Translations under genes and position numbers: made by a program
DNA from: a virus
Lineage: Duplodnaviria > Heunggongvirae > Uroviricota > Caudoviricetes
Virus record (IMG/VR): IMGVR_UViG_2563366922_000008
Location: 1-37,816 of that record
Length of the DNA stretch: 37,816 nt
Reading direction: 5' to 3' (one strand)
The notes under the pieces: model-generated
Databases searched by the model: none
The model's input: the letters and a program-made list of their open reading frames with translations, nothing else
What the model was told of the DNA's origin: nothing
Shown: one piece after another, positions 1 to 37,816 of the stretch
How the letters are laid out: every line of letters starts with the position of its first letter
Position numbering within the stretch: the first letter of the stretch is position 1

Positions 1-117
1 ATGATTCTGAACCAGCCTGGTGCACGGCTGGGACGGAAGTCGCTGTCGTTCTCAAAATCGGTGGAGCTGCATGACAAAGTCATCGGGCATTATCTGAATA
101 TAAAACACTATCAGTAA
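1..117 (+). CDS. Possible 3' end of a gene truncated by the window edge (38 codons then TAA)
   Basis: Open frame from position 1 to stop at 115-117, convergent with the minus-strand gene ending at 111; no recognisable motif, could be non-coding. Confidence 0.2.
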
Positions 118-317
118 GTTGGAGTCATTACCGACAATGCGCAGGAATCACGAAACTCGTTCAGATCAGGCTTATTACCATCGACTTTAACGGCAGTATT
201 TGGCTTAAAATAAAAACCAGCGCCCCACCCGTTACCGCGCACCTCAATAATGGCAATGCTGTTAATTCCTTTAACCTCTCCACCGTCAAATTTGAAAGCA
301 CCGCTTTCTGTTTTCAT
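111..317 (-). CDS. Hypothetical 68-aa protein downstream of tailspike
   Basis: [20 protein letters not shown]...; ATG at 317 sits 9 nt after GGAGA and 1 nt after the stop of the upstream 61-aa gene (translational coupling); longer alternative starts at 326/344/356 exist. Confidence 0.4.
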
Positions 318-318
318 T

Positions 319-504
319 TTAATCATTCTCCGTAACAGGTTCATTGTGAGCAGCATTTAGTACTCGCTGGAGTGGCTGGTCATTTTCGCGATCTAATTCA
401 GCCTGTAATGCATTCATTGAAGAATTAAAAGCAGGAACTTCATGACCGCTAAGATTTACGCGAAGCATAAACTGCATGATATTTTGAATAGTTTGCTTAT
501 CCAT
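319..504 (-). CDS. Hypothetical 61-aa protein immediately downstream of tailspike
   Basis: ORF MDKQTIQNIMQFMLRVNLSGHEVP...; ATG at 504 preceded by AGGA; starts 12 nt after tailspike stop. Confidence 0.4.
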   Translation of the reverse strand: MDKQTIQNIMQFMLRVNLSGHEVPAFNSSMNALQAELDRENDQPLQRVLNAAHNEPVTEND

Positions 505-516
505 TTTATTGTCCTG

Positions 517-1953
517 TTAAGTTAAACCAATTAATCCATGCCCGGTTGAAGCATGTAAGTCCTGAATTAATGCTGCAACTACCTTTGCTAAATCTTCGTG
601 AGTTATTGTTCCAGAGTTAAATGCTGCTCGGGATACGGTGCCGGTTGGCGATCCCCATCCCGTCCTCCTCTCTGAAATAACTTGATTGCCATTAAGTCGT
701 ATTCTTAAGTTGTTGAAGTTAGCCCAGTTCTCAGCCCTGTTGAAACTCAAATGTGTTGTATTTGCCGGGCCCGTTCCTACCGTAATTCGTTGATTGTCGC
801 CCATCAAAATTGCGCAGTTGTTTGAAAATCTAGCTTCAGAAAATGAAATTCCACTCCTAAAATAATTTGTTCTAAATCTAATGCCGTTTGCAGCTCCAGA
901 TGATAGAGATCCCTCAAGTCTGATGTATTCGCCATTACCTACCTCGGTTAGTTCCTCTGTTGGAGTGGAAATAGAATTACCTCTAAACAACATTCCTGTC
1001 CAGATATAACCATTTGGAGCTTCACTCCCTCTTCCGATGGTAATCATCTGTGTTACTGGATTGCTTTTATCCTGAGTTACACATACCAACCCTCTTACAG
1101 ATCCTTGCAGTGCATTCTCCATCCATCCTTTATCGGGACCTCGATTATTCAGATTAAATTCATGTGCAATAGTGCTAATCGCTCCATTCTGCACTGCATC
1201 TCCTAATACTGCACCATATGACCACCCCCCCCATGTTTCGGCTTGCGGATTTCTTGATTCTCCACGCATGTGGTGACCAATTGAATGCCCATTCCCTCCC
1301 TCATGCTTAGCAACACTTGTAGTTGTGCATGTATATGCACTTCCTGACACCTTGCGCAAAGAGTTATAAATTACCCCCTGATCCCATCGTTTGATGCCGT
1401 CATCCCTAGTTGCAGAACTAATTTTTTCCAGCCAAATAATGGGATCTGGAATTGGTGTTTCTGGTATGGAGAATCTCTGTCGTGTAGCATTTTTATATAT
1501 GATAGTTTCATTGTTATAAATATTGTCACCAGCTGCATCTGAACCAGTCCATCCTGAGCCAGCATAAAAATTCTTAAGTCCATCACCAGACTGTCCAGTC
1601 AAAACTACTCTTAACTGATCCGGGTCATACTTCAGCACATTTGGGAATTTGAACTGCTGTGCACCATACGCATCATAAACAGCCATAGAATGGCCTTGCT
1701 CAGTTACGAATTTGGCAATCTGTCCGTTATATACAGGGTAACCAGCGGCGTTAATGATGATTGGTTGCGAAACGGGAACATGAGAGCCGTCTTCGTTCTC
1801 TACATAAACCTGAATCTGGTTTTCAGGATTTACTGGGTCAGTGTCAATTTTACCGATATAAATCTTTCCATTAGCTACGGCTTTAAAAGAACGAGCCATA
1901 GTGAAGAGTTGCGAAGGCATGCTGACTACAACATTGGCTGTAATGTCTGTCAT
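517..1953 (-). CDS. Tailspike / tail fiber protein with P22 gp9-type N-terminal head-binding domain and a divergent receptor-binding region
   Basis: 478-aa ORF; N-terminus [11 protein letters not shown]...[33 protein letters not shown]...NVLKYDPDQ matches the P22 tailspike head-binding domain as I recall it; rest unlike the P22 endorhamnosidase; GGAG 8 nt upstream of ATG. Confidence 0.8.
1225..1232 (-). repeat. Homopolymeric G8 tract (C8 on plus strand) inside tailspike coding sequence
   Basis: Plus strand ...accaCCCCCCCCatg...; encodes W-G-G-W (tgg ggg ggg tgg) in the tailspike frame. Confidence 0.9.
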
Positions 1954-2021
1954 TTAATTTGCTCCAGATACAAGGAATCGCCGCAGCATTGCCACAGTGA
2001 TGCATTATTAATCAAACAAAG

Positions 2022-2036
2022 AGACCACTGTGGTCT
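2022..2036. promoter_or_regulatory. 15-bp palindrome AGACCACTGTGGTCT in mnt-tailspike intergenic region; candidate Mnt operator
   Basis: Perfect 7-bp inverted arms around a central T, about 65 bp upstream of mnt; resembles the symmetric P22 mnt operator in style (recalled, not verified). Confidence 0.35.
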
Positions 2037-2099
2037 TATTGAGGATGCAACCAGCAGATAATAAGATGCCGATCCACTCACAAAAGCGAGGCATCAAGA

Positions 2100-2351
2100 A
2101 TGGGAAGAGATGACCCGCAATTTAATCTGCGGCTACCTTACGAATTAAAGGAAAAACTAAAACAGCGAGCCAAATCCAATGGCCGCTCTCTTAATTCAGA
2201 ATTAGTTCAGATAGTTACTGATGCTGTATCAAAGCCATCCAAAATTTCAGGCTATCGAGACGATGCGGAACGCATCGCTGATGAGCAGTCCGAACTTGTT
2301 AAGAAGATGGTGTTTGATACGCTGAAGGATTTGTACAAAAAACCCACCTGA
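2100..2351 (+). CDS. mnt: Mnt repressor (ribbon-helix-helix, P22 immI-type)
   Basis: 83-aa ORF MGRDDPQFNLRLPYELKEKLKQRAKSNGRSLNSELVQIVTDAVSKPS...ADEQSELVKKMVFDTLKDLYKK, matching P22 Mnt in length and sequence as recalled. Confidence 0.85.
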   Translation: MGRDDPQFNLRLPYELKEKLKQRAKSNGRSLNSELVQIVTDAVSKPSKISGYRDDAERIADEQSELVKKMVFDTLKDLYKKPT

Positions 2352-2367
2352 CGGTGGGTTAATTTTT
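2341..2367 (+). terminator. Rho-independent terminator-like hairpin at mnt 3' end
   Basis: aacccacc-tgac-ggtgggtt followed by aattttt; mnt stop codon lies in the loop. Confidence 0.5.
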
Positions 2368-2450
2368 GCATTTACCTGGGCCATATTGACTACTTATAAA
2401 ATGAGATCAATATTTAATCGCCCAATAACGGGTGTATGTTGAGGTATATC

Positions 2451-2630
2451 ATGGCGAAAAAACCAGGTGAAAACACAGGAAAAAACGGCGGAATATACCA
2501 AGAAGTTGGCCCGCGCGGCGGTAAGAAAGACAATTTTGCCACCGTCAAGGACAACGAAAGGCTTCCACCAACAACAAAGCCAGGTCATGGCTGGGTATTA
2601 GATAAGCGAACTCCAGACAGCAAAAAGTAA
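2451..2630 (+). CDS. Hypothetical small basic Gly/Lys-rich protein (59 aa)
   Basis: ATG at 2451 with GAGGT 5 nt upstream; MAKKPGENTGKNGGIYQEVGPRGGKKDNFATVKDNERLPPTTKPGHGWVLDKRTPDSKK; followed by a terminator hairpin; table ORF starts at an upstream TTG. Confidence 0.45.
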   Translation: MAKKPGENTGKNGGIYQEVGPRGGKKDNFATVKDNERLPPTTKPGHGWVLDKRTPDSKK

Positions 2631-2636
2631 TAATCA

Positions 2637-2658
2637 AGCCGGATCACTCCGGCTTTTT
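2637..2658 (+). terminator. Rho-independent terminator (aagccgga-tcact-ccggctt + TTTTT) between convergent genes
   Basis: Perfect 7-bp stem with T5 run on plus strand directly after the 2451-2630 ORF; stop codon of the minus-strand gene lies inside the hairpin. Confidence 0.5.
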
Positions 2659-3009
2659 GATATGTCGCTCGCAGAACTCAACAAGCCTGCTCATTAAGTA
2701 GCAGTAAGTCTCGTTGGCTCTTCCTGGTTCAACATCAACACCGACCCTTGAGCAGATATCGAATGCCATGTGAGCGCACTCATGGGCAATAGTAGATAGT
2801 TTGCCATTGAACACGCCTATCACATGCAAAACACCATTCTCGCTACTCATTGTATGAGACGCTCCGTTGGCGTCCGAGTCATGCACGTCAACGCCAAGTT
2901 TTTGATGCAGGCGTTGCCATTCTGGAAAGTCTCTACAAAACACAATTGTACCGCTCTCAAAGAGCGGTACTAGCATCTTTGGTACGTTTCCAATGTTAAC
3001 TTTTTTCAT
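2644..3009 (-). CDS. Hypothetical 121-aa protein with HExxH motif (possible small zinc-metallopeptidase-like protein)
   Basis: ORF MKKVNIGNVPKMLVPLFESG...STIAHECAHMAFDICSRVG...; ATG at 3009 with AGGA 5 nt upstream; HECAH is a candidate zincin motif; no family assigned. Confidence 0.5.
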   Translation of the reverse strand: MKKVNIGNVPKMLVPLFESGTIVFCRDFPEWQRLHQKLGVDVHDSDANGASHTMSSENGVLHVIGVFNGKLSTIAHECAHMAFDICSRVGVDVEPGRANETYCYLMSRLVEFCERHIKKPE

Positions 3010-3043
3010 GGTATCCTGCGCAAAACTAAGGAGAGTTAATTAT

Positions 3044-3529
3044 ATGAAAAAATCACTGTTAATTATCCCGCTTCTGCTGGCTGGGTGCGCAAAAGTAAGC
3101 GACTATCAGGCAAGTTGCGAGCAACGCTATCCAAAGCTTAGCGATATGGCTAATTGCCTTGATGCCAGCTTGAAGAACGACTCTCGCATGGCATCAGCAC
3201 CAACACCTAAGCTGTATGTCCTTGCTGCGAAGATGCTCGGGCAAGGTGTCGATGAAGGCAAGATAAGTGACACACAGGCAAGACTTGAACTTCAGAATCT
3301 TTATGTTCAATTACAAAGCCAAGAACAAGCCCAACAAATAGCGCAAAGCCAAGCATTCCAGCAGGCTTTATTGAATTATCAGGCTGTAAACACAATGCAA
3401 GCGATCGAGCAAAAAGCGCGCCAGCCTGTTATAACTCAACCTTACCCAACACGCGTTGACACATATACAAACTGCAATTCAGGATTTGGAAACACGGTAA
3501 CATGCAACAGTAGCAGTAATATCAGGTAG
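3044..3529 (+). CDS. Putative lipoprotein (161 aa) with Gln-rich helical region, in the P22 sieA slot
   Basis: ATG at 3044 with AAGGAGAG upstream; N-terminus MKKSLLIIPLLLAGCAK has signal peptide plus lipobox LAGC; Q-rich middle (QLQSQEQAQQIAQSQAFQQALLNYQ); Cys-containing C-terminus. Confidence 0.6.
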   Translation: MKKSLLIIPLLLAGCAKVSDYQASCEQRYPKLSDMANCLDASLKNDSRMASAPTPKLYVLAAKMLGQGVDEGKISDTQARLELQNLYVQLQSQEQAQQIAQSQAFQQALLNYQAVNTMQAIEQKARQPVITQPYPTRVDTYTNCNSGFGNTVTCNSSSNIR

Positions 3530-3543
3530 TTATATCTTATCTT

Positions 3544-5391
3544 TTATTGCTGTTCTGCTGTAATTTGGCTTGAAAGTATAGGGCGTATCGCATTTGCAGC
3601 ATTATTTAGCGCTCTTTCATAGGCTGGCGTTCCTGCTTTGGTGTTTGCCAAACGTAAGAGAGCATTCCTTGCTGCTTTGGACTCATACAAGCGCATCATT
3701 GCACCGAAACCAGCCTCAAGCCCCATTGATACGCCAAGAGTCGCAGTTGCGCCAATCGTCCTTATCCTGTTGGCTTGCGATTGCCCCGTCTGAGTTACTA
3801 CATTTGCGGTGTCTGACCTTGCTGTTTGCTGTAGAACTTCATGAAGAGCATCAAGCTCTTTCATGTGCTTTCCAGAAAAAATAGTGTTGTAAATTTCACC
3901 GCCTGACTGAGATTTCAGCTTATTAACTTCAGTGATGAACTTGGCTGGAGAGTCACCGGATTTTTCCGCTATTTTGCTGACGTAAGCTGCACGCATAGCA
4001 TCTTTCCCTTTATCATCCAATGCGCTCCAGATTCGTTTCACGTCAGATGGTTTTCTGCTTAATACAACGGTATTTATAAGTTCAGGACTGGCTTCACTGC
4101 TTGCCTTGTTGAGCTTGTTAGCAATGTTTTTATTAAGCACCTTATTATAAACGTTTGCATAATCGGAATTTGCTTTAAGGTATTTTGCTGCGTCTGATGC
4201 ACCGAGGTTTTTAGCAACTGCGTTACGAAGGTCTTTTGACATTGCATTCTCTACCATATTGGTAGCTGCTTTTGCCTGGTTGGGGAAGACCATAGCATCT
4301 CCCTGAACATTAGATCTAAATGCTGTTCTGTGCTGACGCAAGAGATCAAACGTAACATCCAAATCAGTTGCAGGGTTTGCTAATTCTTCACGTAGGTTAC
4401 GCAAGGATGTAAGCAGGCTTTGATTGGCAGATGTCCCAAGCCGTTCCTGTCTTGCGATCGCTGTATTCAGAGCATTCATGGTATTTGTGGTATCAACTGA
4501 GGCATTACCCATTTTATTGGTGACGTCATTGATAACAGCGCCATCGGCATCCTTCCGCCCCCTTAACGTGGTGGTCAGAGATTTCACCACATCATCAGGG
4601 TTGTACTCACCAAAACGGTCAAAATAATTACTTACCAGCTTACTACGCGTTGCATATTGCTCAGCTCGCTTTGAGCCTGTCCCGAGCAAAGCCCCCTCGG
4701 CATCCTGAGTAAGGCCACGAGTGAAAGCATTTTTCGGTGGGATGACATCAGATGTCATTGGCGTCACACCCATTGATTCTGAGGTGGCAATTTTTTTCGC
4801 TACTTCTGGCGCGATATCGCCTTTTATAGCCGTTATTCCACGCCCTATTCCCTTTGCTGCTGCGGAAAGAACACCCTGAGCGGCAAGGTTAACTCCGGCA
4901 TTTATGGCTGCATTTTGCGCGAAATCACCTTTCTGGTTTGCGGCTTCTGCCAGTGATCCAATAGCCATGCTTCCTGCCGTTCCAACTCCTGGAACTAAAT
5001 ACCCGCCAATTGTTTCTCCAGCTTGCGCATAAGGGTCTGTCGGTCGATCGACAGGGCGATAAACATCATCCAAAACCTTGGGGCCACCAAGCCCCTGGCT
5101 GATTGCATTAATCAGACTTGCGCCACCCTGCAATACGTCAAATGGTATGTTTACCAGACCACGACCAGCCTGTTCTGCAATTTGCCCTGCACTTTGAGCA
5201 CCTGTGAGCCAATCGCCAGCTTGTTGCATCAATGATGGTTCTTCACGTGCTGGTTCATTATTGGCCTGATTAACTGTTTGTTGCTGAACAGCCTGACCAG
5301 CAAAATACTCATCAATGGCGGTGCCAATATCTTCCGTGCTCGTACCATCAGGGAAGGTAAATGTCTTACCGTTTGCAGTTACTTTCATCAT
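3544..5391 (-). CDS. Ejection (injection) protein, P22 gp16-like
   Basis: 615-aa [36 protein letters not shown]...; position and size as P22 gene 16; start ATG overlaps gp20 stop. Confidence 0.85.
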
Positions 5392-6860
5392 TCCACCGTA
5401 AATTGAATGCCTGATTTTGAGGTATATGATCCGGATTGACTCTGCTGCTGTTGGGTATTTGCCGGTTGTTGGCTATTGCTCTGTTGTTGACTATTTGCAG
5501 CACTTGAAACCACCAAAGCATCATAAACGCGACCAGACTGACCACGTAATGAGTTATATTGGCCCTGCATTTTTCGCATTTTTGTTTCAGTAGCATCCTT
5601 GGAATCACCGGGCTGAGGCAGGTACATTTTGGAATACTCCTGCATCTCTGGCAGAGTAATTGCTGCACCTGTTTCTGGGCGCAAAATTGCATACAAGGCG
5701 TCTCTCGCATTTACCATATATTGCTGCTCCGCTGGTGATAGGCTTAAATTTGCAATAGTCCCATCACCAAGAGAGCGATTTATTAATGCAACTCGCTTAG
5801 GGTCAATGCTTTTACTAAGCTGATTCATTGAGTCCATTGAATCTTTTAATCGCAAAGCAAATCCTGCCGCCTTCTTGGAACCCTCATTAGCCTTATCTAT
5901 GATGCTTTGCGCTTGTGGCAAGCTAATTGGTTTAATGCCATCACCAGATATAGGTTGGTTTAGTTTTCCGGCTTCCTCGCTGCCATCGGTGTAATACTTA
6001 GTTACCGAGCCATCAGGATTGGTTTCAACCTTAAGTAATTTCTTAGCATTGGGATTAATTCCCGCCGCTGCCGCAAATGCCGCTGCACCATCGGGATCCG
6101 CCTTTAACATTTGCGCGTACTGATTATAATTCTGCATTGCAGCTGTTGGTGCATATGCTGACGTTAACGCATTTGCTCGGCTAATATCCTGCCCTCTCGC
6201 CTGAAGCGCCTCTCCAGCCTGATTGCTGCGGATTGTCTCTGCCAGCCTTCCTCGGTCAATTTCACGACCAGCCATCTTGTCCTGAACATTGAAGTAATCA
6301 ATCGGACCAAGAGCAGCCATTCCAAGGTGATCAACAAACTCACCAAATCCTGAAGGATTCTGCTGATACATCTGAGCAACGTTATTAGGGTCAACACCGA
6401 CGAGCGCCAGCTCATTGGCGTTGTTTTGCAGCCATGATTGCATTGCTTCTGGAGACGATGACGCAAGGCGTGCGCCAGCCGCTAAGGTGCCGATAGAATT
6501 GCGCTGGTCTTCGTCTGCCCACTTCATACCAGACTGAATCTTCTCTAATTGACCAGGATATTTGGTCATCAGATCTCGAACCTGCTGTCGATCACCGGAC
6601 TGGATGGCTGCCGCATATTCTTTTTGGAATGCAGCATCCGCTTCCTTTTGCTTTGCGGCTTGATATGTTTGAGCGACACTACCAAGTCCATGCAACGCCT
6701 GAAGGCCGATGTTATTGCGATCTGACCGCTCCATTTCGTTGTTCTGGCGAATATAGGCCAACGCCTCACTTACATCACTTGCCTTTGGCGCATTTGAGTT
6801 TTGCCCACCGATACCAGCAAGAAAACCGCCTGAGTTGATTCCTTGTTGCCAAGTAGCCAT
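5388..6860 (-). CDS. Ejection protein, P22 gp20-like
   Basis: 490-aa ORF between gp7 and gp16 homologues; AAGGTGGG RBS upstream of ATG. Confidence 0.85.
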
Positions 6861-6869
6861 ATTCCCACC

Positions 6870-7544
6870 TTAAAACAATGATCCAAGACCACCGATAACA
6901 CCGCCAGCAAGAGCACCAATACCAGTCCCAATAACAGGAACTGCACTACCAATCATTGCACCTGATGCCGCACCGCTCATGGCACCGCCCAAAGCTGATT
7001 GCAATCCTGATGGTCGGTTAGCATTCGCCGCAGATGCTGCCGCCTGCTGTTGATACAATTGGCTGACGTTGTTAGCGTAGTTCTGTCCGGCGTTTGCCTG
7101 ACCTGTAAGAGCACCAAGGCCGATATTTGCCAGATTGTTGTAGTTGTTCATCTGACCTGACAGCCAGTTTTGACCGAGTGTAGGTGCGATTGCTGCCAGC
7201 TGGTTTCCGGTTGCTGTAGAGCCTAATCCACCAGTTGCCTCTGCTGCTGCCAGACTCTGATAGCGCGCCTGCCATGCAAGGTCTTTGTACTGCTGAGAGT
7301 TGTAATACTGGTTAAGAGCCTGACCTTGCCCCTGAAGAGAGGAAAGATTCTGCAACTCTGATACATACTGCTGAGCAAGTGGCGTGAACGGTGCAAGGTT
7401 TTGCATGTTCGTCTGCCACATTTCACGCTGCAGTTCGATGTTCTTTTCAGTTGCGCGTGCCTGGGCTTTAGAGCCGCCATCACTGCCACCTTTGCAGTAA
7501 ACAGCTTTGCTGAGGTGCTTATTGGCAATCTGGAAAATTAACAT
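6870..7544 (-). CDS. Ejection protein, P22 gp7-like
   Basis: 224-aa ORF ...KAQARATEKNIELQREMWQTNMQNLAPFTPL... with Gly/Ala-rich C-terminus; GAGGAG RBS; P22 gene order. Confidence 0.8.
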   Translation of the reverse strand: MLIFQIANKHLSKAVYCKGGSDGGSKAQARATEKNIELQREMWQTNMQNLAPFTPLAQQYVSELQNLSSLQGQGQALNQYYNSQQYKDLAWQARYQSLAAAEATGGLGSTATGNQLAAIAPTLGQNWLSGQMNNYNNLANIGLGALTGQANAGQNYANNVSQLYQQQAAASAANANRPSGLQSALGGAMSGAASGAMIGSAVPVIGTGIGALAGGVIGGLGSLF

Positions 7545-7998
7545 TCTTTAGCTCCTCGTATTTTGAGCGCGGTAACTGATAAATCGTGATGCCTACAGGC
7601 TTTCCATTGCTGGTATAAGCATCATCAAGGTGACCAACACGGGTAGCGCCAAGCAAACGGATAATTGACCGTCCGTATTTGGTGGTGTCAGGAACCATGG
7701 TGATGCTGTTAAGGAATGGTGAGTTTTCGAGAAGCCATTTGCAGAATAATCGATGCCCTTGCAGTGCATATTCACCACGGAATCCGGGGTCGTACACCGC
7801 ATGGCATTCCACAACGCTATGCCAGAAGTTACGCACTTCATGAACGCCAGACAGCACTAATCCTTCGTAGATGCCGAGATATACCGCATCAGGCTTGATG
7901 TAGTATTTATCTCCACTGTCTACGATATTTCCCGTGTTTGCCGGGTTGTTGAGGAATTCTGCAAGCTTCACCGGATTATCGATGAGCTTTATTTCCAT
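7519..7998 (-). CDS. gp14-like virion assembly protein (assigned by position)
   Basis: 159-aa [26 protein letters not shown]... between needle and gp7 genes; ATG at 7998 overlaps needle stop (table start 8001 is GTG). Confidence 0.65.
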   Translation of the reverse strand: MEIKLIDNPVKLAEFLNNPANTGNIVDSGDKYYIKPDAVYLGIYEGLVLSGVHEVRNFWHSVVECHAVYDPGFRGEYALQGHRLFCKWLLENSPFLNSITMVPDTTKYGRSIIRLLGATRVGHLDDAYTSNGKPVGITIYQLPRSKYEELKNVNFPDCQ

Positions 7999-8951
7999 CA
8001 CTGCTCCGCAATGATTTTGATGGTTGTGGCAGTAAACGCCGCACCATTTGACTGAATGGTTAACGTGCTGCCATTTGTGGCAAGAAAGCCGTCTTTATCC
8101 ACGCTGAAGAACGTAGCTAACAGGATGTTGTCGGTTGTTGTCGCCGCATTACGACTGCTAACCAACGTATCAGGAACAGAACCGGAAAAAGTTAGCTGCA
8201 TTGACCTGTTGGCGGTTCCACTGGGCCACGTCCCGACAATTGATAGCTTGAAGAACAATGTTTTGTTCTCGTTGAACACAACCATCTTGTTGTTAACGGT
8301 GTCGAAGAATGGTGCCAACGTGCCGGATGACGGCGTGAGCGTTTTCAGCAGGCTAACAAGGTTGGTCGGCGCTATCGGGATGGTTACAGATACTCCTGAG
8401 TAAACAACCTCTGATTTCTTGCGCGTGATGGCATACTCAAGCGCAGATATTCTTGTTGAGTGATCACCAACTGTGCTTTGTAGCGTCGAAATACTTCCCT
8501 CTGCCGCTGTGAGCCTGGTATCAAGTGCGTCGATATCGGTTGTATTCTGAGTTATTCGCGCATCATGGTTTGCTAACTCAGATTCATTGGCAGCAATTCG
8601 CGTCTCGTGATCAGCCAGGTCTGTTTCGGCAGCCGTAATCCTTGTTTCATGATCTGCAAGAGTGCTTTCCGCTGCTGCGATTCTATGTTCATGATTGACG
8701 AGAGTTGCTTCAGCAGCAGCAATTCTGGATTCATGGTCTGCAAGGGTGACATCCTGCTCATCATTCTTCACCTGTGCATCATAAGCCCCCTTCCCTGCTT
8801 CGTTGGCCTTGTTAGCCACGTTACCAACATCAGTGCCCTGTGCGATAACGTACAGCAGATATGACTGCGAGAAGATATTGCGTGGAAGGACTGATGTGTC
8901 GAGTCGTGTAGCCTGAATGATTACCGGCTCATTGAGATTCGAATCAGCCAT
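7998..8951 (-). CDS. Tail needle protein, P22 gp26-like N-terminus with extended C-terminal domain
   Basis: 317-aa ORF; N-terminus [43 protein letters not shown] matches P22 gp26 as recalled; central tandem 14-residue repeats; about 85 aa longer than P22 gp26. Confidence 0.8.
8545..8745 (-). repeat. In-frame tandem repeats (about 42 bp units) encoding ADHE(S/T)RI(A/T)AAE.. repeats of the needle coiled coil
   Basis: Four to five consecutive near-identical 14-aa units ([15 protein letters not shown] / [14 protein letters not shown] / [14 protein letters not shown] / [14 protein letters not shown]) visible in translation and DNA; coordinates approximate. Confidence 0.6.
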
Positions 8952-10369
8952 TACTCGATCCTTATCTGGCAGCCTGACAGAGTGACAGGTGACTTAGTGA
9001 TAACACGCAATTTGAAGCCGACATTTTTCCTGATGCGCCCAACTCGCTTCCACAAAACGCGTTTGTCGTAAACGAACGGTTCATTCTGCTCAATCATCTG
9101 CTCACGACCGTAATTGATGCCGTCAGTGGTTGCAGAGAGGAACAGGCGGTCGGCGTACTGAGCTACGCCAGTGGATGATTCCACCTCCAGATCGAAGCAT
9201 CTGGCGTTATCCGCTTTGAACAGTGGAGTAAACAGCAGGTGTTCCTGTTGAAGCCCATACTGGCTGCTGATATCGAACTGCAATTTGCCGGTAACAGATT
9301 CCAGCTTATCGCCGCACGTTATCTGATTGCCTTCGTAAATGAAGTCGATAGCGCGGTACACATCGTCATACAGGCCTGTTTTCAGCACACACCATTGCGG
9401 ACCATTGGCGCTTGAAGATGCGTCGTACACCAGAACATGGCGCGGAAGATGGATAATCAGCAGCTCATGCGCATCAAATCGCAGAGACTCCATTACGCCA
9501 TCAGCCAGTTCATCAGCAGTGTAGGAGCGTAGTATTTTCTCAATGCTCGCACTGGCGATTGGTGATACCTGGCCGGAGCCGATGATGTATACAGACGGAG
9601 CACCTGTTGCCGGATTGCTGATGAACGCATAGGAATCAGCGAATGGCGTTTTGCAATAGGTTCCGGCAATACCTTTCTGCACCATCAGCGATGGTTGTGC
9701 AACATACAAAGCGGCACCAACGGTGGTTGCACCAGTCAGGGAAAAATACTCAATCGTCGATGAACCAAAGCAGACGATGAAGTCTCGCCATGTTCCGATT
9801 CCGATGATGCCGTCAGGCTGCGACTCGGCACGATATTGTGCGCTGTAGCGGTCAGGATGCGATTCGTCTTCAAGGTCAGTGATAAACCATGAATCAGTGC
9901 CGTCTTTTGACCACGCATAACGCCCGCGTAAGCGCGTAATGTCACGAACAGAACCTAACTCATACTGCGTGAATCCGCTGTCTGTAGGCCAGTTTGAGAC
10001 GGTTTTAACCGTGCCATCATAACGATACTCGACCAGGTGACCATTAACGCCTACCGCCTGTGATGTCCGACCATGCGCCATTGATACGCGACCACTTCCG
10101 GCAACATCACCGACTTCACTTTCGCCCTTATACAGCTTGCCACCACACACGCGATAAACAGCATTCTGCGCCATGTTGTACTCGACGCCTCGCGATACGC
10201 CGTTCACATCAGAACGTTTGGCAATGCCCGGGAATGAGCGAAGATATCCGCTGCTGTTGAGGATTTCTTTGGGTGTAGCCAGCATATTCACTGGAAGATA
10301 GTCGATATAGTCGGCGTTTCGAAAGTCTTTGCCGACACCTTTCATAAGCGGAAGTTGCTGAATCGGCAT
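8951..10369 (-). CDS. Tail accessory / head completion protein, P22 gp10-like
   Basis: 472-aa ORF in gene-10 position; stop overlaps needle start (TAATG). Confidence 0.85.
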
Positions 10370-10869
10370 TATTCGCTCCCGTTATCGCAAGGTTCCTTTC
10401 GGTGGAAGTAATTCCAACCGTTCCACTTCGCCAACTGGTTACCGCTACCAACAGGCATACGGTTTGGATAACCGGACTTACATTTAGCGGCTTTTGCTCT
10501 GTCCATTGCAGACAGTTTGACGAGTCGCTCTTTCCCGTATCTGGCAGTGGTTATAAGTTTTGCAGACGCTTCCAGCGCATAATCTGGAGCAATGCGGCAG
10601 GCAAGGTTGAAAATGACGGCATTGATAGCGTTATTTGATAAACCGTGCTCATCGCCCGGATCCGGAGCAACATCTGCATCAGCAAAAATGTAGCCAACGC
10701 TGATACCAGGTGACGCATCACCGCCAAGCCATTCCGCCATCATCATTTCAAGGTCGTTGATACCATCTTCCATGGACTGAGGTTCGACATCGGTTAACGT
10801 GGCATTTGATGCCACACCGAGCTTACGTAATGCCGCAAGAACTAAATCACCCTTCGTTGTCAGGTTCAT
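10369..10869 (-). CDS. Tail accessory / head completion protein, P22 gp4-like
   Basis: ATG at 10869 gives 166 aa [33 protein letters not shown]...[14 protein letters not shown]..., the size of P22 gp4; table start 10935 is TTG. Confidence 0.8.
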
Positions 10870-11077
10870 CTGCTGCCGCCTTAGGTTTTCGACCAGGCTT
10901 TTTACGCTGCTTTTCTTCTGGCTCTGGCTCCGCAACGTCCTTCAGAAGGTCATCGGGATGTGCAAACCAACCAGCATCCAGATATTCCTGAATCTCTTCG
11001 GCTTTCACAATTTCAAAGTCGTAGCCAACGCCTTTCCACTTCTTCATGTCGCCATGACGAAAGATCATGTGTGTCAT
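10847..11077 (-). CDS. Hypothetical 76-aa protein between coat and gp4 genes
   Basis: ATG at 11077 with GGAG 8 nt upstream; [45 protein letters not shown]...; charged C-terminal tail; an alternative GTG at 11125 overlaps coat stop. Confidence 0.4.
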
Positions 11078-11121
11078 GCTTGTCTCCAGATAAAAAAGGG
11101 AGCCGAAGCTCCCTCTGGTTA

Positions 11122-12417
11122 TCACGCGGTCTGGTTAGGCAGACCAACACCAATTGCCTCTGGTCGTACAGCACATGCTGAATACCACACAGCAATACGG
11201 CACTTACCAGACAGAGTATTGATATCACCCTGCGTTGCGAAGATGCCGTTAACACCAATACCAGGAATGCTGAAGGAAGAAGTTTTCATGCCAGCAAACA
11301 GTTCATGGGTTACCGGAATCGGCTGAGACAGCAGGCGGATTGAGTCATCAGCCCAGAACACGTTAGCGGTGGTTGTTGCCACGTTCAGAACGTTTACCGG
11401 AGTGGTATCAGCAAGAGAGGTGTTTACGTTAGCGTAAGCCTTCTCTTCTTTTGTCAGTGACGCGTCATCCAGCGCAATCGGCTTCGGCGTGATTTCGATG
11501 TGAGTACTATCGATCACACGGGTGATTGAGAAAGTCGCGTCATCAGTCAGCACATTCTTCGCCATCTGAGACAGGAACTTCACACCAGTGAAGCTGATTT
11601 TGTCGCCGCGCTTAAATCCGGTGGTGGAGGATACGGTCACCGTTGCAACACGGTTGTCGACGTTCTCTTTGTTACCATCGGTATCAAGGGTGTACGCCTG
11701 CGGCTTAAACTTCTGCGCACCAGAAACAGTCACACCAGTAGCGGTTGACTTGGTAACTGCCGGAAGTTTCGGTGAGCGCAGAATTTCATCAAAGCCAGCA
11801 ATCTGACGCTGAATAGTACCGTTGCGATACGCGTCTTCAGGAACGCGACCGAAGATGTCACCATCTACCAGGTTACGGCCTGCTTTGCGGTAATCGTCAG
11901 GGTTCAGGAAGTAACTGATGCCCATGTCGCGGTTGAGTTCTCGGGAGAACATCAGGCGCTCTGCATCAGACACAAAATCCCAGCCAGACAGGCCAGTAGA
12001 TGGACCAATTGCGCGGGTATCGTGAACAACAAGCGAGCCAATTTCAGTTGCCTGTTTGGCAATCGCTGACTCAATGTTATTCGCCAGTTTTTTGGCGGAT
12101 GCCTGGATGCGGCGACGGTAAGAACGCTCATCACGCAGGTCATCTGCACGAAGCTCGAAGAAATCGTTATCCGGATCGCCCATGTTGCATTTCACGGACA
12201 GTTCCAGAATACCGGTAGCGTTGCCAGTTAAATCCCAGCCAGTCTGAGTTGGCGCTTCCTGCTCAACAGGCATCCACACGGTGTTGCTTGAACGTTGCAT
12301 GGATTCTGCCGGAGGGGTGTATTTTGTCACTTTAGACGCCATTGGCGTCAGGTTCTGGATGGTTTCGATGATTTCATCCAGAGCATACGTGACCAGTTGA
12401 CCTTCATTTAATGCCAT
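11122..12417 (-). CDS. Major capsid (coat) protein, P22 gp5-like
   Basis: 431-aa [30 protein letters not shown]...[15 protein letters not shown]...; closely resembles P22 coat protein as recalled. Confidence 0.9.
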
Positions 12418-13328
12418 TATCGAATTCCTTTATTCAGTTGCGCCTTGAGCTTGCGGTATGTCTCTACATCCCCTTTGTTTGCTGCCGCTTCCATCTGCTT
12501 TTCAATCGCAGAAATATTTGCAGCAACAGCGTGTCCCTGAATGGGTTCATCAGGTAACGGGGCTTCTGAAACAGGCTTGGCTCGAGGCTTGAGAGTTAAA
12601 CGTTCTGACAGTCGAGTGAGTTCAATCAGCGCGGATTGCCCGTCCATCGCCAGCAACTGGCGTGTTTTCTCAGGATTAGCACCAAGGTGATACATGAGAG
12701 CGGCGGATTTCTCCGGGAAGAGGCGCATGATGTCGGCACCGACTGCTGGCGGCACCAGTTGCATGAATGCATCCTCTTTCTCCTGATAGTCAGGGATATT
12801 GAGCTTTTCCGCTGCGTCGTAGTGCTTACGGGCTGCCTCGACGTATTGCGCTGATTGCTGGGTGAACTCCTGAGTTTTGCGACCCTGCTCGGCGACAGCC
12901 TGGCTTCGTGCGTCCATAGCCTTGATCTGCCATTCACTGTTTGCCTGCTGGAAGGCAGCCAGTGCGCGGCTCTGGTCATAGTCGTACTTAGCCAGTGCAT
13001 CTTCGGAAAGATAATCGTTAGGGTCTGGTTGTTTTGGTAACTCAGGGTTCACCCGCAGGTGCTCCGGCAACTCTCCACGCTTAACCGCTTCCATCTGCTG
13101 CTCAAGCTCACGCTGGCGTTTGCGTTCAATGCGGCGACGGGCAAATTCAGCATTAGTTGCCGGGTCTTGTTTTGGTTTCTCATCGTCTTTCAGGACAATC
13201 TCGAAGCCTTCTTCCTGACCTGCGTTGTCGTTGGCATTATCGACAACTAAGCCATCAGCAGATGCCGCTGCATGATTGTCGGGCAGGGTTAATTCTTCAG
13301 AAGCCTGAATGTCGGTGGTTTGGTCCAT
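12417..13328 (-). CDS. Scaffolding protein, P22 gp8-like
   Basis: 303-aa ORF ...[21 protein letters not shown]...[30 protein letters not shown]...; same length as P22 gp8; stop overlaps coat start. Confidence 0.9.
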
Positions 13329-13341
13329 GGTTAACTCTCTC

Positions 13342-15507
13342 TTATTGAGGTGTCTCGGCTACTCCGCCGGAGGGGATTTGAACTTGACGCATAAGATTCG
13401 CGAAATCCATGCGTTGTGAATGAGTCTGGTCTGCATCTTTAAGAAGCAGCTCAGCGTTAGCACGAGCATCTTTGCTGCGCTGTTGCTGGAATTGACCTAC
13501 GAGCTTGAGGTACTCACGCAGTTCTGCCTGCTTGTCTAGGTCCATATTGTTGAAGATTTCCGCAATCTTCGCGGCGTTGAGTTGGTTTTGGGCTTCAACC
13601 TTGGCGGCTTCAACCTGAATCTGCGCCTGTTGGTTCTCTGCCTTGAGCAATTCAGCCTGACCTTGCAGAAGGATACCCTGCGCCTGAATTTGCTCTGCTG
13701 ATGGCTGCTGCGGCTGCTGTTGAGCCTGCTGTACCATCTCCATCTCTTCAGGTGTTTCTGGTTTCTTCAGCCCCATCATCACCAGTTGCTTGTTCGCGTA
13801 CTCTCGCATCATCTCGACGCCTTTACCGTCAAGCAGCGTGAAGTATTGCAGCATCAGCATCTGGAACTCTGGAGTACCTTGCGGAACCTTGGTGAGTAAC
13901 TCCTGAATCTCTGCGCGGTTCTGTTCCTTCATGCTCTGGAAGGATGGCCCAACGTCCGTATAGCACTCATAGCGACCACGAATGTCGTTGAGTGTGACCA
14001 CATTGCCGGACTGGTAATCGACAACTTGTGCATAGAGTTGAACGTCTTTCTCGCTTCCATCTTCAAGTGTCAGCGTTACATGACGAGGAACGTCATAAAT
14101 ATCGTTGACCATTGAGGCATAAATCTCGCCATCACGTCGCATTGCGGTAGCCAGGTTATCCTGAAACACGTATGTCTCAAGGTCTGCCCGCATGTTCAGT
14201 TGATTGACGGTATCGAAAGCTACCTGACCATTTGCCGCCTGCGCATCCACGCCAAGACTAGCCACCTCTTTCACTGCGTTGGTGGCAGCCTCAAGCATGT
14301 AAGCGTTGGCTTGCGGCACTTCAGGGTTTTCCATGTAGGAGATTGGACCAATCGGCAGGTCGTTACCGTTTTCATCGGTCCTGTTCTGCAGATAGTACGG
14401 ATAGTCATCATTTCCACCGTACATGTATTCGTAGCCTTCGATTTGCTCAGGGAAGAAGGTCGGTTTCTTCTTCGGTGAACGAGCAACGATATCGGCGTTG
14501 AACGACATGATCATGTTACGAAGGCGCTGACCGTCTTTCGTCAGCCTTACCACTCCTTCGTAGCACTCCTTGTCACCAGCGAATGACCATTCGCCATACA
14601 CTGGAACGATTGGAATATGCTCTCCGGCTATCTTCTCGCGGTCTTTCAGTATCTGCGTGCAGGTGATGATCGACTTATACACACGCCGACGCTTGACCTT
14701 ACGCTCTGCTACCTTAATGAATCCACGATTAGCCAGGTCGTCGATGACGTCTTTGATATCCTGCTGGTAATAGCTGACCGGCTCACCTGTCAGCGGGTCG
14801 CGGTAGATGAAGACCTTCTCTTTCTTCTCTTCGACCTCGTAATACTCAGCGACGTAGACGACATCATTCGATACCCACGGAAACAGCCATGTATCGTTCG
14901 GATTCTGGAAAGATGGCAAGGTGTCCGGATCAATACCGTAATCCTCTGCGAACTCTTTCCAGCCATTGCGCGACAAGGCGTTAATCACCGTGCAGTGCTT
15001 AGCGTCGCTCTTATCCATCTGCTTGCTGTTGGCGTCCCATATGACGTGTGAGCAGGCTTCATGAATTGGCAGGCGTCTGATTACCTGATTGTTGCTTGTT
15101 GGGTCGTTGTCTTCGTACTGTGTGACCAGACGCCATGCACCAACGCCGGACTCTATCTGCTCACGAACGCCAACGTTAACGGCAATCTTTGCCGTGTTAT
15201 GGCGCATATCAGTACGATACATCCCCATCAACACATCGGCTGCATCAGGACTAGCGCCGTCTTTGGGTCGGAAGAGAACGTCGATAGGGTTCCGGCGCAT
15301 CTCTGCGACCAGTTTCCTGACCACCGGGCGAACAACATCGAATTGTCCGCGATATTGCAGGGTGGTGTAGTTTGATAGCCAGTCATCCCATTGCGACACT
15401 CGGCTAAAATACAGGTCATTTGTCGCCTCGGTTCTGGCTTCATCGCTCGCCATCCAGTCTGCGTCAAACTTACACAGAATGGAATTGAGTCTGTTTTCGT
15501 CGGCCAT
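13342..15507 (-). CDS. Portal protein, P22 gp1-like
   Basis: 721-aa ORF ...[73 protein letters not shown]...; size and order as P22 gene 1. Confidence 0.9.
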
Positions 15508-17007
15508 TTAAGTTCTCCGTGCGATGGGCCTGATTGGGGCTGGTATCTTTTTCTCTTTTGGTTTTTTGATGTCGCGCATCATTTTGGCGAAGCGGCGCAT
15601 CATGTATGCATAGCGAACGGCGGAGAGAACGTCATCGTTAAGCTTGACGATCTTCCCGTTTTCATCACGGTGATAGAGGCGAAACTCCTCAAAGAATGGC
15701 TCACAGGTGTTGAATACTTTGAAGCGACCATCAAGCATCATGTCTCGCAATTCAGTGATGCCAGGCTCAACAGCATTACCGCCATCAGGCCATGTCGCAT
15801 GCTCCTGCAACATCATAAAACCAGCATCTGCATACTGCCCTTTGAGCTGCTCACCGCCGCCCTTCTCATGCTGGTTTCCGTCATGAGGCCATGCTGTTGG
15901 CACTTTATGCGCCCATGATTTAACAGCTCCCCATGCCTGAACGGCTGTTTTTTCTTTCGCCTTCCACACGCGTGAAACGTAGATTGTGTCTGCGTCCTTA
16001 TCCCACCAAAGCTGAACCTGCGCCTGCGGGTGATCCCATCCGAAATCCATCCCGCCAATTACGTAGAAGTGATCAGGGCACTCAAACGGCTGACACTTAA
16101 TCGTCTCTTCCGGTATCTGGAAGATTCGCCCGCTACCCATCGTAGGAATACCGCGAGCACGCGCCTCTCTCTCATGCTCAGGATAGGATGCGATGATTTG
16201 CTCTTTCTGCTCGTCGGTGTAGTGCTCAGCGTCATAGATGGTCATGTTGACCACTTTCTGCGACTTGCTGGGATTCTTCAGGAACTTGGTAACAACGTCA
16301 GACATCCCCATCAGCGGGGTAAACGTCAGAATTGAGAATTGCCCGTATTTGTTGGTACGGGTAAGACCTTCGCCATAAATGCTGTATGGTGGCTCTTCGT
16401 CAAACCACACGCCGTGGATTGTGTCACCCTGCCAGCGAGCACGGCCTTGCGAGTATGGTTTGAAGTAGCAGATTGAAATGCCATCTTCAACGCCATCAGC
16501 CGTGTGATGCTTAACCAGAAGGTGATCAACAAGGTTCGGAAAGAAAGGAGACTTCTTCCAGCTAATGATGTCTTCTTTAGGTATGGAACCGTAGCCTGGC
16601 TCATCATTCTCTTCGATACGACCACACAGGATGCGTTGAGTCGTTTTGGTTACAGTCTCGTTTGTCTCGCCGCCAATCCAGAAGACAACAGGCTCATAGA
16701 AACGCTTACCTTTCCACTCCCCACCATATTTACCATCAGCAGGATAGCCTTTTGTGCCCGGATAACGCCCTGTAAGGTGAAACGCGACTTCAGCAGCACC
16801 AGTAAATGACTTACCAAGCTGGTTACCAGCCATAAAACATCGCTCTGGATAGTCATGTCCGGCGTCGATGAACTCACGCTGTTTGCTGTATGGCGTAAAT
16901 TCATATAGCAGGTGTGTGTTCCGGTAGTTCTCTTCTTCTTCGAGTAGCTCGAGCAATTCGATTTGCTCTTCGTCGCTCAAGTTATCAAGAATCGCGTCCA
17001 GTTCCAC
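15508..17007 (-). CDS. Terminase large subunit, P22 gp2-like
   Basis: 499-aa [70 protein letters not shown]...; apparent GTG start with AAGGAG upstream. Confidence 0.9.
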
Positions 17008-17473
17008 GGTTGAATAGCTCCTTGATACGAGAGCGTCGCTTATCGCGATCTCCCTTATCAGGTGTCACGTCTTCAACTTGCGACTGCTCTTTGAGGCCCA
17101 AATCACGGGCGATGATATTAGCGTTGAGAAGGTCAGCGGCTGCGCCAGAGAATTTCTGGTCGTAGATGACCTGCTCTGCTCGCGTAACGACTTCAGATAA
17201 ATCTTCTCGCAGGCGATATGTGCGCCATGTTTCAAGCGTCACATCAATGAACAGAGTGAGGCCGGTAATGGTCATCGCTCGCATCTTGGCGATAGGCTCT
17301 TGTATCACTTCACCCTGATACGAGAACGCCTTCATCTCCCATAGCGGGTTAGCTTCAACCCACTCGAAGTATTCACAACAAGCAGCCCACAGCGCCTCGG
17401 GCGATTCGAATTTAGGGTTTCGCCCATGACTACTGCGGGCCTCCCAAAATCGGTTGCCCTTTGGTGCTGCCAT
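16985..17473 (-). CDS. Terminase small subunit, P22 gp3-like
   Basis: ATG at 17473 gives 162 aa [48 protein letters not shown]...; overlaps terminase large subunit start as in P22. Confidence 0.85.
17185..17206 (-). other. pac-like packaging site inside small terminase gene
   Basis: Minus-strand GAAGATTTATCTGAAGTCGTTA resembles the 22-bp P22 pac sequence (recalled from memory, about 20/22) and encodes ...LSEVVT... in the gp3 frame. Confidence 0.4.
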
Positions 17474-17496
17474 ATTCATCTCACTTAGTTGTTATT

Positions 17497-17676
17497 TCAG
17501 GCTGAGGACTCTTTCGCGCCTTCAATCAGTGACTGCTTCAGCAATTCGAGTGTGCCAATCGCCTCGCATAAACTGATTTCACCATCGTAATCATGGATGA
17601 CGCTTTCAAGCCGCTCGTATAGCTCTTGAGTAATTGGGAATTTCTTCTCCTTACCAAGATCAACGACGCTTGTCAT
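17497..17676 (-). CDS. Hypothetical 59-aa protein upstream of small terminase
   Basis: ATG at 17676; MTSVVDLGKEKKFPITQELYERLESVIHDYDGEISLCEAIGTLELLKQSLIEGAKESSA; below the 60-aa cutoff of the ORF table, translated by hand. Confidence 0.3.
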   Translation of the reverse strand: MTSVVDLGKEKKFPITQELYERLESVIHDYDGEISLCEAIGTLELLKQSLIEGAKESSA

Positions 17677-17685
17677 AGAGGATTC

Positions 17686-17973
17686 CTATAATTTTGAATA
17701 TCCAGACTCAAATACCTCAGCAGGAGAATATGATTCATATCCATCCTCATAGACAACGTAATAGCCTCCAGACATTGGTCGGTGCTTACAGATATATTCC
17801 GCGCTAACATCAAATGCTGCGTATTTCTTATCATCCGGATGAATAATTGCCCCATAACTAGAAGAGCCAGTCTTACCAGACTGATCTGGGTTTGGCTTAT
17901 GTTCTATAGAGCCAATCTTCAGGGCGCGAACTTTTTTGTGGCACTGGTATCTCGGCATTTCTTGTTCAGTCAT
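17686..17973 (-). CDS. Hypothetical 95-aa protein
   Basis: ORF MTEQEMPRYQCHKKVRALKIGSIEHKPNPDQSGKTG...YVVYEDGYESYSPAEVFESGYSKL; GGAG 9 nt upstream. Confidence 0.5.
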   Translation of the reverse strand: MTEQEMPRYQCHKKVRALKIGSIEHKPNPDQSGKTGSSSYGAIIHPDDKKYAAFDVSAEYICKHRPMSGGYYVVYEDGYESYSPAEVFESGYSKL

Positions 17974-17976
17974 CTC

Positions 17977-18231
17977 TTACACTCCGGTAGTGAACAGGTC
18001 TAACGCTTCCTTCGATTTACGCACCGCTTCGATAGTGCGGGTCGTGATATCTGAATTAGCGCCGCCTGACTGGAAGTGAATTTTGAATAGCTCAAGCTTC
18101 AGCTCGTCAGTGCCAATGAATTGAAATGCTTCTTCTGCGGCTGCGTTCTGGTTCATGACCAGTTTGTAAATCTCTAACTGGAATTTCTGTTCTTCAGTCA
18201 TGGGAATAATCTCTGCCATTGTTGGCTCCAT
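17977..18231 (-). CDS. Hypothetical 84-aa protein
   Basis: ORF MEPTMAEIIPMTEEQKFQLEIYKLVMNQNAAAEEAFQFIG...; start ambiguous (ATG 18231 or 18219). Confidence 0.45.
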   Translation of the reverse strand: MEPTMAEIIPMTEEQKFQLEIYKLVMNQNAAAEEAFQFIGTDELKLELFKIHFQSGGANSDITTRTIEAVRKSKEALDLFTTGV

Positions 18232-18322
18232 TTATCCGTTAAAAGGGATATCAGTTAAGTTATCCCGTGTAGGGTATAAGCCATTATCAAAGCCACTCTG
18301 TAGGGAATGGCTTTTGTAATAA

Positions 18323-18703
18323 CTACTGTTCGCTTAGCTTCTGCTTCAGCAAGTAACCTTCGAGCATCCAGATTTTGTTTACAGCATTCTGCCGGGCAAT
18401 CTTCCGACCAATTTCTGCATCAAAATTTTCCGGACTTGCACAGGCACTCTCTCCGGTGACGGTGAAGCCATTCTTCAGCACCAGTACGCAGAAAGTGAGC
18501 AACTTCAATGGTGATAAATCACGATCGCCTTCTTCTGGTTTTTCCCTGCCACAATATTCGTTGCTGGAAATGGCACCATTTCGTCCATCATAAGCAGTAA
18601 AGTAATGCTCGCTTTTAATCACGTCTTCGATGTGCTGCGGGGTGATTCGCGGTGCCGTTTTGCCTTTCTCAACGATTTCTTTTTCGATTTGCTGGTCGTT
18701 CAT
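18323..18703 (-). CDS. Hypothetical 126-aa protein
   Basis: ORF MNDQQIEKEIVEKGKTAPRITPQHIEDVIKSEHYFTAYDG...; ATG start. Confidence 0.5.
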   Translation of the reverse strand: MNDQQIEKEIVEKGKTAPRITPQHIEDVIKSEHYFTAYDGRNGAISSNEYCGREKPEEGDRDLSPLKLLTFCVLVLKNGFTVTGESACASPENFDAEIGRKIARQNAVNKIWMLEGYLLKQKLSEQ

Positions 18704-18986
18704 AATTATGACCCTGTGGAGTGGTTGCTTGATTAGGATGTCTTTCCATCAGTCCGCCACCACAAAGAATCTTTTTTGCCATAAGGCAGGAGGTTCATCT
18801 TTCAGTGGCTGCCAGTGTTATTTCCCCACTTACTGGCTTGGGTTGTTTCGCGGTACTGCCGTAACTGGTGGTGCACAGATTTAGTTAAATCTGTTCTCGC
18901 CTGAACTATCTTTTACATACCCGGATTGTGGGGATGTAAATCACGGTTTCATTATCAAGCCCACCCGTAGATGGGCTTTGGAATGG

Positions 18987-19505
18987 TCACTTTGGCAGTC
19001 CGGGGATCGATATTTGCGCCTGCTGCTCAAGCCTTTTGATTCTTGCTATGAGTTGCGGTTTTTTGATCCTGCCCCAGCGGTTCAGCAAGCGTCCTGACAT
19101 ACTGGCAACATCCTTTTCCTTCATGAACTCCAGCATTAACTCGTTGTGCTCTCTTTGGTATGAGTGAGCCATCTCCATCAGCCTGTCACGCATCCAATTA
19201 AATGCTTTGATAAACGCCTCTTTGATGGCGGCAGCTTTTTTGCCGGTAAACGACATGATGATGTACATCGCACCGTCTTTGGAAATTTCATATTCAACAT
19301 ACTGATTACCCTTGTGTTCATAGGTAACCCGCGAAAAGTTGCTGGTTAGAAATTCATCCGAACATTCTAGCTTTTCGATTTTCTGAATGATGTGGTGATG
19401 CTGCTTGTCGAAGTAAGCTGCTACCTTGCGGGAGGTTGTGATCACGCGATCACCAGAAACAACCACCATGTCCCGGAAATCGAGATTAGCCAATTGATGA
19501 TTCAT
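18987..19505 (-). CDS. Rha-family phage regulatory protein
   Basis: ATG at 19505 gives MNHQLANLDFRDMVVVSGDRVITTSRKVAAYFDKQHHHIIQKIEKLE...YEHKGNQYVEYEISKDGAMYIIMSFTGKKAAAIKEAFIKAFNWM, typical of the Rha (Phage_pRha) family; table start 19541 is GTG. Confidence 0.7.
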   Translation of the reverse strand: MNHQLANLDFRDMVVVSGDRVITTSRKVAAYFDKQHHHIIQKIEKLECSDEFLTSNFSRVTYEHKGNQYVEYEISKDGAMYIIMSFTGKKAAAIKEAFIKAFNWMRDRLMEMAHSYQREHNELMLEFMKEKDVASMSGRLLNRWGRIKKPQLIARIKRLEQQAQISIPGLPK

Positions 19506-19846
19506 AGCGTCTTTACCTTTTAGAAAGTGAGCCTGTCTCACAGAAAAGCCGCCCGAGAGAGGTCGCCACCTATAACGGCATTTCTCAGGCTCGCTTACTG
19601 AAAGGCTCTCGTTAATATGCGCGTGAGATGCGCTGTGAAATTCAGATATAAAAAGCCCCGCGAATGCGAGGCTAAATCCTGGTGTTTGTGATGACTGGCT
19701 CTTATCTCAACGCAGCCCCTTACCGCGCGCCAGATGCTCAATATCAAGCATCAGCAATGAGATGTTTAATCTGGATTCACTCCAGAAGTGATCACCACCC
19801 TGTCTACAGAGCCAAATGTGAAGGATGATGAGTAAAATTATCGCTA

Positions 19847-20314
19847 TCATCGAAGGCATTGCGTCCTGATATATTCCTGAAGCGTTCTCAGTGCTGTCTG
19901 GTCTCTGATGATTCCGTCCCGGATACCGAGAACGTTTCGTCCAGCAACTGGAGAGAGTTCGACGGTGGCATCATTGCCCATGCCGGAGGAGCTGGAGGTT
20001 TCGGCTGAGGATGGCACAGGGCATTTTCCTTTGACGAGCACCCGACCACCATTATCAAGCTTGCGCCGAAGAGCATCATTTTCAGCTTTCGCATCAGCTA
20101 ACTCCTTCGTGTATTTAGCATCGAGTGCATCAGCATCACGCTGGCGCTGTTGCATGTCAGTAATGGTGGCGTTCGCCTTCTCCAGTTCACTGGCCTTGTT
20201 ATCGCGCTGTTCTTTGTAGGCGATGGCGTTATCATGGTAATGGTTAACAGCCCATGACAGGCAGACGATGATGCAAATAACCAGAGCGGAGATAATCGCG
20301 GTTACTCTGCTCAT
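19847..20314 (-). CDS. Rz: Spanin inner-membrane subunit Rz (lambda-like)
   Basis: ATG at 20314 overlapping endolysin stop; [26 protein letters not shown]...[30 protein letters not shown] matches lambda Rz as recalled. Confidence 0.8.
19888..20094 (-). CDS. Rz1: Spanin outer-membrane lipoprotein Rz1, embedded in +1 frame of Rz
   Basis: [24 protein letters not shown]... with lipobox VVGC, Pro-rich, fully inside Rz as in lambda. Confidence 0.7.
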
Positions 20315-20814
20315 TGCTGCCCCCACAAACAGACTTCACGCTCAATCTCACGACGAGTCATCAGACCTTTCCATTGCTTACCGCCAGCGTATGTCCAGCG
20401 ACGTAGCTGATCACATGCGCCTTTGATATCGCCCTGGTTGATTTTGTGCAGAAGCGTCGATGTTCTGAAATTGCCAGCGCCCACGTTGTAGACGAACGAG
20501 TAAAGAGCGCCGCGCGTTGTTTCCGGTATATCGACTTTGATGTACGGGTTAATTTGTCTGGCGACCGTGGCAAGGTCTTTATTCAGGAGGGCTTTGCATT
20601 CTGCTTCGGTATACGTTTTACCGGGAATGATGTCTTTTCCGGTGTGCCCGTAACATACAGTCCATACACCAACTATGTCTTTGTAAGGATTATGTCTCAC
20701 ACCTTCCAGACCATCGTTACCACTCGGTCCAGTGATTAACACAGATGCTATAGCAATAGCCCCGCCACTTATCGCCGCTATTACGCTATTTCGTAGTGCC
20801 GGTGACATTGCCAT
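20311..20814 (-). CDS. SAR endolysin (T4-lysozyme-like muramidase with N-terminal signal-arrest-release domain)
   Basis: 167-aa ORF with Gly/Ala-rich weakly hydrophobic N-terminus ([23 protein letters not shown]) followed by LEG....Y.D..G.WT.CYGHTG lysozyme catalytic region; phage 21 R-type. Confidence 0.85.
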
Positions 20815-20989
20815 TCAATCTGTCCTCGCGCTCTTTGCGCTTGTAGTACCAGTTGATGCCAAATGTGCCGACAGTACAAAGAATACCAATAATGACAGCC
20901 CAGTCATTCAGGGAGAGAATGCCACCCATCGCAGTCAGTCCTCCGAAACTGTAACTGAACCATTCTCTGATTTTGTCCATACGGTACAT
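20786..20989 (-). CDS. Class II holin / pinholin-like protein with dual-start motif
   Basis: 67-aa [56 protein letters not shown]...; two TM segments; Met1-Tyr-Arg-Met4 dual start; AAGGGG RBS; overlaps endolysin start. Confidence 0.7.
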
Positions 20990-21282
20990 GCTCTACCCCT
21001 TCATTGAGGGGATTTGCTCTATTTAATTAGGAATAAGGTCGATTACTGATAGAACAAATCAAGGCTACTGTGTTTAGTAATCAGATTTGTTCGTGACCGA
21101 TATGCACGGGCAAAACGGCAGGAGGTTGTTAGCGCAACCTCTTGCCACCCGCTTTCACGAAGCCAGTCATTGAGCTGGTTTTCTTTTATGCAAAGCACAC
21201 CGCACCGTAGCCACAGCGGATAAGGTGATTATTTTGGTCTGTCTGGTATTTGGTTTGATGCGCTTTCAGAAAGGTCGTGCTT

Positions 21283-21321
21283 AAAACGCAAAAAGCCCCG
21301 AGCTATTAACTCAGGGCTTTA
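21283..21321 (-). terminator. tR'-like rho-independent terminator about 60 nt downstream of pR'
   Basis: Minus strand AAAGCCCUGAG-uuaauagc-UCGGGGCUUUUUGCGUUUU. Confidence 0.6.
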
Positions 21322-21353
21322 TTTAACGAGTGCATTTATCCATCGTTGAGTCA

Positions 21354-21382
21354 AATTTACCCAACTTTATTCAAAAAGTCAA
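21354..21382 (-). promoter_or_regulatory. Late promoter pR' (-35 TTGACT, 17-bp spacer, -10 TAAATT) with adjacent qut region
   Basis: Minus strand TTGACTTTTTGAATAAAGTTGGGTAAATTTGACTCAACGATGG matches lambda pR'/qut as recalled; directly downstream of Q. Confidence 0.6.
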
Positions 21383-21424
21383 TATTATGCCGTTAATATG
21401 TTGCCATCCGTGGCAATCATGCTG

Positions 21425-22048
21425 CTAACGTGTGACCGCATTCAAAATGTTGTCTGCGATTGACTCTTCTTTGTGGCATTGCACCACCAGAGCGTCATAC
21501 AGCGGCTTAACAGTGCGTGACCAGGTGGGTTGGGTAAGATTTGGGATTAGCATCGTCACAGCGCGATATGCGGCGCTTGCTGGCATCCTTGAATAGCCGA
21601 CACCTTTGCATCTTCCGCATTCTTTCTCAACAACTCTCCCCCACTGCTCTGTTTTTGCTATATCAACCGCACGGCCTGTACCGTGACAATCTCTGCATCT
21701 TGCGCCCGGCGTCGCGGCACTACGGCAATAATCCGCATAAGCGAATGTTGCGAGCACTTGCAGTACCTTTGCCTTAGTATTTCCTTCGAGCTTTGCCACA
21801 CCCCGGTATTTCCCCGATACCTTGTGTGCAAATTGCATCAGATAGTTGATAGCCTTTTGTTTGTCGTTCTGGCTGAGTTCGTGCTTACCGCAGAATGCAG
21901 CCATACCGAATCCGGCTTGTGATTGCGCCATCCCCATAGCAGCCATCACATCAGTACCGGAAAGAGAGTCAGAAGCCGTAGCCCGTGGTGAGTCGCTCAT
22001 CATCGGGCTTTTTGGCGAATGAAATTTAGCTACGCTTTCGAGTCTCAT
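21425..22048 (-). CDS. Q: Late antiterminator Q (lambda-type)
   Basis: 207-aa ORF MRLESVAKFHSPKSPMMSDSPRATASDSLSGTDVMAAMGMAQSQAGFGMAAFCGKHELSQNDKQKAINYL... matches lambda Q as recalled. Confidence 0.9.
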   Translation of the reverse strand: MRLESVAKFHSPKSPMMSDSPRATASDSLSGTDVMAAMGMAQSQAGFGMAAFCGKHELSQNDKQKAINYLMQFAHKVSGKYRGVAKLEGNTKAKVLQVLATFAYADYCRSAATPGARCRDCHGTGRAVDIAKTEQWGRVVEKECGRCKGVGYSRMPASAAYRAVTMLIPNLTQPTWSRTVKPLYDALVVQCHKEESIADNILNAVTR

Positions 22049-22233
22049 CGTCTTCCTCTCTTGCCCTGTTTGACCATCAGGACGCCGTTAACTATTACGT
22101 GACGTTCGCCTTTGCTGTCTCGGTTGTACTTGAGCACCGTTCCTCTTGCGCAGGAAAGCATCCTCGCCACTTCGGTCTGATTGCCTCGTGTCTGTATAAG
22201 AAGCTCTGGTATCGTTTGAATTGTGGCGTTCAT
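22045..22233 (-). CDS. ninH: NinH-like protein
   Basis: 62-aa ORF MNATIQTIPELLIQTRGNQTEVARMLSCARGTVLKYNRDSKGERHVIVNGVLMV resembles lambda NinH; overlaps Q start. Confidence 0.65.
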   Translation of the reverse strand: MNATIQTIPELLIQTRGNQTEVARMLSCARGTVLKYNRDSKGERHVIVNGVLMVKQGKRGRR

Positions 22234-22592
22234 ACGTTCTCCAGTTCGGTGATTTTTATTCCAAGCCGTCCGCCTGGTACTTTCACGCCACGAATTACGC
22301 GAATGTCATCGAATTGCTCGTCGTCTTCCGCAAATCCGGCGTGGATAAGGGAGTCGAGTAAACCTTTCAGGATGTTGTCGAGGTCGCGGCGGCGGGAGTC
22401 TGGAACGTCTGCGATGACTTTGATGCGGAGTCGTGATTTGGTGAAAATGTCTAACTTAAGTTGGCGGATGATTTGCTGAACGTCTTTTCGGTATTTCTGG
22501 CCTTTATCGCTGATGTAGTATTGGCTTCCCCGTCTTCGCCAGTAGGTGTTCACCGACGGCGGGTATGGAAGCACAAACTGATATTCGTTCAT
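22230..22592 (-). CDS. rusA: Holliday junction resolvase RusA
   Basis: 120-aa ORF ...LPYPPSVNTYWRRRG....ISDKGQKYRKDV..........RIKVIADVPDSRRRDLDNILKGLLDSLIHAGF..DDEQ..DIRV....V.GGRL.I.ITE, RusA motifs incl. RRRDLDN. Confidence 0.85.
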   Translation of the reverse strand: MNEYQFVLPYPPSVNTYWRRRGSQYYISDKGQKYRKDVQQIIRQLKLDIFTKSRLRIKVIADVPDSRRRDLDNILKGLLDSLIHAGFAEDDEQFDDIRVIRGVKVPGGRLGIKITELENV

Positions 22593-22879
22593 GACTTAAT
22601 CTTCCCCTCCTTCAGCAGTATCGCCTGCGTCCTGATCACGCCTTCGAGGTGGTAAAGTCTGGCGTCTTTGTTGTCGAGGTTATGGGTGCGTCGGTCGATT
22701 TCATCGTGACACGCGCTACAAGCCCATGCACCGATCAGGTCGTCAGGCTTCATTCCCGTTCCGCAAATTCCAGCCATCCGGTAATGTGCCAGAACTGTAG
22801 TTTCAGGGTTGCCATTGCATACGCCGTAAATACGTACCTGGCATTCTCTGCCGCGTGCTTCTTTGCGTAGGTTAGCCAT
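22589..22879 (-). CDS. ybcO: YbcO-like (DUF1364) putative nuclease
   Basis: 96-aa ORF MANLRKEARGRECQVRIYGVCNGNPETTVLAHYRMAGICGTGMKPDDLIGAWACSACHDEIDRRTH resembles E. coli DLP12 YbcO as recalled. Confidence 0.7.
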   Translation of the reverse strand: MANLRKEARGRECQVRIYGVCNGNPETTVLAHYRMAGICGTGMKPDDLIGAWACSACHDEIDRRTHNLDNKDARLYHLEGVIRTQAILLKEGKIKS

Positions 22880-23601
22880 TAAGCAGCCTCCCCTGTTACT
22901 TTCAGCATTCCGTTATCGAGCAGCTTTCTGGTCAGCCACTGTTGACCACGCCCGGTGATTTTTGTGGTGAACGATATCTGTATCCCGTGATTTGTGTTGA
23001 TCGCTGTTTCTTTCACTGTGAAATAGCCGCGATCCATATATTCCTGCATTGGCACATTGCGCCGGGAACCTGAAGCAATAAGGATTTTGTGATCGCGCAT
23101 CCACGCAAACAGTTTGTTTGGACCAATTCCAACAACCTTTGCAAAGTTTCCAATCAAAATTCCGCTGGCCTCGCCAACGCGATCGGCAAACTCAACTTTA
23201 GGTGCGGCAATTGCGAGCTGGTTTTCCAGTTGCATTTTCTTCTCAGCAAGATCAGCAGCAAGGCGCAACGCTTCCGGTAGCGTTTTGGGGATATTAACCG
23301 TAGTTTCTTCAAGCTCTCGCCAACGATCAACAAGACGAGCGGTGAATTCCGGCGACAACTGGGCTACAACGACAATACTGTCTCGCTTACCTTGTTCGCC
23401 CTCAAAAACGTAAGCCTCTACGCCACGAAGTAATCCTAAGTTATTGATTTTTTCGAAAACCACCATTGGGGGATTTCGGATCACACCTCGAGCCGCCAGT
23501 CGTTCAATAGATTGTTTCACCTTGTCATGACGACTTCCCACCAACTCAGCGATTTCAATGCTTGTCATTTTGATGGCGTTGCCATTTATTAACTCATTCA
23601 T
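22879..23601 (-). CDS. Phage antirepressor-like protein (Rha-like N-terminus plus KilA-C domain)
   Basis: 240-aa ORF; N-terminus MTSIEIAELVGSRHDKVKQSIERL (Rha/AntA-like), C-terminus ...NFAKVVGIGPNKLFAWMRDHKILI...YFTVKE...ISFTTKITGRGQQWLTRKL typical KilA-C. Confidence 0.75.
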   Translation of the reverse strand: MNELINGNAIKMTSIEIAELVGSRHDKVKQSIERLAARGVIRNPPMVVFEKINNLGLLRGVEAYVFEGEQGKRDSIVVVAQLSPEFTARLVDRWRELEETTVNIPKTLPEALRLAADLAEKKMQLENQLAIAAPKVEFADRVGEASGILIGNFAKVVGIGPNKLFAWMRDHKILIASGSRRNVPMQEYMDRGYFTVKETAINTNHGIQISFTTKITGRGQQWLTRKLLDNGMLKVTGEAA

Positions 23602-23770
23602 CGTCTTCTTCCTCGTACATTGAGCTATTCGGATCGCTCATCAGTTCTGCGCAGCAGTGCTCACACACATGAACTTCCAGCACATGCAGCTTCTGACCGC
23701 AGTTAGCGCACGTTAAAGCTCGCTCGACGCTTTCTTTCTGGTATTGAAGGGATTGGGATGGGCTAAGCAT
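23594..23770 (-). CDS. ninF: NinF-like protein (58 aa)
   Basis: Hand-translated: [58 protein letters not shown]; resembles lambda NinF; absent from ORF table (<60 aa); 3' end overlaps antirepressor start by 8 nt. Confidence 0.65.
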
Positions 23771-24110
23771 TATTGGCGTCCTGCATCAGGAGAAAGACAA
23801 TCATGGCGGCGCGGAGAGGTCTGGTATCAAATATTGGGCTTACGCCTTTTGCATCCACACACCATTCAGTTAACTGGTCTAAGATAGAAATCCTGTATTT
23901 CTCAATAATCGGCCATGAAGCGCTCGGATCATTGCAGTAGTCAGGCAAAGGGTTTAATGGCTCAAGACTTACATCGGCATTTCCGTAATACCATTTGTTG
24001 GTGTTATTCCCTGATGTTTCAGGCTTACATGCCCAAAGGCCTTTAAAAATTATGTCTCCTACCATTCGGTTAATTTCAAAATCACTTAACTGTGAATAAT
24101 CCATTGTCAT
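23763..24110 (-). CDS. Hypothetical nin-region protein (NinX-like by position)
   Basis: ATG at 24110 overlapping NinE stop (ATGA); [34 protein letters not shown]...; family uncertain. Confidence 0.5.
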
Positions 24111-24283
24111 TTCCTCGCACGATGTCTTAGCCACCGGATATCCCACAGGTGAGCCGTGTAGTTGAAGGTTTTTACGTCAGATTCTTTTGGGATTGGCTTG
24201 CGTTTATTTCTGGAGCGTTTCGTTGGAAGGTATTTGCAGTTTTCACAGATTATGTCGGTGATACTTCGTCGCTGTCGTCTCAT
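24107..24283 (-). CDS. ninE: NinE-like protein
   Basis: ATG at 24283 overlapping NinB stop; [58 protein letters not shown] resembles lambda NinE (or NinD) as recalled. Confidence 0.65.
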
Positions 24284-24690
24284 TCGTACCTCCTGTCGGT
24301 AAATCTGACACCCTGACCAATAGCCCAAGCTGTTGTGTACTCGATAAGACTTGCCATACGCTTCACACTCATCTGCGCGCTGCTTTCGCGAATGTTGACG
24401 TATTCGCCTTCAAGCCCAGGCAAAACATCAGCTTCCTGTTTTGTTGCCACTGCATGACCGCTGATCAACAAAACCTTCCATTGTTCCGGTTTTAACCATT
24501 TTCCGCACCATTGAACCTGACGTGCGATATCCGCCAGCATCGCGTGAAATTTTGCGTTCTGGTCAAGGTTGCGCTTGTAGTCAGTAATGCGGATGGTGAC
24601 TGGCTTGTCTTTATCGAGTGGTGTTGCGAGGATGGCATTTATTGCAGCTTGCTGTTGTTGCTTAGTTCGGAGGAAGATTGTTTGCTTCAC
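24280..24690 (-). CDS. ninB: NinB (Orf-family recombination mediator)
   Basis: 136-aa [24 protein letters not shown]...[32 protein letters not shown] resembles lambda NinB; apparent GTG start with AAGGAG 7 nt upstream. Confidence 0.8.
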
Positions 24691-24701
24691 TGAATACTCC
24701 T

Positions 24702-24887
24702 TTATTTTTTATGCCTGTAACCCCATTCTTCCAGCAACCTTGCGGCGTACCACCCAAGAAACAAAGGAAAGAACATTACAATGAGATATTCCCCGCCACG
24801 GTCAATGTTCGAAATTGACCAGATTACGATGTAACCAGTGCAGGACAGGAATATTACAAACCCCAAAAAGCTACTTCGTCGACTCAT
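24702..24887 (-). CDS. Small membrane protein (61 aa, two predicted TM helices)
   Basis: ATG at 24887 with AAGGAG 5 nt upstream; MSRRSSFLGFVIFLSCTGYIVIWSISNIDRGGEYLIVMFFPLFLGWYAARLLEEWGYRHKK. Confidence 0.45.
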   Translation of the reverse strand: MSRRSSFLGFVIFLSCTGYIVIWSISNIDRGGEYLIVMFFPLFLGWYAARLLEEWGYRHKK

Positions 24888-24889
24888 GC

Positions 24890-25204
24890 TCACTCCTTCA
24901 CTTTTATTCCAGCGGCGCGGATGTTTTCCTCATAAGCATCCATTGCATCACCGAAGCCATTGGAATAATCAACAGTAAACCCTTTGGCTAATGCTTCTCT
25001 GCTGTCGATAAACTTTGGCGCGATTATTTCAATAGCTGCTCGCGATGCCTGCCATAAAGCCCACCACTCATTTAAGGAGTGACGAATATCCATGCTTGAA
25101 AATGCAAAGTACCTATCACCATTTCGTGCCTCGGTTATCATCTCGAATGGTAATCTCAATTTTTTGGCAACGTATTCCTCAAACTGCTTTCTTGATTCGT
25201 CCAT
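24890..25204 (-). CDS. Hypothetical 104-aa nin-region protein
   Basis: ORF MDESRKQFEEYVAKKLRLPFEMITEARNGDRYFAFSSMDIRHSLNEWWALWQASRAAIEII...; ATG start. Confidence 0.5.
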   Translation of the reverse strand: MDESRKQFEEYVAKKLRLPFEMITEARNGDRYFAFSSMDIRHSLNEWWALWQASRAAIEIIAPKFIDSREALAKGFTVDYSNGFGDAMDAYEENIRAAGIKVKE

Positions 25205-25221
25205 CGATACTTACCCTCAAT

Positions 25222-25428
25222 TCAACTAACAAAACGCCACGCCATTTTTGCTACGACAACAGGCATAACACCGATAATCACCCAGACAAATGCAGCGCCA
25301 AACAACGTATACCATGGGTCTTTACCGTCATTCACAAGACGAATGTAGCTATGCAGAACAATAAAAAACGTCAGAAGAATCCATCCAACGCCAACGCATT
25401 TGAATGCGACGAGCATAAACTCAGCCAC
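25222..25428 (-). CDS. Small membrane protein (68 aa, two predicted TM helices)
   Basis: ORF (GTG start, GGAG upstream) MAEFMLVAFKCVGVGWILLTFFIVLHSYIRLVNDGKDPWYTLFGAAFVWVIIGVMPVVVAKMAWRFVS. Confidence 0.45.
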   Translation of the reverse strand: MAEFMLVAFKCVGVGWILLTFFIVLHSYIRLVNDGKDPWYTLFGAAFVWVIIGVMPVVVAKMAWRFVS

Positions 25429-25443
25429 GATTTACTCTCCCCC

Positions 25444-25477
25444 AAATAAAAAGGCCTGCGATTACCAGCAGGCCTGT
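25444..25477 (-). terminator. Rho-independent terminator after replication genes (tR2-like position)
   Basis: Perfect 8-bp inverted repeat aggcctgc...gcaggcct with U-tract on the minus-strand transcript, 25 bp downstream of the helicase gene stop. Confidence 0.5.
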
Positions 25478-25500
25478 TATTAGCTCAGTGATGTAGATGG

Positions 25501-26877
25501 TCATACGTCAGCCCCTTGTGCATATCGCCTGCCACGCGCAGCAGGTGCATTTGATGCTGTGCAAATCTGTCTGGCTTCATCCTGGTCACATGCAACAAAG
25601 TGTCCGTTGCAGAACCGCTGGTAAACCGTACCAAGTGAGCCAAAACGGTTTTTCGTCACGATGATTTCAGCAAATGGCGCGGCGCTACTGCTCTCGTCAT
25701 ATACCGCTTCCCGATAGAGCATGATGATTGAGTCTGCGTCCTGCTCAATGCTTCCTGAATCACGCAAATCTGCGTTTGTCGGGCGTTTGTTTGGTCGCTT
25801 CTCAACATCGCGCGAAAGCTGACTCAGGGAGATAACAGGCGTTTTCAGGTCTTTCGCCATCGCCTTCAGGCTTCCGGAGATGTGAGCAATTGCGAGGTCG
25901 TTGCGGTCTGCTTTCGGCTTCTCAATCAGGCCAAGATAATCTGCCATGATGAGTGACAGGTTTGGATTTTCCTGTTTGTGCCGTTCTGCGATTGAGCGAA
26001 TTTCTTCGACCGATAACCGCGAGGCATCGACTACCCATACATCCAAATCTGCAAGCTGACTCATGCCGTTAGCAACACGTGCCCAGCCCTCGTCATCCAT
26101 CGATGCAGGATTTCGCAGTACGCTAACCGACATCCTCCCGGCGTTGGCAATGCTTCGCTCTGCAATCTGCAATGCGCTCATTTCCATTGAGAAAATCAAT
26201 ACCCCGCGCCGGACGTCAGAACCAGGAATAACGCGGCTTGCAACGCCTTCGGCAATCTTCAGCGCCAGTTCGGTTTTCCCCATACCAGGACGAGCAGCGA
26301 TTATCACAAGGTCTTCCGCGTTCATCCCTCCGGTGATGGCATCAAGTTCTTCGATTCCGGTCTTCAGGGTATCTGACTCTTCTCCGTTCCTCAGACGCCT
26401 GTCAAGCGTGTCAGTGTAGTCAGTGATGATTTCCCCTAACCGTACAGGTTTAACCTCGTCACGGGGCTTTCTGATGGCTGAGAGACGTTTTACAAGTTCA
26501 TCCATCGCCTGACTCGATGCGTCGATGGTTCCGCTTTGGATTGGTTCACGCATTTCATCCATGATTTCCAGCACCAGACGGCGGTGATAGTTATCCGCGA
26601 CCATTCCGGCATATCCCTTCAGGTTTGCGGCACTCGGGCAGTTTTTGCTGGTCATCAGGATTGACGTGAAATGCTCCTCTCCGCACTCCTCGGCAACCAT
26701 CAGCGCGTCGATTAGGTTTCTGTTTCGCGCCTGCTTGCGGATAACCTCGAAGGCTTTCCGGTAGAGCGGAATTGAAAACGCTTCCGGCTCCAGCGTTGCC
26801 AGAACGTCGCTGGCGGTTGGAGTTAATCCACCAATCAGCAGGCCACCGATAACGCTCGCTTCGATATCCTGTCTCAT
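25501..26877 (-). CDS. Replicative DNA helicase, DnaB-like (P22 gene 12-type)
   Basis: 458-aa ORF with Walker [10 protein letters not shown], DnaB-type motifs ([35 protein letters not shown]); start overlaps O-like gene stop. Confidence 0.9.
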
Positions 26878-27695
26878 GCAATCCCCCTGTCTGCAAACTT
26901 CCCTTCCCGAACTCCCGTTAACGAGTCTTCCCTCAGCAGGTAATCAAAATCGGCCGTCCAGCCCGTGTCGTTGTCTCCGAAGTAAAACGGCTTGGCCTGA
27001 TGCACAAACGCCCTGACATACGCTCTGAAACCGTCCACGTTTGGCGTTTTCAGTTGCGGGATGATTTTCTTCAGGCGGCGTTTGCGTTTCTCGTTGACCG
27101 CAACAGCGTGTGGCAGTCTGTCACCGACTTCGGCGTTGTAGGCGTTCAGGAAGGATTCGTAGTCGATTCGTTCTGCCTTGCGACGTTCAGGTTTAACCTG
27201 CCCATCGCCTCCCCCATTGGGGGGTAGGGGGGTATTTGTATTTATTGTCTTTTGTATATTGTCTTTTGTGTTTAGCTGACTTGGCTTATACCCATTAGCC
27301 GACTTGGCTAATGTTTTATTAGCTGTTTTAGCTAATGTTAAGCTGTCCTGGCTAATCCACTGAGAAACCACCTTGTTCACTCCGATTTTCACGCCATCAG
27401 CAATGAGGAATTTACGCTCGATAAGCTGGCGCTTGGCAGCGCAAACATGAGTGTGATGAATACCTGTCATGGCTGCTATCTGCGTGTTTGTGAGTCGATC
27501 CATCGGCTTATTGAATCCGTATGTCTTGCGCATGATAGCGAGCATCACCTTCAACTGCCGGACGGTTAAATCAGCCATCAGCAGACTGTCGGTAATCTCG
27601 TTAGCAACGCGCATGAAACCATCTTCGGTATCTGCCACGCGATGCTCCACGACCTCAAGTTGAGTCCTGTAATCAGCTAACTTAACGACGCCCAT
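26874..27695 (-). CDS. Replication initiator, lambda O-like / P22 gene 18-type
   Basis: 273-aa ORF with O-type N-terminal domain ([36 protein letters not shown]), Pro/Gly-rich linker encoded by the iteron region; AGGAG RBS. Confidence 0.8.
27236..27358 (-). repeat. Replication origin-like element inside the O-like gene: four ~19-bp iterons plus AT-rich tract
   Basis: Plus strand TTAGCTGACTTGGCTTATA / TTAGCCGACTTGGCTAATG / TTAGCTGTTTTAGCTAATG / TTAAGCTGTCCTGGCTAATCC at 27272-27358, preceded by tatttgtatttattgtcttttgtatattgtcttttgtg; arrangement as in ori-lambda. Confidence 0.55.
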
Positions 27696-27843
27696 GTTTC
27701 ACTCCTGCTTTGGCTAGTCTGTAAACACCAACAAGGCGCTCTGCGAACGCCCTGTTATTTGCTGCGGCTACCACTAATCCCTCAGGTGAATCAGGGTGTC
27801 GAATCTCTTCTTTTTCCTGGTATTTCTTACGACGTTTTGTCAT
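27682..27843 (-). CDS. Hypothetical small basic protein (53 aa) between cII and O-like gene
   Basis: Hand-translated: ATG at 27843 with AGGAG 5 nt upstream; [53 protein letters not shown]; overlaps O start by about 12 nt. Confidence 0.3.
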   Translation of the reverse strand: MTKRRKKYQEKEEIRHPDSPEGLVVAAANNRAFAERLVGVYRLAKAGVKHGRR

Positions 27844-27875
27844 AATGACTCCTGTGGATTGATCCAGTAATGACC

Positions 27876-28169
27876 TCAGAATTCCATCTGGATTTGTTCA
27901 GAACGCTCGGTTGCCGCCGGGCGTTTTTTATTGGTGAGAATCGAAGCAACTTGTCGTGCCAATCGAGCCATGTCGTCGTCGACGACACCCCATTCAAGAA
28001 CAGCAAGCAGCATTGAGAACTTTGGAATCCAATCCCTCTTCCACCTGCTGATCTGCGACTTATCAACTCCCACAGCTTCCGCTGTCTTCTCAGTTCCAAG
28101 CATTGCGATTTTGTTAAGCAACGCACTCTCGATTCGTAGAGCCTCGTTGCGTTTGTTTGCACGAACCAT
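27876..28169 (-). CDS. cII: Transcriptional activator cII (lambda-type)
   Basis: ATG at 28169: MVRANKRNEALRIESALLNKIAMLGTEKTAEAVGVDKSQISRWKRDWIPKFSMLLAVLEWGVVDDDMARLARQVASILTNKKRPAATERSEQIQMEF, essentially lambda cII as recalled. Confidence 0.9.
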   Translation of the reverse strand: MVRANKRNEALRIESALLNKIAMLGTEKTAEAVGVDKSQISRWKRDWIPKFSMLLAVLEWGVVDDDMARLARQVASILTNKKRPAATERSEQIQMEF

Positions 28170-28202
28170 ATGTAAGTATTTCCTTAGATAACAATTGATT
28201 GA

Positions 28203-28226
28203 ATGTATGCAAATAAATGCATACAC
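28203..28226 (-). terminator. Hairpin in cro-cII intergenic region (tR1 region)
   Basis: Inverted repeat gtatgca/tgcatac; region matches the lambda nutR-tR1 leader as recalled; exact termination point not determinable. Confidence 0.35.
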
Positions 28227-28248
28227 CATAGGTGTGGTTTAATTTGAT

Positions 28249-28280
28249 GCCCTTTTTCAGGGCTGGGATGTGTAAGAGCG
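28249..28280 (-). promoter_or_regulatory. nutR (boxA CGCTCTTAC, boxB GCCCTGAAAAAGGGC)
   Basis: Minus strand reads CGCTCTTACACATCCCAGCCCTGAAAAAGGGC just downstream of cro. Confidence 0.75.
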
Positions 28281-28288
28281 GGAATGTC

Positions 28289-29641
<1,353 letters not shown>

Positions 29642-29691
29642 TCCCCACCTCAATCTCAGTAACCCAAAAACAAACTATTTTCCGTTTAAAA

Positions 29692-29759
29692 ACAATGGAG
29701 TTTGTTTTTTGCACCTCCATTTACAATATTTCTTGTTTACAACATACAATCTTTCTTGT
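29692..29759. promoter_or_regulatory. Left operator OL (three 434-type sites) with PL
   Basis: ACAATGGAGTTTGT (29692-29705), ACAATATTTCTTGT (29723-29736), ACAATCTTTCTTGT (29746-29759) upstream of nutL and N. Confidence 0.8.
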
Positions 29760-29804
29760 AATTTTAAGCCATCAGCAGGACGCACTGACCACCATTGAAG
29801 GTGA

Positions 29805-29835
29805 CGCTCTTAAAAATTAAGCCCTGAAGAAGGGC
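29805..29835 (+). promoter_or_regulatory. nutL (boxA CGCTCTTAA, boxB GCCCTGAAGAAGGGC)
   Basis: gaCGCTCTTAAaaattaaGCCCTGAAGAAGGGCag in the N leader. Confidence 0.8.
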
Positions 29836-30033
29836 AGCATTCAAAGCAGAAGGCTTTGGGATTGGATGAATGAGCAGGCTGATGCTCGACCAATGTATAA
29901 ACAGCGCTCATGGCAAGCAGTAACCAATCTGCGCCTCAAGACAGCGTCACTGGTAGTGCGGGCGCTCTAACCAGTAAGCCGGGGTTCAGCGCCGGCCATC
30001 CAATCACCAAAGCTAACTGACAGGAGAATCCAG

Positions 30034-30360
30034 ATGGATGCACAAACACGCCGCCGCGAACGTCGCGCAGAGAAACAGGCTCAATGGAAAGCAGCAAATC
30101 CCCTGTTGGTTGGGGTAAGCGCAAAACCAGTTAACCGCCCTATTCTCTCGCTGAATCGCAAACCGAAATCACGAGTAGAAAGCGCACTGAATCCGATAGA
30201 CCTTACGGTGCTGGCTGAATACCACGAACAGATTGAAAGCAACCTGCAGCGTATTGAGCGCAAGAATCAGCGCACATGGTACAGCAAGCCACGCAGTGAA
30301 ATGGGTGTGACTTGTGTTGGTCGCCAGAAAATGAAATTAGGCAGCAAACCACTTATTTGA
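30034..30360 (+). CDS. N: Antitermination protein N (lambda-type)
   Basis: 108-aa ORF MDAQTRRRERRAEKQAQWKAANPLLVGVSAKPVNRPILSLNRKPKSRVESALNPIDLTVLAEYHEQIESNLQRIERKNQRTWYSKP... with Arg-rich N-terminus; AGGAG RBS. Confidence 0.9.
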   Translation: MDAQTRRRERRAEKQAQWKAANPLLVGVSAKPVNRPILSLNRKPKSRVESALNPIDLTVLAEYHEQIESNLQRIERKNQRTWYSKPRSEMGVTCVGRQKMKLGSKPLI

Positions 30361-30368
30361 GGTGAGAT

Positions 30369-30455
30369 ATGGAAGAAGATTTTGAAGAGTTCGAAGAGCA
30401 TCCGCAGGATGTGATGGAACAATACCAGGACTATCCGTATGACTACGACTATTGA
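30369..30455 (+). CDS. Possible acidic microprotein (28 aa)
   Basis: ATG 8 nt after N stop, GAGGTGAG upstream; MEEDFEEFEEHPQDVMEQYQDYPYDYDY; overlaps ral start by 17 nt; coding status uncertain. Confidence 0.25.
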   Translation: MEEDFEEFEEHPQDVMEQYQDYPYDYDY

Positions 30456-30639
30456 TAAGAATCAATGGTGTGGACAATTCAAGCGATGCAATGGATGCAA
30501 GCTGCAATCGGAATGCATGGTTAAGCCTGAAGAAATGTTTCCTGTAATGGAAGATGGGAAATATGTCGATAAATGGGCAATACGAACGACGGCAATGATT
30601 GCCAGAGAAATTGGTAAACAGAACAACAAGGCTGCCTAA
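30439..30639 (+). CDS. ral: Restriction alleviation protein Ral
   Basis: 66-aa ORF MTTTIDKNQWCGQFKRCNGCKLQSECMVKPEEMFPVMEDGKYVDKWAIRTTAMIAREIGKQNNKAA matches lambda Ral as recalled. Confidence 0.8.
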   Translation: MTTTIDKNQWCGQFKRCNGCKLQSECMVKPEEMFPVMEDGKYVDKWAIRTTAMIAREIGKQNNKAA

Positions 30640-30679
30640 TGGTGGCCTTTATTTTTGGTATAAACAATATGGGGTAAAA

Positions 30680-31006
30680 ATGAAAGTTTTAATGGTTTAT
30701 GAAAATGTTCCAGAGTCGACTGAAATCTATATTTTTGATGCCAATGAAGATGAAGTTAACGATTTGAAATTGTCTCACGGCAATTACACAAATGCTAATT
30801 GTGATGAAAGTATCGAAAAAGCACTATCACGTGTTCTTGTCAGAATTAGTGATCCAGAACATTGTGATGATGATTGGCTTTCTTATTGTGGAGCGGTAAA
30901 AACTGATGCAGGAAAATGGAGTAAAAGTAAAGTTGATAACTCAACTCCAATCATTATGAAAGATAGCGATATTGAAATGGTAATAATAACCGGAATGATT
31001 ATGTAG
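30680..31006 (+). CDS. Hypothetical acidic Cys-containing protein (108 aa), AT-rich gene in the sieB slot
   Basis: ATG at 30680 with GGGG upstream; MKVLMVYENVPESTEIYIFDANEDEVNDLKLSHGNYTNANCDESIEKALSRVLVRISDPEHCDDDWLSYCGAVKTD...; G+C visibly lower than flanking genes. Confidence 0.55.
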   Translation: MKVLMVYENVPESTEIYIFDANEDEVNDLKLSHGNYTNANCDESIEKALSRVLVRISDPEHCDDDWLSYCGAVKTDAGKWSKSKVDNSTPIIMKDSDIEMVIITGMIM

Positions 31007-31022
31007 GCTGCGAATAAGCACT

Positions 31023-31050
31023 GTGTATTCATTCCAACGAGTGAATACAC
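31023..31050. repeat. Perfect 9-bp inverted repeat GTGTATTCA-N10-TGAATACAC
   Basis: Seen directly in the intergenic region after the AT-rich gene; could be an RNA hairpin or a dimeric protein binding site. Confidence 0.5.
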
Positions 31051-31112
31051 GGAGCAATGTCGCTCGTAACTAAACAGGAGCCGACTTGTTCTGATTATTG
31101 GAAATCTTCTTT

Positions 31113-31139
31113 GCCCTCCAGTGTGAGGGCATTTTTTTG
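31113..31139 (+). terminator. Rho-independent terminator (gccctc-cagtgtg-agggc + T7)
   Basis: GC-rich stem followed by attttttt on the plus strand, before the next RBS. Confidence 0.6.
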
Positions 31140-31150
31140 ACGGAGGAAAT

Positions 31151-31462
31151 ATGAAATTACGTGTCTGGCATATCCCGCAAGTACCTATGAAGCCGTTCAT
31201 TGTAGAAGTGGCAAGTGTTGAAGAGGGTGTTCGCCTGATGGACGCACTGGCTGATTATGACGCCTTTCAGTATGACAACAACATCAAGCCTGATTACTGC
31301 AATGCTAACGGCCTTGAGATGTGGGATGAGAGCCTTACCGATGAAGATTTATCAGAGATGGAGCTTACGGATCGCTGGGTAGATTGGTACAGCGAATGCC
31401 AATGTTACGACGACCCACGTAAATATATCGAAAGCCTGAAAGAAGAAACCTCAGCATCCTGA
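31151..31462 (+). CDS. Hypothetical highly acidic protein (103 aa)
   Basis: GGAGG RBS; MKLRVWHIPQVPMKPFIVEVASVEEGVRLMDALADYDAFQYDNNIKPDYCNANGLEMWDESLTDEDLSEMELTDRWVDWYSECQCYDDPRKYIESLKEETSAS; many D/E, few K/R. Confidence 0.55.
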   Translation: MKLRVWHIPQVPMKPFIVEVASVEEGVRLMDALADYDAFQYDNNIKPDYCNANGLEMWDESLTDEDLSEMELTDRWVDWYSECQCYDDPRKYIESLKEETSAS

Positions 31463-31497
31463 GCGCGGATTTGACGCATACAAATTAAGGAGGATAT

Positions 31498-32466
31498 ATG
31501 AGTGAAGTAACAGATTTAGTTGTTATTGAAAAAGCAAATGCAATGACTGTATTTCAGTCTGCCGACCAGATTGAAGAAATCCTTCAAAAGGTTGAACGTG
31601 AAGTTATGTCCTTTGTGCCTGATATCACAACGGCAAAGGGCAGAAAGGAGATCGCTTCTCTGGCGTATAAAGTTGCGCAGACGAAAACATATCTCGATGG
31701 TCTTGGCAAAGACCTTGTTGCTGAACTGAAGGAAATTCCAAAGCTAATTGATGCCAACCGCAAGACAGTGCGCGATCGCCTTGATGAACTGAAAGCCAAG
31801 GCACGCCAGCCTCTTACTGATTATGAAGAGGAACAGGCGCGGATTAAAGCCGAAGAAGAAGCTAAGGCAGCAGCTGAAGCTCTCGCAAGGCAAATTGAGT
31901 CTGACCATGAAATAGCGATTTTGATGGATCGCGAATTTGACCGCCAAAGAGAAGAGGAAAGACTCAAAGCGGAGCAGGAAAAGCGAGAGCATGAAGAACG
32001 CTTAAAAAGAGAAGCTGAAGAGAAAGCCAGAGCAGAAGCCGAAGCAAAGGCAAAAGCCGAAATTGAAGCAGCAGCAAGACGAGAAGCAGAGGCTAAGGCC
32101 GCAGCGGAACGTGCAGAGCGTGAACGCATTGAAGCCGAGCAACGAGCACAGCGCGAAGCAAAAGAGGCAGCAGAACGAGCTGAAAGAGAAAAGCAGGCGG
32201 CAATTGAAGCAGAACGCCGAAAAGCACAGGAGGAGGCTGAACGAATCCGGCGCGAGGCTGAAGCAAAAGAGCAAGCCAGAATAGCAGAAGAAAAAAGAAT
32301 CAAGGACGAAGAAGAGCGTAGAGCAAAGGATAAAGCTCACCGGAAAGAAGTAAATAACAAAATACTTGCTGACCTTATCAAGGTTGGCGCATCAGAAGAT
32401 GTTGCTAAAAATATCATAATAGCCATCGCAAAAGGCGAAGTATTCGCAACAAAAATAACCTACTAA
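31498..32466 (+). CDS. Hypothetical protein with long E/K/R/A-rich helical (single-alpha-helix or coiled-coil-like) region
   Basis: 322-aa ORF, AAGGAGG RBS; globular N-terminus, then about 180 aa of AEEEAKAAAEALARQ...EERLKAEQEKREHEERLKREAEEKARAEAEAKAKAEIEAAARREAEAKAAAERAERERIEAEQRAQREAKEAAERAEREKQ... Confidence 0.65.
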   Translation: MSEVTDLVVIEKANAMTVFQSADQIEEILQKVEREVMSFVPDITTAKGRKEIASLAYKVAQTKTYLDGLGKDLVAELKEIPKLIDANRKTVRDRLDELKAKARQPLTDYEEEQARIKAEEEAKAAAEALARQIESDHEIAILMDREFDRQREEERLKAEQEKREHEERLKREAEEKARAEAEAKAKAEIEAAARREAEAKAAAERAERERIEAEQRAQREAKEAAERAEREKQAAIEAERRKAQEEAERIRREAEAKEQARIAEEKRIKDEEERRAKDKAHRKEVNNKILADLIKVGASEDVAKNIIIAIAKGEVFATKITY

Positions 32467-32490
32467 TAAAACCAACATAAGGAACCACCC

Positions 32491-32637
32491 ATGATTTACG
32501 CAATCGCGGGAGGCGCTCGCATGGGTGCCTTCCAACTAAATGAATCTTTACTTGAACGAATCACCCGTAAATTACGTGACGGATGGAAACGCCTTATCGA
32601 CATACTTAATCAGCCAGGAGTCCCCAAAAATGGATAA
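32491..32637 (+). CDS. cIII: cIII (FtsH/HflB inhibitor, stabiliser of cII)
   Basis: Hand-translated 48 aa: MIYAIAGGARMGAFQLNESLLERITRKLRDGWKRLIDILNQPGVPKNG, matches lambda cIII core; AAGGA RBS; absent from ORF table (<60 aa). Confidence 0.8.
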   Translation: MIYAIAGGARMGAFQLNESLLERITRKLRDGWKRLIDILNQPGVPKNG

Positions 32638-32743
32638 AACACTTATGGCTATCCAGACTAAATTCACTATCGCCGCTTTTATTGGCGATGAAAAGATGTT
32701 TCGTGAGGCCGTCGAAGCCTACAGAAAATGGAGGTCAAAATGA
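32630..32743 (+). CDS. kil: Kil-like host-killing (cell division inhibitor) protein
   Basis: Hand-translated 37 aa: MDKTLMAIQTKFTIAAFIGDEKMFREAVEAYRKWRSK; resembles lambda Kil N-terminus as recalled; start overlaps cIII end. Confidence 0.55.
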   Translation: MDKTLMAIQTKFTIAAFIGDEKMFREAVEAYRKWRSK

Positions 32744-32928
32744 TTCCGGTAGAGCTGGCGAAAACTCCAGAGTTAAGTCGATTAAAAAGAGAATATCACA
32801 TTGCTGAGGCTCGTTACTGGCGTAAAGCGGGAGATAAATCAAAGAAACAACTTTGTTTATGGCAAGCACAAAGAGAGCGCATGAATGAGCGCGAATTTCT
32901 TTCCTCCCCATCCGAATTACCATTCTGA
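32740..32928 (+). CDS. Hypothetical 62-aa protein
   Basis: ATG at 32740 overlapping kil stop (ATGA), GGAGG 5 nt upstream; MIPVELAKTPELSRLKREYHIAEARYWRKAGDKSKKQLCLWQAQRERMNEREFLSSPSELPF. Confidence 0.45.
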   Translation: MIPVELAKTPELSRLKREYHIAEARYWRKAGDKSKKQLCLWQAQRERMNEREFLSSPSELPF

Positions 32929-32936
32929 GGTGAATT

Positions 32937-33644
32937 ATGGATTTGAACAAATTCGATGAGCCATTCAGCCCTGAAGATATCGAATGGCGAATACAGCAAA
33001 GCGGTAAAACACGCGATGGCAAGGTGTGGGCTATGGTGCTGGCTTATGTCACGAACCGGGCAATCATGAAACGCCTGGACGATGTTTGCGGCAAATCAGG
33101 ATGGCGCAATGAATACCGCGATATTCCCAACAACGGCGGAGTTGAATGCGGCATATCAATCAAGATTGATTCCGAATGGGTAACCAAATGGGATGCCGCT
33201 GAAAACACGCAGGTAGAAGCCGTCAAAGGTGGTCGTTCCGGTGCAATGAAGCGCGCTGCCGTTCAATGGGGAATCGGTCGGTATCTGTATAACCTTGAGG
33301 AAGGTTTCGCACAAACATCTCTCGATAAAAAGCAGGGGTGGCACAGGGCAAAACTGAAGGATGGAACAGGGTTTTACTGGCTCCCTCCAACGCTGCCCGG
33401 CTGGGCAATCCCAGCATCAGATAACAAACCATCACCAGAAAATACCAACCAGAAATCTCCATCGGTTGACTGCGAACAAATCCTGAAAGACTTCAGCGAT
33501 TATGCATCGAAAGAAACTGATAAGAAAAAACTCATCGAGCGTTATCAGCGTGACTGGCAATTAATGGCTGGCAATGAGGAGGCGCAGGCTAAATGCGTTC
33601 AGGTAATGAACATCAGAGTTAACGAACTAAAACAGGCGGCATAA
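32937..33644 (+). CDS. Single-strand annealing protein, Rad52/Sak-like
   Basis: 235-aa ORF; ...GKVWAMVLAYVTNRAIMKRLDDVCGKSGWRNEY...GGRSGAMKRAAVQWGIGRYLYNLEEGF typical of Rad52-family phage SSAPs; sits with SSB in the recombination module. Confidence 0.7.
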   Translation: MDLNKFDEPFSPEDIEWRIQQSGKTRDGKVWAMVLAYVTNRAIMKRLDDVCGKSGWRNEYRDIPNNGGVECGISIKIDSEWVTKWDAAENTQVEAVKGGRSGAMKRAAVQWGIGRYLYNLEEGFAQTSLDKKQGWHRAKLKDGTGFYWLPPTLPGWAIPASDNKPSPENTNQKSPSVDCEQILKDFSDYASKETDKKKLIERYQRDWQLMAGNEEAQAKCVQVMNIRVNELKQAA

Positions 33645-34118
33645 ATGGCAAGCAGAGGCGTAAATAAGGTGATCATTATTGGTCGCCTTGGGCATGATCC
33701 AGAAATCAGATATTCACCATCAGGAACGGCATTTGCAAACCTTACAGTTGCTACGTCAGAACAATGGCGTGATAAGCAAACTGGAGAGCAAAAGGAGCAG
33801 ACGGAGTGGCACCGCGTGGTAATGAGCGGGAAACTGGCAGAAATTGCCAGCGAATATCTGCGAAAAGGCTCTGAGGTTTATCTTGAAGGAAAATTGCGGA
33901 CAAGAAAATGGCAGGATCAAAGCGGACAGGATAGGTTCACTACCGAAGTCATCGTGGGCGTTGGTGGAACCATGCAAATGCTTGGTGGCAAGCAAGGAGG
34001 CAATGAACAGTCTTCACCTCAGCGAAATAATGGTCATCAACAAAGACAGCAACCTCAGCAGCATGGAAATCACAGCGAACCACCTATGAACTTCGACGAT
34101 TCGGATATTCCGTTCTAG
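33645..34118 (+). CDS. ssb: Single-stranded DNA-binding protein
   Basis: 157-aa [62 protein letters not shown]..., Gly/Gln-rich linker and acidic tail ending DDSDIPF. Confidence 0.9.
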
Positions 34119-34127
34119 GAGCTGAAT

Positions 34128-34607
34128 ATGAAAATCTGCTCAAGATGCCATCAACAGAAGGAAGAAAGGGACTTTCAAATCAGAAGAGCATCCAGAGATG
34201 GATTAACTGCCGCTTGCCGGGCTTGCCTGGCTGAATATGACAAAGAGCGCGCGGGATTGCCACATCGAGTATCAGCAAGGAGAGAATATCAATCATCGGA
34301 ACGCGGCAGAGAACGGTGTAACGCAGCCAAAAAGCGGTTCATTCAGAGCAACCCATGGAAAAGAAAAGCCCACATCATCGTGGGTAATTTTTTGCGCGAC
34401 GGTAAGCTAATCCGACCACCACAATGTGAGTGCTGCGGATCAGAATGTAAACCACAGGCGCACCACTGCGACTACAGCAAACCAACCGATGTGATGTGGC
34501 TCTGCAAGTCATGTCATGTCGAGTGGCACAAACATAACAAACCTATCTACCCAGACGAGGAGCCAGTAACTCTCCCCTTCCCTCGTCACGCTATTCACGC
34601 AATTTAA
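34128..34607 (+). CDS. HNH endonuclease-domain zinc-finger protein
   Basis: 159-aa ORF; N-terminal CSRC...CRAC and C-terminal CECCGSECKPQAHHCDYSKPTDVMWLCKSCHVEWHK (HNH pattern). Confidence 0.65.
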   Translation: MKICSRCHQQKEERDFQIRRASRDGLTAACRACLAEYDKERAGLPHRVSARREYQSSERGRERCNAAKKRFIQSNPWKRKAHIIVGNFLRDGKLIRPPQCECCGSECKPQAHHCDYSKPTDVMWLCKSCHVEWHKHNKPIYPDEEPVTLPFPRHAIHAI

Positions 34608-34620
34608 TCAGGAGAAAATC

Positions 34621-34914
34621 ATGCCAGCGCCTCTGTATGGTGCGGATGACCCGCGCCGCTGTTCCGGCAATTCCGTATCGGAGGTGCTGGATAAATTCAG
34701 AAAAAACTACGATCGGATAATGTCGCTACCGCAGGAAACGAAAGAGGAAAAGGAATTTCGCCACTGTATATGGCTTGCAGCGAAAGAAGAACGCGAGCGA
34801 ATTTACCAGACATCAATCCGACCATTCCGCAAAGCCACATATACCCACTTCCCTGAAATTGACCCGCGCCTGCGTAATTACCGCTCACGCTATGGCGCTA
34901 TCAGTAATGACTGA
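34621..34914 (+). CDS. Hypothetical 97-aa protein
   Basis: AGGAG RBS; [63 protein letters not shown]... Confidence 0.5.
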
Positions 34915-34924
34915 GGAATTTACC

Positions 34925-35092
34925 ATGAGAGGACTTGCATACAATCCCGGCATTCTTCCGGCAGAAATGATTATTCGCCAACGCGTAAAGCCAATGCCAT
35001 CGAGAGAGGAATTGCTTAAAAGAAATTCTTTTCCGTCAGTGAATCAAAACAAATATCTGAATGCGATGTGGCGTAAAGGAGGCAAGCAGTGA
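34925..35092 (+). CDS. Hypothetical 55-aa protein
   Basis: ATG at 34925 with GAGGA 8 nt upstream; [55 protein letters not shown]. Confidence 0.35.
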
Positions 35093-35388
35093 GTGTATGT
35101 CTTATTGATAAACGTCGACGTGGGCAACAAATACCATCTGTTGAAATGCCGAATCACACATGGTTTTGCGTACTTGATATCGATGGTATGGATACGTTGG
35201 TTGACACTCGTCATTACTGCGATACCGCAACAGCTACTCCGGCGAAAGCAAAGAAAATTGCTGCTCTGATAGAAAACTGGACTCCACCTGATGGTTGGTG
35301 CAATGGGAATGATCGAGATTGGCATGAAAAAATGAAGGGCTATATCTGCGATTTCTTACGTAAATGCAACGGATTCAGGGTGATGTGA
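35089..35388 (+). CDS. Hypothetical 99-aa Cys-rich protein
   Basis: Apparent GTG start with AAGGAGG 5 nt upstream, overlapping previous stop; ...[70 protein letters not shown]. Confidence 0.45.
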
Positions 35389-35389
35389 C

Positions 35390-35968
35390 ATGAACAAGAT
35401 TGACTATCAGGCACTGCGTGAAGCGGCGGAACGTGCAATTCCAGCAATGGAACGCCTGTTAATGTTGCCAGCTGATGATGATTTGTTAAGTGAACAGGAA
35501 CTTAAAGATTACGGTGTGGATATTGATGCGCTCAACGCCTTCAAATTTCTGGCCGGACCAGAAACCGTGCTGGCACTACTGGATGAACGGGAAAGAAACC
35601 AGCAATACATCAAACGCCGCGACCAGGAGAACGAGGAAATTGCGCTAACGGTAGGGAAGCTGCGTGTTGAGCTGGAAGCCGCAGAGAAGCGCATTGCAGA
35701 ACTGGAAACACGGGAAATAAAACCAGCCAAAGGTGAAGTTCTTGTCGTTGTTTCTGGTTTTACTGGTTGCGGAAAAAGCGCCATTGCCGGGGAAATAGAA
35801 ATTGCGATGAAGGCTATTGGTGTACCGGTTCAGAGAACTAATGGCGATGCGGAAAAGCGCATGACAGGAGCTGACTGGCTGACAGCGATTGAGATGTACA
35901 AACCAACAGTGCGCATCGTGGAAGTTAATGTGCCACGCGCCGCTGGCATCAAGGAGGAGTCTGAGTGA
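35390..35968 (+). CDS. Ead/Ea22-like protein
   Basis: 192-aa ORF MNKIDYQALREAAERAIPAMERLLM...KLRVELEAAEKRIAELETRE..., N-terminus and coiled-coil typical of lambdoid Ea22-like proteins as recalled. Confidence 0.6.
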   Translation: MNKIDYQALREAAERAIPAMERLLMLPADDDLLSEQELKDYGVDIDALNAFKFLAGPETVLALLDERERNQQYIKRRDQENEEIALTVGKLRVELEAAEKRIAELETREIKPAKGEVLVVVSGFTGCGKSAIAGEIEIAMKAIGVPVQRTNGDAEKRMTGADWLTAIEMYKPTVRIVEVNVPRAAGIKEESE

Positions 35969-36459
35969 TGGTCATTTCACCTATAACGCTGAAAGCGGCG
36001 CAGGAATTTATCGCACAGCACCACCGACACAATAAACCACCAGTGGGGCATAAATTCAGCATTGGTCTGAGAAATAATGCCGGAGAATTGATAGGTGTGG
36101 CGACAGCTGGTCGACCTGTTGCACGACATTTCGACGATGGATTAACGCTTGAAGTAAATCGCACATGTACCACAGGAGAACGCAACGCTAACAGCGCGCT
36201 TTATGGTGCTATCTGGCGGGCAGCAAAAGCTATGGGTTATCAACGTTGTATTACGTACACCCAGGCAGATGAATCAGGAGCATCTCTTCGCGCAGTTGGT
36301 TTTGTTCGTGTGAAAGAGCTTCCTCCAAGAAAAAGCTGGGCGGAATCAAGCGTCGCCTTGCGGAGTAAACGCGATCCGGTCGGAAACGGTGGTATTCCTC
36401 GTGTGCTCTGGGAAATCAGGAGAATGAGTACCACTGGCATTCGCATCAAAGGAGAGTGA
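35968..36459 (+). CDS. Hypothetical 163-aa protein
   Basis: ATG at 35968 overlapping previous stop (TGATG), AGGAGG upstream; MVISPITLKAAQEFIAQHHRHNKPPVGHKFSIGLRNNAGELIGVATAGRPVARHFDDGLTLEVNRTCTTG...; possible acyltransferase-like fold is only a guess. Confidence 0.5.
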   Translation: MVISPITLKAAQEFIAQHHRHNKPPVGHKFSIGLRNNAGELIGVATAGRPVARHFDDGLTLEVNRTCTTGERNANSALYGAIWRAAKAMGYQRCITYTQADESGASLRAVGFVRVKELPPRKSWAESSVALRSKRDPVGNGGIPRVLWEIRRMSTTGIRIKGE

Positions 36460-36460
36460 T

Positions 36461-36826
36461 ATGAGCACTATCACTAAAGAACGTATCGAATTATTCATTA
36501 AAAATCCGCTTGATAACGGACTTACCCGTGGCGAACAAATGGAAGTGGCACGAATTGCTCTGGCATCGCTGGAAGTCGAGCCTGTAAGCCAGACTTACAA
36601 GTTGAACGAGCTGTCGGGCAACTCTCCGGTAACTCCGGATGGTTGGATAAGCTGTAGTGAGCGAATGCCAAGCGAAGAAGATGTTTTGGTTTATTGCTCA
36701 GACACAAAAGAGCAGATGGTAGGGTTTCACAAAGGTAAAGGGTTATTTCAATTCTTTTACATGAATGGTGTTGAGGGGGTATGTGAGCCGTCACACTGGA
36801 TGCCGCTACCAGAGCCTCCACTTTGA
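36461..36826 (+). CDS. Hypothetical phage protein (DUF551-like C-terminus ...HWMPLPEPP)
   Basis: 121-aa ORF, GGAGAG RBS; C-terminal ...CEPSHWMPLPEPPL resembles DUF551 phage proteins as recalled. Confidence 0.5.
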   Translation: MSTITKERIELFIKNPLDNGLTRGEQMEVARIALASLEVEPVSQTYKLNELSGNSPVTPDGWISCSERMPSEEDVLVYCSDTKEQMVGFHKGKGLFQFFYMNGVEGVCEPSHWMPLPEPPL

Positions 36827-36922
36827 AAGCGAAGCTTATACATATCTTTTACATCAGCAATCTATTGTTAATCTCCAATCAATGTTACGTTGTCATCTCA
36901 CTCATGCTTTGGAGGTAGTGAT

Positions 36923-37102
36923 ATGTCTTGTCCAAAATGCGGTTCTGGAAATATTGCAAAAGAAAAAACAATGCGTGGATGGTCTGGTGATTATGTGTGC
37001 TGCGATTGCGGATACAACGACTCTAAAGACGCATTTGGAGAGCGTGGTAAAAACGAGTTTGTCAAAATTAATAAAGAACGCGAAGGCAACGAAAAAAGCT
37101 AA
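36923..37102 (+). CDS. Small zinc-ribbon protein (59 aa)
   Basis: ATG at 36923 with GGAGG 8 nt upstream; MSCPKCGSGNIAKEKTMRGWSGDYVCCDCGYNDSKDAFG... (CxxC...CxxC). Confidence 0.45.
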   Translation: MSCPKCGSGNIAKEKTMRGWSGDYVCCDCGYNDSKDAFGERGKNEFVKINKEREGNEKS

Positions 37103-37165
37103 TTTATTTATTCATATATGAAAACAATGTAACCAATATTCGATTTGAAGAACTGAAAGAACACC

Positions 37166-37189
37166 AAGCCGCCTGATGGCGGTTTTTTA
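37166..37189 (+). terminator. Terminator-like hairpin (agccgcc-tgat-ggcggtt + T6)
   Basis: Short GC stem followed by tttttt, immediately before the next RBS. Confidence 0.4.
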
Positions 37190-37202
37190 TTGGAGACAAG
37201 AA

Positions 37203-37547
37203 ATGTCAGATTTGGCTATGAAGGTTTTGAAATGGCAATCGACTGGCGATGTCGGCATCAGTAGCGCAACTCTTGCCTCAATCGCATGTGGACTGAAAAA
37301 GAATATCTATGGTCATCACTTCGGCGCTCCACATGACGCAGCCGATTTCCGACGATGCGTTGCGCTTGTCGAGCAGATTCCAGAAATCAGAGATTCATTC
37401 GACAAGGTTGCAAATCGCGTTCCTGCATTCAAAGGCATCCTCAACGAATGGGATTCTCTCGTTGCTCTGTTGAAGTCTGAAATGAAGATACACGGAAACA
37501 AAGCACCAGAGACTTACAGAAGAATCAGCGAGCTACGCAAGGACTAA
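37203..37547 (+). CDS. Hypothetical 114-aa protein
   Basis: ATG at 37203 with GGAGA 5 nt upstream; MSDLAMKVLKWQSTGDVGISSATLASIACGLKKNIYGHHFGAPHDAADFRRCVALVEQIPEIRD... Confidence 0.5.
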   Translation: MSDLAMKVLKWQSTGDVGISSATLASIACGLKKNIYGHHFGAPHDAADFRRCVALVEQIPEIRDSFDKVANRVPAFKGILNEWDSLVALLKSEMKIHGNKAPETYRRISELRKD

Positions 37548-37624
37548 CGCCTCACACTCGATGAGGCCTGTACATATCTGATAGAGCCGCTATATGGCGG
37601 TTTCTTTTTGCCTGGAGAATTAAG

Positions 37625-37816
37625 ATGACCGATACCAGCCTGATTCCTGAGAAAGAAGTGATGAACAAGCTCGGTGTTTCATCACGTCAGACAATCTGGA
37701 ACTATACCAAACGGCACGGATTTCCGAAGCCAGTCAGAACCCACCCCAAATCATACCTTCGTGAAGCTGTTGAAGGGTGGATTCTTAACGGTGGCGTTAA
37801 TCAGAAATGCTCCTGA
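37625..37816 (+). CDS. AlpA-family DNA-binding protein / putative excisionase
   Basis: 63-aa ORF MTDTSLIPEKEVMNKLGVSSRQTIWNYTKRHGFPKPVRTHPKSYLREAVEGWILNG, AlpA/Xis-like HTH pattern; stop is the last codon of the window. Confidence 0.65.
   Translation: MTDTSLIPEKEVMNKLGVSSRQTIWNYTKRHGFPKPVRTHPKSYLREAVEGWILNGGVNQKCS

Follow-up and report, generated by a model that had tools for sequence, protein, structure and literature searches.

The window, by which we mean the whole stretch of 37,816 nucleotides that was analysed (positions 1 to 37,816 of the IMG/VR virus record IMGVR_UViG_2563366922_000008), carries at its left end the following features.

1-132, plus strand: remnant of the 3' end of an IS1 element, comprising the C-terminal part of InsB (1-117) and, at about 110-132, the terminal inverted repeat
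111-317, minus strand: ORF-B, 68 aa, of which only 133-317 (62 codons) is native
319-504, minus strand: ORF-A, 61 aa, intact
505-516, minus strand: spacer of 12 nt from the spike stop codon to the ORF-A start, containing an AGGA ribosome-binding site
517-1953, minus strand: tailspike gene, 478 aa, an intact ORF by the ORF list and the sequence
520-720, minus strand: C-terminal tip of the spike (residues about 412-478), homologous to the tip of P22 gp26, domains III-IV
1615-1953, minus strand: P22-type head-binding domain of the spike (Pfam Head_binding)

An earlier sequence-only reading of this DNA had described a 61-aa and a 68-aa ORF following the tailspike on the same strand, with gaps of 12 nt and 1 nt and with ribosome-binding sites, and both the ORF list and the sequence confirmed it. 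An RBS-like AGGA lies 8 nt before the ATG of ORF-A and a GGAG lies 11 nt before the ATG of ORF-B; the gap between the two genes is the single nucleotide 318, and an 81-aa version of ORF-B is possible from an upstream ATG. Direct sequence reading showed the spacer 505-516 to be identical in L011, a relative free of IS1. No terminator-like site was noticed between the spike and ORF-A/ORF-B, and in L011 a terminator-like hairpin occurs only after ORF-B (L011 6407-6426), so that co-transcription with the tailspike, as had been proposed, is plausible. In this P22-like prophage ORF-A and ORF-B stand at the far end of the late transcription unit that includes the spike. The promoter scan returned promoter-like sites no more numerous than in shuffled sequence, the Rfam scan of window 1-2600 returned no RNA family and composition analysis gave nothing distinctive. 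The window (504-519, with the stop codon and 12 nt in between) and L011 have spike and ORF-A in the same frame, whereas L009 and L005 do not, and the shared frame is therefore probably coincidental; a read-through fusion of spike and ORF-A was considered and rejected, since the frame relation is not kept in the latter two loci.

The identity of the upstream gene as a tailspike also held good. Residues 1-113 of the spike match Pfam Head_binding with E 3.6e-65, and among PDB sequences its N-terminus matches the N-terminal domains of the Sf6 (E 3e-65) and P22 spikes, so that the N-terminal head-binding domain by which P22-like tailspikes are recognised is present. The protein is laid out as this P22-type head-binding domain, a receptor-binding body, for which homologous bodies were found in Kagunavirus (65% identity), Phapecoctavirus and others, and a gp26-like tip. 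RefSeq calls the spike of this prophage family a pseudogene 'missing C-terminus', and only the head-binding part is covered there (L002 6598-6952; L003 and L004 6195-6563). However, the ORF in the window is intact and its 478 aa are similar in length to those of its relatives; the pseudogene label looks like an annotation artefact, the spike body having no model.

The ORF that had been reported to run off the left end of the window (1-117, plus strand) does so, and encodes the C-terminal end of InsB, the IS1 transposase (Pfam DDE_Tnp_IS1, E 9.6e-14, covering profile positions 97-131 of 131). It is followed by the terminal inverted repeat, as in IS1; window 2-134 is matched by over 5000 IS1 copies on plasmids, and the DNA alignment with L011, which is free of IS1, breaks off at window 132/133. 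In RefSeq, 'IS1 family transposase, incomplete' is annotated at this place in the same prophage. In strain EF5-18-41, which has an identical prophage, only about 140 bp of IS1 are left (compare L002 4829-5116), and beside them lie a 105-aa gene, itself truncated, and intS, which sits at a tRNA-Arg gene. Window 1-132 shares the InsB C-terminus and the terminal repeat with IS1, but it is a remnant, and it marks a deletion, not an active element. In the IS1-free relatives (L003, L009 and L011) the order is spike, ORF-A, ORF-B and/or a third small gene, ORF-C, a convergent GT2 glycosyltransferase gene (393 aa), a 79-aa gene, the 105-aa gene and intS. The deletion took the 3' end of ORF-B, the GT2 glycosyltransferase, the 79-aa gene and most of the 105-aa gene, the GT2 region having been lost through the IS1 event itself or through a linked event. 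The GT2 glycosyltransferase of the intact relatives is likely an O-antigen conversion gene, and the gene order in these relatives indicates that the region which probably held the serotype-conversion gene has been deleted in the window.

Conversion genes beyond the spike of P22-like phages include gtrABC, and small conversion proteins are found in epsilon15. A role of the two small genes in O-antigen conversion or receptor modification, which the sequence-only reading had considered, was not supported by our analysis. ORF-A and ORF-B share with conversion genes the same general region, between spike and integrase, but they have no Gtr or glycosyltransferase domain and no clear membrane segment, either of which would mark a conversion protein, whereas the GT2 gene of the relatives lies further out and on the other strand; moreover, homologues occur in lytic-looking phages.

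The description of two small genes stood for ORF-A, which is intact, but not for ORF-B, which is a chimera cut by IS1: 62 native codons are followed by six IS1 codons and a stop. The window copy reads '...FRDSCALS' and then 'VMTPTY-stop', codons 63-68 and the stop being supplied by the terminal repeat of IS1. Lengths of 74-94 aa are found in intact homologues, of which P0050 (88 aa) and P0044 (94 aa) continue '...CALS-MFPLPAIDALYVAACVAF...'. Most of the invariant columns of the ORF-B family fall in the part lost from the window copy, which has neither the full length of 74-94 aa nor the block MFPLPAIDALY-x-AACVAF that define the family. The AlphaFold model of intact ORF-B (pLDDT 68.7, moderate) shows a three-stranded sheet and a short helix, with a long helix (66-86) packed after the sheet at the C-terminus; this last helix is missing from the window copy. 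ORF-B of the window represents two-thirds, counted from the 5' end, of a companion gene that is optional and was cut here by the IS1 insertion; having lost the most conserved C-terminal part, it is a stump that is most likely inactive. The same truncated allele was found in three complete E. coli genomes. Homology search returned 22 relatives of ORF-B, and a scan of viral contigs with the ORF-B profile returned only two loci. ORF-B has no match in Pfam, NCBIfam, PADLOC or PDB sequences, and in Foldseek searches of PDB and BFVD its moderate-confidence model matched nothing at E below 0.1. The maximum 19-residue hydropathy of the truncated protein is 0.56. In intact ORF-B the invariant block MFPLPAIDALYVAACVAF (P0050 residues 63-80) has a mean Kyte-Doolittle value of 1.67 over 19 residues, which is borderline hydrophobic, and intact ORF-B may be anchored in or associated with the membrane.

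ORF-A belongs to a large and widespread family of phage proteins with about 50 aa. A word-indexed search returned 138 homologues and an exhaustive profile search 631 representative clusters (50% identity) at E<=1e-3; the best 150 of these 631 family representatives are all 39-114 aa long. By sequence match ORF-A falls in PHROG 18977 (E 0.0043 for window ORF-A; 9 of 40 family representatives match, best E 1.4e-7), an entry with no functional annotation. The core motif F-M-x-R-V-x-L-x-G-x-E-V-P-A-F occupies residues 12-26 of window ORF-A, and this protein motif is retained from Escherichia to Aeromonas and Vibrio phages. Pairwise dN/dS was 0.12-0.37 for ORF-A and 0.11-0.53 for ORF-B, with dS often saturated, and the protein motifs of both persist despite saturated synonymous sites. 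Both genes are, as judged from these codon comparisons, under purifying selection, and they are evidently real protein-coding genes conserved across many phages and prophages. Conservation in related prophages, which the sequence-only reading had named as a point to look for, was found.

The AlphaFold model of ORF-A, built on a 30-sequence alignment, has a pLDDT of about 90 over residues 1-40 and consists of two helices (3-15 and 20-38) and a disordered tail. The helical hairpin 1-40 is conserved, while the acidic tail, with a net charge of about -3, is variable. The protein has a pI of 4.7 and a maximum 19-residue hydropathy of 0.38, and neither a membrane segment nor a signal peptide was noticed in sequence analysis. 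Among distant relatives F12, R15, L18, G20, E22, V23, P24 and L33 are invariant or nearly so, and the invariant residues cluster in the loop between the helices and at the start of helix 2, which suggests that they form an interaction surface rather than only a core. ORF-A has no match in Pfam, NCBIfam, PADLOC or PDB sequences, and its only Foldseek matches among viral models were small phage proteins that are themselves uncharacterised.

In L015, L008, L024 and L023 the position of type 1 is taken by another, very divergent type of ORF-A ('ME.V...L...QLS.I.EAL.NL.YR...PV...IN.QI.QQ'), which follows spikes with a tip ending '...NRNHGLIA(T)S'; an alignment suggests that the two types may be homologous. 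A similar 60-aa protein lies behind a 252-aa tip-bearing protein in 'Microcystis phage MACPNOA1'.

We then compared the surroundings of ORF-A across 19 loci from at least ten phage backgrounds, and in 19 of 19 a spike or fibre gene ends 1-40 nt before its start. The backgrounds and arrangements are given below.

P22-like prophages (the window, L009, L011, L018): ORF-A after the spike
Phapecoctavirus nieznany, a myovirus (L001): ORF-A after the spike
Kagunavirus siphoviruses (L006, L019): ORF-A without ORF-B or ORF-C
SU10-like podovirus (L021): ORF-A between fibre and adaptor genes, no ORF-B or ORF-C
Lambdoid prophages (L015, L024): ORF-A after gpJ and a side spike
P2-like myovirus (L029): baseplate V, W, J and I, a 533-aa fibre-like gene, ORF-A, a second fibre gene
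Contig with T7-type terminase (L027): ORF-A only, after a 236-aa fibre
Aeromonas-type siphoviruses (L005, L033): ORF-A after the spike or fibre
Other siphoviruses (L023, L031): ORF-A after the spike or fibre
154-kb contig (L028): ORF-A after the spike or fibre
Unclassified phage contig with a DNA polymerase gene (L008): lysis cassette after the module
Short contig (L035): ORF-A after the spike or fibre
Vibrio siphophage (L007): A-like gene; the protein encoded ahead of it has no recognisable tip

In the phage collection, too, an A-like ORF was observed downstream in every record carrying this spike family. Some of the carriers look lytic by taxon or gene content, and in these ORF-A lies inside tail gene clusters. 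ORF-B and the 80-aa ORF-C occur only in subsets and, in the sampled loci, always behind ORF-A. ORF-C carries the motif 'MAL..LYIRVE.PRV.GK...PYATIDC', has no match in Pfam, NCBIfam, PADLOC or PDB sequences and, like ORF-A, is small and acidic. PHROG scans of all three small proteins returned, apart from PHROG 18977, nothing but noise.

The proteins encoded upstream of ORF-A have a common end. In 18 of the 19 loci, the exception being the Vibrio locus L007, they terminate in a gp26-like tip with a shared motif of about 60 aa, '..G.KVLG.RQTGW...TGT....F.....T...LA..V.AL......HGLIG..'. A profile of eight related spikes matched the gp26 structures PDB 4zkp, 3c9i and 2poh with E 3e-5 over the whole tip, and the 236-aa fibre of L027 matched the same structures with E 3e-10 up to its last residues, while the window tip alone gave E 0.036 against gp26. 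A tblastn search with a 57-aa tip query, which is insensitive, matched only itself. By position, which we took in this study as a further mark of the family, window ORF-A behaves like its relatives, following a spike gene with such a tip at a 12-nt gap. The tip also occurs in proteins of 144, 236 and 252 aa that have no large spike body, and ORF-A is still found downstream of these, which argues for a coupling to the tip and not to the enzymatic body. The likeness is to the tip of P22 gp26 (PDB 2poh, 3c9i, 4zkp, 5bu5), and it extends over the last 60 or so residues of the spike and of nearly all proteins that precede ORF-A. However, in gp26 the tip ends a needle, whereas here it ends a tailspike, and no A-like gene was found with needle genes. 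No ORF-A match was obtained in P22-like phage records, though their P22-type needle genes carry the tip, and this implies that the fold of the tip has no inherent need of ORF-A. In a relative, the annotation gives the needle of this prophage family as knob type. The variants of ORF-A and of the tip do not strictly co-vary, type-1 ORF-A being found with both tip types. It may be noted that the same gp26-like tip ends the spikes or fibres of many unrelated phages. Tips of this trimeric kind may serve in trimer registration.

Since the ORF-A family lies always right after spike or fibre genes, it probably helps to assemble or cap the spike tip. We lean, with modest confidence, towards ORF-A being a tip-specific assembly factor or a tip-bound subunit, with ORF-B and ORF-C as dispensable add-ons. 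ORF-A would be made with the spike from the same late transcript and would act on its gp26-like C-terminal tip, either as a dedicated assembly or trimerisation helper, like the tail-fibre chaperones encoded downstream of fibre genes, or as a small subunit that remains attached to that tip. The loop motif R-V-x-L-x-G-x-E-V-P-A-F would provide the contact surface, and ORF-B, as well as ORF-C of the relatives, would be dispensable additions to the same module. The Kagunavirus, SU10-like and T7-type loci make do with ORF-A alone, while ORF-B and ORF-C come and go. The strongest support comes from the invariant synteny over unrelated tail architectures, together with the placement after a fibre-like gene in the P2-like locus.

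Tail-fibre chaperones are encoded directly downstream of the fibre gene in several phages, namely lambda Tfa, P2 gpG, Mu gpU and T4 gp38, and T4 gp57A is an example of a small helical chaperone. In the P2-like locus L029 ORF-A comes directly after a fibre-like gene, as the chaperone gene G does in P2. ORF-A has in common with these chaperones that it is a small co-oriented gene 3' of a receptor-binding gene and travels with the C-terminal module. However, Tfa has about 175-190 aa as against a core of about 35 aa in ORF-A, and the client of ORF-A would be a beta-helix spike ending in a gp26-like tip rather than a fibre whose tip depends on Tfa. Neither ORF-A nor ORF-B could be placed with the Tfa or Caudo_TAP chaperones, as no Pfam, NCBIfam, PDB or annotated Foldseek match was obtained for them. 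The suggestion of the sequence-only reading that these genes might encode chaperones is hence supported for ORF-A by synteny, but not by any match to chaperone domains. A literature search returned no described small chaperone adjoining such spikes and no mention of a link between ORF-A and gp26 tips.

The evidence also holds points against a partner of the tip. ORF-A has no sequence or structure likeness to known chaperones and the proposal is built on synteny; the A-like gene of the Vibrio locus follows a tipless protein; needles in the P22-like phage records manage without ORF-A, the co-variation of tip and ORF-A is loose, and no spike-A fusion proteins were found among the best 150 of the 631 family representatives. 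Furthermore, gp26 refolds alone in vitro, which counts against a need for ORF-A. One may argue instead that the small genes are morons or host-directed genes, serving superinfection exclusion, receptor masking or modification, or anti-defence, in the variable region beside the spike. Temperate relatives have them in the accessory region between spike and integrase, near the GT2 glycosyltransferase; ORF-B and ORF-C are optional and patchy, ORF-A and ORF-C are small and acidic, and the C-terminal segment of intact ORF-B is borderline hydrophobic (KD19 1.67). Yet ORF-A, sometimes with ORF-B and ORF-C, lies within the tail clusters of lytic-looking phages, such as between fibre and adaptor in the SU10-like phage and in the P2-like locus, and all 19 loci tie it at 1-40 nt to one kind of upstream gene, which is unexpected for a free-standing moron. 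ORF-A also lacks a PADLOC, Pfam or NCBIfam match, a clear promoter of its own, a signal peptide and a membrane segment, and we consider this explanation unlikely.

It is conceivable, too, that ORF-A is kept mainly as DNA, as a homology arm or boundary for swaps of receptor-binding cassettes, its protein being of little importance. The ORF-A and ORF-B pair has 84% DNA identity between the window and Phapecoctavirus nieznany, where the spike bodies have only about 28% identity (protein), and the match begins within 7 nt of the spike stop, an abrupt change; what look like scars of cassette exchange also adjoin ORF-A, for example the tip fragment in L031. But the low dN/dS of ORF-A, the persistence of its motif at synonymous saturation, the spread over 631 clusters at 50% identity and a fold predicted with confidence all speak for the protein, and this explanation is very improbable. 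It is likewise very improbable that ORF-A has another late function, such as control of lysis timing or late gene expression, and merely stands at the end of the late operon. It does stand there in P22-like prophages, and in L008 a lysis cassette follows the module; the position with respect to lysis genes is, however, not conserved, whereas that with respect to the tip-bearing gene is, and ORF-A neither contains a membrane segment nor matches a nucleic-acid-binding domain or any other known one. That ORF-A and ORF-B are chance ORFs in AT-rich DNA, as their shortness (61 and 68 aa) and the want of curated domain matches could suggest, is refuted by the homologues, which number in the hundreds, by purifying selection, by start codons that are conserved and have ribosome-binding sites, and by folds predicted with confidence, and its probability is negligible.

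The tip-partner reading can be carried further, and here we are more tentative. ORF-A would then represent a hitherto unrecognised class of very widespread mini-proteins, each a helical hairpin of about 35 aa with an acidic tail, that are obligate chaperone or cap partners of receptor-binding proteins with a gp26-like trimeric tip across podo-, sipho- and myoviruses, with ORF-B and ORF-C as optional subunits; we hold this to be possible, without expecting it. The family as such was already known as PHROG 18977; its association with gp26-like tips, which is not recorded there, is a clean and testable lead. Receptor-binding proteins are the main target of host-range engineering, and tailspikes serve as diagnostic and enzymatic tools. 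If the proposal is true, cassette swaps or recombinant expression of this spike class that omit ORF-A would fail. The pair of spike and ORF-A could also help annotation pipelines to recognise such proteins, an intact spike being at present marked as a pseudogene. For the window itself the message is smaller: ORF-A is one small hypothetical gene, ORF-B is an IS1 stump and the serotype-conversion region is deleted.

Some further observations were made on the sequences adjoining ORF-A in the other loci. In L031 a leftover 45-aa piece of a gp26-like tip ('...LRAHGLITT', 4317-4454) adjoins ORF-A, and in L028 a leftover 42-aa N-terminal piece of ORF-C (4146-4274) does so; both fragments look like scars of receptor-binding cassette exchange. 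In Phapecoctavirus nieznany the spike gp226 is annotated to end '...YVKNYLML', and the 40-nt spacer that follows (L001 6317-6356) encodes 'HGLIGPT-stop' in another frame, which suggests a frameshift or a sequencing error in the gp226 tip. In the same phage gp224 (L001 5884-6156), a protein of 90 aa, is ORF-B fused to the last ten or so residues of ORF-C ('PPYAATSIDC'), an internal deletion having apparently removed most of ORF-C.

Follow-up and report, generated by a model that had tools for sequence, protein, structure and literature searches.

A chimeric P22-type tailspike with a C-terminal module of an unannotated family in an Escherichia coli prophage

What has taken the place of the body in a P22-like tailspike that has the usual anchor and measures 478 aa in all, and by which route did it come there? 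We addressed this question in a window of 37,816 nucleotides (the whole stretch of DNA analysed, positions 1 to 37,816 of the IMG/VR record IMGVR_UViG_2563366922_000008), where the intact spike ORF occupies positions 517..1953 of the minus strand and starts with ATG. The reading that we consider probable is that of a P22-like prophage tailspike whose body has been replaced at the hinge by an exchangeable receptor-binding module, ending in a needle-type cap and forming a cassette with a small downstream gene, gene a. Tailspike bodies decide which bacteria can be attacked and provide polysaccharide-degrading enzymes for use in typing and therapy; from its position, the module would set the host range, as proposed in the initial annotation of the locus.

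Anchored mosaic tailspikes with an exchangeable body are textbook knowledge for P22-like phages. The exchange of receptor-binding modules between Kaguna- and Lederbergviruses has also been analysed (PMC10408124), and the general interpretation is consequently not new. What is new, as far as our searches reach, is the unannotated module family, which in our predictions does not model as a beta-helix enzyme, the presence on the spike of a tail-needle-type tip while the needle of the same prophage has an HS1/Sf6 knob, and the tight linkage of the module to the small genes a, b and c.

The prophage and its chimeric tailspike

Apart from the spike gene, the window is made up of a P22-like prophage. 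The genes for terminase, portal, scaffold, coat, gp10, needle and ejection proteins lie on the same strand, and over the portal-to-ejection-protein genes the window is 95–96% identical to P22-like phages. The spike gene stands at the end of the P22-like late operon, after the ejection-protein genes and the immI-type region, and genes for Arc-family and DNA transfer proteins lie upstream. Identical copies are found at argW/intS beside yfdC in E. coli chromosomes; in one such prophage (locus L001) an IS1 transposase remnant and a short ORF are followed by intS/argW. The window itself starts inside an IS1 end (1..131), which truncates gene b, described below. This IS1 damage downstream of the spike indicates that the right arm of the prophage is degraded, and the present copy may no longer make virions. 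Two plus-strand ORFs were noticed in the same part of the window. One (2993..3529), between the ejection-protein gene and the spike, has an internal lipoprotein-type signal, MKKSLLIIPLLLAGC, and might serve surface exclusion; the other (2436..2630) encodes a basic product of 64 aa rich in glycine and lysine.

The spike gene can be divided as follows:

1615..1953, minus strand: head-binding domain (virion anchor), codons 1–113, delimited by PF09008, the N-termini of PDB structures and DNA identity
1462..1614, minus strand: hinge and variable neck, codons 114–164, where the exchanged module starts, with a remnant G-x-x-G-D-G motif
706..1461, minus strand: conserved core, codons 165–416, of an unannotated tail-spike/fibre family
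520..705, minus strand: C-terminal tip, codons 417–478, ending in HGLIGLT, a gp26 distal-tip homologue by profile comparison

Residues 1–113 cover the Pfam family PF09008 (Head_binding) end to end (E 3.6e-65). The closest solved structure for this part in the PDB is Sf6 gp14 (7sg7, residues 1–120, E 3.2e-65), and the P22 tailspike aligns over residues 1–116 (PDB, E about 1e-49). By homology, then, the anchor docks the spike on the tail as it does in P22 and Sf6, which bears out the earlier assignment of residues 1 to about 115 to a P22-type docking domain. At the DNA level, 26 P22-like phage records, including HK620, Sf6, CUS-3 and APC_JM3.2, match nucleotides 1–339/351 of the gene alone, with 86–93% identity; the anchor is the sole part of the spike that shares DNA identity with P22-like tailspike genes. 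When the first 25 kb of the window were compared with phage genomes, the collinear P22-like match began at window 1613–1615, which corresponds to codon 113/114.

The spike shares with the tailspikes of P22, Sf6, HK620 and CUS-3 the PF09008 anchor (up to 93% DNA identity), the gene position, the hinge and the role of sole tailspike. In contrast, likeness to the P22, Sf6 and HK620 proteins and genes ends at codon 113–117, and the spike is 145–190 residues shorter than the solved chains of Sf6 (623 aa) and P22 (666–667 aa); other head-binding relatives are of nearly equal length (475–484 aa). No tailspike-body match was obtained beyond residue ~136 in PDB, Pfam, NCBIfam or PHROG, and the 25 PHROG families listed of the 30 matched are confined to residues 1 to ~148. 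Two further statements of the initial annotation, that the remaining ~360 residues do not resemble the P22 endorhamnosidase and that the protein is much shorter than P22-family spikes, therefore hold, and none of the searches made returned full-length homology to a characterised tailspike.

The spike is thus confirmed, far beyond chance, as a chimera in which a P22-type head-binding domain is joined to a C-terminal module that is unrelated to it and shorter. That the receptor-binding part has been swapped is supported by two comparisons. The same module, with 64–94% amino acid identity, sits on a different anchor, PF18668 (Tail_spike_N), in Kagunavirus-type siphophages. In strain CFSAN061770 (spike at L003 3653–5089, compared with window 517..1953) the module is 99.6% identical in DNA to that of the window, with dS = 0, whereas the anchor is a diverged allele with dS = 0.37, and this difference shows that modules were recently exchanged at the hinge. 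This hinge, which follows the head-binding domain, is a genuine recombination point, and it is here that the original body would have been replaced by recombination. The upstream immunity region of CFSAN061770 is also unlike that of the window (Arc, Arc, antirepressor). The initial annotation recognised the chimera but missed the minus-strand orientation of the gene, the needle-tip homology, the wider family and the small downstream gene.

Neck, core and tip of the module

Residues 114–478 belong to an unannotated family. They match 0 Pfam families at E<=1 and no NCBIfam model, a single-sequence search of the PDB gave no solved relative, and their sole PHROG match, to a 'tail needle protein', is weak and spans 31 residues; the core is covered by no Pfam, NCBIfam or PHROG model. 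The family is nonetheless a real one. A word-indexed search of 5.8 billion proteins returned 14, with an N-terminus of either PF09008 or PF18668, the anchor type of CBA120 TSP1/Kagunavirus, and phmmer against 1.84 billion cluster representatives gave 1244 matches at E<=1e-3 (130 at E<=1e-10 and 55 at E<=1e-30). A profile of 120 sequences run against the 5.8-billion-protein set added no new or named members.

The distribution of the family is wide. Kagunavirus LM02P1 carries the module with 64% identity over 99% of its length; the Phapecoctavirus myoviruses nieznany and tuntematon and the 150-kb phage ECML-183-2 carry it at 28%, and a GDSL 'lipolytic protein' of Aeromonas phage AsC4_1 has its last 63 residues only. 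Carriers make up 6 of 5426 complete E. coli genomes. A 43%-identical copy in a Georgenia (Actinomycetota) genome was the sole locus in the scan of GTDB genomes, and the tail module of a 42.8-kb metagenomic contig ends with a 49%-identical copy. The N-terminal parts of 82 relatives include Tail_spike_N (11), Head_binding (4), tail-collar, T7 tail fibre, Mtd_N and collagen repeats. The occurrence of the module on differing anchors in sipho-, podo- and myoviruses indicates a horizontally exchanged receptor-binding cassette, and the module is thus a portable C-terminal unit fitted to many anchors. We propose that residues 114–478 would be a self-contained receptor-binding module exchanged by phages of all three tail types. 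It is used by at least six kinds of phage.

Alignments and column statistics divide the module into the neck, core and tip listed above. Homology to proteins with other anchor types starts within the neck (alignment A1). The string GQSGDG occupies positions G120–G125, of which G120, G123 and G125 are invariant in a 15-sequence alignment. Distant relatives show a short match to PF12708 (pectate-lyase-like) that covers the start of this profile and begins at the aligned GDG motif, and the window spike is without some 22 residues that follow the G-x-x-G-D-G motif; GQSGDG can therefore be seen as the remnant of a recognisable motif. Within the core, R230 and E265 are invariant in 82 family sequences, and P171, K177, Y196, K201, H228, W244, Y246 and D295 are conserved in at least 90% of them. 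E265 is part of IAHEF. GQSGDG and IAHEF, which the initial annotation had given as weak motif-like strings only, thus both lie in conserved columns.

The tip is related by sequence to the distal tip of the P22/HK620 tail needle gp26. The 120-sequence profile matches the gp26 structures 2poh, 3c9i, 4zkp, 4lin, 5bu5 and 5bu8 (E 9e-10 to 1.4e-8), with gp26 residues 139–232 aligned to spike residues ~400–478, including TGW..TGT and the terminal HGLI; the window sequence alone gives a marginal E of 0.046. Many phmmer matches span only positions 298–363 of the 365-residue query and lie at the C-terminus of otherwise different proteins, which makes the tip an independent unit. The distal part of gp26 is, in published structures, a triple beta-helix followed by a returning helix. 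P22-like tailspikes are homotrimers, six to a virion. A tip of the gp26 type leads one to expect a trimer here too, with chains that intertwine at the C-terminus at the least, and the tip is a probable trimerisation cap; the module as a whole would then form an elongated trimer closed by a gp26-type C-terminal cap. The spike differs from the gp26 needle in that it has neither the gp10-binding N-terminal plug nor the long trimeric coiled coil.

We also considered that the tip had been copied from the needle of the same prophage. That needle (window 7998..8951, minus strand, 317 aa) has a TNF-like knob of the HS1/Sf6 type (4k6b, E 8e-89), as opposed to the P22-type tip of the spike, and shows no similarity to the spike; this origin was rejected. 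A relative of 782 aa (L036, IMGVR_UViG_3300028480_000005, ORF ending at 2492) has a tip that ends in AAMRAHGLIAT and is nearer than the window tip to the gp26 ending (DALRAHGLI); judged by this ending, it may bridge spike tips and needle tips.

Gene status, fold and activity

In RefSeq, PGAP labels identical copies of the spike 'incomplete; missing C-terminus' (CP063492 and CP023142; L001 5653–7089 and L003 3653–5089), and these labels, together with the IS1 debris in the neighbouring region, would fit a decayed, truncated tailspike. We regard this as very improbable. The ORF is intact, with 478 aa, in both genomes; the annotated 'partial' feature ends where the similarity to known tailspikes ends and not at a stop codon; and full-length homologues are present in complete Kagunavirus-type genomes. 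Between the window and a 74%-identical relative, dN/dS is 0.22 for codons 114–478 (0.08 for the anchor codons), which shows purifying selection on the module, and the conserved tip reaches the last residues. Intact ORFs and dN/dS led us to reject the pseudogene reading; the mislabelling likely arises because the remainder of the protein is covered by no model, so that RefSeq takes intact copies for truncated pseudogenes.

The fold of the core was approached by prediction. An AlphaFold run on 15 sequences (pLDDT 45) was replaced by one on 120 sequences, which gave a monomer with a pLDDT of 83.5 and a pTM of 0.71, the pLDDT exceeding 90 from construct residue 190 onward. According to DSSP, this model has no strands at construct residues 49–274 and two strands of 3 residues before them. 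Structure comparison brought up no beta-helix enzyme; the gp26 needle-tip chains (2poh, 3c9i, 5bu5) score best, together with further fibre-like viral models. The model is therefore not a normal single-chain beta-helix, for which matches to dozens of enzymes would be expected, and in this it differs from P22-like tailspikes with their beta-helix enzyme fold. An extended chain predicted with high confidence resembles a monomer taken from an intertwined trimer, and the small number of intrachain strands in the model suggests the same; for the core itself, we hold an intertwined trimer to be about evenly balanced against other folds. 'Triple helix' depolymerases are a recognised third fold class that single-chain predictors handle poorly (PMC11326577); in this class three chains wind into a single helix, and the active sites lie between them. 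The streptococcal HylP (6wxa), a member of this class, is likewise elongated and fibre-like with little intrachain pairing, but it has no sequence similarity to the spike, and its Foldseek match, made with the monomer model only, is non-significant (E 7).

Alternatively, the core could be an ordinary single-chain right-handed beta-helix depolymerase, shorter than usual and mis-modelled by AlphaFold. The sequence contains repeated short strands of alternating hydrophobicity with G/N turns between them, and its invariant acidic and basic residues are of a kind compatible with a glycosidase or lyase. In ten of the 82 relatives the stretch immediately before the core matches the start of PF12708, and the family profile gives weak matches to beta-helix enzymes in their N-terminal cap (GH55 5m5z, E 2.6e-8; pectin lyase 7chu; AlgE4 2pyg). 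These PF12708 matches cover the first 25–45 profile positions only. A match above the gathering score across the helix was not obtained for the window module (0 Pfam families), nor did the searches reveal homology of the body to the single-chain right-handed parallel beta-helix glycanases of P22, Sf6 and HK620. We consider a conventional, mis-modelled beta-helix unlikely. Depolymerase predictors trained on beta-helices would probably miss the module.

Whatever its fold, the core residues K177, H228, R230, W244, Y246, E265 and D295 most likely form a sugar-binding site, possibly a catalytic one. The module belongs to a family of which no member is characterised, and it is from its position that it may bind or cleave a glycan. 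In the P22-like and Kagunavirus settings the module is part of the only tailspike and would make the first contact with the cell surface; the characterised spikes of both groups are described as enzymatic (PMC11990801). Conservation of R, E, H, K, D, W and Y extends from Georgenia to E. coli hosts, and such conservation across distant hosts argues for one shared sugar-binding or catalytic centre in variable surroundings. The conserved core would thereby engage a host surface polysaccharide, maybe catalytically, and we lean slightly towards an enzymatic module. A non-enzymatic binding fibre, with the conserved polar residues as contacts of the trimer interface, is a possibility that we take seriously without favouring it. 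The extended, fibre-like model and its best matches to the needle tip and fibre-like viral models are in keeping with it, as are the two different O-antigen types shown by carriers and the homologues in nieznany and tuntematon, isolated on O-antigen-less E. coli K-12. In 2 of the 82 relatives a SASA carbohydrate esterase domain of their own lies upstream of the module, an arrangement equally compatible with a non-catalytic core and with a second activity. Against a mere binding fibre stand the sole-tailspike role, shared with enzymatic spikes, and the invariant R and E with the conserved H, K, D, W and Y, which fit an active or sugar site better than a simple interface.

An attempt to deduce the receptor from the host serotype was abandoned, the same spike being present in strains with unrelated O-antigen clusters. 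Strain EP91A, described as O15:H18 ST69 (PMC13432863), carries the O15 wzx/wzy cluster; this cluster occurs in 100 of 5426 genomes, and no other carrier strain is among the 60 listed. CFSAN061770 and EF5-18-41 have a cluster of the O17/O44/O73/O77/O106 type. The O-antigen clusters of the carriers are located as follows:

L022, 9499–12954
L023, 18037–20645
L025, 6917–9525

EF5-18-41 is also ST69 (PMC8350485), so that descent within one lineage confounds the serotype comparison with EP91A; the mixed O-antigens probably mean that the spike was inherited within the ST69 lineage and that the O-antigen later switched. With two unrelated clusters among the carriers, no receptor can be named.

Companion genes and the travelling cassette

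Three further features of the window lie at or beyond the 3' end of the spike gene:

388..544, minus strand: conserved 3' flank, running from the final 28 nt of the spike gene across the spacer into gene a, of which it includes the 5' two-thirds
319..504, minus strand: gene a, an ORF of 61 aa, 12 nt downstream of the spike
111..317, minus strand: gene b, 68 aa, truncated by the IS1 end at ~131 (74–90 aa elsewhere)

Gene a (52–62 aa) is found 8–26 nt downstream of nearly every family member examined, and its 40 N-terminal residues are almost invariant (M.KQTIQNIMQFMLRVNL.G.EVPAFN..MNALQAEL). It stands directly downstream of a family member in all 7 phage records, in 12 of 13 IMG/VR loci and in every assembly context examined. 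Conversely, tblastn of gene a against a collection of 50,697 phage records returned 7 records, all among the 8 with the module or the tip. Gene a follows the spike in the P22-like prophages L001, L003 and L005–L009, in Kagunavirus-type contigs and in LM02P1; it follows the gpJ-type central fibre in lambdoid prophages (L013, L014, L017 and L018) and is also present in a contig with SU10-type adaptor genes (L019), in Phapecoctavirus nieznany (gp225) and in Aeromonas phage AsC4_1 (ORF21). In each of these settings the protein upstream of gene a is a family member ending in HGL[IFM]. The AsC4_1 protein shares the tip alone with the window spike, which indicates that gene a tracks the tip and not the core. 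Homologues of gene a include:

L013, 3501–3686
L019, 3501–3689
L020, 6995–7153
L021, 4203–4511

The window spike has all the marks of this uncharacterised family, namely a core with R230 and E265, a C-terminus of the HGL[IFM] type and gene a within 8–26 nt.

A dN/dS of 0.20 shows that gene a is under purifying selection; apart from a weak match to phrog_18977 (function unknown), it found no annotation. It could be an assembly helper, a tip-bound virion protein or a passenger in the recombination flank. Lambda Tfa and T4 gp38, whose genes come immediately after tail-fibre genes, serve in fibre assembly or bind the fibre tip. Gene a is similar to these in its distance of 8–26 nt from the spike, in tracking the tip and in moving with the spike, but unlike them it is far smaller and has no likeness to annotated families. 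The gp26 protein of P22 is known to refold unaided, which weakens the case for gene a as a chaperone of the tip. The P22 tailspike gene itself is followed by gtr O-antigen conversion genes, a further difference from the spike of the window, which is followed by gene a.

Homologues of gene b come next after gene a in the loci of lambdoid, SU10-like, Phapecoctavirus and Aeromonas phages; the DNA similarity of the window copy to other loci ends at window 132. In many loci gene b is followed by gene c (~80 aa, with three cysteines), which is missing from the window. Genes b and c, both without annotation, are 58–89% identical across E. coli, Aeromonas and large myovirus genomes, and are located elsewhere as follows:

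L013, 3688–4165
L019, 3691–4166
L021, 4514–4979

The module would thus travel with gene a, and often with b and c, between conserved flanks. In blastn of window 1–2400 against L015–L019, the 3' flank is 76–84% identical in DNA where the spike bodies cannot be aligned as DNA, and we infer that it may provide the downstream homology arm when modules are exchanged. How a whole receptor-binding cassette can pass between unrelated phages is seen from the conserved flanks on its two sides, which is useful for host-range engineering. In the window region 1–2500, terminator-like sites are enriched over shuffled sequences (8 found, 1.7 expected) and promoter-like sites are not (5 found, 5.9 expected); on the gene strand there is no terminator-like site between the spike and gene a. 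The motifs described for lytic phages in the study on Kaguna- and Lederbergviruses are reported there to be absent from Lederbergviruses, and the downstream one is a 20-nt non-coding terminator (PMC10408124). Gene a is not one of these motifs, since they consist of a 44/95-nt anchor motif and the 20-nt terminator; nor is our module among the 14 serogroup-assigned subtypes of that study.

A more far-reaching proposal, which we hold to be doubtful, is that the module represents a distinct class of receptor-binding protein, with an intertwined trimer, a needle-type tip, dedicated small partners (gene a, often b and c) and a new glycan-processing centre at R230/E265. If this were true, the small proteins could form an adhesin or sensor complex bound to the tip, or could act in trans as a folding helper; such a helper would replace the self-cleaving chaperone domains of other triple-helix fibres. 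The needle-like tip and its companion gene provide testable leads on fibre assembly or surface sensing.

In several prophages the a-b-c genes are followed by a conserved gene for a protein of 79 aa (phrog_3893, function unknown) and by one for a UmuD-like protein of 105–116 aa (phrog_3469). The loci of these two genes are:

L013, 4263–4837
L016, 5304–5893
L017, 3986–4542

Follow-up and report, generated by a model that had tools for sequence, protein, structure and literature searches.

Why does a P22-like E. coli prophage carry an uninterrupted run of eight G's in the receptor-binding part of its tailspike gene? Such a run might be a switch that turns the tailspike on and off, it might be a place where sequencing and assembly tend to fail, or it might be an accident of codon choice. 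We addressed this question in a window of 37,816 nucleotides (the whole stretch of DNA that was analysed), and we show here where the tract lies and in which frame, what a change in its length entails, that it is not conserved and that its length is polymorphic in public assemblies. The explanation that we favour, with a probability of about 0.6, is that codon choice at a conserved motif gave rise to the G8 tract as a by-product and that the tract is a genuine hotspot of replication slippage, not a maintained switch.

The tailspike gene and its G8 tract

The only long open reading frame across the tract is the tailspike gene (Table 1), and exactly the same protein is found on 31 public contigs. 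The gene begins with the head-binding domain that characterizes P22-like tailspikes. In comparison with HK620, Sf6, CUS-3 and other P22-like coliphages, its first ~340 bases show 86-93% DNA identity to the tailspike genes, with no similarity beyond, and the sequence matches in PDB (Sf6 gp14 and the P22 tailspike) are likewise restricted to residues 1-120. The neighbourhood is that of a P22-like phage as well: the tailspike gene is the last gene of the late region, it lies beside immI with a Mnt/Arc repressor ORF adjoining it, and the ejection genes gp7, gp20 and gp16 are present. In public contigs identical to the window the genes upstream are gp16 (P22_gp16), gp20, gp7 (P22_gp7), the needle, gp10, gp4 and coat, and Inj_translocase is found there too. 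Hence the tailspike has the head-binding domain and the genome position (immI, ejection-protein genes) in common with those of P22, Sf6, HK620 and CUS-3, whereas its receptor-binding part is without detectable sequence similarity to any solved tailspike.

Table 1. Window coordinates of the tailspike gene, its parts, the G8 tract and the features produced by a shift of frame
Feature	Position	Strand	Basis or remark
Tailspike gene, 478 aa, intact	517..1953	-	ORF list; Pfam Head_binding; PHROGs tail spike families
N-terminal head-binding domain, residues 1-113	1615..1953	-	Pfam Head_binding PF09008, E 3.6e-65; Sf6 gp14 and P22 tailspike N-termini in PDB
C-terminal receptor-binding module, residues 114-478, uncharacterised family	517..1614	-	no Pfam match
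G8 homopolymer, slippage-prone	1225..1232	-	direct reading; G6, G7 and G9 at the homologous place in public assemblies
TGG GGG GGG TGG, W241-G242-G243-W244	1222..1233	-	first residues of [WF]GGW[SF]Y, the best-conserved part of the receptor-binding family
TAG stop after loss of one G (G7)	1203..1205	-	249-aa product; exact product present in public assemblies
TAG stop after gain of one G (G9), also reached by G6	1175..1177	-	259-aa product; exact product in public assemblies
225-aa C-terminal fragment ORF, GTG start at V254	517..1194	-	reported by gene callers when the tract is out of frame
Mnt/Arc repressor ORF	2100..2351		adjoins the tailspike gene

The tract lies in the C-terminal receptor-binding part of the protein, as a preliminary description of this DNA had proposed, since the head-binding matches in Pfam and PDB stop by residue 113 and residue 120, respectively. 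The central receptor-binding domain gave no match in sequence and profile searches of PDB and Pfam. The last ~57 amino acids resemble the C-terminal tip of the P22 tail needle gp26 (profile against PDB, E ~1e-5, profile positions 322-378), and two distant members of the family match PF12708 (pectate-lyase-like) at their N-terminal edge, where the protein of the window itself is without a Pfam match. AlphaFold2 models of the receptor-binding module were of low confidence, with a mean pLDDT of 41.5 (13 sequences) or 50.3 (23 sequences) and values of 31-39 around W-G-G-W.

The + strand letters at window positions 1225-1232, read directly, are CCCCCCCC, that is C8 on the + strand and G8 on the - strand, which is the coding strand. 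This reading and the ORF agree with the earlier account of eight G's encoding W-G-G-W in the tailspike frame. The tract is the sole homopolymer of at least 8 bases in the window and also its longest; the other G/C runs reach at most 6, and among the A/T runs none is longer than T7, which occurs twice. Runs of G or C of at least 8 would be expected by chance ~0.25 times (first-order Markov) to 0.6 times (iid) in the window, and the G8 tract is thus unusual, yet by itself without statistical significance. GGG accounts for 8 of the 53 glycine codons (15%) of the tailspike gene; given W-G-G-W and this usage, GGG GGG has a p of ~0.02, which is rare, but unremarkable given how many phage genes exist.

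In five complete genomes PGAP labels the gene as 'pseudogene, missing C-terminus'. We considered these labels as a sign of a frameshift at the tract and rejected this, as all five genomes have G8 and an intact 478-aa ORF.

Conservation of the peptide and of the DNA run

The receptor-binding module is rare and was found in 14 clusters with a single-sequence search and in 23 with a profile search, among 5.8 billion proteins. It occurs behind three adaptors: the P22 head-binding domain, Tail_spike_N (PF18668), which is the adaptor of Kagunavirus LM02P1 and, after TipJ, of a lambdoid prophage, and that of a Phapecoctavirus tail spike (28% identity). Unlike the tailspikes of P22 type, the module therefore belongs to a small family that it shares with Kagunavirus, lambdoid and Phapecoctavirus fibres or spikes. 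A scan of the GTDB representative genomes with the C-terminal domain returned no relative; with one genome per species, such a scan has little chance of catching an E. coli prophage.

In the family alignments W244 is invariant, and G242 and G243 are conserved to at least 90% among 13-15 sequences and to less than 90% among 23. The stretch [WF]GGW[SF]Y is the only one conserved enough to drive a pattern search, and as the most conserved stretch of the family it shows the W-G-G-W peptide to be under constraint. The run itself is confined to a clade of E. coli prophages that are 97-100% identical. Within this clade GGG GGG is present in all of the at least 10 in-frame copies examined, the G8 copies being those of five RefSeq complete genomes, three IMG/VR contigs and one JGI/ENA metagenome contig. 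In a flank-anchored DNA pattern scan of metagenomes one more G8 copy came up, along with one match due to chance. Outside the clade, the run is interrupted in every relative. At 94% amino acid identity the two glycine codons are already GGA GGA (P0002); they are GGT GGG or GGC GGG in the P0003/P0004-type, GGC GGT in P0007 and GGC GGT behind TTC in P0012, and the P0005 clade as well as P0006 and Kagunavirus LM02P1 have GGG GGA, which leaves a G7 in frame. Judging from these codons and alignments, it is the peptide W-G-G-W that is conserved, not the DNA run. Synonymous interruption in close relatives, which the preliminary description had named as an observation that would speak against its proposal, is thus found from 94% amino acid identity on.

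GGG GGA, present in two neighbouring clades, is one step away from G8.

These observations bear on the possibility that the tract is an evolved contingency locus, in which selection would maintain G8 because it allows the tailspike to be turned on and off reversibly, with a bet-hedging gain for phage or lysogens. The tract lies inside the gene of a receptor-binding protein, and as a repeat within the coding frame (G8 in codons 241-244) it would switch expression by a change of its length, as such a locus should. However, a contingency tract is expected to be kept in diverged orthologues, and here synonymous breaks occur in all relatives outside the 97-100% clade, which is itself too shallow to judge maintenance.

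Frameshift products and length variants in public assemblies

Loss or gain of one G leads to the stops and products given in Table 1. The truncated products retain the head-binding domain and lose the receptor-binding domain past residue 243 together with the C-terminal tip. We also considered an alternative C-terminus in a shifted frame and rejected it, as the shifted frames reach stops after 6 and 16 codons.

Such a tract could also serve programmed recoding, in which ribosomal frameshifting or transcriptional slippage on G8 would yield a defined share of truncated tailspike. A homopolymer in the coding frame is the minimal requirement for this, and the truncated products would keep the head-binding domain. 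However, the short shifted frames hold no conserved sequence, the run is missing from relatives, and G GGG GGG is outside the known types of slippery sites; those known for transcriptional slippage in bacteria consist of long A/T runs, and G GGG GGG is not known as an efficient slippery heptamer with a stimulator. With neither a conserved run nor a functional shifted-frame product found, we regard recoding as extremely improbable. That the other frames give no alternative product speaks against a contingency locus as well.

We then searched for the predicted G7 and G9 products of five N-terminal variants, as exact sequences, among ~15 billion proteins. Three predicted frameshift products were found verbatim, and the DNA confirms the tract lengths: the 249-aa product (G7) in SRR13993646 and SRR30896469, the 259-aa product (G9) in ERR434442 and a 260-aa product (G9) in SRR25438559. 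Since gene callers report the C-terminal fragment when the tract is out of frame, two further look-ups used the 225-aa fragment ORF (517-1194) in its window-type and L002/L003-type sequences, which cover two of three sub-lineages (the third is the P0001 type). In Logan and ENA assemblies this ORF is called beside N-terminal fragments of 249, 258, 259 or 260 aa. The window type was found on 9 contigs, with G7 in SRR13993646, SRR30896469, ERR15941344 and ERR15941359, G9 in ERR434442 and ERR15941352, and G6 in ERR15941361; the others are a prophage remnant with G8 in frame behind a replaced 5' end (L027/L039) and one contig that ends before the tract. The L002/L003 type was found on 10 contigs, with G7 in ERZ28660696 and SRR11412711 (mutually identical), ERR11260539, ERZ27235517 and SRR024128, and G9 in SRR13993433 (same contig in 10 samples), SRR25438559 and ERR15567844. 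Of these 19 contigs with the fragment ORF, 16 are tract variants (G6 once, G7 nine times, G9 six times), two are cut by the contig end and one has G8 in frame.

All look-ups taken together, G6, G7 or G9 alleles are present in ~17 public contigs, each with the exact predicted truncated product. Full-length genes are found on at least 61 contigs among the cluster members listed with contig counts (15 of 166), which gives, as an upper-bound estimate, an out-of-frame share of about one fifth of the public copies, always at the tract. An invariant tract length, the other observation that had been set against the preliminary description, did not occur, as G6, G7 and G9 stand beside G8 in public assemblies; its claim that the tract is prone to slippage and that a change by one base truncates the tailspike is supported by the predicted truncated products found there. 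As a control we looked up ten products of a gain or loss of one base at five other runs (A6 and G5 of the tailspike gene, A7 and G5 of gp16, C6 of an O-like gene). One of the ten was found, on SRR30896469, in a contig that also bears an A6-to-A5 deletion. As the control runs gave a single hit and this on a contig with homopolymer errors, the excess of frameshifts is specific to G8.

Would it be possible that the tract is stable at G8 and that all G6, G7 and G9 are homopolymer errors of the platform or of automated assembly? Part of the length variation is clearly technical, because three variant contigs carry additional homopolymer deletions (SRR30896469, ERR15567844 and SRR024128 have further 1-base deletions in 3-6-base runs of A, T or G). 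Moreover, every variant comes from automated assemblies (Logan, ENA metagenomes), and G8 is found in all five RefSeq complete genomes, the three IMG/VR contigs and the JGI/ENA contig; PGAP would mask frameshifted copies in NCBI, so that curated data cannot confirm the variants. The four ERR15941xxx contigs have G9, G7, G7 and G6 with zero substitutions over 4.9-6.9 kb, and their sister runs, ERR15941142 among them, have G8; T8 and A7 runs are covered by only two or three of these contigs. By our estimate from E. coli mutation-accumulation data (PMC8510543), an indel in an 8-bp G.C run is about as frequent as one substitution per few kb. At least three tract events with zero substitutions are therefore more specific to the tract than ordinary chromosomal mutation predicts, and the ERR15941xxx pattern could be a platform effect, i.e. 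a length-dependent platform error.

However, purely technical variation would not easily account for the other contigs. One identical G9 contig is common to 10 samples, and one G7 allele was obtained from two pipelines without a single substitution (an ENA metagenome scaffold, L046, and a Logan assembly, L048). Most variant contigs have no other indel, their flanks being clean over 4-10 kb that include A7, T8 and several 6-mers; no second indel was seen in ~10 kb of ERR434442 or in the 6.8 kb of SRR13993646, which span an A7 run. The presence of both G7 and G9 in a single project speaks against a systematic bias in one direction. Assemblies from k-mers follow the majority of reads, and in Illumina-type reads it is rare that the majority mis-sizes an 8-mer. 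Over 6.8 kb of the window-type lineage we counted ~5 substitutions against 2 tract events, and this ratio of ~5:2 fits the expectation from E. coli mutation accumulation (PMC8510543), which favours real mutation. Several of the variants are therefore very probably real alleles, and error as the sole source of the variation is unlikely. No literature naming the variant sequencing runs was found. The preliminary description had left the choice between a phase-variable switch and an error hotspot; each of the two is right in part, since the tract does vary in length and some of this, as in the three error-prone runs, is technical, but conservation gives no support to an evolved switch.

Probable replication slippage, possible switching and known systems

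We propose that the tract arose as follows. The receptor-binding domain would need W-G-G-W, and in the ancestor of the clade both glycines would have become GGG, for which a single synonymous A-to-G change from GGG GGA would suffice; together with the flanking TGG codons, GGG GGG would then make up eight G's. Indels in E. coli become exponentially more frequent as runs lengthen, and no stronger indel hotspot is known in the chromosome than 8-bp G.C runs; four such runs accounted for 95 of the 117 indels that tRNA genes acquired in mismatch-repair-defective lines (PMC8510543). The host replisome copies the prophage while the late genes are silent. Slips by one base might then accumulate in the lysogen, because the tailspike is silent there and no selection would act until the phage must infect again. 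Slippage would leave a fragment of 249 aa (G7) or 259 aa (G9, G6) that keeps the head-binding domain and has lost most of the receptor-binding domain and the trimer tip. Induction of a prophage with such an off allele would presumably release spike-defective, non-adsorbing particles, and a second slip could restore the frame. Most variants would accordingly be real mutations that arose by slippage in the lysogen, neutral there and reversible.

Several features of the variation could also be read as those of a contingency locus. Lengths of 6, 7, 8 and 9 occur among otherwise identical or near-identical prophages, gains and losses are similar in number, and off alleles are frequent (~17 contigs against at least 61 on). 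On the other hand, a benefit of a virion without tailspike is not evident, and the relaxed selection on a late gene that is silent in the lysogen accounts for the off alleles. E. coli is, moreover, proficient in mismatch repair, which speaks against a contingency locus. Precedents for phage contingency loci exist (Gomez et al. 2025 and, as far as it is cited in PMC10579305, Sorensen et al. 2021); such repeats, however, are reported to be under-represented in tail-fibre-type genes (0.77x; Gomez et al. 2025), which would fit an accident here and not a device. Taken together, maintenance of the tract by selection seems quite improbable to us.

We give an equally low chance to the related claim that G8 is a working contingency locus toggling the tailspike at high frequency in populations of lysogens or replicating phages. 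Toggling would explain G6, G7, G8 and G9 in ERR15941xxx prophages without any other difference over 5-7 kb; the same four lengths with zero substitutions could also reflect a length-dependent error. If toggling were true, the off state should bring a benefit, for example by the release of non-adsorbing particles or by sparing a changed O-antigen from tailspike action. No earlier case would then be on record of a P22-like phage with a mismatch-repair-proficient host in which a homopolymer acts as phase switch of a receptor-binding protein.

By analogy, the tract resembles the loci of Campylobacter phages and of T2 and T4 at the level of DNA slippage. In Campylobacter phages (Fletchervirus), genes for receptor-binding proteins contain polyG tracts that are hypermutable (Sorensen et al. 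2021, Cell Rep 35:109214, cited after PMC10579305 and PMC10877375). As far as these citing papers describe them, these are likewise G runs whose change in length shifts the frame and turns the protein off; they are, however, recurrent and conserved in the phage group, the host is without classical mismatch repair, and a phenotype was shown. In contrast, we found one tract only, limited to a shallow clade of a temperate coliphage and absent from relatives. The contingency loci of T2 and T4 (Gomez, Barrick and Waters 2025, bioRxiv 10.1101/2025.10.21.683753) are mononucleotide repeats of at least 6 bases in coliphage genes, as is the tract described here, and show frequent reversible frameshifts by one base. 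Most of them are A runs, and the phages are lytic and bring their own polymerase; the repeats vary at ~3e-4 per repeat within populations and are tied to escape from defence systems, whereas here a G run is copied as prophage by the host replisome and varies between assemblies.

Closest in sequence type, length and host replication system are the 8-bp G.C runs of leuP, leuQ, leuV and leuT (PMC8510543). These, however, are tRNA genes and were measured in mismatch-repair-defective lines. Bacterial contingency loci in Neisseria, Haemophilus, Campylobacter and Bordetella (PMC5084427, PMC1891110) also produce on and off alleles by slippage of a homopolymer in the coding frame, but their tracts are kept across strains, are usually longer, lie in surface or modification genes and are under known selection on both states.

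Provided that the variants are real, the main route by which this prophage family loses infectivity would go back to one synonymous codon choice, which bears on how the inducibility and transmissibility of such prophages are judged. The tract would also provide a natural test case for the claim that mononucleotide repeats are contingency loci in coliphages. For annotation, frameshifted or mis-called tailspikes have to be expected, and RefSeq labels even the intact gene a pseudogene. Where this receptor-binding domain is used for typing or engineering, recoding to GGA GGT would stabilise it.

The out-of-frame share of ~20%, an upper bound, is high; it could result from selection in favour of the off state or from switching at a high rate, either of which would favour a contingency locus.

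Length of the G8 tract among related prophages

We found the same prophage in at least seven runs of one ENA series, ERR15941xxx (L034, L037, L040, L028 and L044 among the compared loci). Across up to 6.9 kb these prophages show no substitutions, and the run of eight G on the tailspike coding strand is present as G6, G7, G7, G9 or G8. The variation is more specific to the tract than standard E. coli mutation rates would predict. It could be an effect of the sequencing platform, or it could have its source in a mutator host or in actively replicating phage.

Annotation and modular origin of the tailspike

In all five complete E. coli genomes compared (L001-L005), RefSeq/PGAP labels this tailspike as a pseudogene, 'incomplete; missing C-terminus', and annotates the head-binding part only. 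All five contain an intact 478-aa open reading frame and the G8 tract. The label therefore looks like an annotation artefact, which seems to have arisen because the C-terminal domain is uncharacterised.

When comparing further loci (L006, L023, L024, L042 and L043) we found the receptor-binding module behind three types of adaptor: the P22 Head_binding domain; Tail_spike_N (PF18668), in a Kagunavirus and, following TipJ, in a lambdoid prophage; and a Phapecoctavirus tail spike (28% identity). GGA accounts for 20 of the 46 glycine codons of the module, against 84 of 422 in the other genes checked, which suggests that this part has an evolutionary origin separate from that of the rest of the prophage. 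The tailspike of E. coli 19KM1803 (L005) is a recombinant: it is of the window type through the end of G8 and directly thereafter of the type seen in the relative P0006 and in Kagunavirus, with the crossover lying within the conserved stretch WGGWSYGAV.

A profile of the C-terminus of the tailspike family matched the C-terminal tip of the P22 tail needle gp26 in the PDB (E ~1e-5). This similarity suggests that spike and needle have a trimerisation module in common.

Positions of the features discussed (window coordinates)
Feature	Position	Strand	Remarks
Tailspike	517-1953	-	
Receptor-binding module	517-1614	-	
gp26-like tip	517-690	-	~last 57 residues; PDB 5bu8, 4zkp, 2poh, 3c9i
L005 recombinant region	~1200-1235		homologous to locus 2868-2900
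121-aa ORF	2644-3009	-	
178-aa ORF	2993-3529	+	between mnt-side region and gp16
Lambda O-like replication gene	26874-27695	-	Pfam Phage_rep_O
C6-TA-C6-AAT-G5	27211-27232	coding strand	within replication gene

Other features of the window

The next longest G/C runs of the window are located in the C6-TA-C6-AAT-G5 cluster, which is partly palindromic and may represent an origin iteron. The 178-aa ORF overlaps the start of the 121-aa ORF on the opposite strand. A Pfam search with it gave no match; it begins with an N-terminal lipoprotein-type signal, MKKSLLIIPLLLAGC, and may be a candidate moron or superinfection-exclusion gene.

Follow-up and report, generated by a model that had tools for sequence, protein, structure and literature searches.

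An orphan mnt gene with its predicted operator and promoter as a probable remnant of the immI region in a P22/HK620-like prophage of Escherichia coli

The mnt gene standing divergent from the tailspike gene in this prophage, together with its promoter Pmnt and a palindromic operator, is in our reading what is left of an immI region ('ant moron') from which arc, sar, ant, t_ant and the promoter Pant have been lost. The parts that were kept would form an autoregulatory loop and probably serve a further role in trans. For this reading as a whole we estimate a probability of about 0.6. The stretch analysed (hereafter the window, 37,816 nucleotides at its full length) is an E. coli prophage of the P22/HK620-like type. 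Its best genome match is that of E. coli EF5-18-41 (NZ_CP063492; 99.6% over positions 1–5400), and the element as a whole was found in 112 of the 5,426 complete E. coli genomes (~2%). A fragment of an IS1 transposase (window 1–117) adjoins the prophage end beyond the tailspike module, and the matching genome has an IS1 family transposase annotated.

The features of the region, in window coordinates, are the following.

517–1953, minus strand: tailspike gene (478 aa), which closes the late operon and encodes a P22-type head-binding domain (Pfam Head_binding, 3.6e-65, residues 1–113)
1954–2021, no strand assigned: left part of the spacer, with the tailspike leader and ribosome-binding site, homologous to the P22 and HK620 leaders
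2022–2036, no strand assigned: predicted O_mnt of the Gln6 class, AGACCAC-T-GTGGTCT, core GACCAC-N-GTGGTC, the positional homologue of the P22 mnt operator
2039–2067, plus strand: Pmnt homologue, TTGAGG (2039–2044), a 17-bp spacer and TAAGAT (2062–2067)
2044–2072, minus strand: decayed Pant homologue, −35 TCGGCA (2072–2067) and −10 TGCATC (2049–2044), placed by alignment to P22 on the operator centre
2100–2351, plus strand: mnt, encoding an 83-aa Mnt repressor, with a ribbon-helix-helix domain carrying Gln6 and a P22-type C-terminal tetramerisation domain
2341–2360, no strand assigned: bidirectional intrinsic terminator at the end of mnt, the t_mnt homologue, from a terminator scan of both strands

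The tailspike ATG is the complement of 1951–1953 and the mnt ATG begins at 2100, leaving a spacer of 146 bp (1954–2099). In this spacer O_mnt lies 69 bp ahead of the tailspike start codon, between that gene and the late operon. Judging from P22, ST160 and HK620, the left spacer part (1954–2021) is also the junction from which arc-sar-ant-t_ant is missing. At the other end of mnt, the terminator folds as RNA at −18.1 kcal/mol (z −4.5), and the homologous hairpin is annotated as tMNT in the HK620 record.

Several side observations concern the neighbouring sequences. Behind its P22 head-binding domain, the C-terminal part of the tailspike has no Pfam match, and two small ORFs that follow the tailspike gene on the same strand (319–504 and 111–356) gave no significant family match. 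The tailspike leader contains a hairpin-prone element, GCATTGCCACAGTGATGC (window 1986–2003), homologous to GCATGGCTACGGTGAATTTT, which occurs in two copies in P22, flanking ~110 bp beside t_ant, and in one copy in HK620, and is annotated as a terminator in phage L. In the compared records it was located at 1100–1119 and 1211–1229 (L001), ~1690–1710 (L003) and 736–776 (L217), and it resembles a conserved element of a leader or module boundary. Beyond mnt, a promoter-like TTGACT-17-AATATT (2386–2414) precedes a YjzC-like small ORF (2451–2630), the homologue of P22 orf59a, which terminates at a bidirectional terminator (2636–2655).

A preliminary description of this DNA, made from the letters alone, had taken the ORF at 2100–2351 for a Mnt-type ribbon-helix-helix repressor, and profile and structure matches identify it as such over its full length. 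The N-terminal ribbon-helix-helix domain is present (Pfam PF03869 Arc, 2.8e-22, residues 3–50; PDB 1mnt, 2.8e-34), as is the C-terminal Mnt tetramerisation domain (Pfam PF11423 Repressor_Mnt, 2.2e-18, residues 53–80; PDB 1qey, 3.1e-12). The same protein is annotated as Mnt in the coliphages Gally and vB_EcoP-720R6. The β-strand of P22 Mnt contacts DNA through Arg2, His6, Asn8 and Arg10 (P22 numbering); the window protein keeps Arg2, Asn8 and Arg10 and shows, at mature position 6, a Gln in place of the P22 His. The gene is a mosaic. Codons 1–51 are anciently diverged from P22 (dS saturated, dN 0.27) and codons 52–83 were recently shared with it (dS 0.31, dN 0.04), as was the downstream DNA; these figures compare window 2100–2351 with L001 2501–2752. 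In the comparison of L217 with L002, phage L and ST160 have the N-terminal domain and the spacer in common and differ in their C-terminal domains.

The perfect 15-bp palindrome reported earlier for the 146-bp spacer was confirmed in both position and sequence: AGACCACTGTGGTCT at 2022–2036 is a perfect 7-N-7 palindrome, AGACCAC-T-GTGGTCT. The window contains five perfect 7-N-7 palindromes against 2.3 expected, so that bare palindromes are not remarkable in themselves, and the significance of this one derives from its position and homology. Alignment of the spacer with P22 immI, which the preliminary description had proposed, places the palindrome at the mnt operator of the P22-pbi record, where Pant, Pmnt and the arc operator are annotated as well. 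Turned to the orientation of the window, the P22 sequence is AGGTCCAC-C-GTGGACCT, followed by TATTGAGAATAT and continuing to the mnt ATG. The operator is directly followed by TATTGAG in both window and P22, its centre lies 10 bp from the first base of the Pmnt −35 in both, and the distance from the centre to the mnt ATG is 71 bp, compared with 66 bp in P22. The window half-sites differ from those of P22 at position 5 from the centre (GTGGTC versus GTGGAC) and at position 7. The best half-site of P22 Mnt is GTGGACC, and the effect of position 7 is less than 3-fold (quoted in PMC2726951).

Further copies of the palindrome, which it had been suggested to look for, were not found in the window with up to three mismatches allowed, nor does the window contain any CCAC-N-GTGG besides that at 2022–2036. 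The proposal that the palindrome is a Mnt operator agrees with its homology to P22 O_mnt, its covariation with Mnt residue 6 and its strong conservation (both detailed below); on this basis it is the predicted cognate operator of a Gln6-class Mnt.

The change at residue 6 covaries with operator position 5: Gln6 goes with the half-site GTGGTC, and His6, as in P22, with GTGGAC. We collected loci from IMG/VR, at least 80 in a first set and at least 119 in a second, both samples being redundant. Among the matches listed, the strand MGRDDPQFNLRL was present in 66 loci, and in each of these GACCAC-N-GTGGTC, or a sequence differing from it at one base, stands at a constant distance from mnt; every P22-like MARDDPHFNFRM locus that has an operator carries GGTCCAC-N-GTGGACC. 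The His6 rule also holds in the E. coli prophages L084, L085, L218 and L219 and in the phages epsilon34 and UPF_BP1, and phage L, ST64T and ST160 combine Gln6 with GACCAC. Pattern scans brought up distant Gln6 repressors with the strand MAR[DN]DPQFNLRM and the same site, in loci that have kept arc and ant (L086, L138, L149 and L228–L231), and the same pairing recurs in L140 (MSREDPQMKIRLP) and L221 (MSREDPQFKLRMP, three sites). Altogether, every Gln6-type Mnt examined adjoins a GACCAC-type operator, with the exception of phage N7, whose Gln6-like strand VARNDPQFNVRMP (Gln6, Asn8 and Arg10) goes with TAGCAC-C-GTACTA in the place of the operator; specificity therefore depends on more than residue 6. 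From the work of Sauer, Susskind and Stormo, residue 6 is reportedly the specificity-determining residue and contacts operator positions 16/17, which we take to be half-site positions 5/6. His6/GTGGAC and Gln6/GTGGTC would make a natural specificity pair for a classic model of DNA recognition by a β-sheet.

Three details of the comparison set are recorded here in their own right. Ahead of the Gln6 repressor MSREDPQFKLRMP of L221, three GGACCAC-N-GTGGTCC sites are crowded into ~90 bp (~8160–8260). The Mnt-like protein of Escherichia phage N7 (L207, 688–1009) was probably mis-started in the record, and a GTG start gives VARNDPQFNVRMP. Four loci (L068–L071) encode a His6, P22-type Mnt without a GGTCCAC operator in the 480 nt upstream of mnt that were looked at, with a second RHH gene (MSDRKYKNPQVNLRLP...) directly upstream; they represent a different kind of rearranged immI.

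We also asked where Gln6-class operators occur next to an antirepressor gene. All ant-carrying P22-like phages of E. coli and Salmonella that were inspected belong to the His6 class. A search for Gln6-class arc-ant modules in E. coli yielded 74 genomes weakly matching L138, and both of the two checked were His6. Where Gln6-class loci do have ant, they are on IMG/VR contigs with no host assigned, and one of these contigs is 82% identical to Salmonella siphophages. SPN3UB and Oslo are related to the L138 backbone; their operator types are unrelated, and they were discarded as carriers of the class. Among species-representative genomes, a protein scan returned nothing confirmed, and a scan with an 18-base pattern returned 8 matches in unrelated MAGs, in keeping with the ~17 expected by chance on a rough estimate; nothing taxonomic was gained from this collection.

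Promoters were scored with a rough, approximate sigma-70 matrix against a background of random 157-nt windows. The Pmnt homologue scored 11.98 (background 90th percentile 9.4; P22 Pmnt 14.6), and its predicted start near 2074 puts the operator centre at about −45. The same matrix scan for a leftward promoter in the spacer detected nothing above background: the best candidate scored 5.69, below the background median of 6.86, compared with 16.97 for P22 Pant. The Pant homologue, which does not rank among the top leftward candidates, reads TCGGCA/TGCATC versus TTGACA-17-TATATT in P22, and all orphan spacers have it in degenerate form. Gln6-class loci with arc-ant have TTGACA-17-CATYAT at the P22-equivalent position (score 12.8); since Pant is kept there, its decay is specific to loci that have lost the operon. 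The absence of arc and ant, noted previously from the short distance between mnt and the tailspike gene, was borne out by tblastn searches of the whole window with P22 Arc and Ant, in which nothing came up besides mnt itself, as a cross-match, and the KilAC domain, matched weakly (E=0.09). For the sar RNA there was no Rfam match in 1–6000 at E<=1, and the region that would hold it is absent. Of the components of a complete P22-type immI, the window thus has mnt, O_mnt and Pmnt, and it lacks arc, ant, sar and a strong leftward Pant that overlaps Pmnt and starts at the operator. As a separate observation, the block GATGCCGATCCAC (2065–2077), which comes shortly after the Pmnt −10, hardly varies, also in the distant orphans L112, L118 and L158; it includes GATCCAC, one base off the P22-type half-site, and no second half-site accompanies it.

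We aligned the 40 unique orphan spacers that had been recovered and calculated per-column figures from 39 of them, omitting the very divergent L140. Across these 39 related spacers no block is better conserved than the half-sites: their 12 bases have a minor-allele fraction of 0.011, and the central operator base varies freely (0.69). The corresponding fractions are 0.07–0.08 for the Pmnt hexamers, 0.08 for the right spacer and 0.21 for the left spacer, the most variable part. In the distant orphans L118, L158 and L162 the operator is identical at 12 of 12 bases, with 63–71% identity in the right spacer and 41–46% in the left. The stem of the palindrome is invariant and shows no compensatory changes, apart from six singleton, single-base defects (L012, L024, L033, L041, L053 and L062). 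Selection is likewise apparent on the protein: between the E. coli and Salmonella types of orphan mnt, dS is ~0.4 and dN/dS 0.08–0.12. Moreover, all 129 Mnt-like ORFs among the matches listed are full length (at least 81 aa), a count that is silent on shorter, truncated copies, as the recovery rule accepted ORFs of at least 60 aa. These selection and conservation figures favour a retained function of orphan mnt.

We propose that in a lysogen Pmnt (2039–2067) would transcribe a monocistronic mnt message terminating at 2341–2360, and that Mnt tetramers would bind the operator centred about −45 of this promoter. Their effect in cis would fall on the expression of mnt itself, as an autoregulatory loop of either sign; Pmnt is taken as the cis target because no other recognisable promoter remains next to the operator. 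In P22, Mnt bound at O_mnt stimulates Pmnt only indirectly, through shut-off of the overlapping Pant. As Pant is gone here, a direct effect of Mnt on Pmnt is an assumption. The tailspike gene would be read from the late operon, with its initiation not under Mnt. Mnt, operator and Pmnt probably make up a self-contained autoregulatory loop. Autoregulation alone does not explain a protein kept intact by selection, so that a function in trans is probable; orphan Mnt has probably been kept for it, and the most plausible candidate would be the silencing of same-class operators on incoming DNA. The search for operator sites within the window revealed no trans target for Mnt. For annotation, this reading would make the palindrome O_mnt, 2039–2067 Pmnt and the region an immI remnant rather than a tailspike regulator.

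The preliminary description had instead suggested that Mnt gates transcription entering the tailspike gene, which in its wider form would mean that Mnt at the palindrome either represses a Pant-derived promoter by which the tailspike gene is now driven directly or acts as a roadblock to RNA polymerase of the late operon. The position of the operator, between the late operon and the tailspike gene and 69 bp before the start codon, fits such a role, and a roadblock on late read-through, which is conceivable, was raised for P22 in general terms by Villafane et al. A gated promoter, however, is hard to find, as Pant is decayed in every orphan spacer, although kept in the Gln6-class arc-ant loci, and the highest leftward score stays under the median of the background. 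HK620 is viable with only mnt and ant remnants ahead of its tailspike gene, and viable particles are likewise formed by a P22 mnt-ant deletion (PMC11016777); any effect on the tailspike would therefore be modulatory at most, and we hold tailspike control to be unlikely. The other target named at that time, the KilAC/Rha-type antirepressor-like gene at 22879–23601, indeed encodes a KilAC (ANT) domain (6.8e-33). Its surroundings argue otherwise. The gene is packed between the NinF and YbcO homologues of the nin region, its start overlapping the stop of the upstream ORF; because of this packing with overlapping start and stop codons we assign it to the operon of the nin region, and its expression presumably comes from the early right operon. 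No operator-like inverted repeat lies upstream of it, and no operator-like site occurs elsewhere in the window even with three mismatches, which leaves regulation of this gene by Mnt with a negligible likelihood. The segment 22879–23770 (minus strand) shows this KilAC/Rha-type gene amid nin genes.

The palindrome might alternatively act as RNA, as a hairpin or weak intrinsic terminator on the tailspike strand that has replaced t_ant. The minus-strand terminator scan does list it with the tail CTTTGTTTGA, and it folds at −8.7 kcal/mol; yet the stem is only 6 bp with a fold z of −1.8, Salmonella-type spacers lack a T-rich tail (AGACCACCGTGGTCT then TAATGACGC), the stem is invariant and never compensatory, as expected for a protein site, and the P22 homologue is annotated as an experimentally defined operator. 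The palindrome was rejected as a rho-independent terminator in the sense of a GC-rich stem-loop with a conserved U-run, and the RNA reading as a whole appears very improbable. A functionless, decaying immI relic is somewhat easier to imagine, considering that arc, ant, sar and Pant are gone, that HK620 demonstrates that complete decay of the region is possible and that a few spacers have the single-base operator defects listed above; for phage L, this possibility was left open by Zaworski et al. 2020 (PMC8022706). A dN/dS of 0.08–0.12 speaks against it, as do the 129 of 129 full-length Mnt-like ORFs (with truncated copies escaping the 60-aa rule) and an operator intact at 12 of 12 bases in orphans with saturated synonymous sites and flanks only 41–71% identical. 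We accordingly find mere decay improbable.

Closest to our proposal is the idea that selection acts solely on immunity in trans, with orphan Mnt repressing the GACCAC-class antirepressor promoters of superinfecting phages and the resident operator only setting the level of Mnt. The Gln6 orphan and its operator would then be a selected stand-alone module of 'immunity without antirepressor', shielding its own lysogeny from induction by GACCAC-class phages. Action against superinfecting P22 is the classical role of prophage Mnt, the protein is under purifying selection, and suitable targets exist in phage contigs (L086, L138, L149 and L228–L231) that combine a Gln6 Mnt and a GACCAC operator with arc, ant and an intact Pant, the backbone of one being 82% identical to Salmonella siphophages. 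Against this, no Gln6-class ant phage appeared among the E. coli or Salmonella records inspected, the Gln6-class ant loci being IMG/VR contigs without an assigned host, and immunity in trans by itself leaves the strong conservation of the resident operator unexplained. We therefore entertain this purely trans-acting version as a tentative possibility, and prefer the immI remnant with an autoregulatory loop and a probable role in trans.

In comparison with P22 immI, the window has a repressor of the same family and architecture (RHH plus tetramerisation domain, 76% identity), the same operator position, CCAC-N-GTGG core and spacing to Pmnt, the same location between gene 16 and the tailspike gene, and a terminator after mnt. 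It differs in having no arc, sar, ant, t_ant or functional Pant, in the combination of Gln6 with GTGGTC, whereas P22 has His6 with GTGGAC, and in an N-terminal domain that is anciently diverged (dS saturated), in contrast to the recently shared C-terminal 32 codons. Some likeness also exists to P22 Arc, as the Gln6 Mnt strand PQFNLRL has the Gln/Asn/Arg of the Arc strand PQFNLRW. Arc is, however, a protein of 53 aa without the Mnt tetramerisation domain and with a different, 21-bp operator, and the window protein matches it at E ~1e-6, versus 1e-34 for Mnt.

HK620 is the closest named-phage relative of the stretch overall (96% over the shared parts). In the region between gene 16 and the tailspike gene it has the tailspike leader, the orf59a-like gene and the hkcC gene in common with the window, but of mnt no more than the 3' end remains there, together with tMNT and a t_ant remnant, and operator, Pmnt and Mnt are lacking.

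Counterparts with the same layout are the Mnt-only 'ant morons' of the Salmonella phages L, ST64T, ST104, ST160 and SE1, in which mnt likewise adjoins the tailspike gene and diverges from it, with a Gln6 N-terminal domain, a GACCAC-N-GTGGTC operator and Pmnt. The ST160-type Mnt is 92% identical to that of the window. Unlike the window with its 146 nt, these phages have a spacer of 141 nt, with an 11-nt indel at the junction, and their neighbouring moron genes differ; in phage L and ST64T, Mnt additionally has a different C-terminal domain, which brings overall identity down to 70%. Earlier papers describe the mnt-only layout as such in ST64T, ST104 and Para1 (Villafane 2008) and in phage L (Zaworski et al. 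2020, PMC8022706). In the literature searched we found no description of the Gln6/GACCAC operator class, of the loss of Pant in orphans or of the evidence for selection; each adds an increment to a system that is well known. Zaworski et al. 2020 (PMC8022706) asked of phage L whether its solitary mnt has acquired a new role or is a relic, and on this question the figures for selection and conservation favour a retained function.

Follow-up and report, generated by a model that had tools for sequence, protein, structure and literature searches.

HkcC of the P22-like phages: a predicted, unclassified variant of the gluzincin metallopeptidases

The zincins carry an HExxH motif on a conserved α helix; in the gluzincins a glutamate on the next helix, some 20 or more residues further on, is the third zinc ligand. 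In thermolysin and its relatives (MEROPS M4; clan MA(E)) a β sheet is followed by these two helices, the glutamate stands at position +20 in an N-E context, and thermolysin itself, at about 316 residues, also has a C-terminal domain with His231/Tyr157. In other zincins the substrate chain is bound edge-on by the strand that precedes the HExxH helix. Much smaller versions are known: the minigluzincins (proabylysin, projannalysin), and other stand-alone gluzincin cores of about 100 residues, such as 3e11. Two further groups of HExxH proteins are pertinent to phages. The SprT-like/Spartan/Wss1 proteins (PF10263) are small and of a kind that is common in phages; the third ligand of SprT/Spartan is a histidine. 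The ImmA/IrrE/CapP proteins (Peptidase_M78, PF06114; COG2856) are, like the gluzincins, HExxH plus Glu enzymes, and in ImmR/ImmA systems the gene for the helix-turn-helix (HTH) partner is adjacent and in the same operon.

The subject of this analysis is hkcC, which has been entered in the genome literature as a gene of unknown function (PMC2629481). We propose that hkcC is an accessory gene of the P22-like phages and that its product is a soluble gluzincin-type zinc metallopeptidase with a single domain, which cleaves specific cytoplasmic proteins; we give this reading a probability of roughly 60%. The gene itself is already catalogued, as hkcC and as PHROG 1365; what is put forward here is the prediction that its product is an unclassified variant of the gluzincin metallopeptidases.

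The stretch of DNA that was analysed (the window; 37,816 nucleotides, IMG/VR record IMGVR_UViG_2563366922_000008) comes from a P22-like (Lederbergvirus-type) phage or prophage and carries its late genes on the minus strand. The segment of interest starts with the tailspike gene (517..1953, minus strand, from the list of open reading frames) and continues with mnt (2100..2351, plus strand, recognised by Pfam Arc and Repressor_Mnt), orf59a (2451..2630, plus strand; P22 orf59a, "HkcD" in HK620), which encodes a basic 59-residue protein with a pI of 9.9, hkcC itself (2644..3009, minus strand, ATG start, also from the list of open reading frames), a lipoprotein gene (3044..3529, plus strand; 161 residues, lipobox LLAGC, PHROG 6067) and the gene for a gene-16-type injection protein (3544..5391, minus strand). 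By this gene order hkcC and the lipoprotein gene diverge, their start codons 34 bp apart, and hkcC and orf59a converge, which agrees with the arrangement described in the initial annotation of this DNA. Neither arc nor ant is found within the window, nor is a second hkcC-type copy present there between the lysis and terminase genes. The HkcC protein (121 residues, 13.6 kDa, pI 6.4, no signal peptide) includes the sequence KLSTIAHECAHMAFDICS, in which HECAH makes up residues 76-80, so that the 121-codon frame with an HExxH motif, already picked out in that annotation, is confirmed at this position and on this strand.

The same gene is found in the same place, between gene 16 and the tailspike gene, in HK620, P22, SE1 (as gp64) and ST160, at 98-99% amino acid identity in a tblastn search of phage genomes; identity to HK620 HkcC (NP_112089) and to the P22 open reading frame is 99%. 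These phages likewise have a convergent orf59a that shares a terminator with hkcC. What differs is the divergent neighbour, which is the lipoprotein gene in the window, sieA in P22 and hkcB in HK620, and the lack in the window of the arc/ant genes that belong to the P22 locus. The searched literature yielded no paper that gives hkcC an activity, and the gene is not treated in the SieA paper or in the P22 deletion paper.

Is hkcC a gene at all? In the P22 record (BK000583, a TPA entry) the equivalent segment, 13861-14226, has no CDS, its sole annotated features being the promoter of sieA and the terminator of mnt, and one might accordingly suppose that this DNA merely holds a promoter of the sieA type and the mnt terminator; HK620 and other records, on the other hand, do annotate the frame. 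Among 83 collected copies of hkcC there are 39 nucleotide alleles, and their differences from the copy in the window are almost all synonymous (for example, 10 synonymous codons as against 1 non-synonymous codon). Since the differences are so nearly exclusively synonymous, hkcC is a coding sequence under purifying selection. A profile built from 18 relatives and searched against 1.84 billion cluster representatives matched 546 of them at E ≤ 1e-3, of which 151 reach E ≤ 1e-10; almost all of the 546 are stand-alone proteins of 100-140 residues. The strong synonymous excess, these hundreds of diverged homologues with four invariant residues, and a confident fold prediction (the last two taken up below) leave the supposition with a negligible probability, and we consider it refuted by the homologue count, the invariant residues and the purifying selection. 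The gene is real.

What, then, does it encode? The HExxH motif by itself is weak evidence, since shuffles of HkcC's own amino acid composition generate HExxH in 2.6% of cases, although the longer pattern HExxH-19-E appears in only 0.15%. The evidence that carries weight is conservation. The motif H76-E77-C78-A79-H80 is encoded at 2770..2784 on the minus strand (codons CAT GAG TGC GCT CAC, read directly from the sequence), and the codon for E100, the proposed third zinc ligand (proposed from its conservation and from an alignment with thermolysin), lies at 2710..2712 on the same strand. Among the aligned relatives H76 is retained in 137 of 137, and E77, H80 and E100 each in 136 of 137; in a curated alignment of 112 members, in which mean column identity is 23%, these four are the sole invariant columns. 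Judged from these alignments, their conservation goes far beyond chance. G49, G90, Y104 and L105 are conserved in more than 90% of the 112 members, and Y104, which occupies position E+4, is kept in 132 of the 137 aligned relatives.

The spacing of the conserved residues is that of thermolysin: E100 stands 20 residues past H80, as E166 does past H146, and is the first residue of a predicted helix (residues 100-116). A phmmer search of all PDB sequences gave weak matches, the best to a Bacillus neutral protease at E = 0.09; the thermolysin-like matches have E values of 0.09-0.66 and extend over 48-68 residues only. In these alignments HECAH lies on HELTH and "ANET" on "LNEA/INEA", the segment that bears the third ligand of thermolysin, so that E100 pairs with E166 of the NExxSD segment, within a match that is not statistically significant. 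The profile of 112 members fared similarly against the PDB sequences, with motif-level matches to myroilysin and BMP1 (E = 0.12-0.4) as its best. No significant sequence match to a solved protease was found among the PDB sequences (best E values 0.09-0.12).

The AlphaFold2 model of HkcC (mean pLDDT 89.1, pTM 0.83, from an alignment of 18 sequences) is consistent with this assignment. Its elements are strands 11-13 and 21-25, helix 28-37, strands 49-56 and 59-66, and helices 71-88 and 100-116, that is, an order β-β-α-β-β-α-α in which helix 71-88 bears HExxH and the last helix starts at E100. In our reading this is how a minimal gluzincin core is arranged, with a small sheet backed by one helix, then the active-site helix and then a "glutamate helix". 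Alignment and model together place HExxH on a conserved α helix, which is the defining feature of zincins; as far as sequence and secondary structure go, E100 supplies the glutamate on the next helix that marks the gluzincins. The AlphaFold check that had been suggested for this protein thus yields a zincin-like predicted fold and a candidate third ligand.

Neither structure nor profile searches assign HkcC to a known family. Foldseek of the model against the PDB returned nothing at E ≤ 1e-3, the top matches being unrelated GTPases. In the BFVD library of viral models the matches at E ≤ 1e-3 are 26 phage proteins, the majority of them without a name; the few with names are "SprT-like" or "Metalloprotease", and entries called "IrrE protein" appear only at E of about 0.03. 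Scans with Pfam, NCBIfam and PADLOC produced no fitting model for HkcC, only spurious lantibiotic matches, and PADLOC at E ≤ 1 matched none of hkcC, orf59a, the lipoprotein gene or Mnt. The one clear assignment is to PHROG 1365, "unknown function" (E = 1.7e-39 over residues 1-121), which is matched by all 112 members of the alignment. Membership of M4 would entail significant similarity, two domains and about 300 residues, and the 121-residue HkcC has none of these. By its defining features, as read from alignment and model, the family, a large and phage-specific one, is a well-supported zincin that stands outside every curated family, and HkcC is probably a minimal zinc metalloprotease. The earlier description of a zincin-type motif of unassigned family is borne out by the motif, the candidate ligand, the predicted fold and the lack of a fitting Pfam, NCBIfam or PADLOC model; so is its caution that HExxH alone does not prove catalysis, activity being predicted here as well.

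Set beside its closest analogues, HkcC shares with the thermolysin-type gluzincins the HExxH helix, the glutamate at +20 in its N-E context and, in the model, a β sheet ahead of two helices. It differs in length (121 as against about 316 residues), in having tyrosine in place of aspartate at E+4, and in lacking the whole C-terminal domain. To the minigluzincins it has no detectable sequence relation; it is phage-borne and, by comparison with them, is without a recognisable pro-segment or C-terminal self-inhibiting tail. Literature searches on minigluzincins, and on phage zinc metalloproteases in relation to defence systems, turned up nothing relevant.

A protein so small, with no additional domain for binding a substrate and with no significant similarity to any characterised protease in the PDB sequence and Foldseek searches, need not be an enzyme. 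One can imagine HkcC as an inhibitor or adaptor that has the fold of a zincin without its catalysis, and that binds a partner or holds a structural metal; the cysteines specific to its clade, C25, C78, C86 and C103, could form another site. We think this unlikely. E77, the putative catalytic base, is kept in 136 of 137 relatives alongside the three ligands, which disfavours a purely structural metal site because such a site has no need of E77, and three of the cysteines of the close clade (C25, C78 and C86) are not kept across the family as a whole.

If HkcC is indeed a zinc protease, could it be one of the SprT/Spartan kind, that is, a DNA-dependent protease that clears proteins covalently trapped on phage DNA? 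The names of some of the BFVD neighbours point in that direction, as do the positions of the family members of Autographiviridae among replication genes, and 17 of the 112 members have weak matches to the SprT-like Pfam model (HkcC itself has none; nor did the distant members first picked by hand for a Pfam scan). The matches examined turn out, however, to be confined to the motif: they cover 18-22 residues around HExxH, between profile positions 62 and 84 of the 108 of PF10263, and score 13-15 bits against a cut-off of 25.6. HkcC resembles the SprT-like/Spartan/Wss1 proteins in being a small HExxH protein, but its conserved third ligand is the glutamate at +20 instead of their histidine, and as an acidic to neutral protein (pI 6.4) it has no basic or zinc-ribbon DNA-binding region. 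A role of this kind is very improbable.

The DNA that surrounds and overlaps hkcC is dense with signals. A hairpin with an 8-bp stem (2636..2655; -15.4 kcal/mol, z = -3.6) is common to the convergent ends of hkcC and orf59a, with the stop codon of hkcC in its loop. Its equivalent is annotated in P22 as the mnt terminator and in HK620 as a bidirectional terminator, tORF59A; we read it as the terminator for the orf59a and mnt transcripts. The bidirectional terminator that the initial annotation had placed here is in part upheld: the hairpin exists and HK620 annotates it in just that way, but the T-run is clean on the plus strand only. At the other end of the gene an AGGA at 3014..3017 (minus strand), 4 nt upstream of the ATG, would be the Shine-Dalgarno-like sequence of hkcC (3010..3017, read as its reverse complement, gives AGGATACC). 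Inside codons 1-10 of hkcC (2979..3009) there is, on the plus strand, a 31-mer, TTGGTACGTTTCCAATGTTAACTTTTTTCAT, that is identical to the annotated P_sieA of P22; given the place of these 31 bases, the beginning of hkcC serves at the same time as promoter for the envelope-type cargo upstream. A match to the σ70 consensus (TTGACT-17-AATATT; 2386..2414, plus strand), promoter-like by that match only, stands upstream of orf59a and falls downstream of the mnt terminator.

On the strand of hkcC itself, no promoter-like site was found within 1900-3700. The gene is co-oriented with gene 16 and with the tailspike gene; its position between these two, its orientation in the sense of the late operon and the lack of a promoter-like site of its own together make expression from the late transcript most likely, and we infer from orientation that hkcC would be expressed in the lytic cycle, as part of the antiterminated late transcript. 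For gene 9 of P22, expression by read-through across the hkcC region is established.

Within the coding sequence, over codons 14-21 (2948..2970, minus strand), lies another hairpin, with a 10-bp stem; it is terminator-like on the sense strand, and 9-10 of its 10 pairs are kept in all 39 alleles. This terminator-like structure, 40 nt inside the gene, counts against the late expression inferred for hkcC.

The immediate surroundings of hkcC were compared in 80 IMG/VR loci of P22-like prophages with near-identical copies of the gene. All 80 have hkcC at the usual place, with gene 16 on one side and the tailspike gene on the other, and oriented like the late operon. The divergent slot upstream is filled by sieA, hkcB, a lipoprotein gene or nothing; on the downstream side orf59a is followed by mnt, with or without arc-ant, or by remnants. 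The same slot in Morganella and other prophages holds a homologue of the lipoprotein gene, or genes for a signal-peptide protein, a membrane protein or a Rap1a-like protein. Most loci lack the lipoprotein gene (a homologue is in the Morganella prophage L116): it is variable cargo of the sieA slot and is not part of the hkcC unit. A co-occurrence of all three genes across prophages, which had been offered as something to look for, therefore does not hold as a fixed unit. A secreted protease with a lipoprotein as its inhibitor, comparable to the metzincin/TIMP-like pair of Listeria, was considered and rejected: HkcC has no signal peptide, and the lipoprotein gene, as just noted, is in a minority of loci.

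Matters are different for orf59a. Its product scores 19.4 bits against PF14168 (YjzC), below the cut-off of 25, and phmmer links it to proteins that bear PF14168 and to UniRef entries named "YjzC family protein"; a homologue from a Clostridium phage is annotated by NCBI as YjzC family. By these relations Orf59a is classed as a YjzC-family protein. Its AlphaFold2 model (pLDDT 86) is a folded, all-β mini-domain of three strands. The gene is convergent to hkcC in 69 of the 80 P22-like loci; the other 11 are a single lineage, in which another gene replaces orf59a exactly at the hairpin. The convergent pair also exists in Morganella prophages, in prophages of the siphovirus type (Rosenbergiella, Klebsiella oxytoca, Xenorhabdus and a Pasteurellaceae bacterium) and in metagenome contigs. 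In these siphovirus-type prophage and metagenome pairs the stop codons are 13-30 nt apart; the siphovirus-type site has tail tube/chaperone genes on one side and the tape measure gene on the other. The pair is found on contigs whose HkcC is as little as 43% identical, and in every pair examined hkcC has the direction of the structural operon and orf59a the opposite one. A homologue, P0013, is without the orf59a partner. Thus, within the hkcC clade, hkcC and orf59a travel as a convergent two-gene cassette, and this cassette occupies known moron hot-spots of podovirus and siphovirus prophages.

Does travelling together mean working together? A toxin/immunity component was one of the first suggestions for HkcC, and in altered form it becomes the proposal that HkcC and Orf59a are a functional pair: the prophage makes an effector, exclusion-type or toxic, which the late-made protease removes, processes or neutralises once the phage itself enters lytic growth. 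Co-inheritance across differing phage backbones, over that range of HkcC identity and with a constant orientation, is what one would like to see; the phage collection contains equal numbers of records with each gene (52 with hkcC and 52 with orf59a, each at ≥95% identity), and orf59a has a promoter-like site of its own and lies downstream of mnt, which is expressed in the lysogen. The link, however, is not obligatory. In the 11 loci of the deviant lineage, and also in L112, a different gene stands opposite hkcC; orf59a is missing from most of the wider zincin family; and YjzC-like genes are found without hkcC in other prophages (a region of the Salmonella bongori type), in islands (one with HTH/Peptidase_M78, DUF3892 and Fic genes) and in Firmicutes phages (a Clostridium phage has one in its head module, as an antisense moron). 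Orf59a is, moreover, predicted to be a folded mini-domain instead of a loose peptide, and neighbouring morons with a common terminator can simply hitch-hike together. Co-inheritance is thus established, and functional coupling is only a possibility, and a rather doubtful one.

Outside the hkcC clade the family spreads widely. A paralogue clade with 38-40% identity (epsilon34 gp70, ST64T Orf129, L Orf129) sits between the lysis genes and the gene for the small terminase subunit or Dec, without orf59a; some phages carry both copies. In mEp021-like phages a family member is again between lysis and terminase genes. Virulent phages, N4-like and Autographiviridae, have their members in early or DNA-metabolism regions: as the first gene of an operon diverging from the terminase genes (N4-like phCDa), upstream of RNA polymerase 1 subunit A (N4-like PW7), between DNA ligase and RNA polymerase (Kurepalu-1) and between helicase and DNA polymerase (Drulisvirus P1010). 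One metagenomic member is directly downstream of a gene for a Sequestin-domain protein (an anti-Thoeris sponge). A morphogenetic or virion protease, another candidate that was entertained, is rejected in the face of relatives in the early regions of virulent phages.

This distribution also bears on the proposal that HkcC is an antirepressor protease of the ImmA/IrrE type, cleaving C2 or Mnt and so replacing the missing Ant in the immI region. The setting invites the thought: hkcC is in the immI/"ant moron" region close to mnt, arc and ant are absent from the window, and the combination of HExxH and glutamate is the one that ImmA/IrrE proteins use. Yet Peptidase_M78 is matched by none of the 112 members, and HkcC is shorter than the proteins of that family. 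The gene coexists with a complete arc-ant in P22 and in many prophages, it is also present where mnt is absent, and where mnt is present orf59a separates the two; no HTH partner gene adjoins it in an operon. The paralogues are between lysis and terminase genes, and the occurrence of relatives in virulent phages, which have no repressor, argues against a general role as antirepressor protease. The suggestion of an antirepressor-type protease, made when only the DNA had been inspected, is given up on these grounds (the virulent N4-like and T7-like members, the missing M78 match, and the indifference of hkcC to the presence of mnt, arc or ant), and we regard it as highly improbable.

The preferred reading, a small cytoplasmic zinc metallopeptidase, can be spelled out as a mechanism. 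HkcC would be synthesised while the phage grows lytically, from the antiterminated late transcript. Its zinc would be held by H76 and H80, from one helix, and by E100, from the start of the next; E77 would activate a water molecule as general base; and strand 59-66, just before the HExxH helix in the model, would bind the substrate chain edge-on. The enzyme would then cut a single cytoplasmic protein, or a small and specific set of them, belonging to the host or to the resident prophage, which is the least certain step. Cleavage might serve an accessory function in host takeover or counter-defence as distinct from that of a morphogenetic or repressor protease. Candidate targets are a host immunity protein or a host factor and, in the hkcC clade, the products of neighbouring morons that are expressed by the prophage. 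The counter-defence idea draws on gene position and on the single Sequestin neighbour.

Generalising further is on softer ground. HkcC-type mini-zincins might be a widespread and hitherto unrecognised class of phage proteases of counter-defence or host takeover, each cutting a specific host immunity protein or host factor, and made early in virulent phages of the N4-like and T7-like kinds and late in temperate phages; in the hkcC clade the target could be the phage's own YjzC-type or exclusion-type moron, which would avoid self-inhibition. We offer this as a tentative conjecture, less probable than not by a wide measure.

P22 and HK620 are model phages, and the immI/"ant moron" region has been studied for decades; despite that attention a conserved gene in it, hkcC, has stayed unannotated in the P22 reference record. 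Reading its product as a probable zinc protease turns it into a concrete hypothesis that is open to cheap mutations in a system with excellent genetics, and it applies equally to over 500 sequence clusters, from temperate and virulent phages, that are labelled "hypothetical". If a substrate is found, HkcC would represent a new protease family in the conflict between phage and host; if there is none, the outcome would be an ordinary improvement in annotation.

The cassette made up of hkcC, the gene for the 121-aa predicted mini zinc metallopeptidase, and the convergent orf59a is exchangeable as a whole, as Escherichia phage Gally (L001) shows: a single unrelated gene for a 139-aa protein (L001 3369..3788) stands in its place between mnt and the gene in the lipoprotein slot.

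The second member of the pair, the YjzC-family gene orf59a (window 2451..2630, + strand; pI of the product 9.9), has a promoter-like site of its own at 2386..2414. The signature of its product, GxYQEVGPRGG...LPPT, is invariant and the predicted fold is all-beta (pLDDT 86). Some homologues are lone antisense morons in Firmicutes phages; others are found in islands adjoining HTH/Peptidase_M78, DUF3892 and Fic genes. On two metagenome contigs, L105 and L106, which carry the hkcC-orf59a pair in its most diverged form, the next gene specifies a 212-aa PF18894 "PhageMetallopep" protein (L105 1330..1968; L106 1229..1867), so that the YjzC gene is flanked there by two different predicted metallopeptidases.

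Relatives of hkcC also keep other company. Immediately upstream of the gene for the zincin-family protein P0038, and co-oriented with it, is a gene for a 200-aa Sequestin-domain protein (L126 147..749; L127 116..718), Sequestin being an anti-Thoeris sponge family; these two are followed by an integrase-like gene and by terminase genes. The window itself carries an ORF of 184 aa between its lysis and terminase genes (18987..19541, - strand), whose homologue in a Mixta prophage (47% identity; L096 5217..5753) lies close upstream of a zincin paralogue of the epsilon34 gp70 type, with one small ORF intervening.

Between mnt and the tailspike gene is a Mnt-operator-like palindrome, CTCAATAAGACCACAGTGGTCTC (window ~2018..2040, core palindrome 2022..2036), that on sequence comparison is similar to P22 Omnt, CTCAATAGGTCCACGGTGGACCT, with altered half-sites, and that is present despite the absence of arc and ant from the window. 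The arrangement looks like that of an orphan Mnt, with a putative altered-specificity operator facing the tailspike gene.

Two further elements are embedded in hkcC. Codons 14-21 contain a hairpin with a perfect 10-bp stem, GTACCGCTCTTTGAGAGCGGTAC (window 2948..2970), which begins about 40 nt past the start codon, resembles a terminator when read in the hkcC sense direction, and retains 9-10 of its 10 pairs in all 39 hkcC alleles. Its effect might be that hkcC is expressed only when late transcription is antiterminated; alternatively, it might halt antisense transcripts.

The other element, within codons 1-10, is a 31-mer on the + strand (window 2979..3009) that exactly matches the annotated P22 sieA promoter. 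Opposite it in the window, in the sieA position, is not sieA but a gene for a 161-aa lipoprotein (3044..3529, + strand) that belongs to PHROG 6067 ("unknown function") and for which a Pfam scan yielded no match; a homologue fills the identical slot in a Morganella prophage (L116). This lipoprotein is plausibly a superinfection-exclusion factor. Across prophages, the product of the slot driven by the PsieA-type 31-mer is in every case of the envelope type: SieA or HkcB, or else a lipoprotein, a protein with a signal peptide, a membrane protein or one resembling Rap1a. The 31-mer and the slot together look like a docking site for exclusion-type cargo, with a promoter standing ready.

What the first reader, a model, noticed from the sequence alone, without database searches (positions are those of the whole stretch)
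3044..3529. Lipoprotein encoded on the opposite strand in the sieA slot
It has a canonical lipoprotein signal (MKKSLLIIPLLLAGC), a Gln-rich helical middle and a Cys-containing C-terminus. It is transcribed opposite to the flanking ejection-protein genes, suggesting expression independent of the late operon, possibly in lysogens. P22 carries superinfection-exclusion sieA here. Phage lipoproteins in such slots often block receptors or DNA entry (Cor, Llp, Bor-like).
Basis: partly seen in the sequence, partly recalled or inferred. Interest (0 to 1): 0.5.

Follow-up and report, generated by a model that had tools for sequence, protein, structure and literature searches.

The report
Prophage lipoprotein gene replacing sieA
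A P22-like prophage of E. coli carries, exactly where phage P22 has its superinfection-exclusion gene sieA and behind the same promoter region, an unrelated and uncharacterised outer-membrane lipoprotein gene that is expressed in lysogens and is a good but untested candidate for a new phage-exclusion protein.

Summary
Window 3044-3529 (+) encodes a 161-aa protein with a lipoprotein signal peptide (LLAGC, Cys15, Ala at +2, which predicts outer-membrane sorting). It has a confident helical domain, a Gln-rich linker and a C-terminal Cys-x9-Cys hairpin.

The gene is real: it matches phrog_6067 (unknown function), has dN/dS about 0.04, has 90 homologues across Enterobacterales, and occurs in 186 of 5426 complete E. 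coli genomes.

It is allelic to P22 sieA. P22 and the window are about 92% identical from mnt through the annotated PsieA promoter to the Shine-Dalgarno sequence. Homology stops there and resumes in gene 16. The two proteins are unrelated.

The cassette (extended -10, SD and ORF) stays at least 96% identical across at least 8 upstream contexts and at least 8 gp16 types.

Published RNA-seq shows that the 97.5%-identical LF82/Gally orthologue is transcribed 5- to 80-fold above the adjacent late gene in lysogens, and is induced in macrophages.

No sequence or fold relative has a known function. My best reading is a periplasm-facing superinfection-exclusion factor. That function is inferred, not shown.

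The parts
2979..3009 (+). 31-nt sequence identical to the promoter annotated for sieA in P22 (BK000583 13861-13891)
   Evidence: P22 annotation. Alignment A3. P22 sieA with only 85 bp of upstream DNA excludes phage when placed in galK (PMC10883804).
3009..3017 (+). Extended -10-like element TGgTATCCT. It predicts a transcription start near 3024 and a leader of about 20 nt.
   Evidence: The motif travels with the cassette in 52 of 82 IMG/VR loci whose sequence further upstream is unrelated. Related TGnTAnnCT motifs occur in Tatumella and MAG loci. TGNTATCCTG occurs twice in the window against 0.25 expected. The function is inferred, not mapped.
3028..3033 (+). Shine-Dalgarno AAGGAG. It is also the last base block shared with P22.
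   Evidence: The blastn block P22 13837-14770 = window 3033-2100 ends here.
3044..3529 (+). Lipoprotein CDS, 161 aa, member of phrog_6067
   Evidence: dN/dS is 0.04.
3044..3088 (+). Signal peptide with lipobox LAGC. Cys15 would be the lipidated first residue of the mature protein, and Ala16 at +2 predicts Lol-dependent outer-membrane sorting.
   Evidence: C15 and A16 are invariant in 54 sequences. All full-length homologues have a lipobox.
3095..3331 (+). Helical bundle domain (residues 18-96) with invariant C25 and C38, a probable disulfide
   Evidence: AlphaFold2 pLDDT is 80-89 over this stretch. Invariant columns are listed. The domain is shared by a wider family of 234 cluster representatives.
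3332..3448 (+). Gln-rich helix plus Pro-rich segment (residues 97-135), acting as a variable-length linker
   Evidence: Low pLDDT. The segment is absent or short in the 126-130-aa relatives. Residues 84-127 are 34% Gln.
3461..3511 (+). C-terminal beta-hairpin (residues 140-156) with C144 and C154, motif TNCxxGFGNTVTC
   Evidence: A C-x8/9-C pair is present in all full-length homologues, in three sequence variants. The model confidence here is low.
3507..3561 (.). Imperfect inverted repeat spanning the two convergent stop codons. No intrinsic terminator was recognised.
   Evidence: The region's z-score is only -1.1, so this is weak.
3544..5391 (-). gp16 ejection protein (P22 type, 74% identical to P22 gp16), convergent neighbour
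2644..3009 (-). 121-aa ORF with an HExxH motif on the late strand, the divergent neighbour. Its start codon overlaps the promoter region of the lipoprotein gene.
   Evidence: An intact but unannotated copy is present in P22.
2636..2655 (.). Bidirectional terminator-like hairpin (the P22 mnt terminator). It separates the mnt-orf59a unit from the lipoprotein gene.
2100..2630 (+). mnt (2100-2351) and the orf59a homologue (2436-2630), prophage-expressed genes on the same strand as the lipoprotein gene

Best explanation
The feature is a self-contained moron cassette: an extended -10 promoter, a short leader with a Shine-Dalgarno sequence, and an ORF. It encodes a 147-residue mature lipoprotein.

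[quoted passage not shown] It then faces the periplasm. A disulfide-stapled helical domain sits next to the membrane anchor. A flexible Gln/Pro-rich linker connects it to a small disulfide-stapled C-terminal hairpin.

The cassette occupies the same genomic site, orientation and promoter region as sieA in P22, and it is transcribed from the prophage.

Most likely function: the protein does what SieA does but from the other side of the periplasm. It would prevent superinfecting phages, primarily P22-like podoviruses, from completing DNA delivery after adsorption. It could do this by binding an incoming virion-derived component or a conserved host envelope component that the ejection-protein conduit needs.

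Shown: the gene, the lipoprotein features, its conservation, the allelic swap with sieA, and lysogenic transcription of the orthologue.

Inferred: outer-membrane and periplasmic location, the disulfides, the promoter element, and the whole exclusion function and its target.
For: 1. Allelic replacement. P22 13837-14770 matches window 3033-2100 at 91.8%, covering mnt, orf59a, the terminator, the 121-aa ORF, the annotated PsieA promoter and the SD. Window 3034-3579 has no P22 homology. gp16 homology (69%) resumes after that. The P22 PsieA 31-mer is identical in the window. SieA plus 85 bp of upstream DNA is sufficient for exclusion (PMC10883804).

2. Fixed position in P22-like elements. The gene is always convergent with gp16, between gp16 and the tailspike or mnt. 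This holds in E. coli, Salmonella, Serratia, Yersinia, Morganella and Proteus. P22-type SieA was not found in any of the roughly 100 lipoprotein-bearing loci.

3. Prophage expression. For LF82_138/GALLYPH_13, log2 fpkm is 6.0-6.3 in stationary LB, 7.9-8.2 in the two conditions labelled B1 and B6 (bacteria outside macrophages), 10.3 in macrophages at 1 h and 8.5-8.7 at 6 h. The adjacent gp16 gene reads 3.6-4.2 in every condition, and the profiles are strand-resolved. The homologue lies in tandem after mnt in phage Brookers and in a Serratia prophage.

4. Envelope protein. The lipobox and +2 Ala are invariant, and four further Cys are conserved in two pairs. A 34%-identical homologue in the same slot has a plain SPase-I-type signal peptide, which points to action in the periplasm.

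5. Strong selection on a mobile unit. dN/dS is 0.04. The protein stays at least 96% identical across at least 8 upstream contexts and at least 8 gp16 types, in 20 combinations.

6. Precedent for this slot. P22 SieA and the BTP1 antisense RNA STnc6030 are both prophage-expressed exclusion functions encoded antisense to the late operon next to the gp16 gene (PMC10883804; PMC7067206).
Against: - There is no functional test of this family anywhere in the literature I could search.
- No sequence or structural similarity exists to any exclusion protein.
- SieA escape mutations map to gp16 and gp20. This lipoprotein does not co-vary with the resident ejection proteins. It is 96-98% identical between the window, Gally and VSe13, whose gp16 proteins are about 30% identical and whose gp20 proteins are about 45% identical. 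If it excludes phage, its target is probably not the variable part of those proteins.
- The same inter-gene region also carries genes with other roles, such as mnt/arc/ant, a second lipoprotein in Gally and an HExxH ORF. The slot alone is therefore not diagnostic.
- Strong induction in macrophages would also fit a host-fitness role.
- The authors of the LF82 study did not class the gene as a moron. It was 4.5-fold above background against their 5-fold cut-off in stationary LB.
- No terminator was found downstream.
Confidence: 0.45

Rival explanations
1. Lysogenic-conversion factor for host fitness rather than phage exclusion. The lipoprotein would change envelope properties, for example resistance to serum, macrophages or envelope stress, as lambda Bor does. 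It sits in this slot only because the slot tolerates insertions.
For: - The orthologue is induced about 16-fold at 1 h in macrophages relative to stationary LB (log2 10.3 against about 6.1), and the 6 h comparison gives log2FC 2.55 with q = 4.7e-27.
- The gene is present in pathogenic lineages, including O104:H4 C227-11 and the AIEC strain LF82.
- It is independent of the ejection-protein type.
- The region hosts other accessory genes, including a second highly expressed lipoprotein in Gally.
Against: - The close family is tied to the gp16/sieA position in P22-like elements in several genera, and the swap with an exclusion gene is ORF-precise.
- No similarity to Bor or any virulence lipoprotein was found.
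- The whole right end of Gally is induced in macrophages, including mnt and the tailspike gene, so the induction is not specific to this gene.
- A CRISPRi gut-colonisation screen of LF82 did not highlight this gene.
Confidence: 0.25
2. Receptor-masking lipoprotein of the Cor/Llp type. It would bind the periplasmic face of an outer-membrane protein used as a receptor, such as FhuA, OmpA or OmpC. This would block adsorption or triggering of heterologous phages, or protect progeny virions from debris.
For: - It is predicted to be an outer-membrane lipoprotein with disulfides, like T5 Llp (my own knowledge of Llp; not tested here).
- Its sequence diverges roughly with host genus, as expected if the partner is a host protein.
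- It is independent of the resident ejection-protein type.
Against: - The PHROG Cor family matches only the signal peptide (residues 1-29, E = 0.092).
- No fold match to any solved lipoprotein-receptor complex was found.
- P22-like phages adsorb to O-antigen, and the gene is confined to P22-like prophages. A link to a particular protein receptor is therefore not indicated.
- The gene lies antisense to the late operon, which is a poor arrangement for a lytic-phase protective role like that of Llp.
Confidence: 0.12
3. The main function is at the RNA level. Transcription from the cassette runs convergently into gene 16 and acts as a cis-antisense RNA or by transcriptional interference against late transcripts of incoming or resident phage, as STnc6030 does in BTP1. 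The protein would be secondary.
For: - Only 14 bp separate the stop codons, and no intrinsic terminator was recognised.
- BTP1 provides a precedent at the same position (PMC7067206).
Against: - dN/dS is 0.04, and the signal peptide, lipobox and four Cys are invariant, so the protein itself is under strong selection.
- The same ORF sits next to at least 8 unrelated gp16 3' ends. An antisense tail would therefore have no conserved target.
Confidence: 0.05
4. A lytic-cycle accessory protein, for example a lysis or egress factor or an o-spanin-like protein.
For: There is a weak PHROG hit to an Rz-like spanin family (E = 0.071), limited to the signal peptide.
Against: - The window has its own holin, endolysin, Rz and embedded Rz1 at 19.8-21.0 kb.
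- The gene is antisense to the late operon and is transcribed in uninduced lysogens.
Confidence: 0.03

Closest known systems
P22 SieA (superinfection exclusion A)
   Same: - Same genomic site, orientation and upstream promoter/SD region.
- Convergent with gene 16.
- Similar length (161 aa against 164 aa).
- Envelope protein expressed from the prophage.
   Different: - No sequence similarity: BLASTP finds no alignment.
- SieA is a polytopic inner-membrane protein with three hydrophobic segments and no signal peptide. This protein has a cleavable lipoprotein signal and no transmembrane segment.
- SieA's genetic target is gp16/gp20, whereas this gene does not co-vary with them.
T5 Llp and phi80/N15 Cor (exclusion lipoproteins that inactivate FhuA)
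   Same: Small phage-encoded predicted outer-membrane lipoproteins with disulfide-forming Cys. They are plausible mechanistic analogues.
   Different: - No homology. The Cor PHROG matches only the signal peptide.
- No fold match.
- Different phage group, and no evidence for a protein receptor.
Ltp of Streptococcus phage TP-J34 (lipoprotein that blocks DNA injection by binding the tape measure protein)
   Same: A prophage-expressed lipoprotein that acts after adsorption on the DNA-delivery machinery. This is the closest analogue to the mechanism proposed here (cited in PMC10883804).
   Different: Gram-positive host, different fold and architecture, and no sequence or structural match.
BTP1 STnc6030 antisense RNA
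   Same: A prophage-expressed exclusion determinant in the same gap between the gp16 gene and the tailspike gene, transcribed antisense to the late operon.
   Different: It is a non-coding RNA. Here a protein under strong purifying selection is encoded.
Lambda Bor (serum-resistance lipoprotein)
   Same: A prophage-expressed outer-membrane lipoprotein moron located among late genes.
   Different: No Pfam Lambda_Bor hit. Different size and architecture.
phrog_6067 and the wider unnamed family
   Same: Full-length match to phrog_6067 (E = 2.9e-109). A profile search finds 234 cluster representatives sharing the N-terminal Cys-Cys helical domain and the C-terminal Cys hairpin.
   Different: The family has no assigned function, no Pfam or NCBIfam model and no solved structure.

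Membership tests
Bacterial lipoprotein (SPase II substrate) | N-terminal signal peptide with a basic n-region and a hydrophobic h-region, ending in a lipobox [LVI][ASTVI][GAS]C | tested here: met
   The N-terminus is MKKSLLIIPLLLAGC. A lipobox ending at about residue 15 is present in every full-length homologue, and C15 is invariant.
Bacterial lipoprotein (SPase II substrate) | Actual diacylglyceryl modification and cleavage (globomycin sensitivity, palmitate labelling) | not testable with these tools
   This needs an experiment.
Outer-membrane (Lol-sorted) lipoprotein | No Lol-avoidance residue (Asp) at +2 | tested here: met
   Residue +2 is Ala, invariant in alignment A2. It is Val in a few homologues that carry an extra residue. 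Localisation itself was not tested.
SieA family | Sequence homology to P22 SieA (types A-C) | tested here: not met
   BLASTP finds no alignment at E <= 100. Only type A was compared directly.
SieA family | Polytopic inner-membrane protein with three transmembrane helices | tested here: not met
   The maximum Kyte-Doolittle (19-residue window) value outside the signal peptide is 0.47. SieA shows three hydrophobic blocks.
SieA family | Located between genes 16 and 9, convergent with 16, behind PsieA | tested here: met
   This is a positional feature, not a family-defining one.
Cor superinfection exclusion protein (phrog_1119) | Profile match over the mature protein | tested here: not met
   E = 0.092, residues 1-29 only, which is the signal peptide.
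Lambda Bor / other Pfam lipoprotein families | Pfam profile match | tested here: not met
   No Pfam family matches at E <= 1. There are no NCBIfam hits.
Known anti-phage defence proteins (PADLOC) | Profile match | tested here: not met
   No hits at E <= 1.
Rz1 o-spanin | Small Pro-rich lipoprotein embedded in or adjacent to Rz in the lysis cassette | tested here: not met
   The window has its own Rz (19847-20326) and embedded Rz1 (19888-20094). The PHROG spanin hit (E = 0.071) covers the signal peptide only.
phrog_6067 (unknown function) | Full-length profile match | tested here: met
   E = 2.9e-109, residues 1-161 of 161.
Moron (autonomously expressed prophage accessory gene) | Own promoter | tested here: inconclusive
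   The sequence is identical to the P22-annotated PsieA promoter, and the extended -10 TGgTATCCT is conserved with the cassette. The consensus scanner did not call a sigma-70 promoter here. No transcription start site has been mapped.
Moron (autonomously expressed prophage accessory gene) | Transcribed in the lysogen while the flanking late genes are silent | tested here: met
   The published RNA-seq is for the 97.5%-identical Gally orthologue, not for this prophage. Its level is 5- to 80-fold above the adjacent gp16 gene.
Moron (autonomously expressed prophage accessory gene) | Own terminator | tested here: not met
   No terminator-like site lies downstream of 3529. There is only an imperfect inverted repeat across the stop codons.

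The most novel reading that the evidence does not exclude
The lipoprotein founds a new class of exclusion proteins that act from the outer-membrane side of the periplasm. On this reading it does not target the variable ejection proteins. It targets a conserved host envelope component, or a conserved step, that all P22-like podoviruses need to build their trans-periplasmic DNA conduit. This would explain why one nearly invariant protein serves phages with gp16 proteins only 30% identical. Identifying its partner would then reveal the still unknown host factor for podovirus DNA delivery.
Probability: 0.15. Interest if true: 0.75.

Novelty: new variant of a known kind. Interest (0 to 1): 0.5.

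Why it matters
Two thirds of sequenced P22-like phages lack sieA (PMC10883804), and what fills that position has not been examined.

This cassette is one frequent occupant. It is found in 3.4% of complete E. coli genomes, including the O104:H4 outbreak lineage and the AIEC strain LF82. It also occurs in 127 IMG/VR contigs and in prophages of at least ten enterobacterial genera. It is expressed in lysogens.

If it excludes phages, it would be a new protein family for a known function. It would also give a handle on the periplasmic stage of podovirus DNA delivery, and it would be relevant to phage-therapy host-range prediction.

If instead it serves the host, it is an unrecognised macrophage-induced envelope moron in a prophage that has been described as having no morons.

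Tried and rejected
Searches that found no informative match:
- Pfam, NCBIfam and PADLOC scans found nothing.
- PHROG hits other than phrog_6067 cover only the signal peptide, so I rejected them.
- A profile search of PDB sequences found nothing meaningful.
- The afdb50 library was not available.

Ideas checked and dropped:
- I suspected the neighbouring 121-aa ORF might be P22 pid. It is not. pid lies between orf25 and orf80.
- I checked the o-spanin idea and rejected it.
- I looked for co-variation between the lipoprotein and the resident ejection proteins and found none.
- I looked for a terminator after the gene and found none.
- Literature searches by accession, PHROG number and keywords found no characterisation of the family.

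- The genome-collection scan returned only 5 loci, because it holds one genome per species.
- A viral-contig scan with the divergent alignment failed for lack of a conserved stretch.
I partly worked around this.
- The alignment-based word search for distant relatives returned only 5 proteins.

Full report
**What is there.** Window 3044-3529 (+) is an open reading frame of 161 codons. It is preceded by AAGGAG at 3028-3033. The product begins MKKSLLIIPLLLAGC. This is a basic n-region, a hydrophobic core and the lipobox L-A-G-C, with Cys15 as the residue that would be lipidated and Ala at +2.

In an alignment of 54 homologues, C15, A16, Y21, Q22, C25, E26, C38, L39, D46, K56, Y58 and C154 are among the invariant columns. 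Every full-length homologue has the following features:
- a lipobox ending near residue 15;
- Ala (rarely Val) at +2;
- Cys at +11 and +24 of the mature chain;
- a C-terminal C-x8/9-C pair.

There is no transmembrane segment after the signal peptide. Residues 84-127 are 34% Gln.

AlphaFold2 with this alignment gives a confident helical bundle for residues 18-96 (pLDDT 80-89). Confidence is low for the helix at 101-124 and for the C-terminal hairpin at 140-156.

Against the Gally and VSe13 orthologues, dN/dS is 0.04. One nuance applies: ejection-protein genes flank the gene on one side only.

**Where the window comes from.** The region is 100% identical to the chromosome of E. coli EF5-18-41. 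It is a P22-like (Lederbergvirus-type) prophage next to tRNA-Arg and intS. Gene order and orientation mirror P22:
- gp7, gp20 and gp16 on the late (-) strand;
- the lipoprotein gene on the + strand;
- a 121-aa ORF on the - strand;
- a bidirectional terminator at 2636-2655;
- an orf59a homologue and mnt on the + strand;
- the tailspike gene on the - strand.

The prophage's lysis cassette, including Rz and an embedded Rz1 lipoprotein, lies at 19.8-21.0 kb. This gene is therefore not the o-spanin.

**An ORF-precise swap with sieA.** In P22 (BK000583), sieA lies 22 bp beyond gene 16 on the opposite strand and has its own annotated promoter.

blastn of P22 against the window gives one block, P22 13837-14770 = window 3033-2100, at 91.8% identity. 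This block runs from the start of mnt to the Shine-Dalgarno sequence in front of sieA. A second block at 69% covers gene 16 and ends at window 3580. Nothing in P22 matches window 3034-3579 (alignment).

The 31-nt promoter annotated for sieA is identical at window 2979-3009. Leavitt et al. showed that sieA with only 85 bp of upstream and 22 bp of downstream DNA, placed in galK, excludes P22. A working promoter therefore lies in those 85 bp (PMC10883804). The window shares them at 76 of 79 aligned positions by my count from the alignment.

The two proteins are unrelated. P22-type SieA was not found in any of about 100 lipoprotein-bearing loci. The lipoprotein gene is thus an alternative allele at the sieA site.

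**A mobile, conserved cassette.** IMG/VR holds 127 relatives. I examined the best 80 together with the window, Gally and VSe13. These encode proteins at least 96% identical to the window's protein.

Around them, the 340 bp upstream fall into at least 8 unrelated clusters. The first 900 bp of the convergent gp16 gene fall into at least 8 clusters. These occur in 20 combinations.

On the right side, similarity between contexts stops at the stop codon. On the left side, in 52 of 82 loci, it stops just upstream of tCATGnTATCCTGyrmAAAACTAAGGAGAGTTAAyyAT-ATG.

The conserved TGnTATCCT is an extended -10-type element, at window 3009-3017. Related TGnTAnnCT motifs sit at the same distance from the start codon in Tatumella and in a metagenome-assembled genome. 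I infer that this is the cassette's own promoter, with a start near 3024. This is not mapped, and the generic sigma-70 scan did not call it.

The Gally-type context lacks the motif yet is transcribed (see the expression section). In Proteus phage Brookers and a Serratia prophage the homologue follows mnt by 17-30 bp, presumably as an operon.

**Distribution.** There are 90 homologues at 50-97% identity in E. coli, Salmonella, Citrobacter, Cronobacter, Klebsiella aerogenes, Serratia, Yersinia, Pectobacterium, Morganella, Providencia, Proteus and Tatumella. The gene occurs in 186 of 5426 complete E. coli genomes, always on the chromosome. These include O104:H4 C227-11 and LF82.

In every context examined for this close family, the gene is convergent with a P22-type gp16 gene.

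A profile search finds 234 cluster representatives of a wider family. They share the N-terminal Cys-Cys helical domain and the C-terminal TTxCxxxGxxxxC hairpin. They differ in the length of the middle segment, so the Gln-rich stretch is a variable linker.

One 34%-identical member in the same slot of a Serratia P22-like prophage has an ordinary signal peptide without a lipobox Cys. This argues that the family works in the periplasm.

The few distant short members whose contexts could be read lie among phage-like genes, but not next to gp16. None of the family has a Pfam model or an informative name.

**Expression.** The Gally prophage of LF82 carries a 97.5%-identical orthologue, GALLYPH_13 = LF82_138. 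The supplementary tables of PMC9928086 give log2(5+fpkm) values for this gene as follows:

| Condition | GALLYPH_13 (two replicates) |
|---|---|
| B1 (bacteria outside macrophages) | 7.87 / 8.15 |
| B6 (bacteria outside macrophages) | 8.02 / 8.22 |
| LB, stationary phase | 6.29 / 5.96 |
| In macrophages, 1 h | 10.29 / 10.30 |
| In macrophages, 6 h | 8.70 / 8.54 |

The adjacent gp16 gene stays at 3.6-4.2 in every condition. The comparison of macrophage 6 h against LB gives log2FC 2.55 with q = 4.7e-27. The profiles are strand-resolved.

In LB the gene reached 70 normalised units against a background median of 15.6. It narrowly missed the authors' 5-fold moron cut-off of 78. That is why the paper states that Gally has no morons.

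For the window itself it rests on the shared PsieA region.

**What it does.** No tool result assigns a function:
- Pfam, NCBIfam and PADLOC give nothing.
- The only full-length PHROG is phrog_6067, of unknown function. The marginal hits to Cor and spanin PHROGs cover only the signal peptide.
- Foldseek against the PDB and BFVD finds nothing below E = 0.29.

The functional argument is therefore contextual. Five points support it:
1. The gene precisely replaces an exclusion gene behind the same promoter.
2. In BTP1 the same gap encodes another prophage-expressed exclusion determinant, the antisense RNA STnc6030 (PMC7067206).
3. The protein is a secreted envelope protein, placed where incoming ejection proteins must assemble.
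4. The close family is confined to P22-like elements.
5. The cassette is under strong purifying selection and spreads horizontally as a unit.

I therefore consider a superinfection-exclusion role at the outer-membrane/periplasm stage of DNA delivery the most likely function, with a probability of about 0.45.

The lack of co-variation with gp16 and gp20 is important. The lipoprotein is 96-98% identical where gp16 is about 30% and gp20 about 45% identical. This suggests that the partner is either a conserved virion component or a host envelope component. SieA differs here, since its escape mutations map to gp16 and gp20.

**Rivals.**
- A host-fitness envelope factor, which the macrophage induction would fit (0.25).
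- Cor/Llp-like masking of an outer-membrane receptor (0.12).
- A primarily antisense-RNA role. The protein-level selection and the unrelated gp16 3' ends next to the same ORF argue against it (0.05).
- A lytic accessory role (0.03).

**Comparison with known systems and novelty.** In its sequence features the protein is a typical bacterial lipoprotein, and it is a member of the uncharacterised phrog_6067. It is not a member of the SieA, Cor, Bor or spanin families, because defining features of each were tested and not met.

It resembles SieA in position and regulation. In its proposed mode of action it resembles Llp, Cor and Ltp.

I found no publication that characterises it. I rate it as a new variant of a known kind: a prophage exclusion or conversion moron from a protein family without assigned function.

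Interest is moderate. The biology is expected in type. However, the allelic relation to sieA, the wide distribution and the existing expression data make a clean, directly testable hypothesis.

Noticed in passing
window 2644-3009 (-); P22 locus L016 4850-5227 (+): A 121-aa ORF on the late strand carries an HExxH motif (IAHECAHMAF) and belongs to phrog_1365 (unknown function). It is intact and about 98% identical in P22 (125 aa there), but BK000583 does not annotate it. Its start codon overlaps the PsieA/extended -10 region of the divergent gene.
   Followed up: partly
L001 4447-4866 (-) = GALLYPH_14 / LF82_139: In phage Gally the divergent neighbour of the lipoprotein gene is itself a lipoprotein (MKRIIGVVAGAILLSGC...). 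It is even more highly transcribed in LF82 lysogens (log2 fpkm 9.8-11.0 outside LB), yet Gally was reported to have no morons.
   Followed up: partly
window 1954-2351: The prophage has mnt but no arc or ant. Window 2001-2099, upstream of mnt, has no P22 homology. What this Mnt represses is therefore unclear. The same arrangement is present in Gally, where deleting mnt gave no phenotype in macrophages.
   Followed up: no
window 517-1953 and 5388-6860 (-): RefSeq annotation of the source genome (NZ_CP063492) marks the tailspike and gp20 genes as partial pseudogenes. Both are uninterrupted ORFs in the window (478 aa and 490 aa). They are probably mosaic genes rather than broken ones.
   Followed up: no
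window 3507-3561: An imperfect inverted repeat spans the two convergent stop codons of the lipoprotein and gp16 genes. No T-tract follows it, and the fold is not significantly stable (z = -1.1). Transcription may run into gene 16 as antisense.
   Followed up: partly
L009-L011 (Serratia marcescens): The lipoprotein gene sits with a tailspike gene, a Bro-N gene and a shortened 490-aa gp16 gene. These directly abut DNA polymerase A and SNF2-helicase genes. This may be a prophage remnant or a different element type.
   Followed up: no
L021 8001-8465 (Serratia sp. 14-2641): A 34%-identical homologue in the same mnt/gp16 slot has an SPase-I-type signal peptide (…PSIASA|TS…) instead of a lipobox. It is a soluble periplasmic version of the family.
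   Followed up: partly
Homologues P0024-P0077: The C-terminal hairpin comes in three sequence variants: …TNCNSGFGNTVTCNSSSNIR, …TTNCTTYGNQTRCQSY and …TTDCHSYGMNTTCTSY. Most non-E. coli forms, and most members of the wider family, end in an aromatic residue directly after the second Cys motif.
   Followed up: no
window 19847-20989 (-): The prophage's lysis cassette is holin (20786-20989), endolysin (20311-20814), Rz (19847-20326) and an embedded Rz1 lipoprotein (19888-20094).
   Followed up: yes

Follow-up and report, generated by a model that had tools for sequence, protein, structure and literature searches.

The window, the whole 37,816-nucleotide stretch of viral DNA analyzed here, contains virion genes in the order terminase, portal, coat, gp4, gp10, needle, DUF2824, gp7, gp20, and tailspike (Table 1). 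This is the gene order of phage P22, and it marks the window as a phage or prophage of the P22-like type (Lederbergvirus). The closest whole-region matches were mosaic E. coli phages with ~96% identity over half of the query. The gene studied here encodes the tail needle. It directly follows the gp10 gene and precedes the gp14, gp7, gp20, and gp16-position genes, an order common to Sf6, JEP4, and HS1. The stop codon of the gp10 homologue upstream shares 1 nt with the needle ATG, and the needle stop codon in turn shares 1 nt with the likely ATG (7998) of the DUF2824 gene downstream.

Table 1. Features of the virion gene region and of the tail needle gene
Feature	Coordinates	Strand	Size	Evidence or remark
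Large terminase	15508-17007	-		
P22-type portal	13342-15507	-		
P22 coat	11122-12417	-		
gp4-like ORF, as called	10369-10935	-	188 aa	TTG start
gp10-type tail hub (Phage_stabilise)	8951-10369	-	472 aa	PF11134, E 6e-300
Tail needle	7998-8951	-	317 aa	ATG start
Needle, N-terminal plug domain	8766-8951	-	residues 1-62	match to gp26 residues 1-62 (8EAP_B)
Needle, coiled-coil shaft	8427-8765	-	residues 63-175, 16 heptads	a/d pattern
Needle, five tandem 42-bp / 14-residue units	8538-8747	-	residues 69-138	consensus xLADHExRIxAAEx
Needle, sixth, degenerate 14-residue unit	8496-8537	-		
Needle, C-terminal Sf6-type knob	8001-8426	-	residues 176-317 (142 aa)	PF16532
DUF2824 protein (P22 gp14 / Sf6 gp10 position)	7519-8001	-	160 aa	PF11039, E 2.6e-64
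gp7 (P22_gp7)	6870-7544	-		
gp20-like (Inj_translocase)	5388-6860	-		
ORF in gp16 position	3544-5391	-	615 aa	no Pfam hit
Tailspike	517-1953	-	478 aa	P22 head-binding domain

The real start of the gp4-like ORF is probably further downstream than the one called because its homologues in related loci have only 153-160 aa. Residues 1 to ~116 of the tailspike form the P22/Sf6 head-binding domain (PF09008; PDB 7SG7, 8TVR), and the remaining ~360 residues matched no Pfam family and no sequence in the PDB. The tailspike is short; spikes found beside the same needle type elsewhere are mostly 550-805 aa. The interval from the gp16-position gene to the tailspike contains three ORFs, 2100-2351 (+), 2644-3009 (-), and 2993-3529 (+). 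One is a Mnt/Arc-type repressor gene (PF03869 + PF11423). The other two matched no Pfam family, and the 178-aa member of this pair has a lipoprotein-like signal at its start (…LLLAGCAKV). Three ORFs that overlap the needle gene (8607-8864, +; 8573-8764, - in another frame; 8056-8403, +) were taken as by-products of repetitive coding, and no evidence was found for any of them as a gene.

Identity and occurrence of the needle gene

The needle protein matched phrog_1030 'tail needle knob' with an E value of 3.5e-135, and phrog_1219 'tail needle protein' spanned residues 1-111. Three features place the protein in the gp26 family of needles: its N-terminal homology, the location of its gene immediately behind the gp10 homologue, and heptads that run through the shaft. 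It is the orthologue of P22 gene 26, Sf6 gene 9, and EcHS_A0316 of prophage HS1. Nothing was found that contradicts the tail needle identification, and the gene is almost certainly the needle of a P22-like phage or prophage and of the published HS1 type.

Needles of the same 317-aa length in the isolated phages JEP4, vB_EcoP-720R6, and Gally are 97% identical to this one, and the name 'tail needle knob protein' is carried by a 98%-identical cluster of 1430 sequences. In 164 of 5426 complete E. coli genomes, one place covered 80% or more of the gene, and the matches listed measured 952-954 bp. Only the knob half of the gene is left in many O157:H7 genomes, as a pseudogene beside IS1203 (for example L004:1412-1948 in E. 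coli O157:H7 strain 9234). These pseudogenes fit the 'remnant' prophages mentioned in PMC3741392. The 2013 survey recorded knob-type needles in Escherichia and Shigella P22-like phages only (PMC3741392). Such needles were seen here in Klebsiella aerogenes and Serratia marcescens prophages and in Salmonella, Aeromonas, and Shewanella phages (proteins P0064-P0075; loci L003, L006, L007, and L082-L087).

The plug domain and the knob

Residues 1 to ~124 matched the P22 gp26 chains 4LIN, 2POH, 3C9I, and 8EAP_B with E values from 1e-27 to 7e-50. The 8EAP_B chain is the part of gp26 seen in the tail complex, residues 1-62 (E 1.5e-27), and the 2POH, 3C9I, and 4LIN matches also start at residue 1. BLASTP against P22 gp26 gave 53% identity over residues 1-159, with the first 68 residues almost identical, so the preliminary description of a gp26-like N terminus was accurate. 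Needle N termini are located at the tail hub channel in the cryo-EM structure of the Sf6 tail (PMC9728967). Residues 1-62 are predicted to bind the channel of the gp10 tail hub, a role taken from the P22 and Sf6 literature (PMC9728967, PMC3741392). By homology, three copies of the needle would assemble into a thin fiber whose N-terminal ~60 residues would plug the gp10 channel and retain the packaged DNA. Release of the needle at infection would then let the ejection proteins and the DNA exit.

The C-terminal region was described at the outset as rich in Ser and Thr and as a candidate distal knob, and both points held. Ser and Thr make up 27% of residues 176-317 compared to 10% of residues 1-68. 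PF16532 (Phage_tail_NK) matched residues 136-317 over its full length (model positions 1-175 of 175) with a score of 353.6 bits against a cut-off of 27 (E 2e-106). Residues 165-317 are identical to the HS1 knob (4K6B) at 150 of 153 positions and to the Sf6 gp9 knob (3RWN) at 148 of 153. No alignment was obtained between the C-terminal region and the tip of P22 gp26, a full match to which would have spoken against an added domain. The 1.1 Å structure of the HS1 knob shows a trimer with a TNF-like jellyroll fold and three L-glutamates bound (PMC3741392). With 150 of 153 residues identical, this crystal structure settles the knob fold more firmly than a predicted model could. The residues that contact L-glutamate and those of the phosphate triad are listed in PMC3741392. 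All of the ligand residues are kept with the same numbers as in HS1 (E181, K235, S283, D285, L290, and K312), and the triad S266-R267-N268 is present at the same positions. Residues 176-317 would therefore be expected, by analogy with HS1, to form a distal Sf6-type knob that binds three L-glutamates at its subunit interfaces.

The knob might instead be a receptor-binding adhesin that sets host range and constitutes the main functional novelty of the needle, with the shaft as a passive spacer. It is the most distal point of the virion, and the TNF-like fold also occurs in the receptor-binding fiber knobs of adenovirus and PRD1 (PMC3741392). However, Salmonella is infected normally by hybrid P22 that bears the tip of HS1 or Sf6, which argues that the knob has no role in species specificity; no visible effect followed from mutating the glutamate site, and the only thing changed was ejection kinetics, the HS1 tip slowing K+ release (PMC3741392). 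Nor did needle length show coupling to tailspike size. The 317-aa needle was paired with tailspikes of 38 different lengths (208-805 aa) at 49 loci from IMG/VR and other sources, of which the three spikes shorter than 240 aa are probably fragments. One needle type with many tailspike lengths indicates that specificity is carried elsewhere. An adhesin role is unlikely on this evidence, and the needle tip would be expected to affect the rate of DNA delivery and not host specificity.

The P22 gp26 needle has 233 residues, so the 317-aa needle is 84 aa longer, close to the ~85 aa first estimated. The knob explains part of this difference, through a tip that is larger by 49 aa. The other 35 aa are five additional heptads of the shaft.

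The coiled-coil shaft

The shaft was delimited by its heptad pattern. Leucine, isoleucine, or valine occupies the a position at every seventh residue from L70 to I175 without exception, and the d positions read QHAHAHAHNHNLALHL and are of the types H, A, N, and L. The resulting count of 16 heptads agrees with the published HS1 count. By analogy with known needles, residues 63-175 would form a trimeric coiled coil that projects past the tailspikes.

The shaft contains a two-heptad repeat. Protein identity at a lag of 14 residues was 0.43 compared to 0.095 ± 0.029 in shuffled sequences (z = 11.8), and DNA identity at a lag of 42 bp was 0.60 compared to 0.31 ± 0.035 in codon shuffles (z = 8.5); none of 5000 shuffles reached the observed value in either case. 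Tandem Repeats Finder reported a period of 42 at 8625-8748 (3.0 copies, 68% matches, score 102). The preliminary description had placed near-identical 14-residue units at roughly 8545-8745. The period and the location were upheld, the first five units lying within a few bases of that interval (Table 1). The near-identity was not. Units 1-4 agree at 9-11 of 14 residues and, in DNA, at 20-33 of 42 bases, unit 5 shares 5-7 of 14 residues, and the longest word common to two units is 10 nt. Where the residue is the same, the codon is also the same in only 35% of cases, roughly as often as codon usage by itself predicts. The repeats of this shaft are old and diverged. They form two-heptad blocks in which each a position has Leu or Ile and the d positions alternate between His and Ala.

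Such divergence would be expected if the 14-residue periodicity reflected nothing but the constraints of a trimeric coiled coil, with no recombining array and an effectively fixed needle length. Relatives with only 76-80% identity, among them prophages of Klebsiella aerogenes and Serratia marcescens, conserve the 317-aa, 16-heptad design, which points in the same direction. The units in the window are too diverged to separate an origin by duplication from a shared structural constraint, and the evidence that bears on this choice comes from the length variants described below.

Histidine and alanine alternate at the d positions through the repeat units (H73, H87, H101, H115, and H129, then H164). 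Each unit gained or lost would thus add or remove one ring of three core histidines. The histidines at alternate d positions would form six such layers in this needle and three to eight among the variants. Trimer geometry and histidine layers are predicted by analogy with gp26 because, among PDB sequences, the HS1-type structure comprises the knob plus 9 shaft residues and no full HS1-type shaft was found. The tail needle papers found say nothing on a role of the d-position histidines.

Needle length variants

A search of a large protein collection (E ≤ 1e-20) returned 2404 homologues. The best 120 were examined, and 112 of these were complete. Their lengths were 254, 268, 282, 289, 296, 303, 310, 317, 331, 338, and 345 aa, plus a few odd values. 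The difference from 317 was a multiple of 7 in 104 of these 112 complete homologues among the best 120 (93%). The corresponding in-phase shafts have 45, 59, 73, 80, 87, 94, 101, 108, 122, 129, and 136 residues and include well-populated classes. Written out 14 residues to the line, each variant departs from its nearest relatives by whole units. The suggestion that repeat number could vary and alter the predicted shaft length was thus borne out, with 254- to 345-aa variants that differ by 42- or 84-bp units at microhomologies. The shafts that are out of phase (lengths of 76, 89, 100, and 107 residues) belong to four singletons, P0008, P0051, P0052, and P0055 (whole proteins of 316, 298, 285, and 309 aa), and P0055 contains an out-of-register duplication. 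These four may be defective genes or sequencing errors. Needles of 324 or 325 aa in IMG/VR were set aside as 317-aa genes called from an upstream Met.

The DNA of 7-8 length variants was compared with Sf6, JEP4, and the window to locate the junctions. The junctions were chimeric units or 84-bp duplications at microhomologies of 3-11 nt, in frame and in heptad register. The 303-aa form (L010) carries a chimera of units 1 and 2 that removes 42 bp at the junction AGAATTGC, and the 289-aa form (L011) carries a chimera of units 1 and 3 that removes 84 bp at GCTGC. The 345-aa form (L009) arose by tandem duplication of units 1-2 at the junction CTTGCAGA, and its two copies are identical at 83 of 84 positions. 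The 331-aa form (L012) also has units 1-2 duplicated. This duplication is an event independent of the 345-aa one because its copies are identical at 84 of 84 positions and its junction, about 3 nt (CAC), is different. The same 331-aa form shows a second change, a chimera of units 4 and 5 at CGCGAAT. The 268-aa form (L015) has a deletion of seven heptads at TGATCAC. In the Sf6 lineage, the 310-aa form (L013) has a duplication of an 84-bp unit pair and the 338-aa form (L014) has a triplication of the same pair, both at the 11-nt junction GACCATGAAAC. Two different events were found within each of the 303-, 289-, and 268-aa classes, and the sample contains about ten or more independent length changes.

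These junctions make coiled-coil constraint alone an extremely unlikely account of the periodicity. Close relatives stand one or two units apart and have chimeric junction units, and the one- or two-unit differences together with near-identical 84-bp copies (83/84 or 84/84) indicate recent gain and loss, not convergence. Three of the length classes each include two or more independent events, which argues further against a fixed length.

A different concern is that the length variants might stem from faulty assembly or from prophage genes in decay and would then carry no information on functional needle length. Draft assemblies and metagenomes are the source of most variants, short reads resolve exact 84-bp tandem duplications poorly, the four off-register singletons look damaged, and the O157:H7 pseudogenes document decay of this gene. 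Against this, the 303-aa forms are located on contigs of 4.77 and 5.29 Mb and are represented by 10-16 separate contigs each; the 331-aa form was found in 5 contigs, and some members of the in-phase classes sit on chromosomes of 4.8-5.3 Mb. The units are too diverged to confuse assemblers, and assemblers collapse duplications and do not create them. The variants lie in complete virion modules with intact neighbors, and retention of heptad phase in 93% is unexpected under decay. An origin in artefact or decay is very unlikely for the variants as a group.

Gain and loss of whole units is the preferred reading. We infer that short in-register microhomologies between units permit occasional unequal recombination or replication slippage, which would add or remove whole units and produce the needles of 7 to 20 heptads found in natural populations. 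In the window shaft, 10 exact repeats reach 7 nt or more, and eight of them are spaced by multiples of 21 bp; the mechanism alone therefore favors in-register events. This bias is probably strengthened by selection that keeps the coiled coil intact.

The dominant forms are 317 aa (the cluster of 1430) and 282 aa (a cluster of 3620). Unit gain and loss is infrequent because variants are rare next to these two forms. The needle gene is not a hypervariable contingency locus, and the 317-aa form is one of two common, stable lengths. A stronger proposal is that the diverged 42-bp units are a built-in length-tuning module, with lengths that might be under selection for the stability of the virion or for when its DNA is released on hosts with different envelopes. 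This proposal is doubtful. A correlation between coiled-coil length and stability is reportedly stated in the title of Bhardwaj et al. 2009.

Significance of the needle series

The gene is ordinary and carries little weight as a discovery. The protein, the knob structure, and the longer 16-heptad shaft are already published for prophage HS1, and genome pipelines give the protein its tail needle knob name. The only increment is a junction-level picture of unit gain and loss and a wider natural range, 7-20 heptads with a predicted 3-8 core histidine rings. Published needles measure 220-320 Å and have 11-16 heptads (PMC3741392). In the literature other than Bhardwaj 2009 and 2011, no description was found of the junction-level mechanism or of a range beyond 11-16 heptads, and no paper besides PMC3741392 was found that connects tail needles with heptads, duplication, or histidine. 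A by-product is a natural series of needles that differ by whole two-heptad units, with their junctions mapped. This series could serve tests of shaft length against virion stability and DNA-delivery kinetics, and it shows a coiled-coil fiber altering its length with the register kept.

Comparison with known needles

The closest known system is the needle of prophage HS1 in E. coli HS (EcHS_A0316 / ECHS_RS01575; L096:35115-36068), annotated there as 'tail needle knob protein'. It also has 317 aa, and the two proteins align without gaps and are identical at 305 of 317 positions (96%), so the needle described here was already known. They share the 16 heptads, five-and-a-half LADHExRI units, the ligand residues, and the neighboring genes. 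Among the twelve substitutions that separate them, I176, I192, and A269 fall in or close to the knob. Outside the needle, the phage differs from HS1, which has a tailspike of 636 aa compared to 478 aa here. The published HS1 needle has an N-terminal domain 98% identical and a knob 99% identical to those of Sf6, and its shaft has 16 heptads compared to 11 in Sf6 and P22 (Leavitt et al. 2013, PMC3741392).

The Sf6 gene 9 protein (282 aa; 3RWN) of Shigella phage Sf6 has the same N-terminal domain and knob as the needle in the window, and its gene likewise sits between the gp10 and gp14 homologues. The two needles differ in the shaft, which in Sf6 is only partly similar and is shorter by 35 residues, or five heptads (11 compared to 16), with a predicted 4 instead of 6 histidine layers. 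Salmonella phage P22 gp26 (2POH, 3C9I) has a nearly identical plug domain (residues 1-68), the same heptad register, and the LADHExRI motif at the same positions (H73, H87). It differs in its 11 heptads, its shorter chain, and its tip (residues 141-233), which is unrelated to the knob.

The natural variants have a counterpart in 4LIN, a 300-aa gp26 fiber engineered with a duplicated helical core, which aligns with the window shaft in two registers. Like the natural variants, 4LIN is lengthened by repeating part of the coiled coil. This construct was made in the laboratory and retains the P22 tip, whereas the natural variants lengthen by steps of 14 or 28 residues.

Follow-up and report, generated by a model that had tools for sequence, protein, structure and literature searches.

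What does a P22-like (Lederbergvirus) phage or prophage carry between the end of its lysis cassette and its small terminase gene, and to what end? In the window analysed here (the whole stretch of DNA, 37,816 nucleotides long), this region spans positions 17497 to 19846. Its upstream flank is the last gene of the lysis cassette, the i-spanin gene Rz (19847-20326; PF03245, E 1.7e-29; phrog_13), with Rz1 embedded in it (19888-20094; PF06085, E 3.7e-21; phrog_3198), and its downstream flank is a small terminase gene of the gp3 type (16985-17479; PF16677, E 3.6e-33; phrog_606). A first-pass annotation had named the same two flanks, which is right, but had overlooked a 283-bp gap within the block (18704-18986). 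The ORFs that it had listed are confirmed at their places, and all ORFs of the block lie, like both flanks, on the minus strand, the strand of the late operon. Here, we propose that the block is a cargo slot of an ordinary kind that offers one good lead and that, taken whole, it is probably a late-operon accessory segment with counter-defence cargo, in which a predicted Acb4-type sponge, Q-dependent expression and a candidate anti-immunity module of 95 aa would come together.

The stretch from Rz to gene 3 is an already known mosaic region of P22-like phages, a swappable cargo slot. The earlier suggestion that P22-like phages keep variable genes here agrees with the presence of the pid moron at the same place in P22 (PMC3573128). 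It also agrees with the comparison across P22-like relatives that the first-pass annotation had called for: run on 82 related loci, it shows that the genes between Rz and the small terminase vary, with about 65 distinct gene orders, and the ORFs of the block do not all prove to be core genes of known function. The scattered occurrence of its pieces and its lower G+C likewise support a reading as variable cargo. At a coverage of at least 80%, the 2.5-kb stretch is found in a single one of 5,426 complete Escherichia coli genomes and in no phage record, whereas pieces of it are present in 2,833 of these genomes, and the G+C content of the block is 0.42-0.47 as against 0.50-0.53 in the terminase and Rz genes.

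The window shares position and orientation with the late-region accessory locus of P22 (rha-orf25-pid-orf80-orf59c, between gene 15/Rz1 and gene 3; Cenens et al.). It follows the P22 gene order Rz-Rz1-rha-orf25-(pid)-orf80-orf59c-gene 3, and the two have in common the orthologues of orf80 and orf59c (97-98% DNA identity by blastn), a Rha-family gene and a conserved non-coding linker of 126 bp (18737-18862), which is 95% identical by blastn to P22 positions 40180-40307, just downstream of P22 rha. The window differs from the P22 locus in having neither pid nor orf25, in its Rha protein, which is just 45% identical to that of P22, and in two inserts that are absent from P22. One is an Acb4-family gene, a clean insertion in the blastn comparison that sits exactly between P22 positions 40307 and 40309; the other is a gene for a 95-aa protein, placed between orf80 and orf59c. 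Rfam at a permissive threshold returned no RNA gene from 16900 to 21500, the window holds no tRNA or tmRNA gene, a PADLOC search for defence systems gave two sub-threshold matches only, and Rha was the sole match in an NCBIfam search. Set aside as spurious were an ORF on the plus strand (18630-18884) with neither a family match nor a coding signature, a 37-aa ORF (18669-18782) with no family match, and an ORF at 19595-19747 with no coding signature.

Read in the direction of the late operon, the cargo begins with a predicted DNA-binding regulator of the Rha family, with a Phage_pRha DNA-binding domain and a C-terminal ORF11CD3 domain. Its ORF (18987-19541 as listed) matches PF09669 (E 1e-23, 84.2 bits against a cut-off of 29.9), PF10549 (E 8.7e-24), TIGR02681 (76.2 bits against a cut-off of 45.95) and phrog_518 (E 9.5e-80). 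Translation probably begins at the ATG at 19505, where PGAP also places it in 98%-identical prophages; this yields a protein of 172 aa (18987-19505).

The first-pass annotation had found no motif in any of the small proteins that follow, which is mistaken in three cases out of four: these proteins carry PF13876, PF10834 and the OB-domain fold of Dec, respectively. The PF10834 (DUF2560) protein, known as orf80 in P22, gene 67 in Sf6 and hkbM in HK620, had been listed as an ORF of 84 aa (17977-18231) and is really 80 aa long (17977-18219), its homologues starting at the ATG at 18219. It matches PF10834 with an E-value of 1.1e-43 (147.7 bits against a cut-off of 25), and its gene stands in the orthologous position with 97.6% DNA identity to P22 orf80 (blastn). 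The family comprises 92 clusters only, all from phages or prophages of Enterobacteriaceae and none recorded with any further Pfam domain, and its profile found nothing significant among PDB sequences. With 18 synonymous against 5 non-synonymous changes, the gene is under purifying selection. The 59-aa ORF next to the terminase (17497-17676; phrog_3546, E 1e-41) is P22 orf59c, Sf6 gene 68 and HK620 hkbN, with 96.9% DNA identity to P22. Both DUF2560/orf80 and orf59c are lineage-specific small proteins. The reading frame of the 95-aa ORF continues, past a TAG and three codons, into the 59-aa ORF, and fused variants of 158 aa occur (P0001-P0004, P0006). We rejected these as a sign of a functional link: a fusion of DUF2560 with orf59c exists too (P0409), all are rare single-member clusters, and in-frame fusions of this kind are given little weight because they are probably stop-codon mutations or errors.

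Between Rz and the Rha gene, the first-pass annotation had described non-coding DNA (19542-19846) with a terminator-like hairpin near 19655-19680. The hairpin is real. An intrinsic terminator with a U tract (19646-19673, minus strand) ends the lysis module; its stem, read from 19673 to 19654, has eight pairs, six of them G-C, followed by UUUUUAU, with a fold energy of -14.1 kcal/mol. It is present in 34 of the 88 loci compared, each time 176-178 nt past the end of Rz, and directly beyond it the loci split into sequence classes. The description as plainly non-coding does not hold, as a 50-aa ORF (19707-19859, minus strand) lies there and overlaps the Rz stop. This ORF, with a hydrophobic N-terminus, is a homologue of Sf6 gene 65 (phrog_11822, E 3.9e-38) and is annotated as such in Sf6, and by PGAP in E. 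coli prophages. Its substitutions (8 synonymous against 19 non-synonymous, or 7/8/12 over the codon positions) do not bear the mark of purifying selection, so that it may not be a gene, and one variant has an internal stop; its coding status is doubtful.

Besides the terminator, two hairpins had gone unremarked. The first (18957-18978), about 10 nt past the Rha stop, is stable (-17.2 kcal/mol) and is followed by GATAATG; the second (18289-18314), about 8 nt past the stop of the Acb4-family gene, has a fold energy of -13.3 kcal/mol and is followed by TTTTGT on the plus strand. They have a common design, AAAGCC...GGCTTTGATAATG, and both lack a U tract when read on the late strand. The sequence flanking the second (18261-18323) is 78% identical to P22 40309-40368. 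A crude consensus scan of 17300-20400 found no sigma-70-like promoter on the late strand.

Which of these genes point to a function? Judged by sequence and model, the 126-aa ORF (18323-18703, minus strand) is a member of the Acb4 family. It matches PF13876 ("Gp49/Sf6 gene 66") with an E-value of 3.4e-35 (120.8 bits against a 27-bit cut-off), over residues 20-123 of the protein and positions 1-82 of the 82 in the profile. PF13876 has been equated with the Acb4 family, eight of eight purified homologues of which bound 3'3'-cGAMP (Chang et al., bioRxiv 10.1101/2024.12.30.630793). Searched against PDB sequences, the profile of the 126-aa protein has one significant match, the Acb4 of Bacillus phage SPO1 (9e4w, E 8.3e-5). 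Its AF2 model (pLDDT 92, pTM 0.82) leads in a Foldseek search of the PDB to 9e4w chains in all of the top 13 matches (probability 1.0), the next match having an E-value of 0.23. With a target-normalised TM of up to 0.70, the model keeps the protomer fold of SPO1 Acb4, a three-stranded sheet flanked by helices with a long C-terminal helix, and the core motif F-x-V-x-G-x-S ... ENF-x-x-E-I-G-R is kept as well. The two proteins nonetheless differ in sequence (about 24% identity), in length (126 aa as against 96) and in several ligand-contact residues. When the SPO1 pocket residues K36, F48, E49, V56, Y57, F62, N63, I66, T70 and K81 were compared in a HMMER alignment, F48, F62 and I66 were kept as F80, F94 and I98; E49, V56, Y57, N63 and T70 were changed to T81, C, A89, D95 and I102; and K36 and K81 fell outside the aligned stretch. 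Unlike SPO1 acb4, the gene lies in the late operon of a temperate podovirus.

Changes in the Acb4-family gene are 23 synonymous against 6 non-synonymous, a sign of purifying selection, and an Acb4-like gene is detectable in 527 of the 5,426 complete genomes. The fusions to Tad2 or Sequestin that have been reported for the Acb4 family occur also in close homologues, at least 70% identical to the 126-aa protein (P0365, P0372), and a Tad2-like fusion protein stands in the same slot of other P22-like phages (c32; PF11195, E 6e-22). We consider it likely from this homology that the 126-aa protein inhibits bacterial CBASS as a cyclic-dinucleotide sponge. In phage Huey, the Acb4 and Tad2-like genes are labelled "anti-CRISPR protein"; these are pipeline labels, and nothing here supports them.

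The 95-aa protein (17686-17973, minus strand; phrog_11049) has no Pfam family, with no match to Pfam even at an E-value of 10, and neither its sequence nor its profile found anything significant among PDB sequences. Its own family is large, with 5,059 cluster representatives at E <= 1e-3. The AF2 model (pLDDT 82) has as its top Foldseek match the Dec protein of phage L (6e3c; E 1.3e-4, probability 1.0, TM 0.65 over 94 columns), and hhalign of the family against Dec gives a probability of 91%, whereas HMMER alone gives a non-significant E-value of 0.79. The likeness (23% identity, a remote profile homology) lies in an N-terminal OB domain like that of Dec residues 12-89. Among 82 family sequences, 48-76% identical to the window protein, 18 columns are invariant, many of them polar or aromatic (for example Y9, K13, Y71, Y75, Y79 and Y92). 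Phage Bas106 encodes a protein identical to it at 100%. Next to the homologue in a Pseudomonas phage, on the opposite strand, is a gene labelled as a tail assembly chaperone.

It is the fusions that make this domain of interest for immunity. The Pfam partners found among 89 long members of the family are PF21825 (seven), PF13876 (three), PF11195 (three) and PF24729 (two). Among the partners that Pfam recognises is the Acb2/Tad1 hairpin, in two long members. Local profiles for Acb4, Tad2 and Sequestin allowed 12 fusions to be mapped, and the OB domain is N-terminal in every one. The discovery of Sequestin rested on fusion to known sponges, and the sponge fusions reported with it (Tad2-Acb4, Sequestin-Acb4, Sequestin-Tad2) follow the same single-polypeptide pattern (Tal et al., bioRxiv 10.1101/2025.07.12.664507). 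The 95-aa domain shares the sponge traits set out in that study, being short, mostly stand-alone and recurrently fused to known sponges. It differs from finds of the Sequestin type in being a beta-barrel, not a helical hairpin, and in having no Pfam family, so that it would escape a fusion search based on Pfam. Given its fusions to sponge domains, the 95-aa domain is therefore a candidate anti-defence module. We think it most likely that the 95-aa protein, too, would counter immunity based on nucleotide signals, whether by binding a ligand or by partnering a sponge. More tentatively, the family, with its more than 5,000 cluster representatives, could be a further class of inhibitor (a sponge or an obligate sponge partner) built on the OB-fold of Dec, a possible though doubtful reading within which phage L would have turned the same fold into Dec by adding a trimer spike. 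The presence of Acb4 in 7 of 20 P22-like loci with the 95-aa gene and in 15 of 60 without it is not informative, and we did not use co-occurrence as evidence. Identification of the protein as the sponge Lockin was likewise set aside, provided that a Lockin structure has been released, as none is among its Foldseek matches and Lockin is reported absent from INPHARED genomes.

Might the 95-aa protein instead belong to the capsid? Dec is its top fold match in the PDB and its only solved structural relative, and the two occupy the same genomic position in P22-like phages, ahead of the small terminase gene: in six loci, the gene that stands between those for DUF2560 and the small terminase is Dec (cluster c22; E 6e-80 to 6e3c). 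The 95-aa protein would then be a capsid-associated accessory, a decoration or cement protein like Dec, and orf80, the 95-aa ORF and orf59c would serve head assembly. In keeping with this, Pseudomonas phage homologues are annotated "capsid decoration protein", one OB-Tad2 fusion is placed between portal and capsid genes, and divergent homologues mostly adjoin terminase, portal and capsid genes, a neighbourhood that fits a virion-related role and a cargo slot equally. We nevertheless regard a capsid role as unlikely. The protein stops directly after the OB-fold and so has no counterpart to the C-terminal three-stranded trimer spike of Dec (residues 78-134), and the OB domain of Dec alone (Dec1-98) fails to bind P22 virions (PMC11398494). 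The five Dec residues that contact the coat protein (K30, Y31, Y49, Y71 and E73; PMC6449081) are not conserved, aligning by hhalign, in a remote and uncertain register, with E24, H25, D55, D77 and Y79. The family reaches far wider than the P22-like phages, unlike Dec it fuses to sponge domains, and an external capsid protein fused to cytoplasmic sponge domains makes little sense; invariant polar and aromatic residues across very different phages fit better with a small ligand or host target that these phages have in common than with binding to divergent capsid lattices. In addition, the neighbours of the Pseudomonas homologue are small hypothetical genes and one for a DNA methyltransferase, and an OB-Sequestin fusion lies near a methylase, neither place being part of a head module.

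The same neighbourhood could be taken to mean that DUF2560/orf80 and orf59c, perhaps together with the 95-aa protein, assist DNA packaging as accessory factors. All three ORFs lie directly upstream of the small terminase, a terminase-adjacent position that is constant in loci retrieved by DUF2560 homology, and DUF2560, with its purifying selection and its restriction to Enterobacteriaceae, also precedes divergent 95-aa homologues. However, these genes are found with at least three unrelated types of small terminase (one of the gp3 type, one of 142 aa and one of 175 aa) and therefore show no co-variation with the packaging enzyme; many loci lack orf59c, many lack the 95-aa ORF, and Bas106 has no DUF2560. 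We know of no essential P22 gene mapped between gene 15 and gene 3, which also counts against a part in packaging, and we hold such a part to be very unlikely. Quite improbable, too, is that the cargo consists of classical morons or genes for lysogenic conversion, expressed in the resting prophage for the benefit of the host, as are pid and bor. The likeness to lambda bor and other lambdoid morons is that of accessory DNA 3' of Rz, with a G+C below that of its flanks and bounded by hairpins; a stable hairpin follows each cargo gene, the genes are clearly present or absent among relatives, and the slot is the one that holds the pid moron in P22 (PMC3573128). Yet the cargo genes run with the late operon, while pid and bor run the opposite way, the crude scan for sigma-70-like sites on the late strand gave no promoter for them, and a terminator lies upstream of Rha. 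An immune-signal sponge would, moreover, damage the lysogen's own CBASS defence. A pid-like moron in the window was rejected directly, since P22 Pid (86 aa) has no match there by tblastn and its flanking non-coding DNA alone matches.

With gene content, family membership, fold, mosaicism, fusions and the purifying selection on the Acb4-family and DUF2560 genes established here, how might the late-operon accessory segment with counter-defence cargo, the reading that we favour, work? In the scheme that follows we infer ligand binding, the timing of expression and whatever the 95-aa protein may do. The segment would be a hot spot of recombination, lying between lysis and packaging genes, with single-gene cassettes swapped into it. 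Q-dependent late transcription is suggested because the genes point in the direction of the late operon and the simple scan gave no promoter on that strand: Q-modified polymerase from the late promoter would read through the terminator after Rz into the cargo genes, and in a lysogen the same terminator would keep them silent. The 126-aa protein would, by homology, assemble as a tetramer and sequester the cyclic dinucleotides of host CBASS, so that the CBASS effector would not be triggered while virions are being built. The 95-aa OB-fold domain may work on nucleotide-signalling immunity in its turn, binding a ligand or partnering a sponge, and beside the Acb4-type protein it may be a second inhibitor in the slot. 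Anti-defence genes are usually expressed early. A place in the late operon is unusual for a sponge, which would help there only against signals made late in infection.

In hundreds of E. coli prophages, genes whose only annotation is "Gp49 family" or "hypothetical" can now be interpreted as putative Acb4-type sponges. As the slot between Rz and the small terminase houses both Acb4-type genes and Tad2-like fusion genes, it is a place in which to seek counter-defence in temperate enterobacterial phages. The 95-aa domain, in turn, provides a concrete, very widespread and as yet nameless candidate, found fused to Acb4, Tad2 and Sequestin, and its link to Dec suggests that one small fold is used for two different jobs.

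The 126-aa protein encoded between Rz and the small terminase gene (18323-18703, minus strand) is an Acb4-family protein. It scores 120.8 bits against PF13876 (gathering score 27) and matches SPO1 Acb4 (9e4w) directly at E 0.007; with a profile from 46 homologues the match reaches E 8.3e-5, with nothing else significant, and its AlphaFold model (pLDDT 92) has significant PDB matches to 9e4w chains only. SPO1 Acb4, a PF13876 member with 1,331 homologues, acts as a tetramer that soaks up CBASS cyclic dinucleotides; all 8 of 8 purified homologues bound 3'3'-cGAMP, and those from phages of Gram-negative hosts bound 3'3'-cAA too (Chang et al., bioRxiv 10.1101/2024.12.30.630793). Of the SPO1 Acb4 ligand contacts, the 126-aa protein retains F48, F62 and I66 but has different residues at several other positions. 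Some homologues at least 70% identical to it are fused to Tad2 or to Sequestin, and a piece of its gene can be detected in 527 of the 5,426 complete E. coli genomes. What has been a “Gp49 family” gene can now be read as a predicted Acb4-type sponge. In phage Huey (PQ850609.1), both an Acb4-family gene (382-762; Pfam PF13876) and a gene whose product joins a Dec-like N-terminal domain to a Tad2-like one (997-1497; PF11195) are annotated “anti-CRISPR protein”, a label that, given these Pfam assignments, seems to be an artefact of the pipeline.

The window belongs to a phage or prophage of the P22-like (Lederbergvirus) type, with its late operon on the minus strand, where Q (21425-22048) is followed by holin, lysozyme, Rz/Rz1 (19847-20326), the block and, directly past it, the gp3-type small terminase gene (16985-17479), then large terminase and portal. 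Its nearest DNA relatives match it only in pieces, at 96-99% identity; they are the Escherichia/Shigella phages Gally, APC_JM3.2, Bas106, Sf6 and HK620, along with E. coli prophages. The first-pass annotation placed all of its ORFs correctly, with two start codons to be revised: Rha (18987-19541, minus) most likely begins at ATG 19505, giving 172 aa, and the “84-aa” ORF (17977-18231, minus) at 18219, giving 80 aa, in agreement with the annotation of near-identical prophages. It had assigned no motif to the small proteins, of which the 126-aa protein belongs to PF13876, the “84-aa” protein to DUF2560, and the 95-aa protein has a Dec-like fold.

It had also described a variable cargo block, rightly so; when ORF clusters are compared roughly, the 82 loci show about 65 distinct arrangements, and such a slot has already been described for P22-like phages. 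The P22 order is Rz-Rz1-rha-orf25-(pid, opposite strand)-orf80-orf59c-gene 3. Common to P22 and the window are orf80 (the DUF2560 protein) and orf59c, at 97-98% DNA identity, whereas the window lacks pid and carries the 126-aa gene, which relative to P22 is cleanly inserted between 40307 and 40309. Across 80 IMG/VR loci retrieved through DUF2560, the Rha gene is found in about 35 (three allele classes), the 50-aa ORF discussed below in about 41, the Acb4-family gene in 22 and the 95-aa gene in 20. G+C is 0.42-0.47 in the block and 0.50-0.53 in its flanks. The non-coding linker after rha (18737-18862, 126 bp) is 95% identical to P22 40180-40307 and has no Rfam match. A small ORF cluster from this linker DNA is found again in 45 of the 82 related loci, and the linker thus seems conserved even beside differing genes.

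The terminator-like hairpin previously noted in some 300 bp of apparently non-coding DNA proves to be a good intrinsic terminator on the late (minus) strand (stem 19673-19654, followed by a U tract; -14.1 kcal/mol). Of the 88 related loci, 34 have it, invariably 176-178 nt past the Rz end, and several unrelated sequence classes start immediately beyond it. The terminator forms the boundary between the lysis module and variable DNA. Other occupants past it are KilA-N proteins with or without an ORF11CD3 domain (also found in Rha), a T5orf172/MUG113 protein, DUF551 and a Tad2-like fusion protein. The same DNA is not free of annotated genes: a 50-aa ORF (19707-19859, minus; phrog_11822 match) overlaps the Rz stop and is widely annotated in relatives, under the name Sf6 gene 65 or, by PGAP, as a hypothetical protein. 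It is doubtful as a real gene because, among 26 sequence variants, changes are evenly spread over codon positions (7/8/12), with 8 synonymous versus 19 non-synonymous (no synonymous excess), and one variant has an internal stop; the same comparison gives 23 versus 6 for the Acb4 gene and 18 versus 5 for DUF2560. It may be an annotation artefact copied between genomes.

Two further hairpins on the minus strand lie within about 10 nt of the Rha stop (18957-18978; -17.2 kcal/mol) and of the Acb4-family stop (18289-18314; -13.3 kcal/mol), and have the layout AAAGCC...GGCTT(T)GATAATG in common. They may serve recombination as module-boundary (linker) sequences, or act as mRNA 3' stabilisers. On the plus strand, TTTTGT follows hairpin 18289-18314, and the DNA around it is 78% identical to P22 40309-40368, where the pid terminator may be expected to lie.

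As for the other block genes, DUF2560/orf80 is under purifying selection; it turned up in just 92 clusters, all from Enterobacteriaceae, none of them recorded with a second Pfam domain, and the PDB search gave no relative. The acidic orf59c product (17497-17676, minus; 59 aa, pI 4.5) is in frame with the 95-aa ORF (17686-17973, minus) across a gap of TAG plus three codons (17677-17688). Rare 158-aa read-through or mutant proteins in the databases, with E or Q at the stop, are identical to both parts (cluster entries P0001-P0004, P0006), and carry little weight as fusions since a 140-aa DUF2560-orf59c fusion (P0409) also exists. Rha is one of the well-studied DNA-binding proteins of phages. In hosts that lack IHF, phage growth is inhibited by the rha products of phi80 and P22, which are not known to have an established normal role.

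What might the 95-aa protein be? It matches nothing in Pfam, NCBIfam or PADLOC. A profile built from 82 homologues retrieves 5,059 cluster representatives at E <= 1e-3, 3,131 of them at E <= 1e-10, from a library clustered at 50% identity. Invariant columns in the family number 18, including P7, Y9, K13, G70, Y71, Y75, G78, Y79, S81, P84, F88, G91 and Y92. One option is a capsid accessory. Modelling (pLDDT 82) gives a small beta-barrel, and the one PDB entry that it matches significantly is Dec, the decoration protein of phage L (6e3c; E 1.3e-4, TM 0.65). By hhalign the homology probability is 91%, and in six loci Dec itself (a 134-aa ORF, E 6e-80 to 6e3c) occupies this very place, with DUF2560 on one side and the small terminase on the other. 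However, the hallmarks of Dec as a decoration protein are missing: the 95-aa protein ends after the OB-fold without the C-terminal spike that Dec needs for capsid binding (Dec1-98 does not bind; PMC11398494), and all five coat-contact residues differ in the alignment.

The alternative is an anti-defence module. Among 89 family members of at least 130 aa, Pfam recognises Sequestin (PF21825) in 7, Acb4 (PF13876) in 3, Tad2-like (PF11195) in 3, the Acb2/Tad1 hairpin (PF24729) in 2, and six unrelated families in 1-2 each. Local profiles for Acb4, Tad2 and Sequestin allowed 12 fusions to be mapped, and in 12 of 12 the OB domain comes first, with the sponge domain at the C-terminus. The Tad2-like protein that occupies the slot in Huey and in three further loci carries at its N-terminus a domain related to the 95-aa protein (90.7% probability). 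Recurrent fusion to known sponges was the criterion by which Sequestin was found (Tal et al., bioRxiv 10.1101/2025.07.12.664507). A 2026 paper adds TadIV-1 to six prior sponge families (Tad1, Tad2, Acb2, Acb4, Sequestin, Lockin), none described as an OB-fold (PMC13243611), and in the literature collection that we searched, nothing joined OB-fold with sponge, CBASS and Thoeris.

Genomic context is ambiguous. Divergent homologues mostly adjoin terminase, portal, capsid or lysis genes. An OB-Sequestin fusion lies among small accessory genes near a DNA methylase, and an OB-Acb4 fusion about 1.4 kb from an integrase gene. In a Logan contig (SRR31358221, 5001-5570) a Dec-like OB plus Tad2-like fusion sits between a P22-type portal and a capsid gene, that is, an immune-signal sponge domain within a head-assembly module; at another locus (L140) a stand-alone homologue follows a 768-aa ORF, probably the portal gene. 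In Pseudomonas phage Dolphis (MT711888.1, 3989-4483) a 164-aa homologue annotated “capsid decoration protein” lies outside any head module, among small hypothetical genes with a DNA methyltransferase nearby and a gene labelled tail assembly chaperone adjoining on the opposite strand. With the fusion and Dec evidence set in this ambiguous context, we rank an anti-defence module above a capsid accessory with modest confidence.

The block genes run in the direction of the late operon, and a consensus scan found no promoter on the late strand, so the simplest model is that they would be driven from the late promoter by Q-modified polymerase that ignores the terminator after Rz; without Q, this terminator would insulate the cargo. 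A sponge made late could plausibly be useful if late events trigger CBASS signalling. Phage Bas106 (PQ850599.1, BASEL collection), which has been isolated and cultured, encodes at its positions 2501-2788 a 95-aa protein 100% identical to that of the window, directly after Rha and without DUF2560, and is thus a convenient experimental system. In addition to its Acb4-type gene, then, the slot can house Tad2-like genes, and with the Dec-like OB-fold family of the 95-aa protein it offers a candidate for a further anti-signalling protein.

Follow-up and report, generated by a model that had tools for sequence, protein, structure and literature searches.

The late leader of phage lambda is represented by the 6S RNA, which runs from 44587 to about 44780 of the lambda genome and is 194 nt long. 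According to PMC7547250 (its refs 51–54), the late promoters of phages 21, phi80, 82 and P22 give rise to short RNAs that are regulated by antitermination, and for the short late-leader RNA of P22 the same paper cites Roberts et al. 1976. The late antiterminators lambda Q and P22 gp23 have been reported to be interchangeable (PMC8022706). The elements of this switch are annotated in the P22 record NC_002371.2, which marks "P late or P R'" at 37852–37880, a lambda-like qut site, and the late RNA 5' nucleotide at 37887; positions 37917–37945, corresponding to +31 to +59, are labelled 't late or tR'; antiterminated by gene 23 protein'. The record of Salmonella phage Emek (JQ806763) marks a qut site at the homologous position, together with a 'rho-independent terminator'.

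Here we describe the corresponding region of a P22-like prophage, contained in a stretch of 37,816 nucleotides that was analysed as a whole and is called the window below. The nearest phage records are HZ41, with 96.8% identity over 74% of a 24-kb query, and IME10. We conclude that the region is very probably the late-operon control region of this P22-like prophage, in the common short-leader form.

The region lies between a lambda-type Q gene and the lysis cassette

The promoter and terminator described here are located directly 3' of the Q gene and 5' of the lysis cassette, and all features of the region lie on the minus strand. The late antiterminator gene Q (21425–22048) encodes a protein of 207 amino acids and was assigned to the lambda type from its open reading frame, its identity with lambda Q at 206 of 207 residues (99.5%) and its match to the Pfam family PF03589 (Antiterm, E = 1.3e-57). 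The first late gene (20786–20989) encodes a holin of 67 amino acids, as seen from the list of open reading frames and from its match to PHROG phrog_20 (E = 3.5e-25). It is overlapped by an open reading frame of 167 amino acids (20311–20814), and in Emek the homologues of the two are annotated as holin and lysin.

A second strong intrinsic terminator is found further downstream, at 19654–19673 of the minus strand, beyond the lysis cassette but still within the late operon. It consists of AGCCTCGCATTCGCGGGGC followed by TTTTTATATCT, and the tail of its U-tract, TTTTTATATCTG, does not differ from that of lambda tR'. In Emek, too, a terminator is annotated 3' of the Rz gene.

The late promoter and the start of the transcript match lambda

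The late promoter pR' was located at 21354–21382, with a −35 hexamer TTGACT (21382–21377) that begins 42 bases after the Q stop codon, a 17-nt spacer and a −10 hexamer TAAATT (21359–21354). The consensus scan returned three promoter-like sites where 4.5 were expected, so that the pattern match alone is at chance level; the promoter is credible because of its identity with lambda pR'. Alignment showed that both hexamers are the same in lambda and that the spacer differs at two positions. The same two mismatches are present in HK phages, whose records read 'similar to lambda Qut site with 2bp mismatch'. As judged from the sequence, the spacer carries a putative Q-binding element.

We infer that transcription starts at 21347, the first A of AACGAT, a position that was set from the P22 annotation 'similar to phage lambda P late RNA 5' nt'. 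With this numbering, the hexamer AACGAT at +1 to +6 resembles a −10 element and is a putative pause-inducing element, identical in lambda. The stretch from +1 to +23 (21325–21347), which is the transcribed part of qut, was defined by alignment with lambda: positions +1 to +8 (AACGATGG) show no differences, and 19 of the 23 positions match in the MAFFT alignment. Counted over the 90 nt from the Q stop codon to +13 in each phage, 85 positions are shared. Thus, the proposal of an earlier note on this DNA, that the pR' hexamers and the initial transcribed region match those of lambda, is borne out. The stretch from +1 to +23 is the last one that the window and lambda have in common before the sequences part; the functional qut site ends roughly at this point.

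An intrinsic terminator follows the late promoter at short distance

The earlier note had further claimed, for positions 21283–21382, that a strong terminator follows pR' by about 60 nt. This is confirmed at the positions given: we found an intrinsic terminator, composed of a hairpin and a U-tract, between pR' and the first late gene. The hairpin of this tR', AAAGCCCTGAGTT-AAT-AGCTCGGGGCTTT, occupies 21292–21320 (+28 to +56) and comprises 13 pairs, six of them G–C, closed by a loop of 3 nt; directly 3' of it the sequence reads UUUUUGCGUUUU. Its assignment rests on the terminator scan, on folding and on the annotated homologues in P22 and Emek. The U-tract TTTTTGCGTTTT at 21280–21291 is the expected release zone. 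This tract is interrupted (UUUUU GCG UUUU), and the efficiency of termination could therefore fall below 100%.

Because the hairpin occupies +28 to +56 and is followed by the U-tract, release is predicted at about +58 to +65. Combined with the start placed by homology, this gives a predicted constitutive late-leader RNA of about 58–65 nt (21283–21347), which is about one third of the length of the lambda 6S RNA. The expectation that the leader transcript would be far shorter than 6S thus holds for the predicted RNA, at 58–65 nt versus 194 nt. An RNA of 62 nt folds at −23.3 kcal/mol (z = −4.5), a stability that was reached by 0 of 200 dinucleotide shuffles, and a version of 73 nt gave z = −4.1. 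The layout of the leader is simple, with qut from +1 to +23, four A/U-rich bases and then the terminator; from its sequence it looks like a minimal version of a late leader. A search of positions 20500–22100 on both strands against Rfam at a permissive E-value matched no family, and a query with the hairpin sequence found none containing it among the papers searched.

The terminator and spacer form a different allele from that of lambda

The interval that differs from lambda extends from 21324 to 21163 (about +24 to +185, 162 nt) and stands in place of lambda 44610–45014 (405 nt). The alignment of the Q–S interval that the earlier note had called for showed that the two are not collinear, and the objection that a collinear alignment would have raised falls away. 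Within the core of the interval (156 nt versus 398 nt in lambda), 131 positions matched, a number that shuffled sequences also gave (131.5 ± 3.2). When the lambda segment was searched against the whole window with blastn, no counterpart was found (best E = 0.5).

In lambda, this place is taken by the 6S body, the lambda tR' and the region of LPR2, whereas the window has the short-distance tR' and a spacer. The lambda tR' is a long hairpin (44724–44779) that is absent from the window, and the tR' of the window lies about 135 nt nearer to the start. Although MAFFT placed the two terminators opposite each other, we do not claim that they are homologous, since the replaced interval is at chance level and blastn returned nothing. 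For the same reasons, the predicted RNA does not belong with the lambda 6S RNA: beyond +1 to +23 its similarity is at chance level and has no blastn match. The spacer (21163–21279), also at chance-level similarity and with no lambda counterpart by blastn, is of the P22/HK type, with 95–99% identity across HK and mEp phages. On sequence comparison, tR' and spacer together are a different allele, non-homologous to that of lambda.

Similarity to lambda resumes before the holin gene, as the earlier note had stated. The pre-holin leader (20990–21162), aligned with lambda from 45015 onwards, is identical at 164 of the 172 positions compared from 21161 on (about 95%). It reaches to the start of the holin gene (20989) and includes a hairpin just before that start. 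The motif GACCTTTCTGAAAGCG, located just 3' of tR' (21262–21277, minus strand), recurs as GGCTTCGTGAAAGCGG at 21147–21162 of the same strand, and this second copy marks the point at which homology with lambda resumes. The first copy is weakly tied to the lambda boundary by blastn (29 nt, 79%). The recurring motif may be a junction-associated repeat.

Two further features of this part of the leader were recorded. Within the 172-nt leader shared with lambda, at 21109–21146 of the minus strand, there is a second hairpin, GGCAAGAGGTT-GCGCTAAC-AACCTCCTGCC, with GTTTTGCC 3' of it. One of its stem pairs is uncompensated, being A–C in the window and in Emek and G–A in HK544, versus G–C in lambda, and the terminator scan did not call this hairpin. 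An open reading frame of 51 amino acids with a GTG start (21043–21198, minus strand) spans spacer and lambda-like leader and matches phrog_22751, a family of unknown function (E = 2.9e-39). Hypothetical proteins are annotated within its interval in the HK140, mEp234 and Sf101 records. Most of this frame overlaps sequence shared with lambda, whose record has no gene there. The frame may thus be no more than a conserved stretch of non-coding leader, and we do not count it as part of the late-control region.

The published probes for the lambda leader RNAs could be placed on the same alignment. The 6S probe (lambda 44657–44691) and the LPR2 probe (44816–44850) both fall within the lambda segment that is missing from the window (44610–45014, or 811–1215 of our extract L002). 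The hairpin at 21146–21109 is therefore ruled out as a counterpart of LPR2, its probe mapping inside the absent segment. Since a phage with a lambda-type Q lacks both 6S and LPR2, any functions that these RNAs have cannot be general to such phages.

The short leader is the standard one of P22- and HK-type phages

The whole interval from Q to holin is closely matched in known phages, with 98.0% identity in Emek, 96.9% in HK544, 95.1% in HK022 and 94.8% in HK97; HK544, HK140, HK106, HK542, HK022, mEp234, mEpX1, mEp213 and Sf101 are identical to it at 95–97%. P22 itself aligns with the window from +3 to +106 at 89.8%. The 146 nt that are specific to this leader were found in 99 phage records, as against 36 for the lambda 6S body, most of the latter being lambda or laboratory derivatives; duplicate entries in GenBank and RefSeq inflate both counts. 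Of 5,426 complete E. coli genomes, 267 contain the whole 201-nt stretch from promoter to terminator and 292 the hairpin (about 5%); E. coli ECONIH6, for example, is 100% identical over 21200–21400. In most HK and mEp records, and in one E. coli RefSeq record that was inspected, the terminator is unmarked.

These comparisons identify the leader of the window, at the level of its sequence, as the standard late leader of P22-, HK97- and HK022-type phages, one that is already annotated, and the longer 6S leader of lambda is the less common version in phage records. The earlier note had seen here a replacement within the leader. Relative to lambda this stands, with 162 nt in place of 405 nt and similarity at chance level, but the arrangement is no oddity, being the standard P22/HK leader. 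The related phage IME10 (NC_019501), which covers 53% of the 24-kb query at 97.1% identity, has the lambda 6S body at its late-leader locus (97.8% identical). As IME10 carries this body in spite of its close relationship, two leader alleles segregate among close relatives.

The same hairpin follows unrelated Q genes

We found the exact 28-nt hairpin AGCCCTGAGTTAATAGCTCGGGGCTTTT (21291–21318 of the window, minus strand) in at least 119 IMG/VR contigs. Among the 119 matches listed, about 70 have an initial transcribed region of the lambda/P22 type immediately before the hairpin; in the other matches listed, the upstream flanks form about 20 unrelated classes and the downstream flanks many unrelated ones. 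The nearest upstream gene was Q-like in all 98 loci with enough flank among the matches listed. In 80 of these it belonged to PF03589, either of the 207-aa lambda type or of a 254–259-aa type, in 14 to phrog_753 ("anti-termination protein Q-like"), in three it was an HNH–PF06530 fusion and in one a DUF1133/PF06530 protein. Three or four unrelated Q families thus precede the identical hairpin.

The surroundings of the hairpin vary in other ways as well. In the loci L066 and L107, a long leader similar to lambda 6S ends in the 28-nt hairpin and not in the tR' of lambda. In Hafnia phage Meifeng, the hairpin is followed by two tRNA genes and then by the holin gene, and in Pantoea phage AH01 it is found after the endolysin gene. 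The hairpin behaves like a tR' cassette that is common to different phages and bounded by mosaic junctions to either side. This pattern agrees with the idea that polymerase modified by Q shows no specificity for a given terminator.

We also compared naturally occurring variants of the hairpin. The upper stem and loop read GAGTTTAACCGCTC in P22, GCA-GCGA-TGC in ES18, GTAGCCCCAGTGTTGC in L129 and GAGGTTCACGCCTC in L139. The variants of P22, L129, L139 and others all fold stably, at −11 to −19.5 kcal/mol, and the ES18 leader also folds as a stable hairpin. Such tolerance of changes in the loop and upper stem suits a plain terminator better than an RNA that acts through its specific sequence. The covariation score was 0.118, compared with 0.073 for shuffled alignments, 18 of 500 of which reached it, in an alignment with upper stems of unequal length and a basal stem fixed by the search pattern. 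With the basal stem so fixed, eight of the ten basal-helix pairs were invariant and one changed on both sides (AU to CG or UG). That covariation is weak is in part because the search pattern fixed the basal stem.

Proposed mechanism and alternative readings

In the reading that we favour, RNA polymerase would initiate constitutively at pR' (21347, minus strand) and pause near +16/+17, where sigma-70 is expected to re-bind the −10-like AACGAT. As long as Q is lacking, transcription would end at tR' and release the RNA of about 60 nt. Once Q has accumulated, it would bind the Q-binding element in the spacer and load onto the paused polymerase, which would thereby become resistant to terminators and read through tR' into the holin, endolysin, Rz and morphogenesis genes. 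We infer the pausing, the termination in vivo and the Q-dependent read-through from lambda and P22; at the homologous P22 site, read-through is known on the strength of its annotation and of the literature.

Several other readings of the hairpin were weighed, some of them in addition to a role as late terminator. Terminator-like sites of the loose pattern are common (nine in 4 kb, with 3.9 expected), which is what one would cite for a chance hairpin with no role and a true late terminator elsewhere. We find this hardly credible, as tR' has the longest stem in that 4-kb scan, none of the 200 shuffles folded as stably, its position after Q genes is kept in hundreds of genomes and it coincides with the annotated tR' of P22. 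Read on the plus strand, the hairpin is GCCCCGAGCTATTAACTCAGGGC followed by TTTATTTAA, with an A-tract preceding it, and it might also act as a bidirectional terminator or insulator against antisense or read-in transcription that runs from the side of the lysis genes towards Q. Against this speak the scan, which called no terminator on the plus strand, the lack of an evident opposing promoter nearby and the orientation of the neighbouring genes, all on the minus strand; literature support for it was not found, and we regard such a function as very improbable. A trans-acting role of the RNA beyond that of a by-product of antitermination, as an Hfq-binding regulator in the lysogen comparable to StxS, appears to us nearly as improbable. 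It would have precedents in StxS, produced from the pR'/tR' region of Stx phages, which binds Hfq, represses Stx1 and activates RpoS (PMC7547250), and in the recovery of lambda 6S RNA and LPR2 on Hfq (bioRxiv 10.1101/2024.10.31.621285). The predicted RNA also has a G+C-rich 3' hairpin with a U tail, preceded by the A/U-rich AAAUAAA, and would be constitutive in about 5% of complete E. coli genomes. However, qut takes up +1 to +23 and the terminator +28 to +65, which leaves about 4 nt free for a seed, and the U-run counts just five before GCG. The leader has no similarity to that of 933W, no Rfam match and no paper in which its hairpin sequence was found, and the variants tolerated in upper stem and loop are those that a plain terminator predicts.

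A different question is why the 28-nt hairpin is so widely identical. It could be kept as a short homology linker for recombination between lambdoid phages, reflecting the shuffling of modules and not selection for a termination sequence. This is an evolutionary addition that is compatible with the terminator reading, and we hold it to be unlikely, though deserving of more weight than the readings above. The identical 28-mer occurs with unrelated flanks on either side in the contigs described above (at least 119) and behind three or four unrelated Q families; ES18 has the same downstream flank as P22 and a different upstream leader, which places a junction in or at the hairpin; and the close relative IME10 has the lambda 6S body instead. 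On the other hand, a search by exact sequence makes every match identical, and the apparent conservation of the hairpin is therefore partly circular. The distribution would look the same if one efficient terminator had spread independently, or if these E. coli and Salmonella prophages shared a recent ancestor. That the RNA of about 60 nt is functional, for example in association with Hfq, or that the invariant 28-nt hairpin is a linker under selection, is in our estimate improbable. The predicted RNA would be constitutive in about 5% of the E. coli sequenced and also in many Salmonella; a linker of this kind would allow phages whose Q proteins are unrelated to exchange late-operon modules. We retain the late terminator of a P22-like prophage as the preferred reading of the hairpin.

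Comparison with known late leaders

StxS of the Stx phages is likewise derived from a lambdoid prophage whose late promoter is subject to antitermination and gives a short constitutive RNA, such as is predicted in the present case, and it originates at the corresponding genomic position. StxS is a 74-nt 3' fragment of a 258-nt transcript, with Hfq binding and targets that have been demonstrated. The Q family of 933W differs from that of the window, and its late leader has no sequence similarity to the one described here. In the 933W record, a possible rho-independent terminator, AACCCGCCGATGCGCGGGTTTTTTT, is annotated at 20726–20748 (1227–1249 of our extract L188), about 30 nt after the putative pR' and well ahead of the terminator expected to end the 258-nt StxS precursor; its sequence is unrelated to the hairpin of the window. 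Phages 82, 21 and phi80 have different Q families and Q-binding sites, and we liken them to the window by the short RNAs cited for them, not by sequence comparison.

In lambda, Q, pR' and qut are alike up to +23 and the regulatory logic is presumably the same, but the terminator and the spacer that follows it are of another allele. The late control region of P22, together with that of HK97, HK022, Emek and the HK and mEp phages, is also among the closest described systems and has the same type of Q, the same promoter and the same sequence from +1 to +27, and a terminator that is alike in position and basal stem. The upper stem and loop of that terminator differ (GAGTTTAACCGCTC in P22, GAGTTAATAGCTC in the window), the P22 spacer diverges past about +106, and P22 gp13 and gp19 are of another type than the holin and endolysin of the window. 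The late-gene switch of this prophage is thus the well-known P22-type arrangement. The 194-nt 6S leader of lambda is not the norm, and annotators can place pR', qut and tR' with confidence in this family of P22-like prophages.
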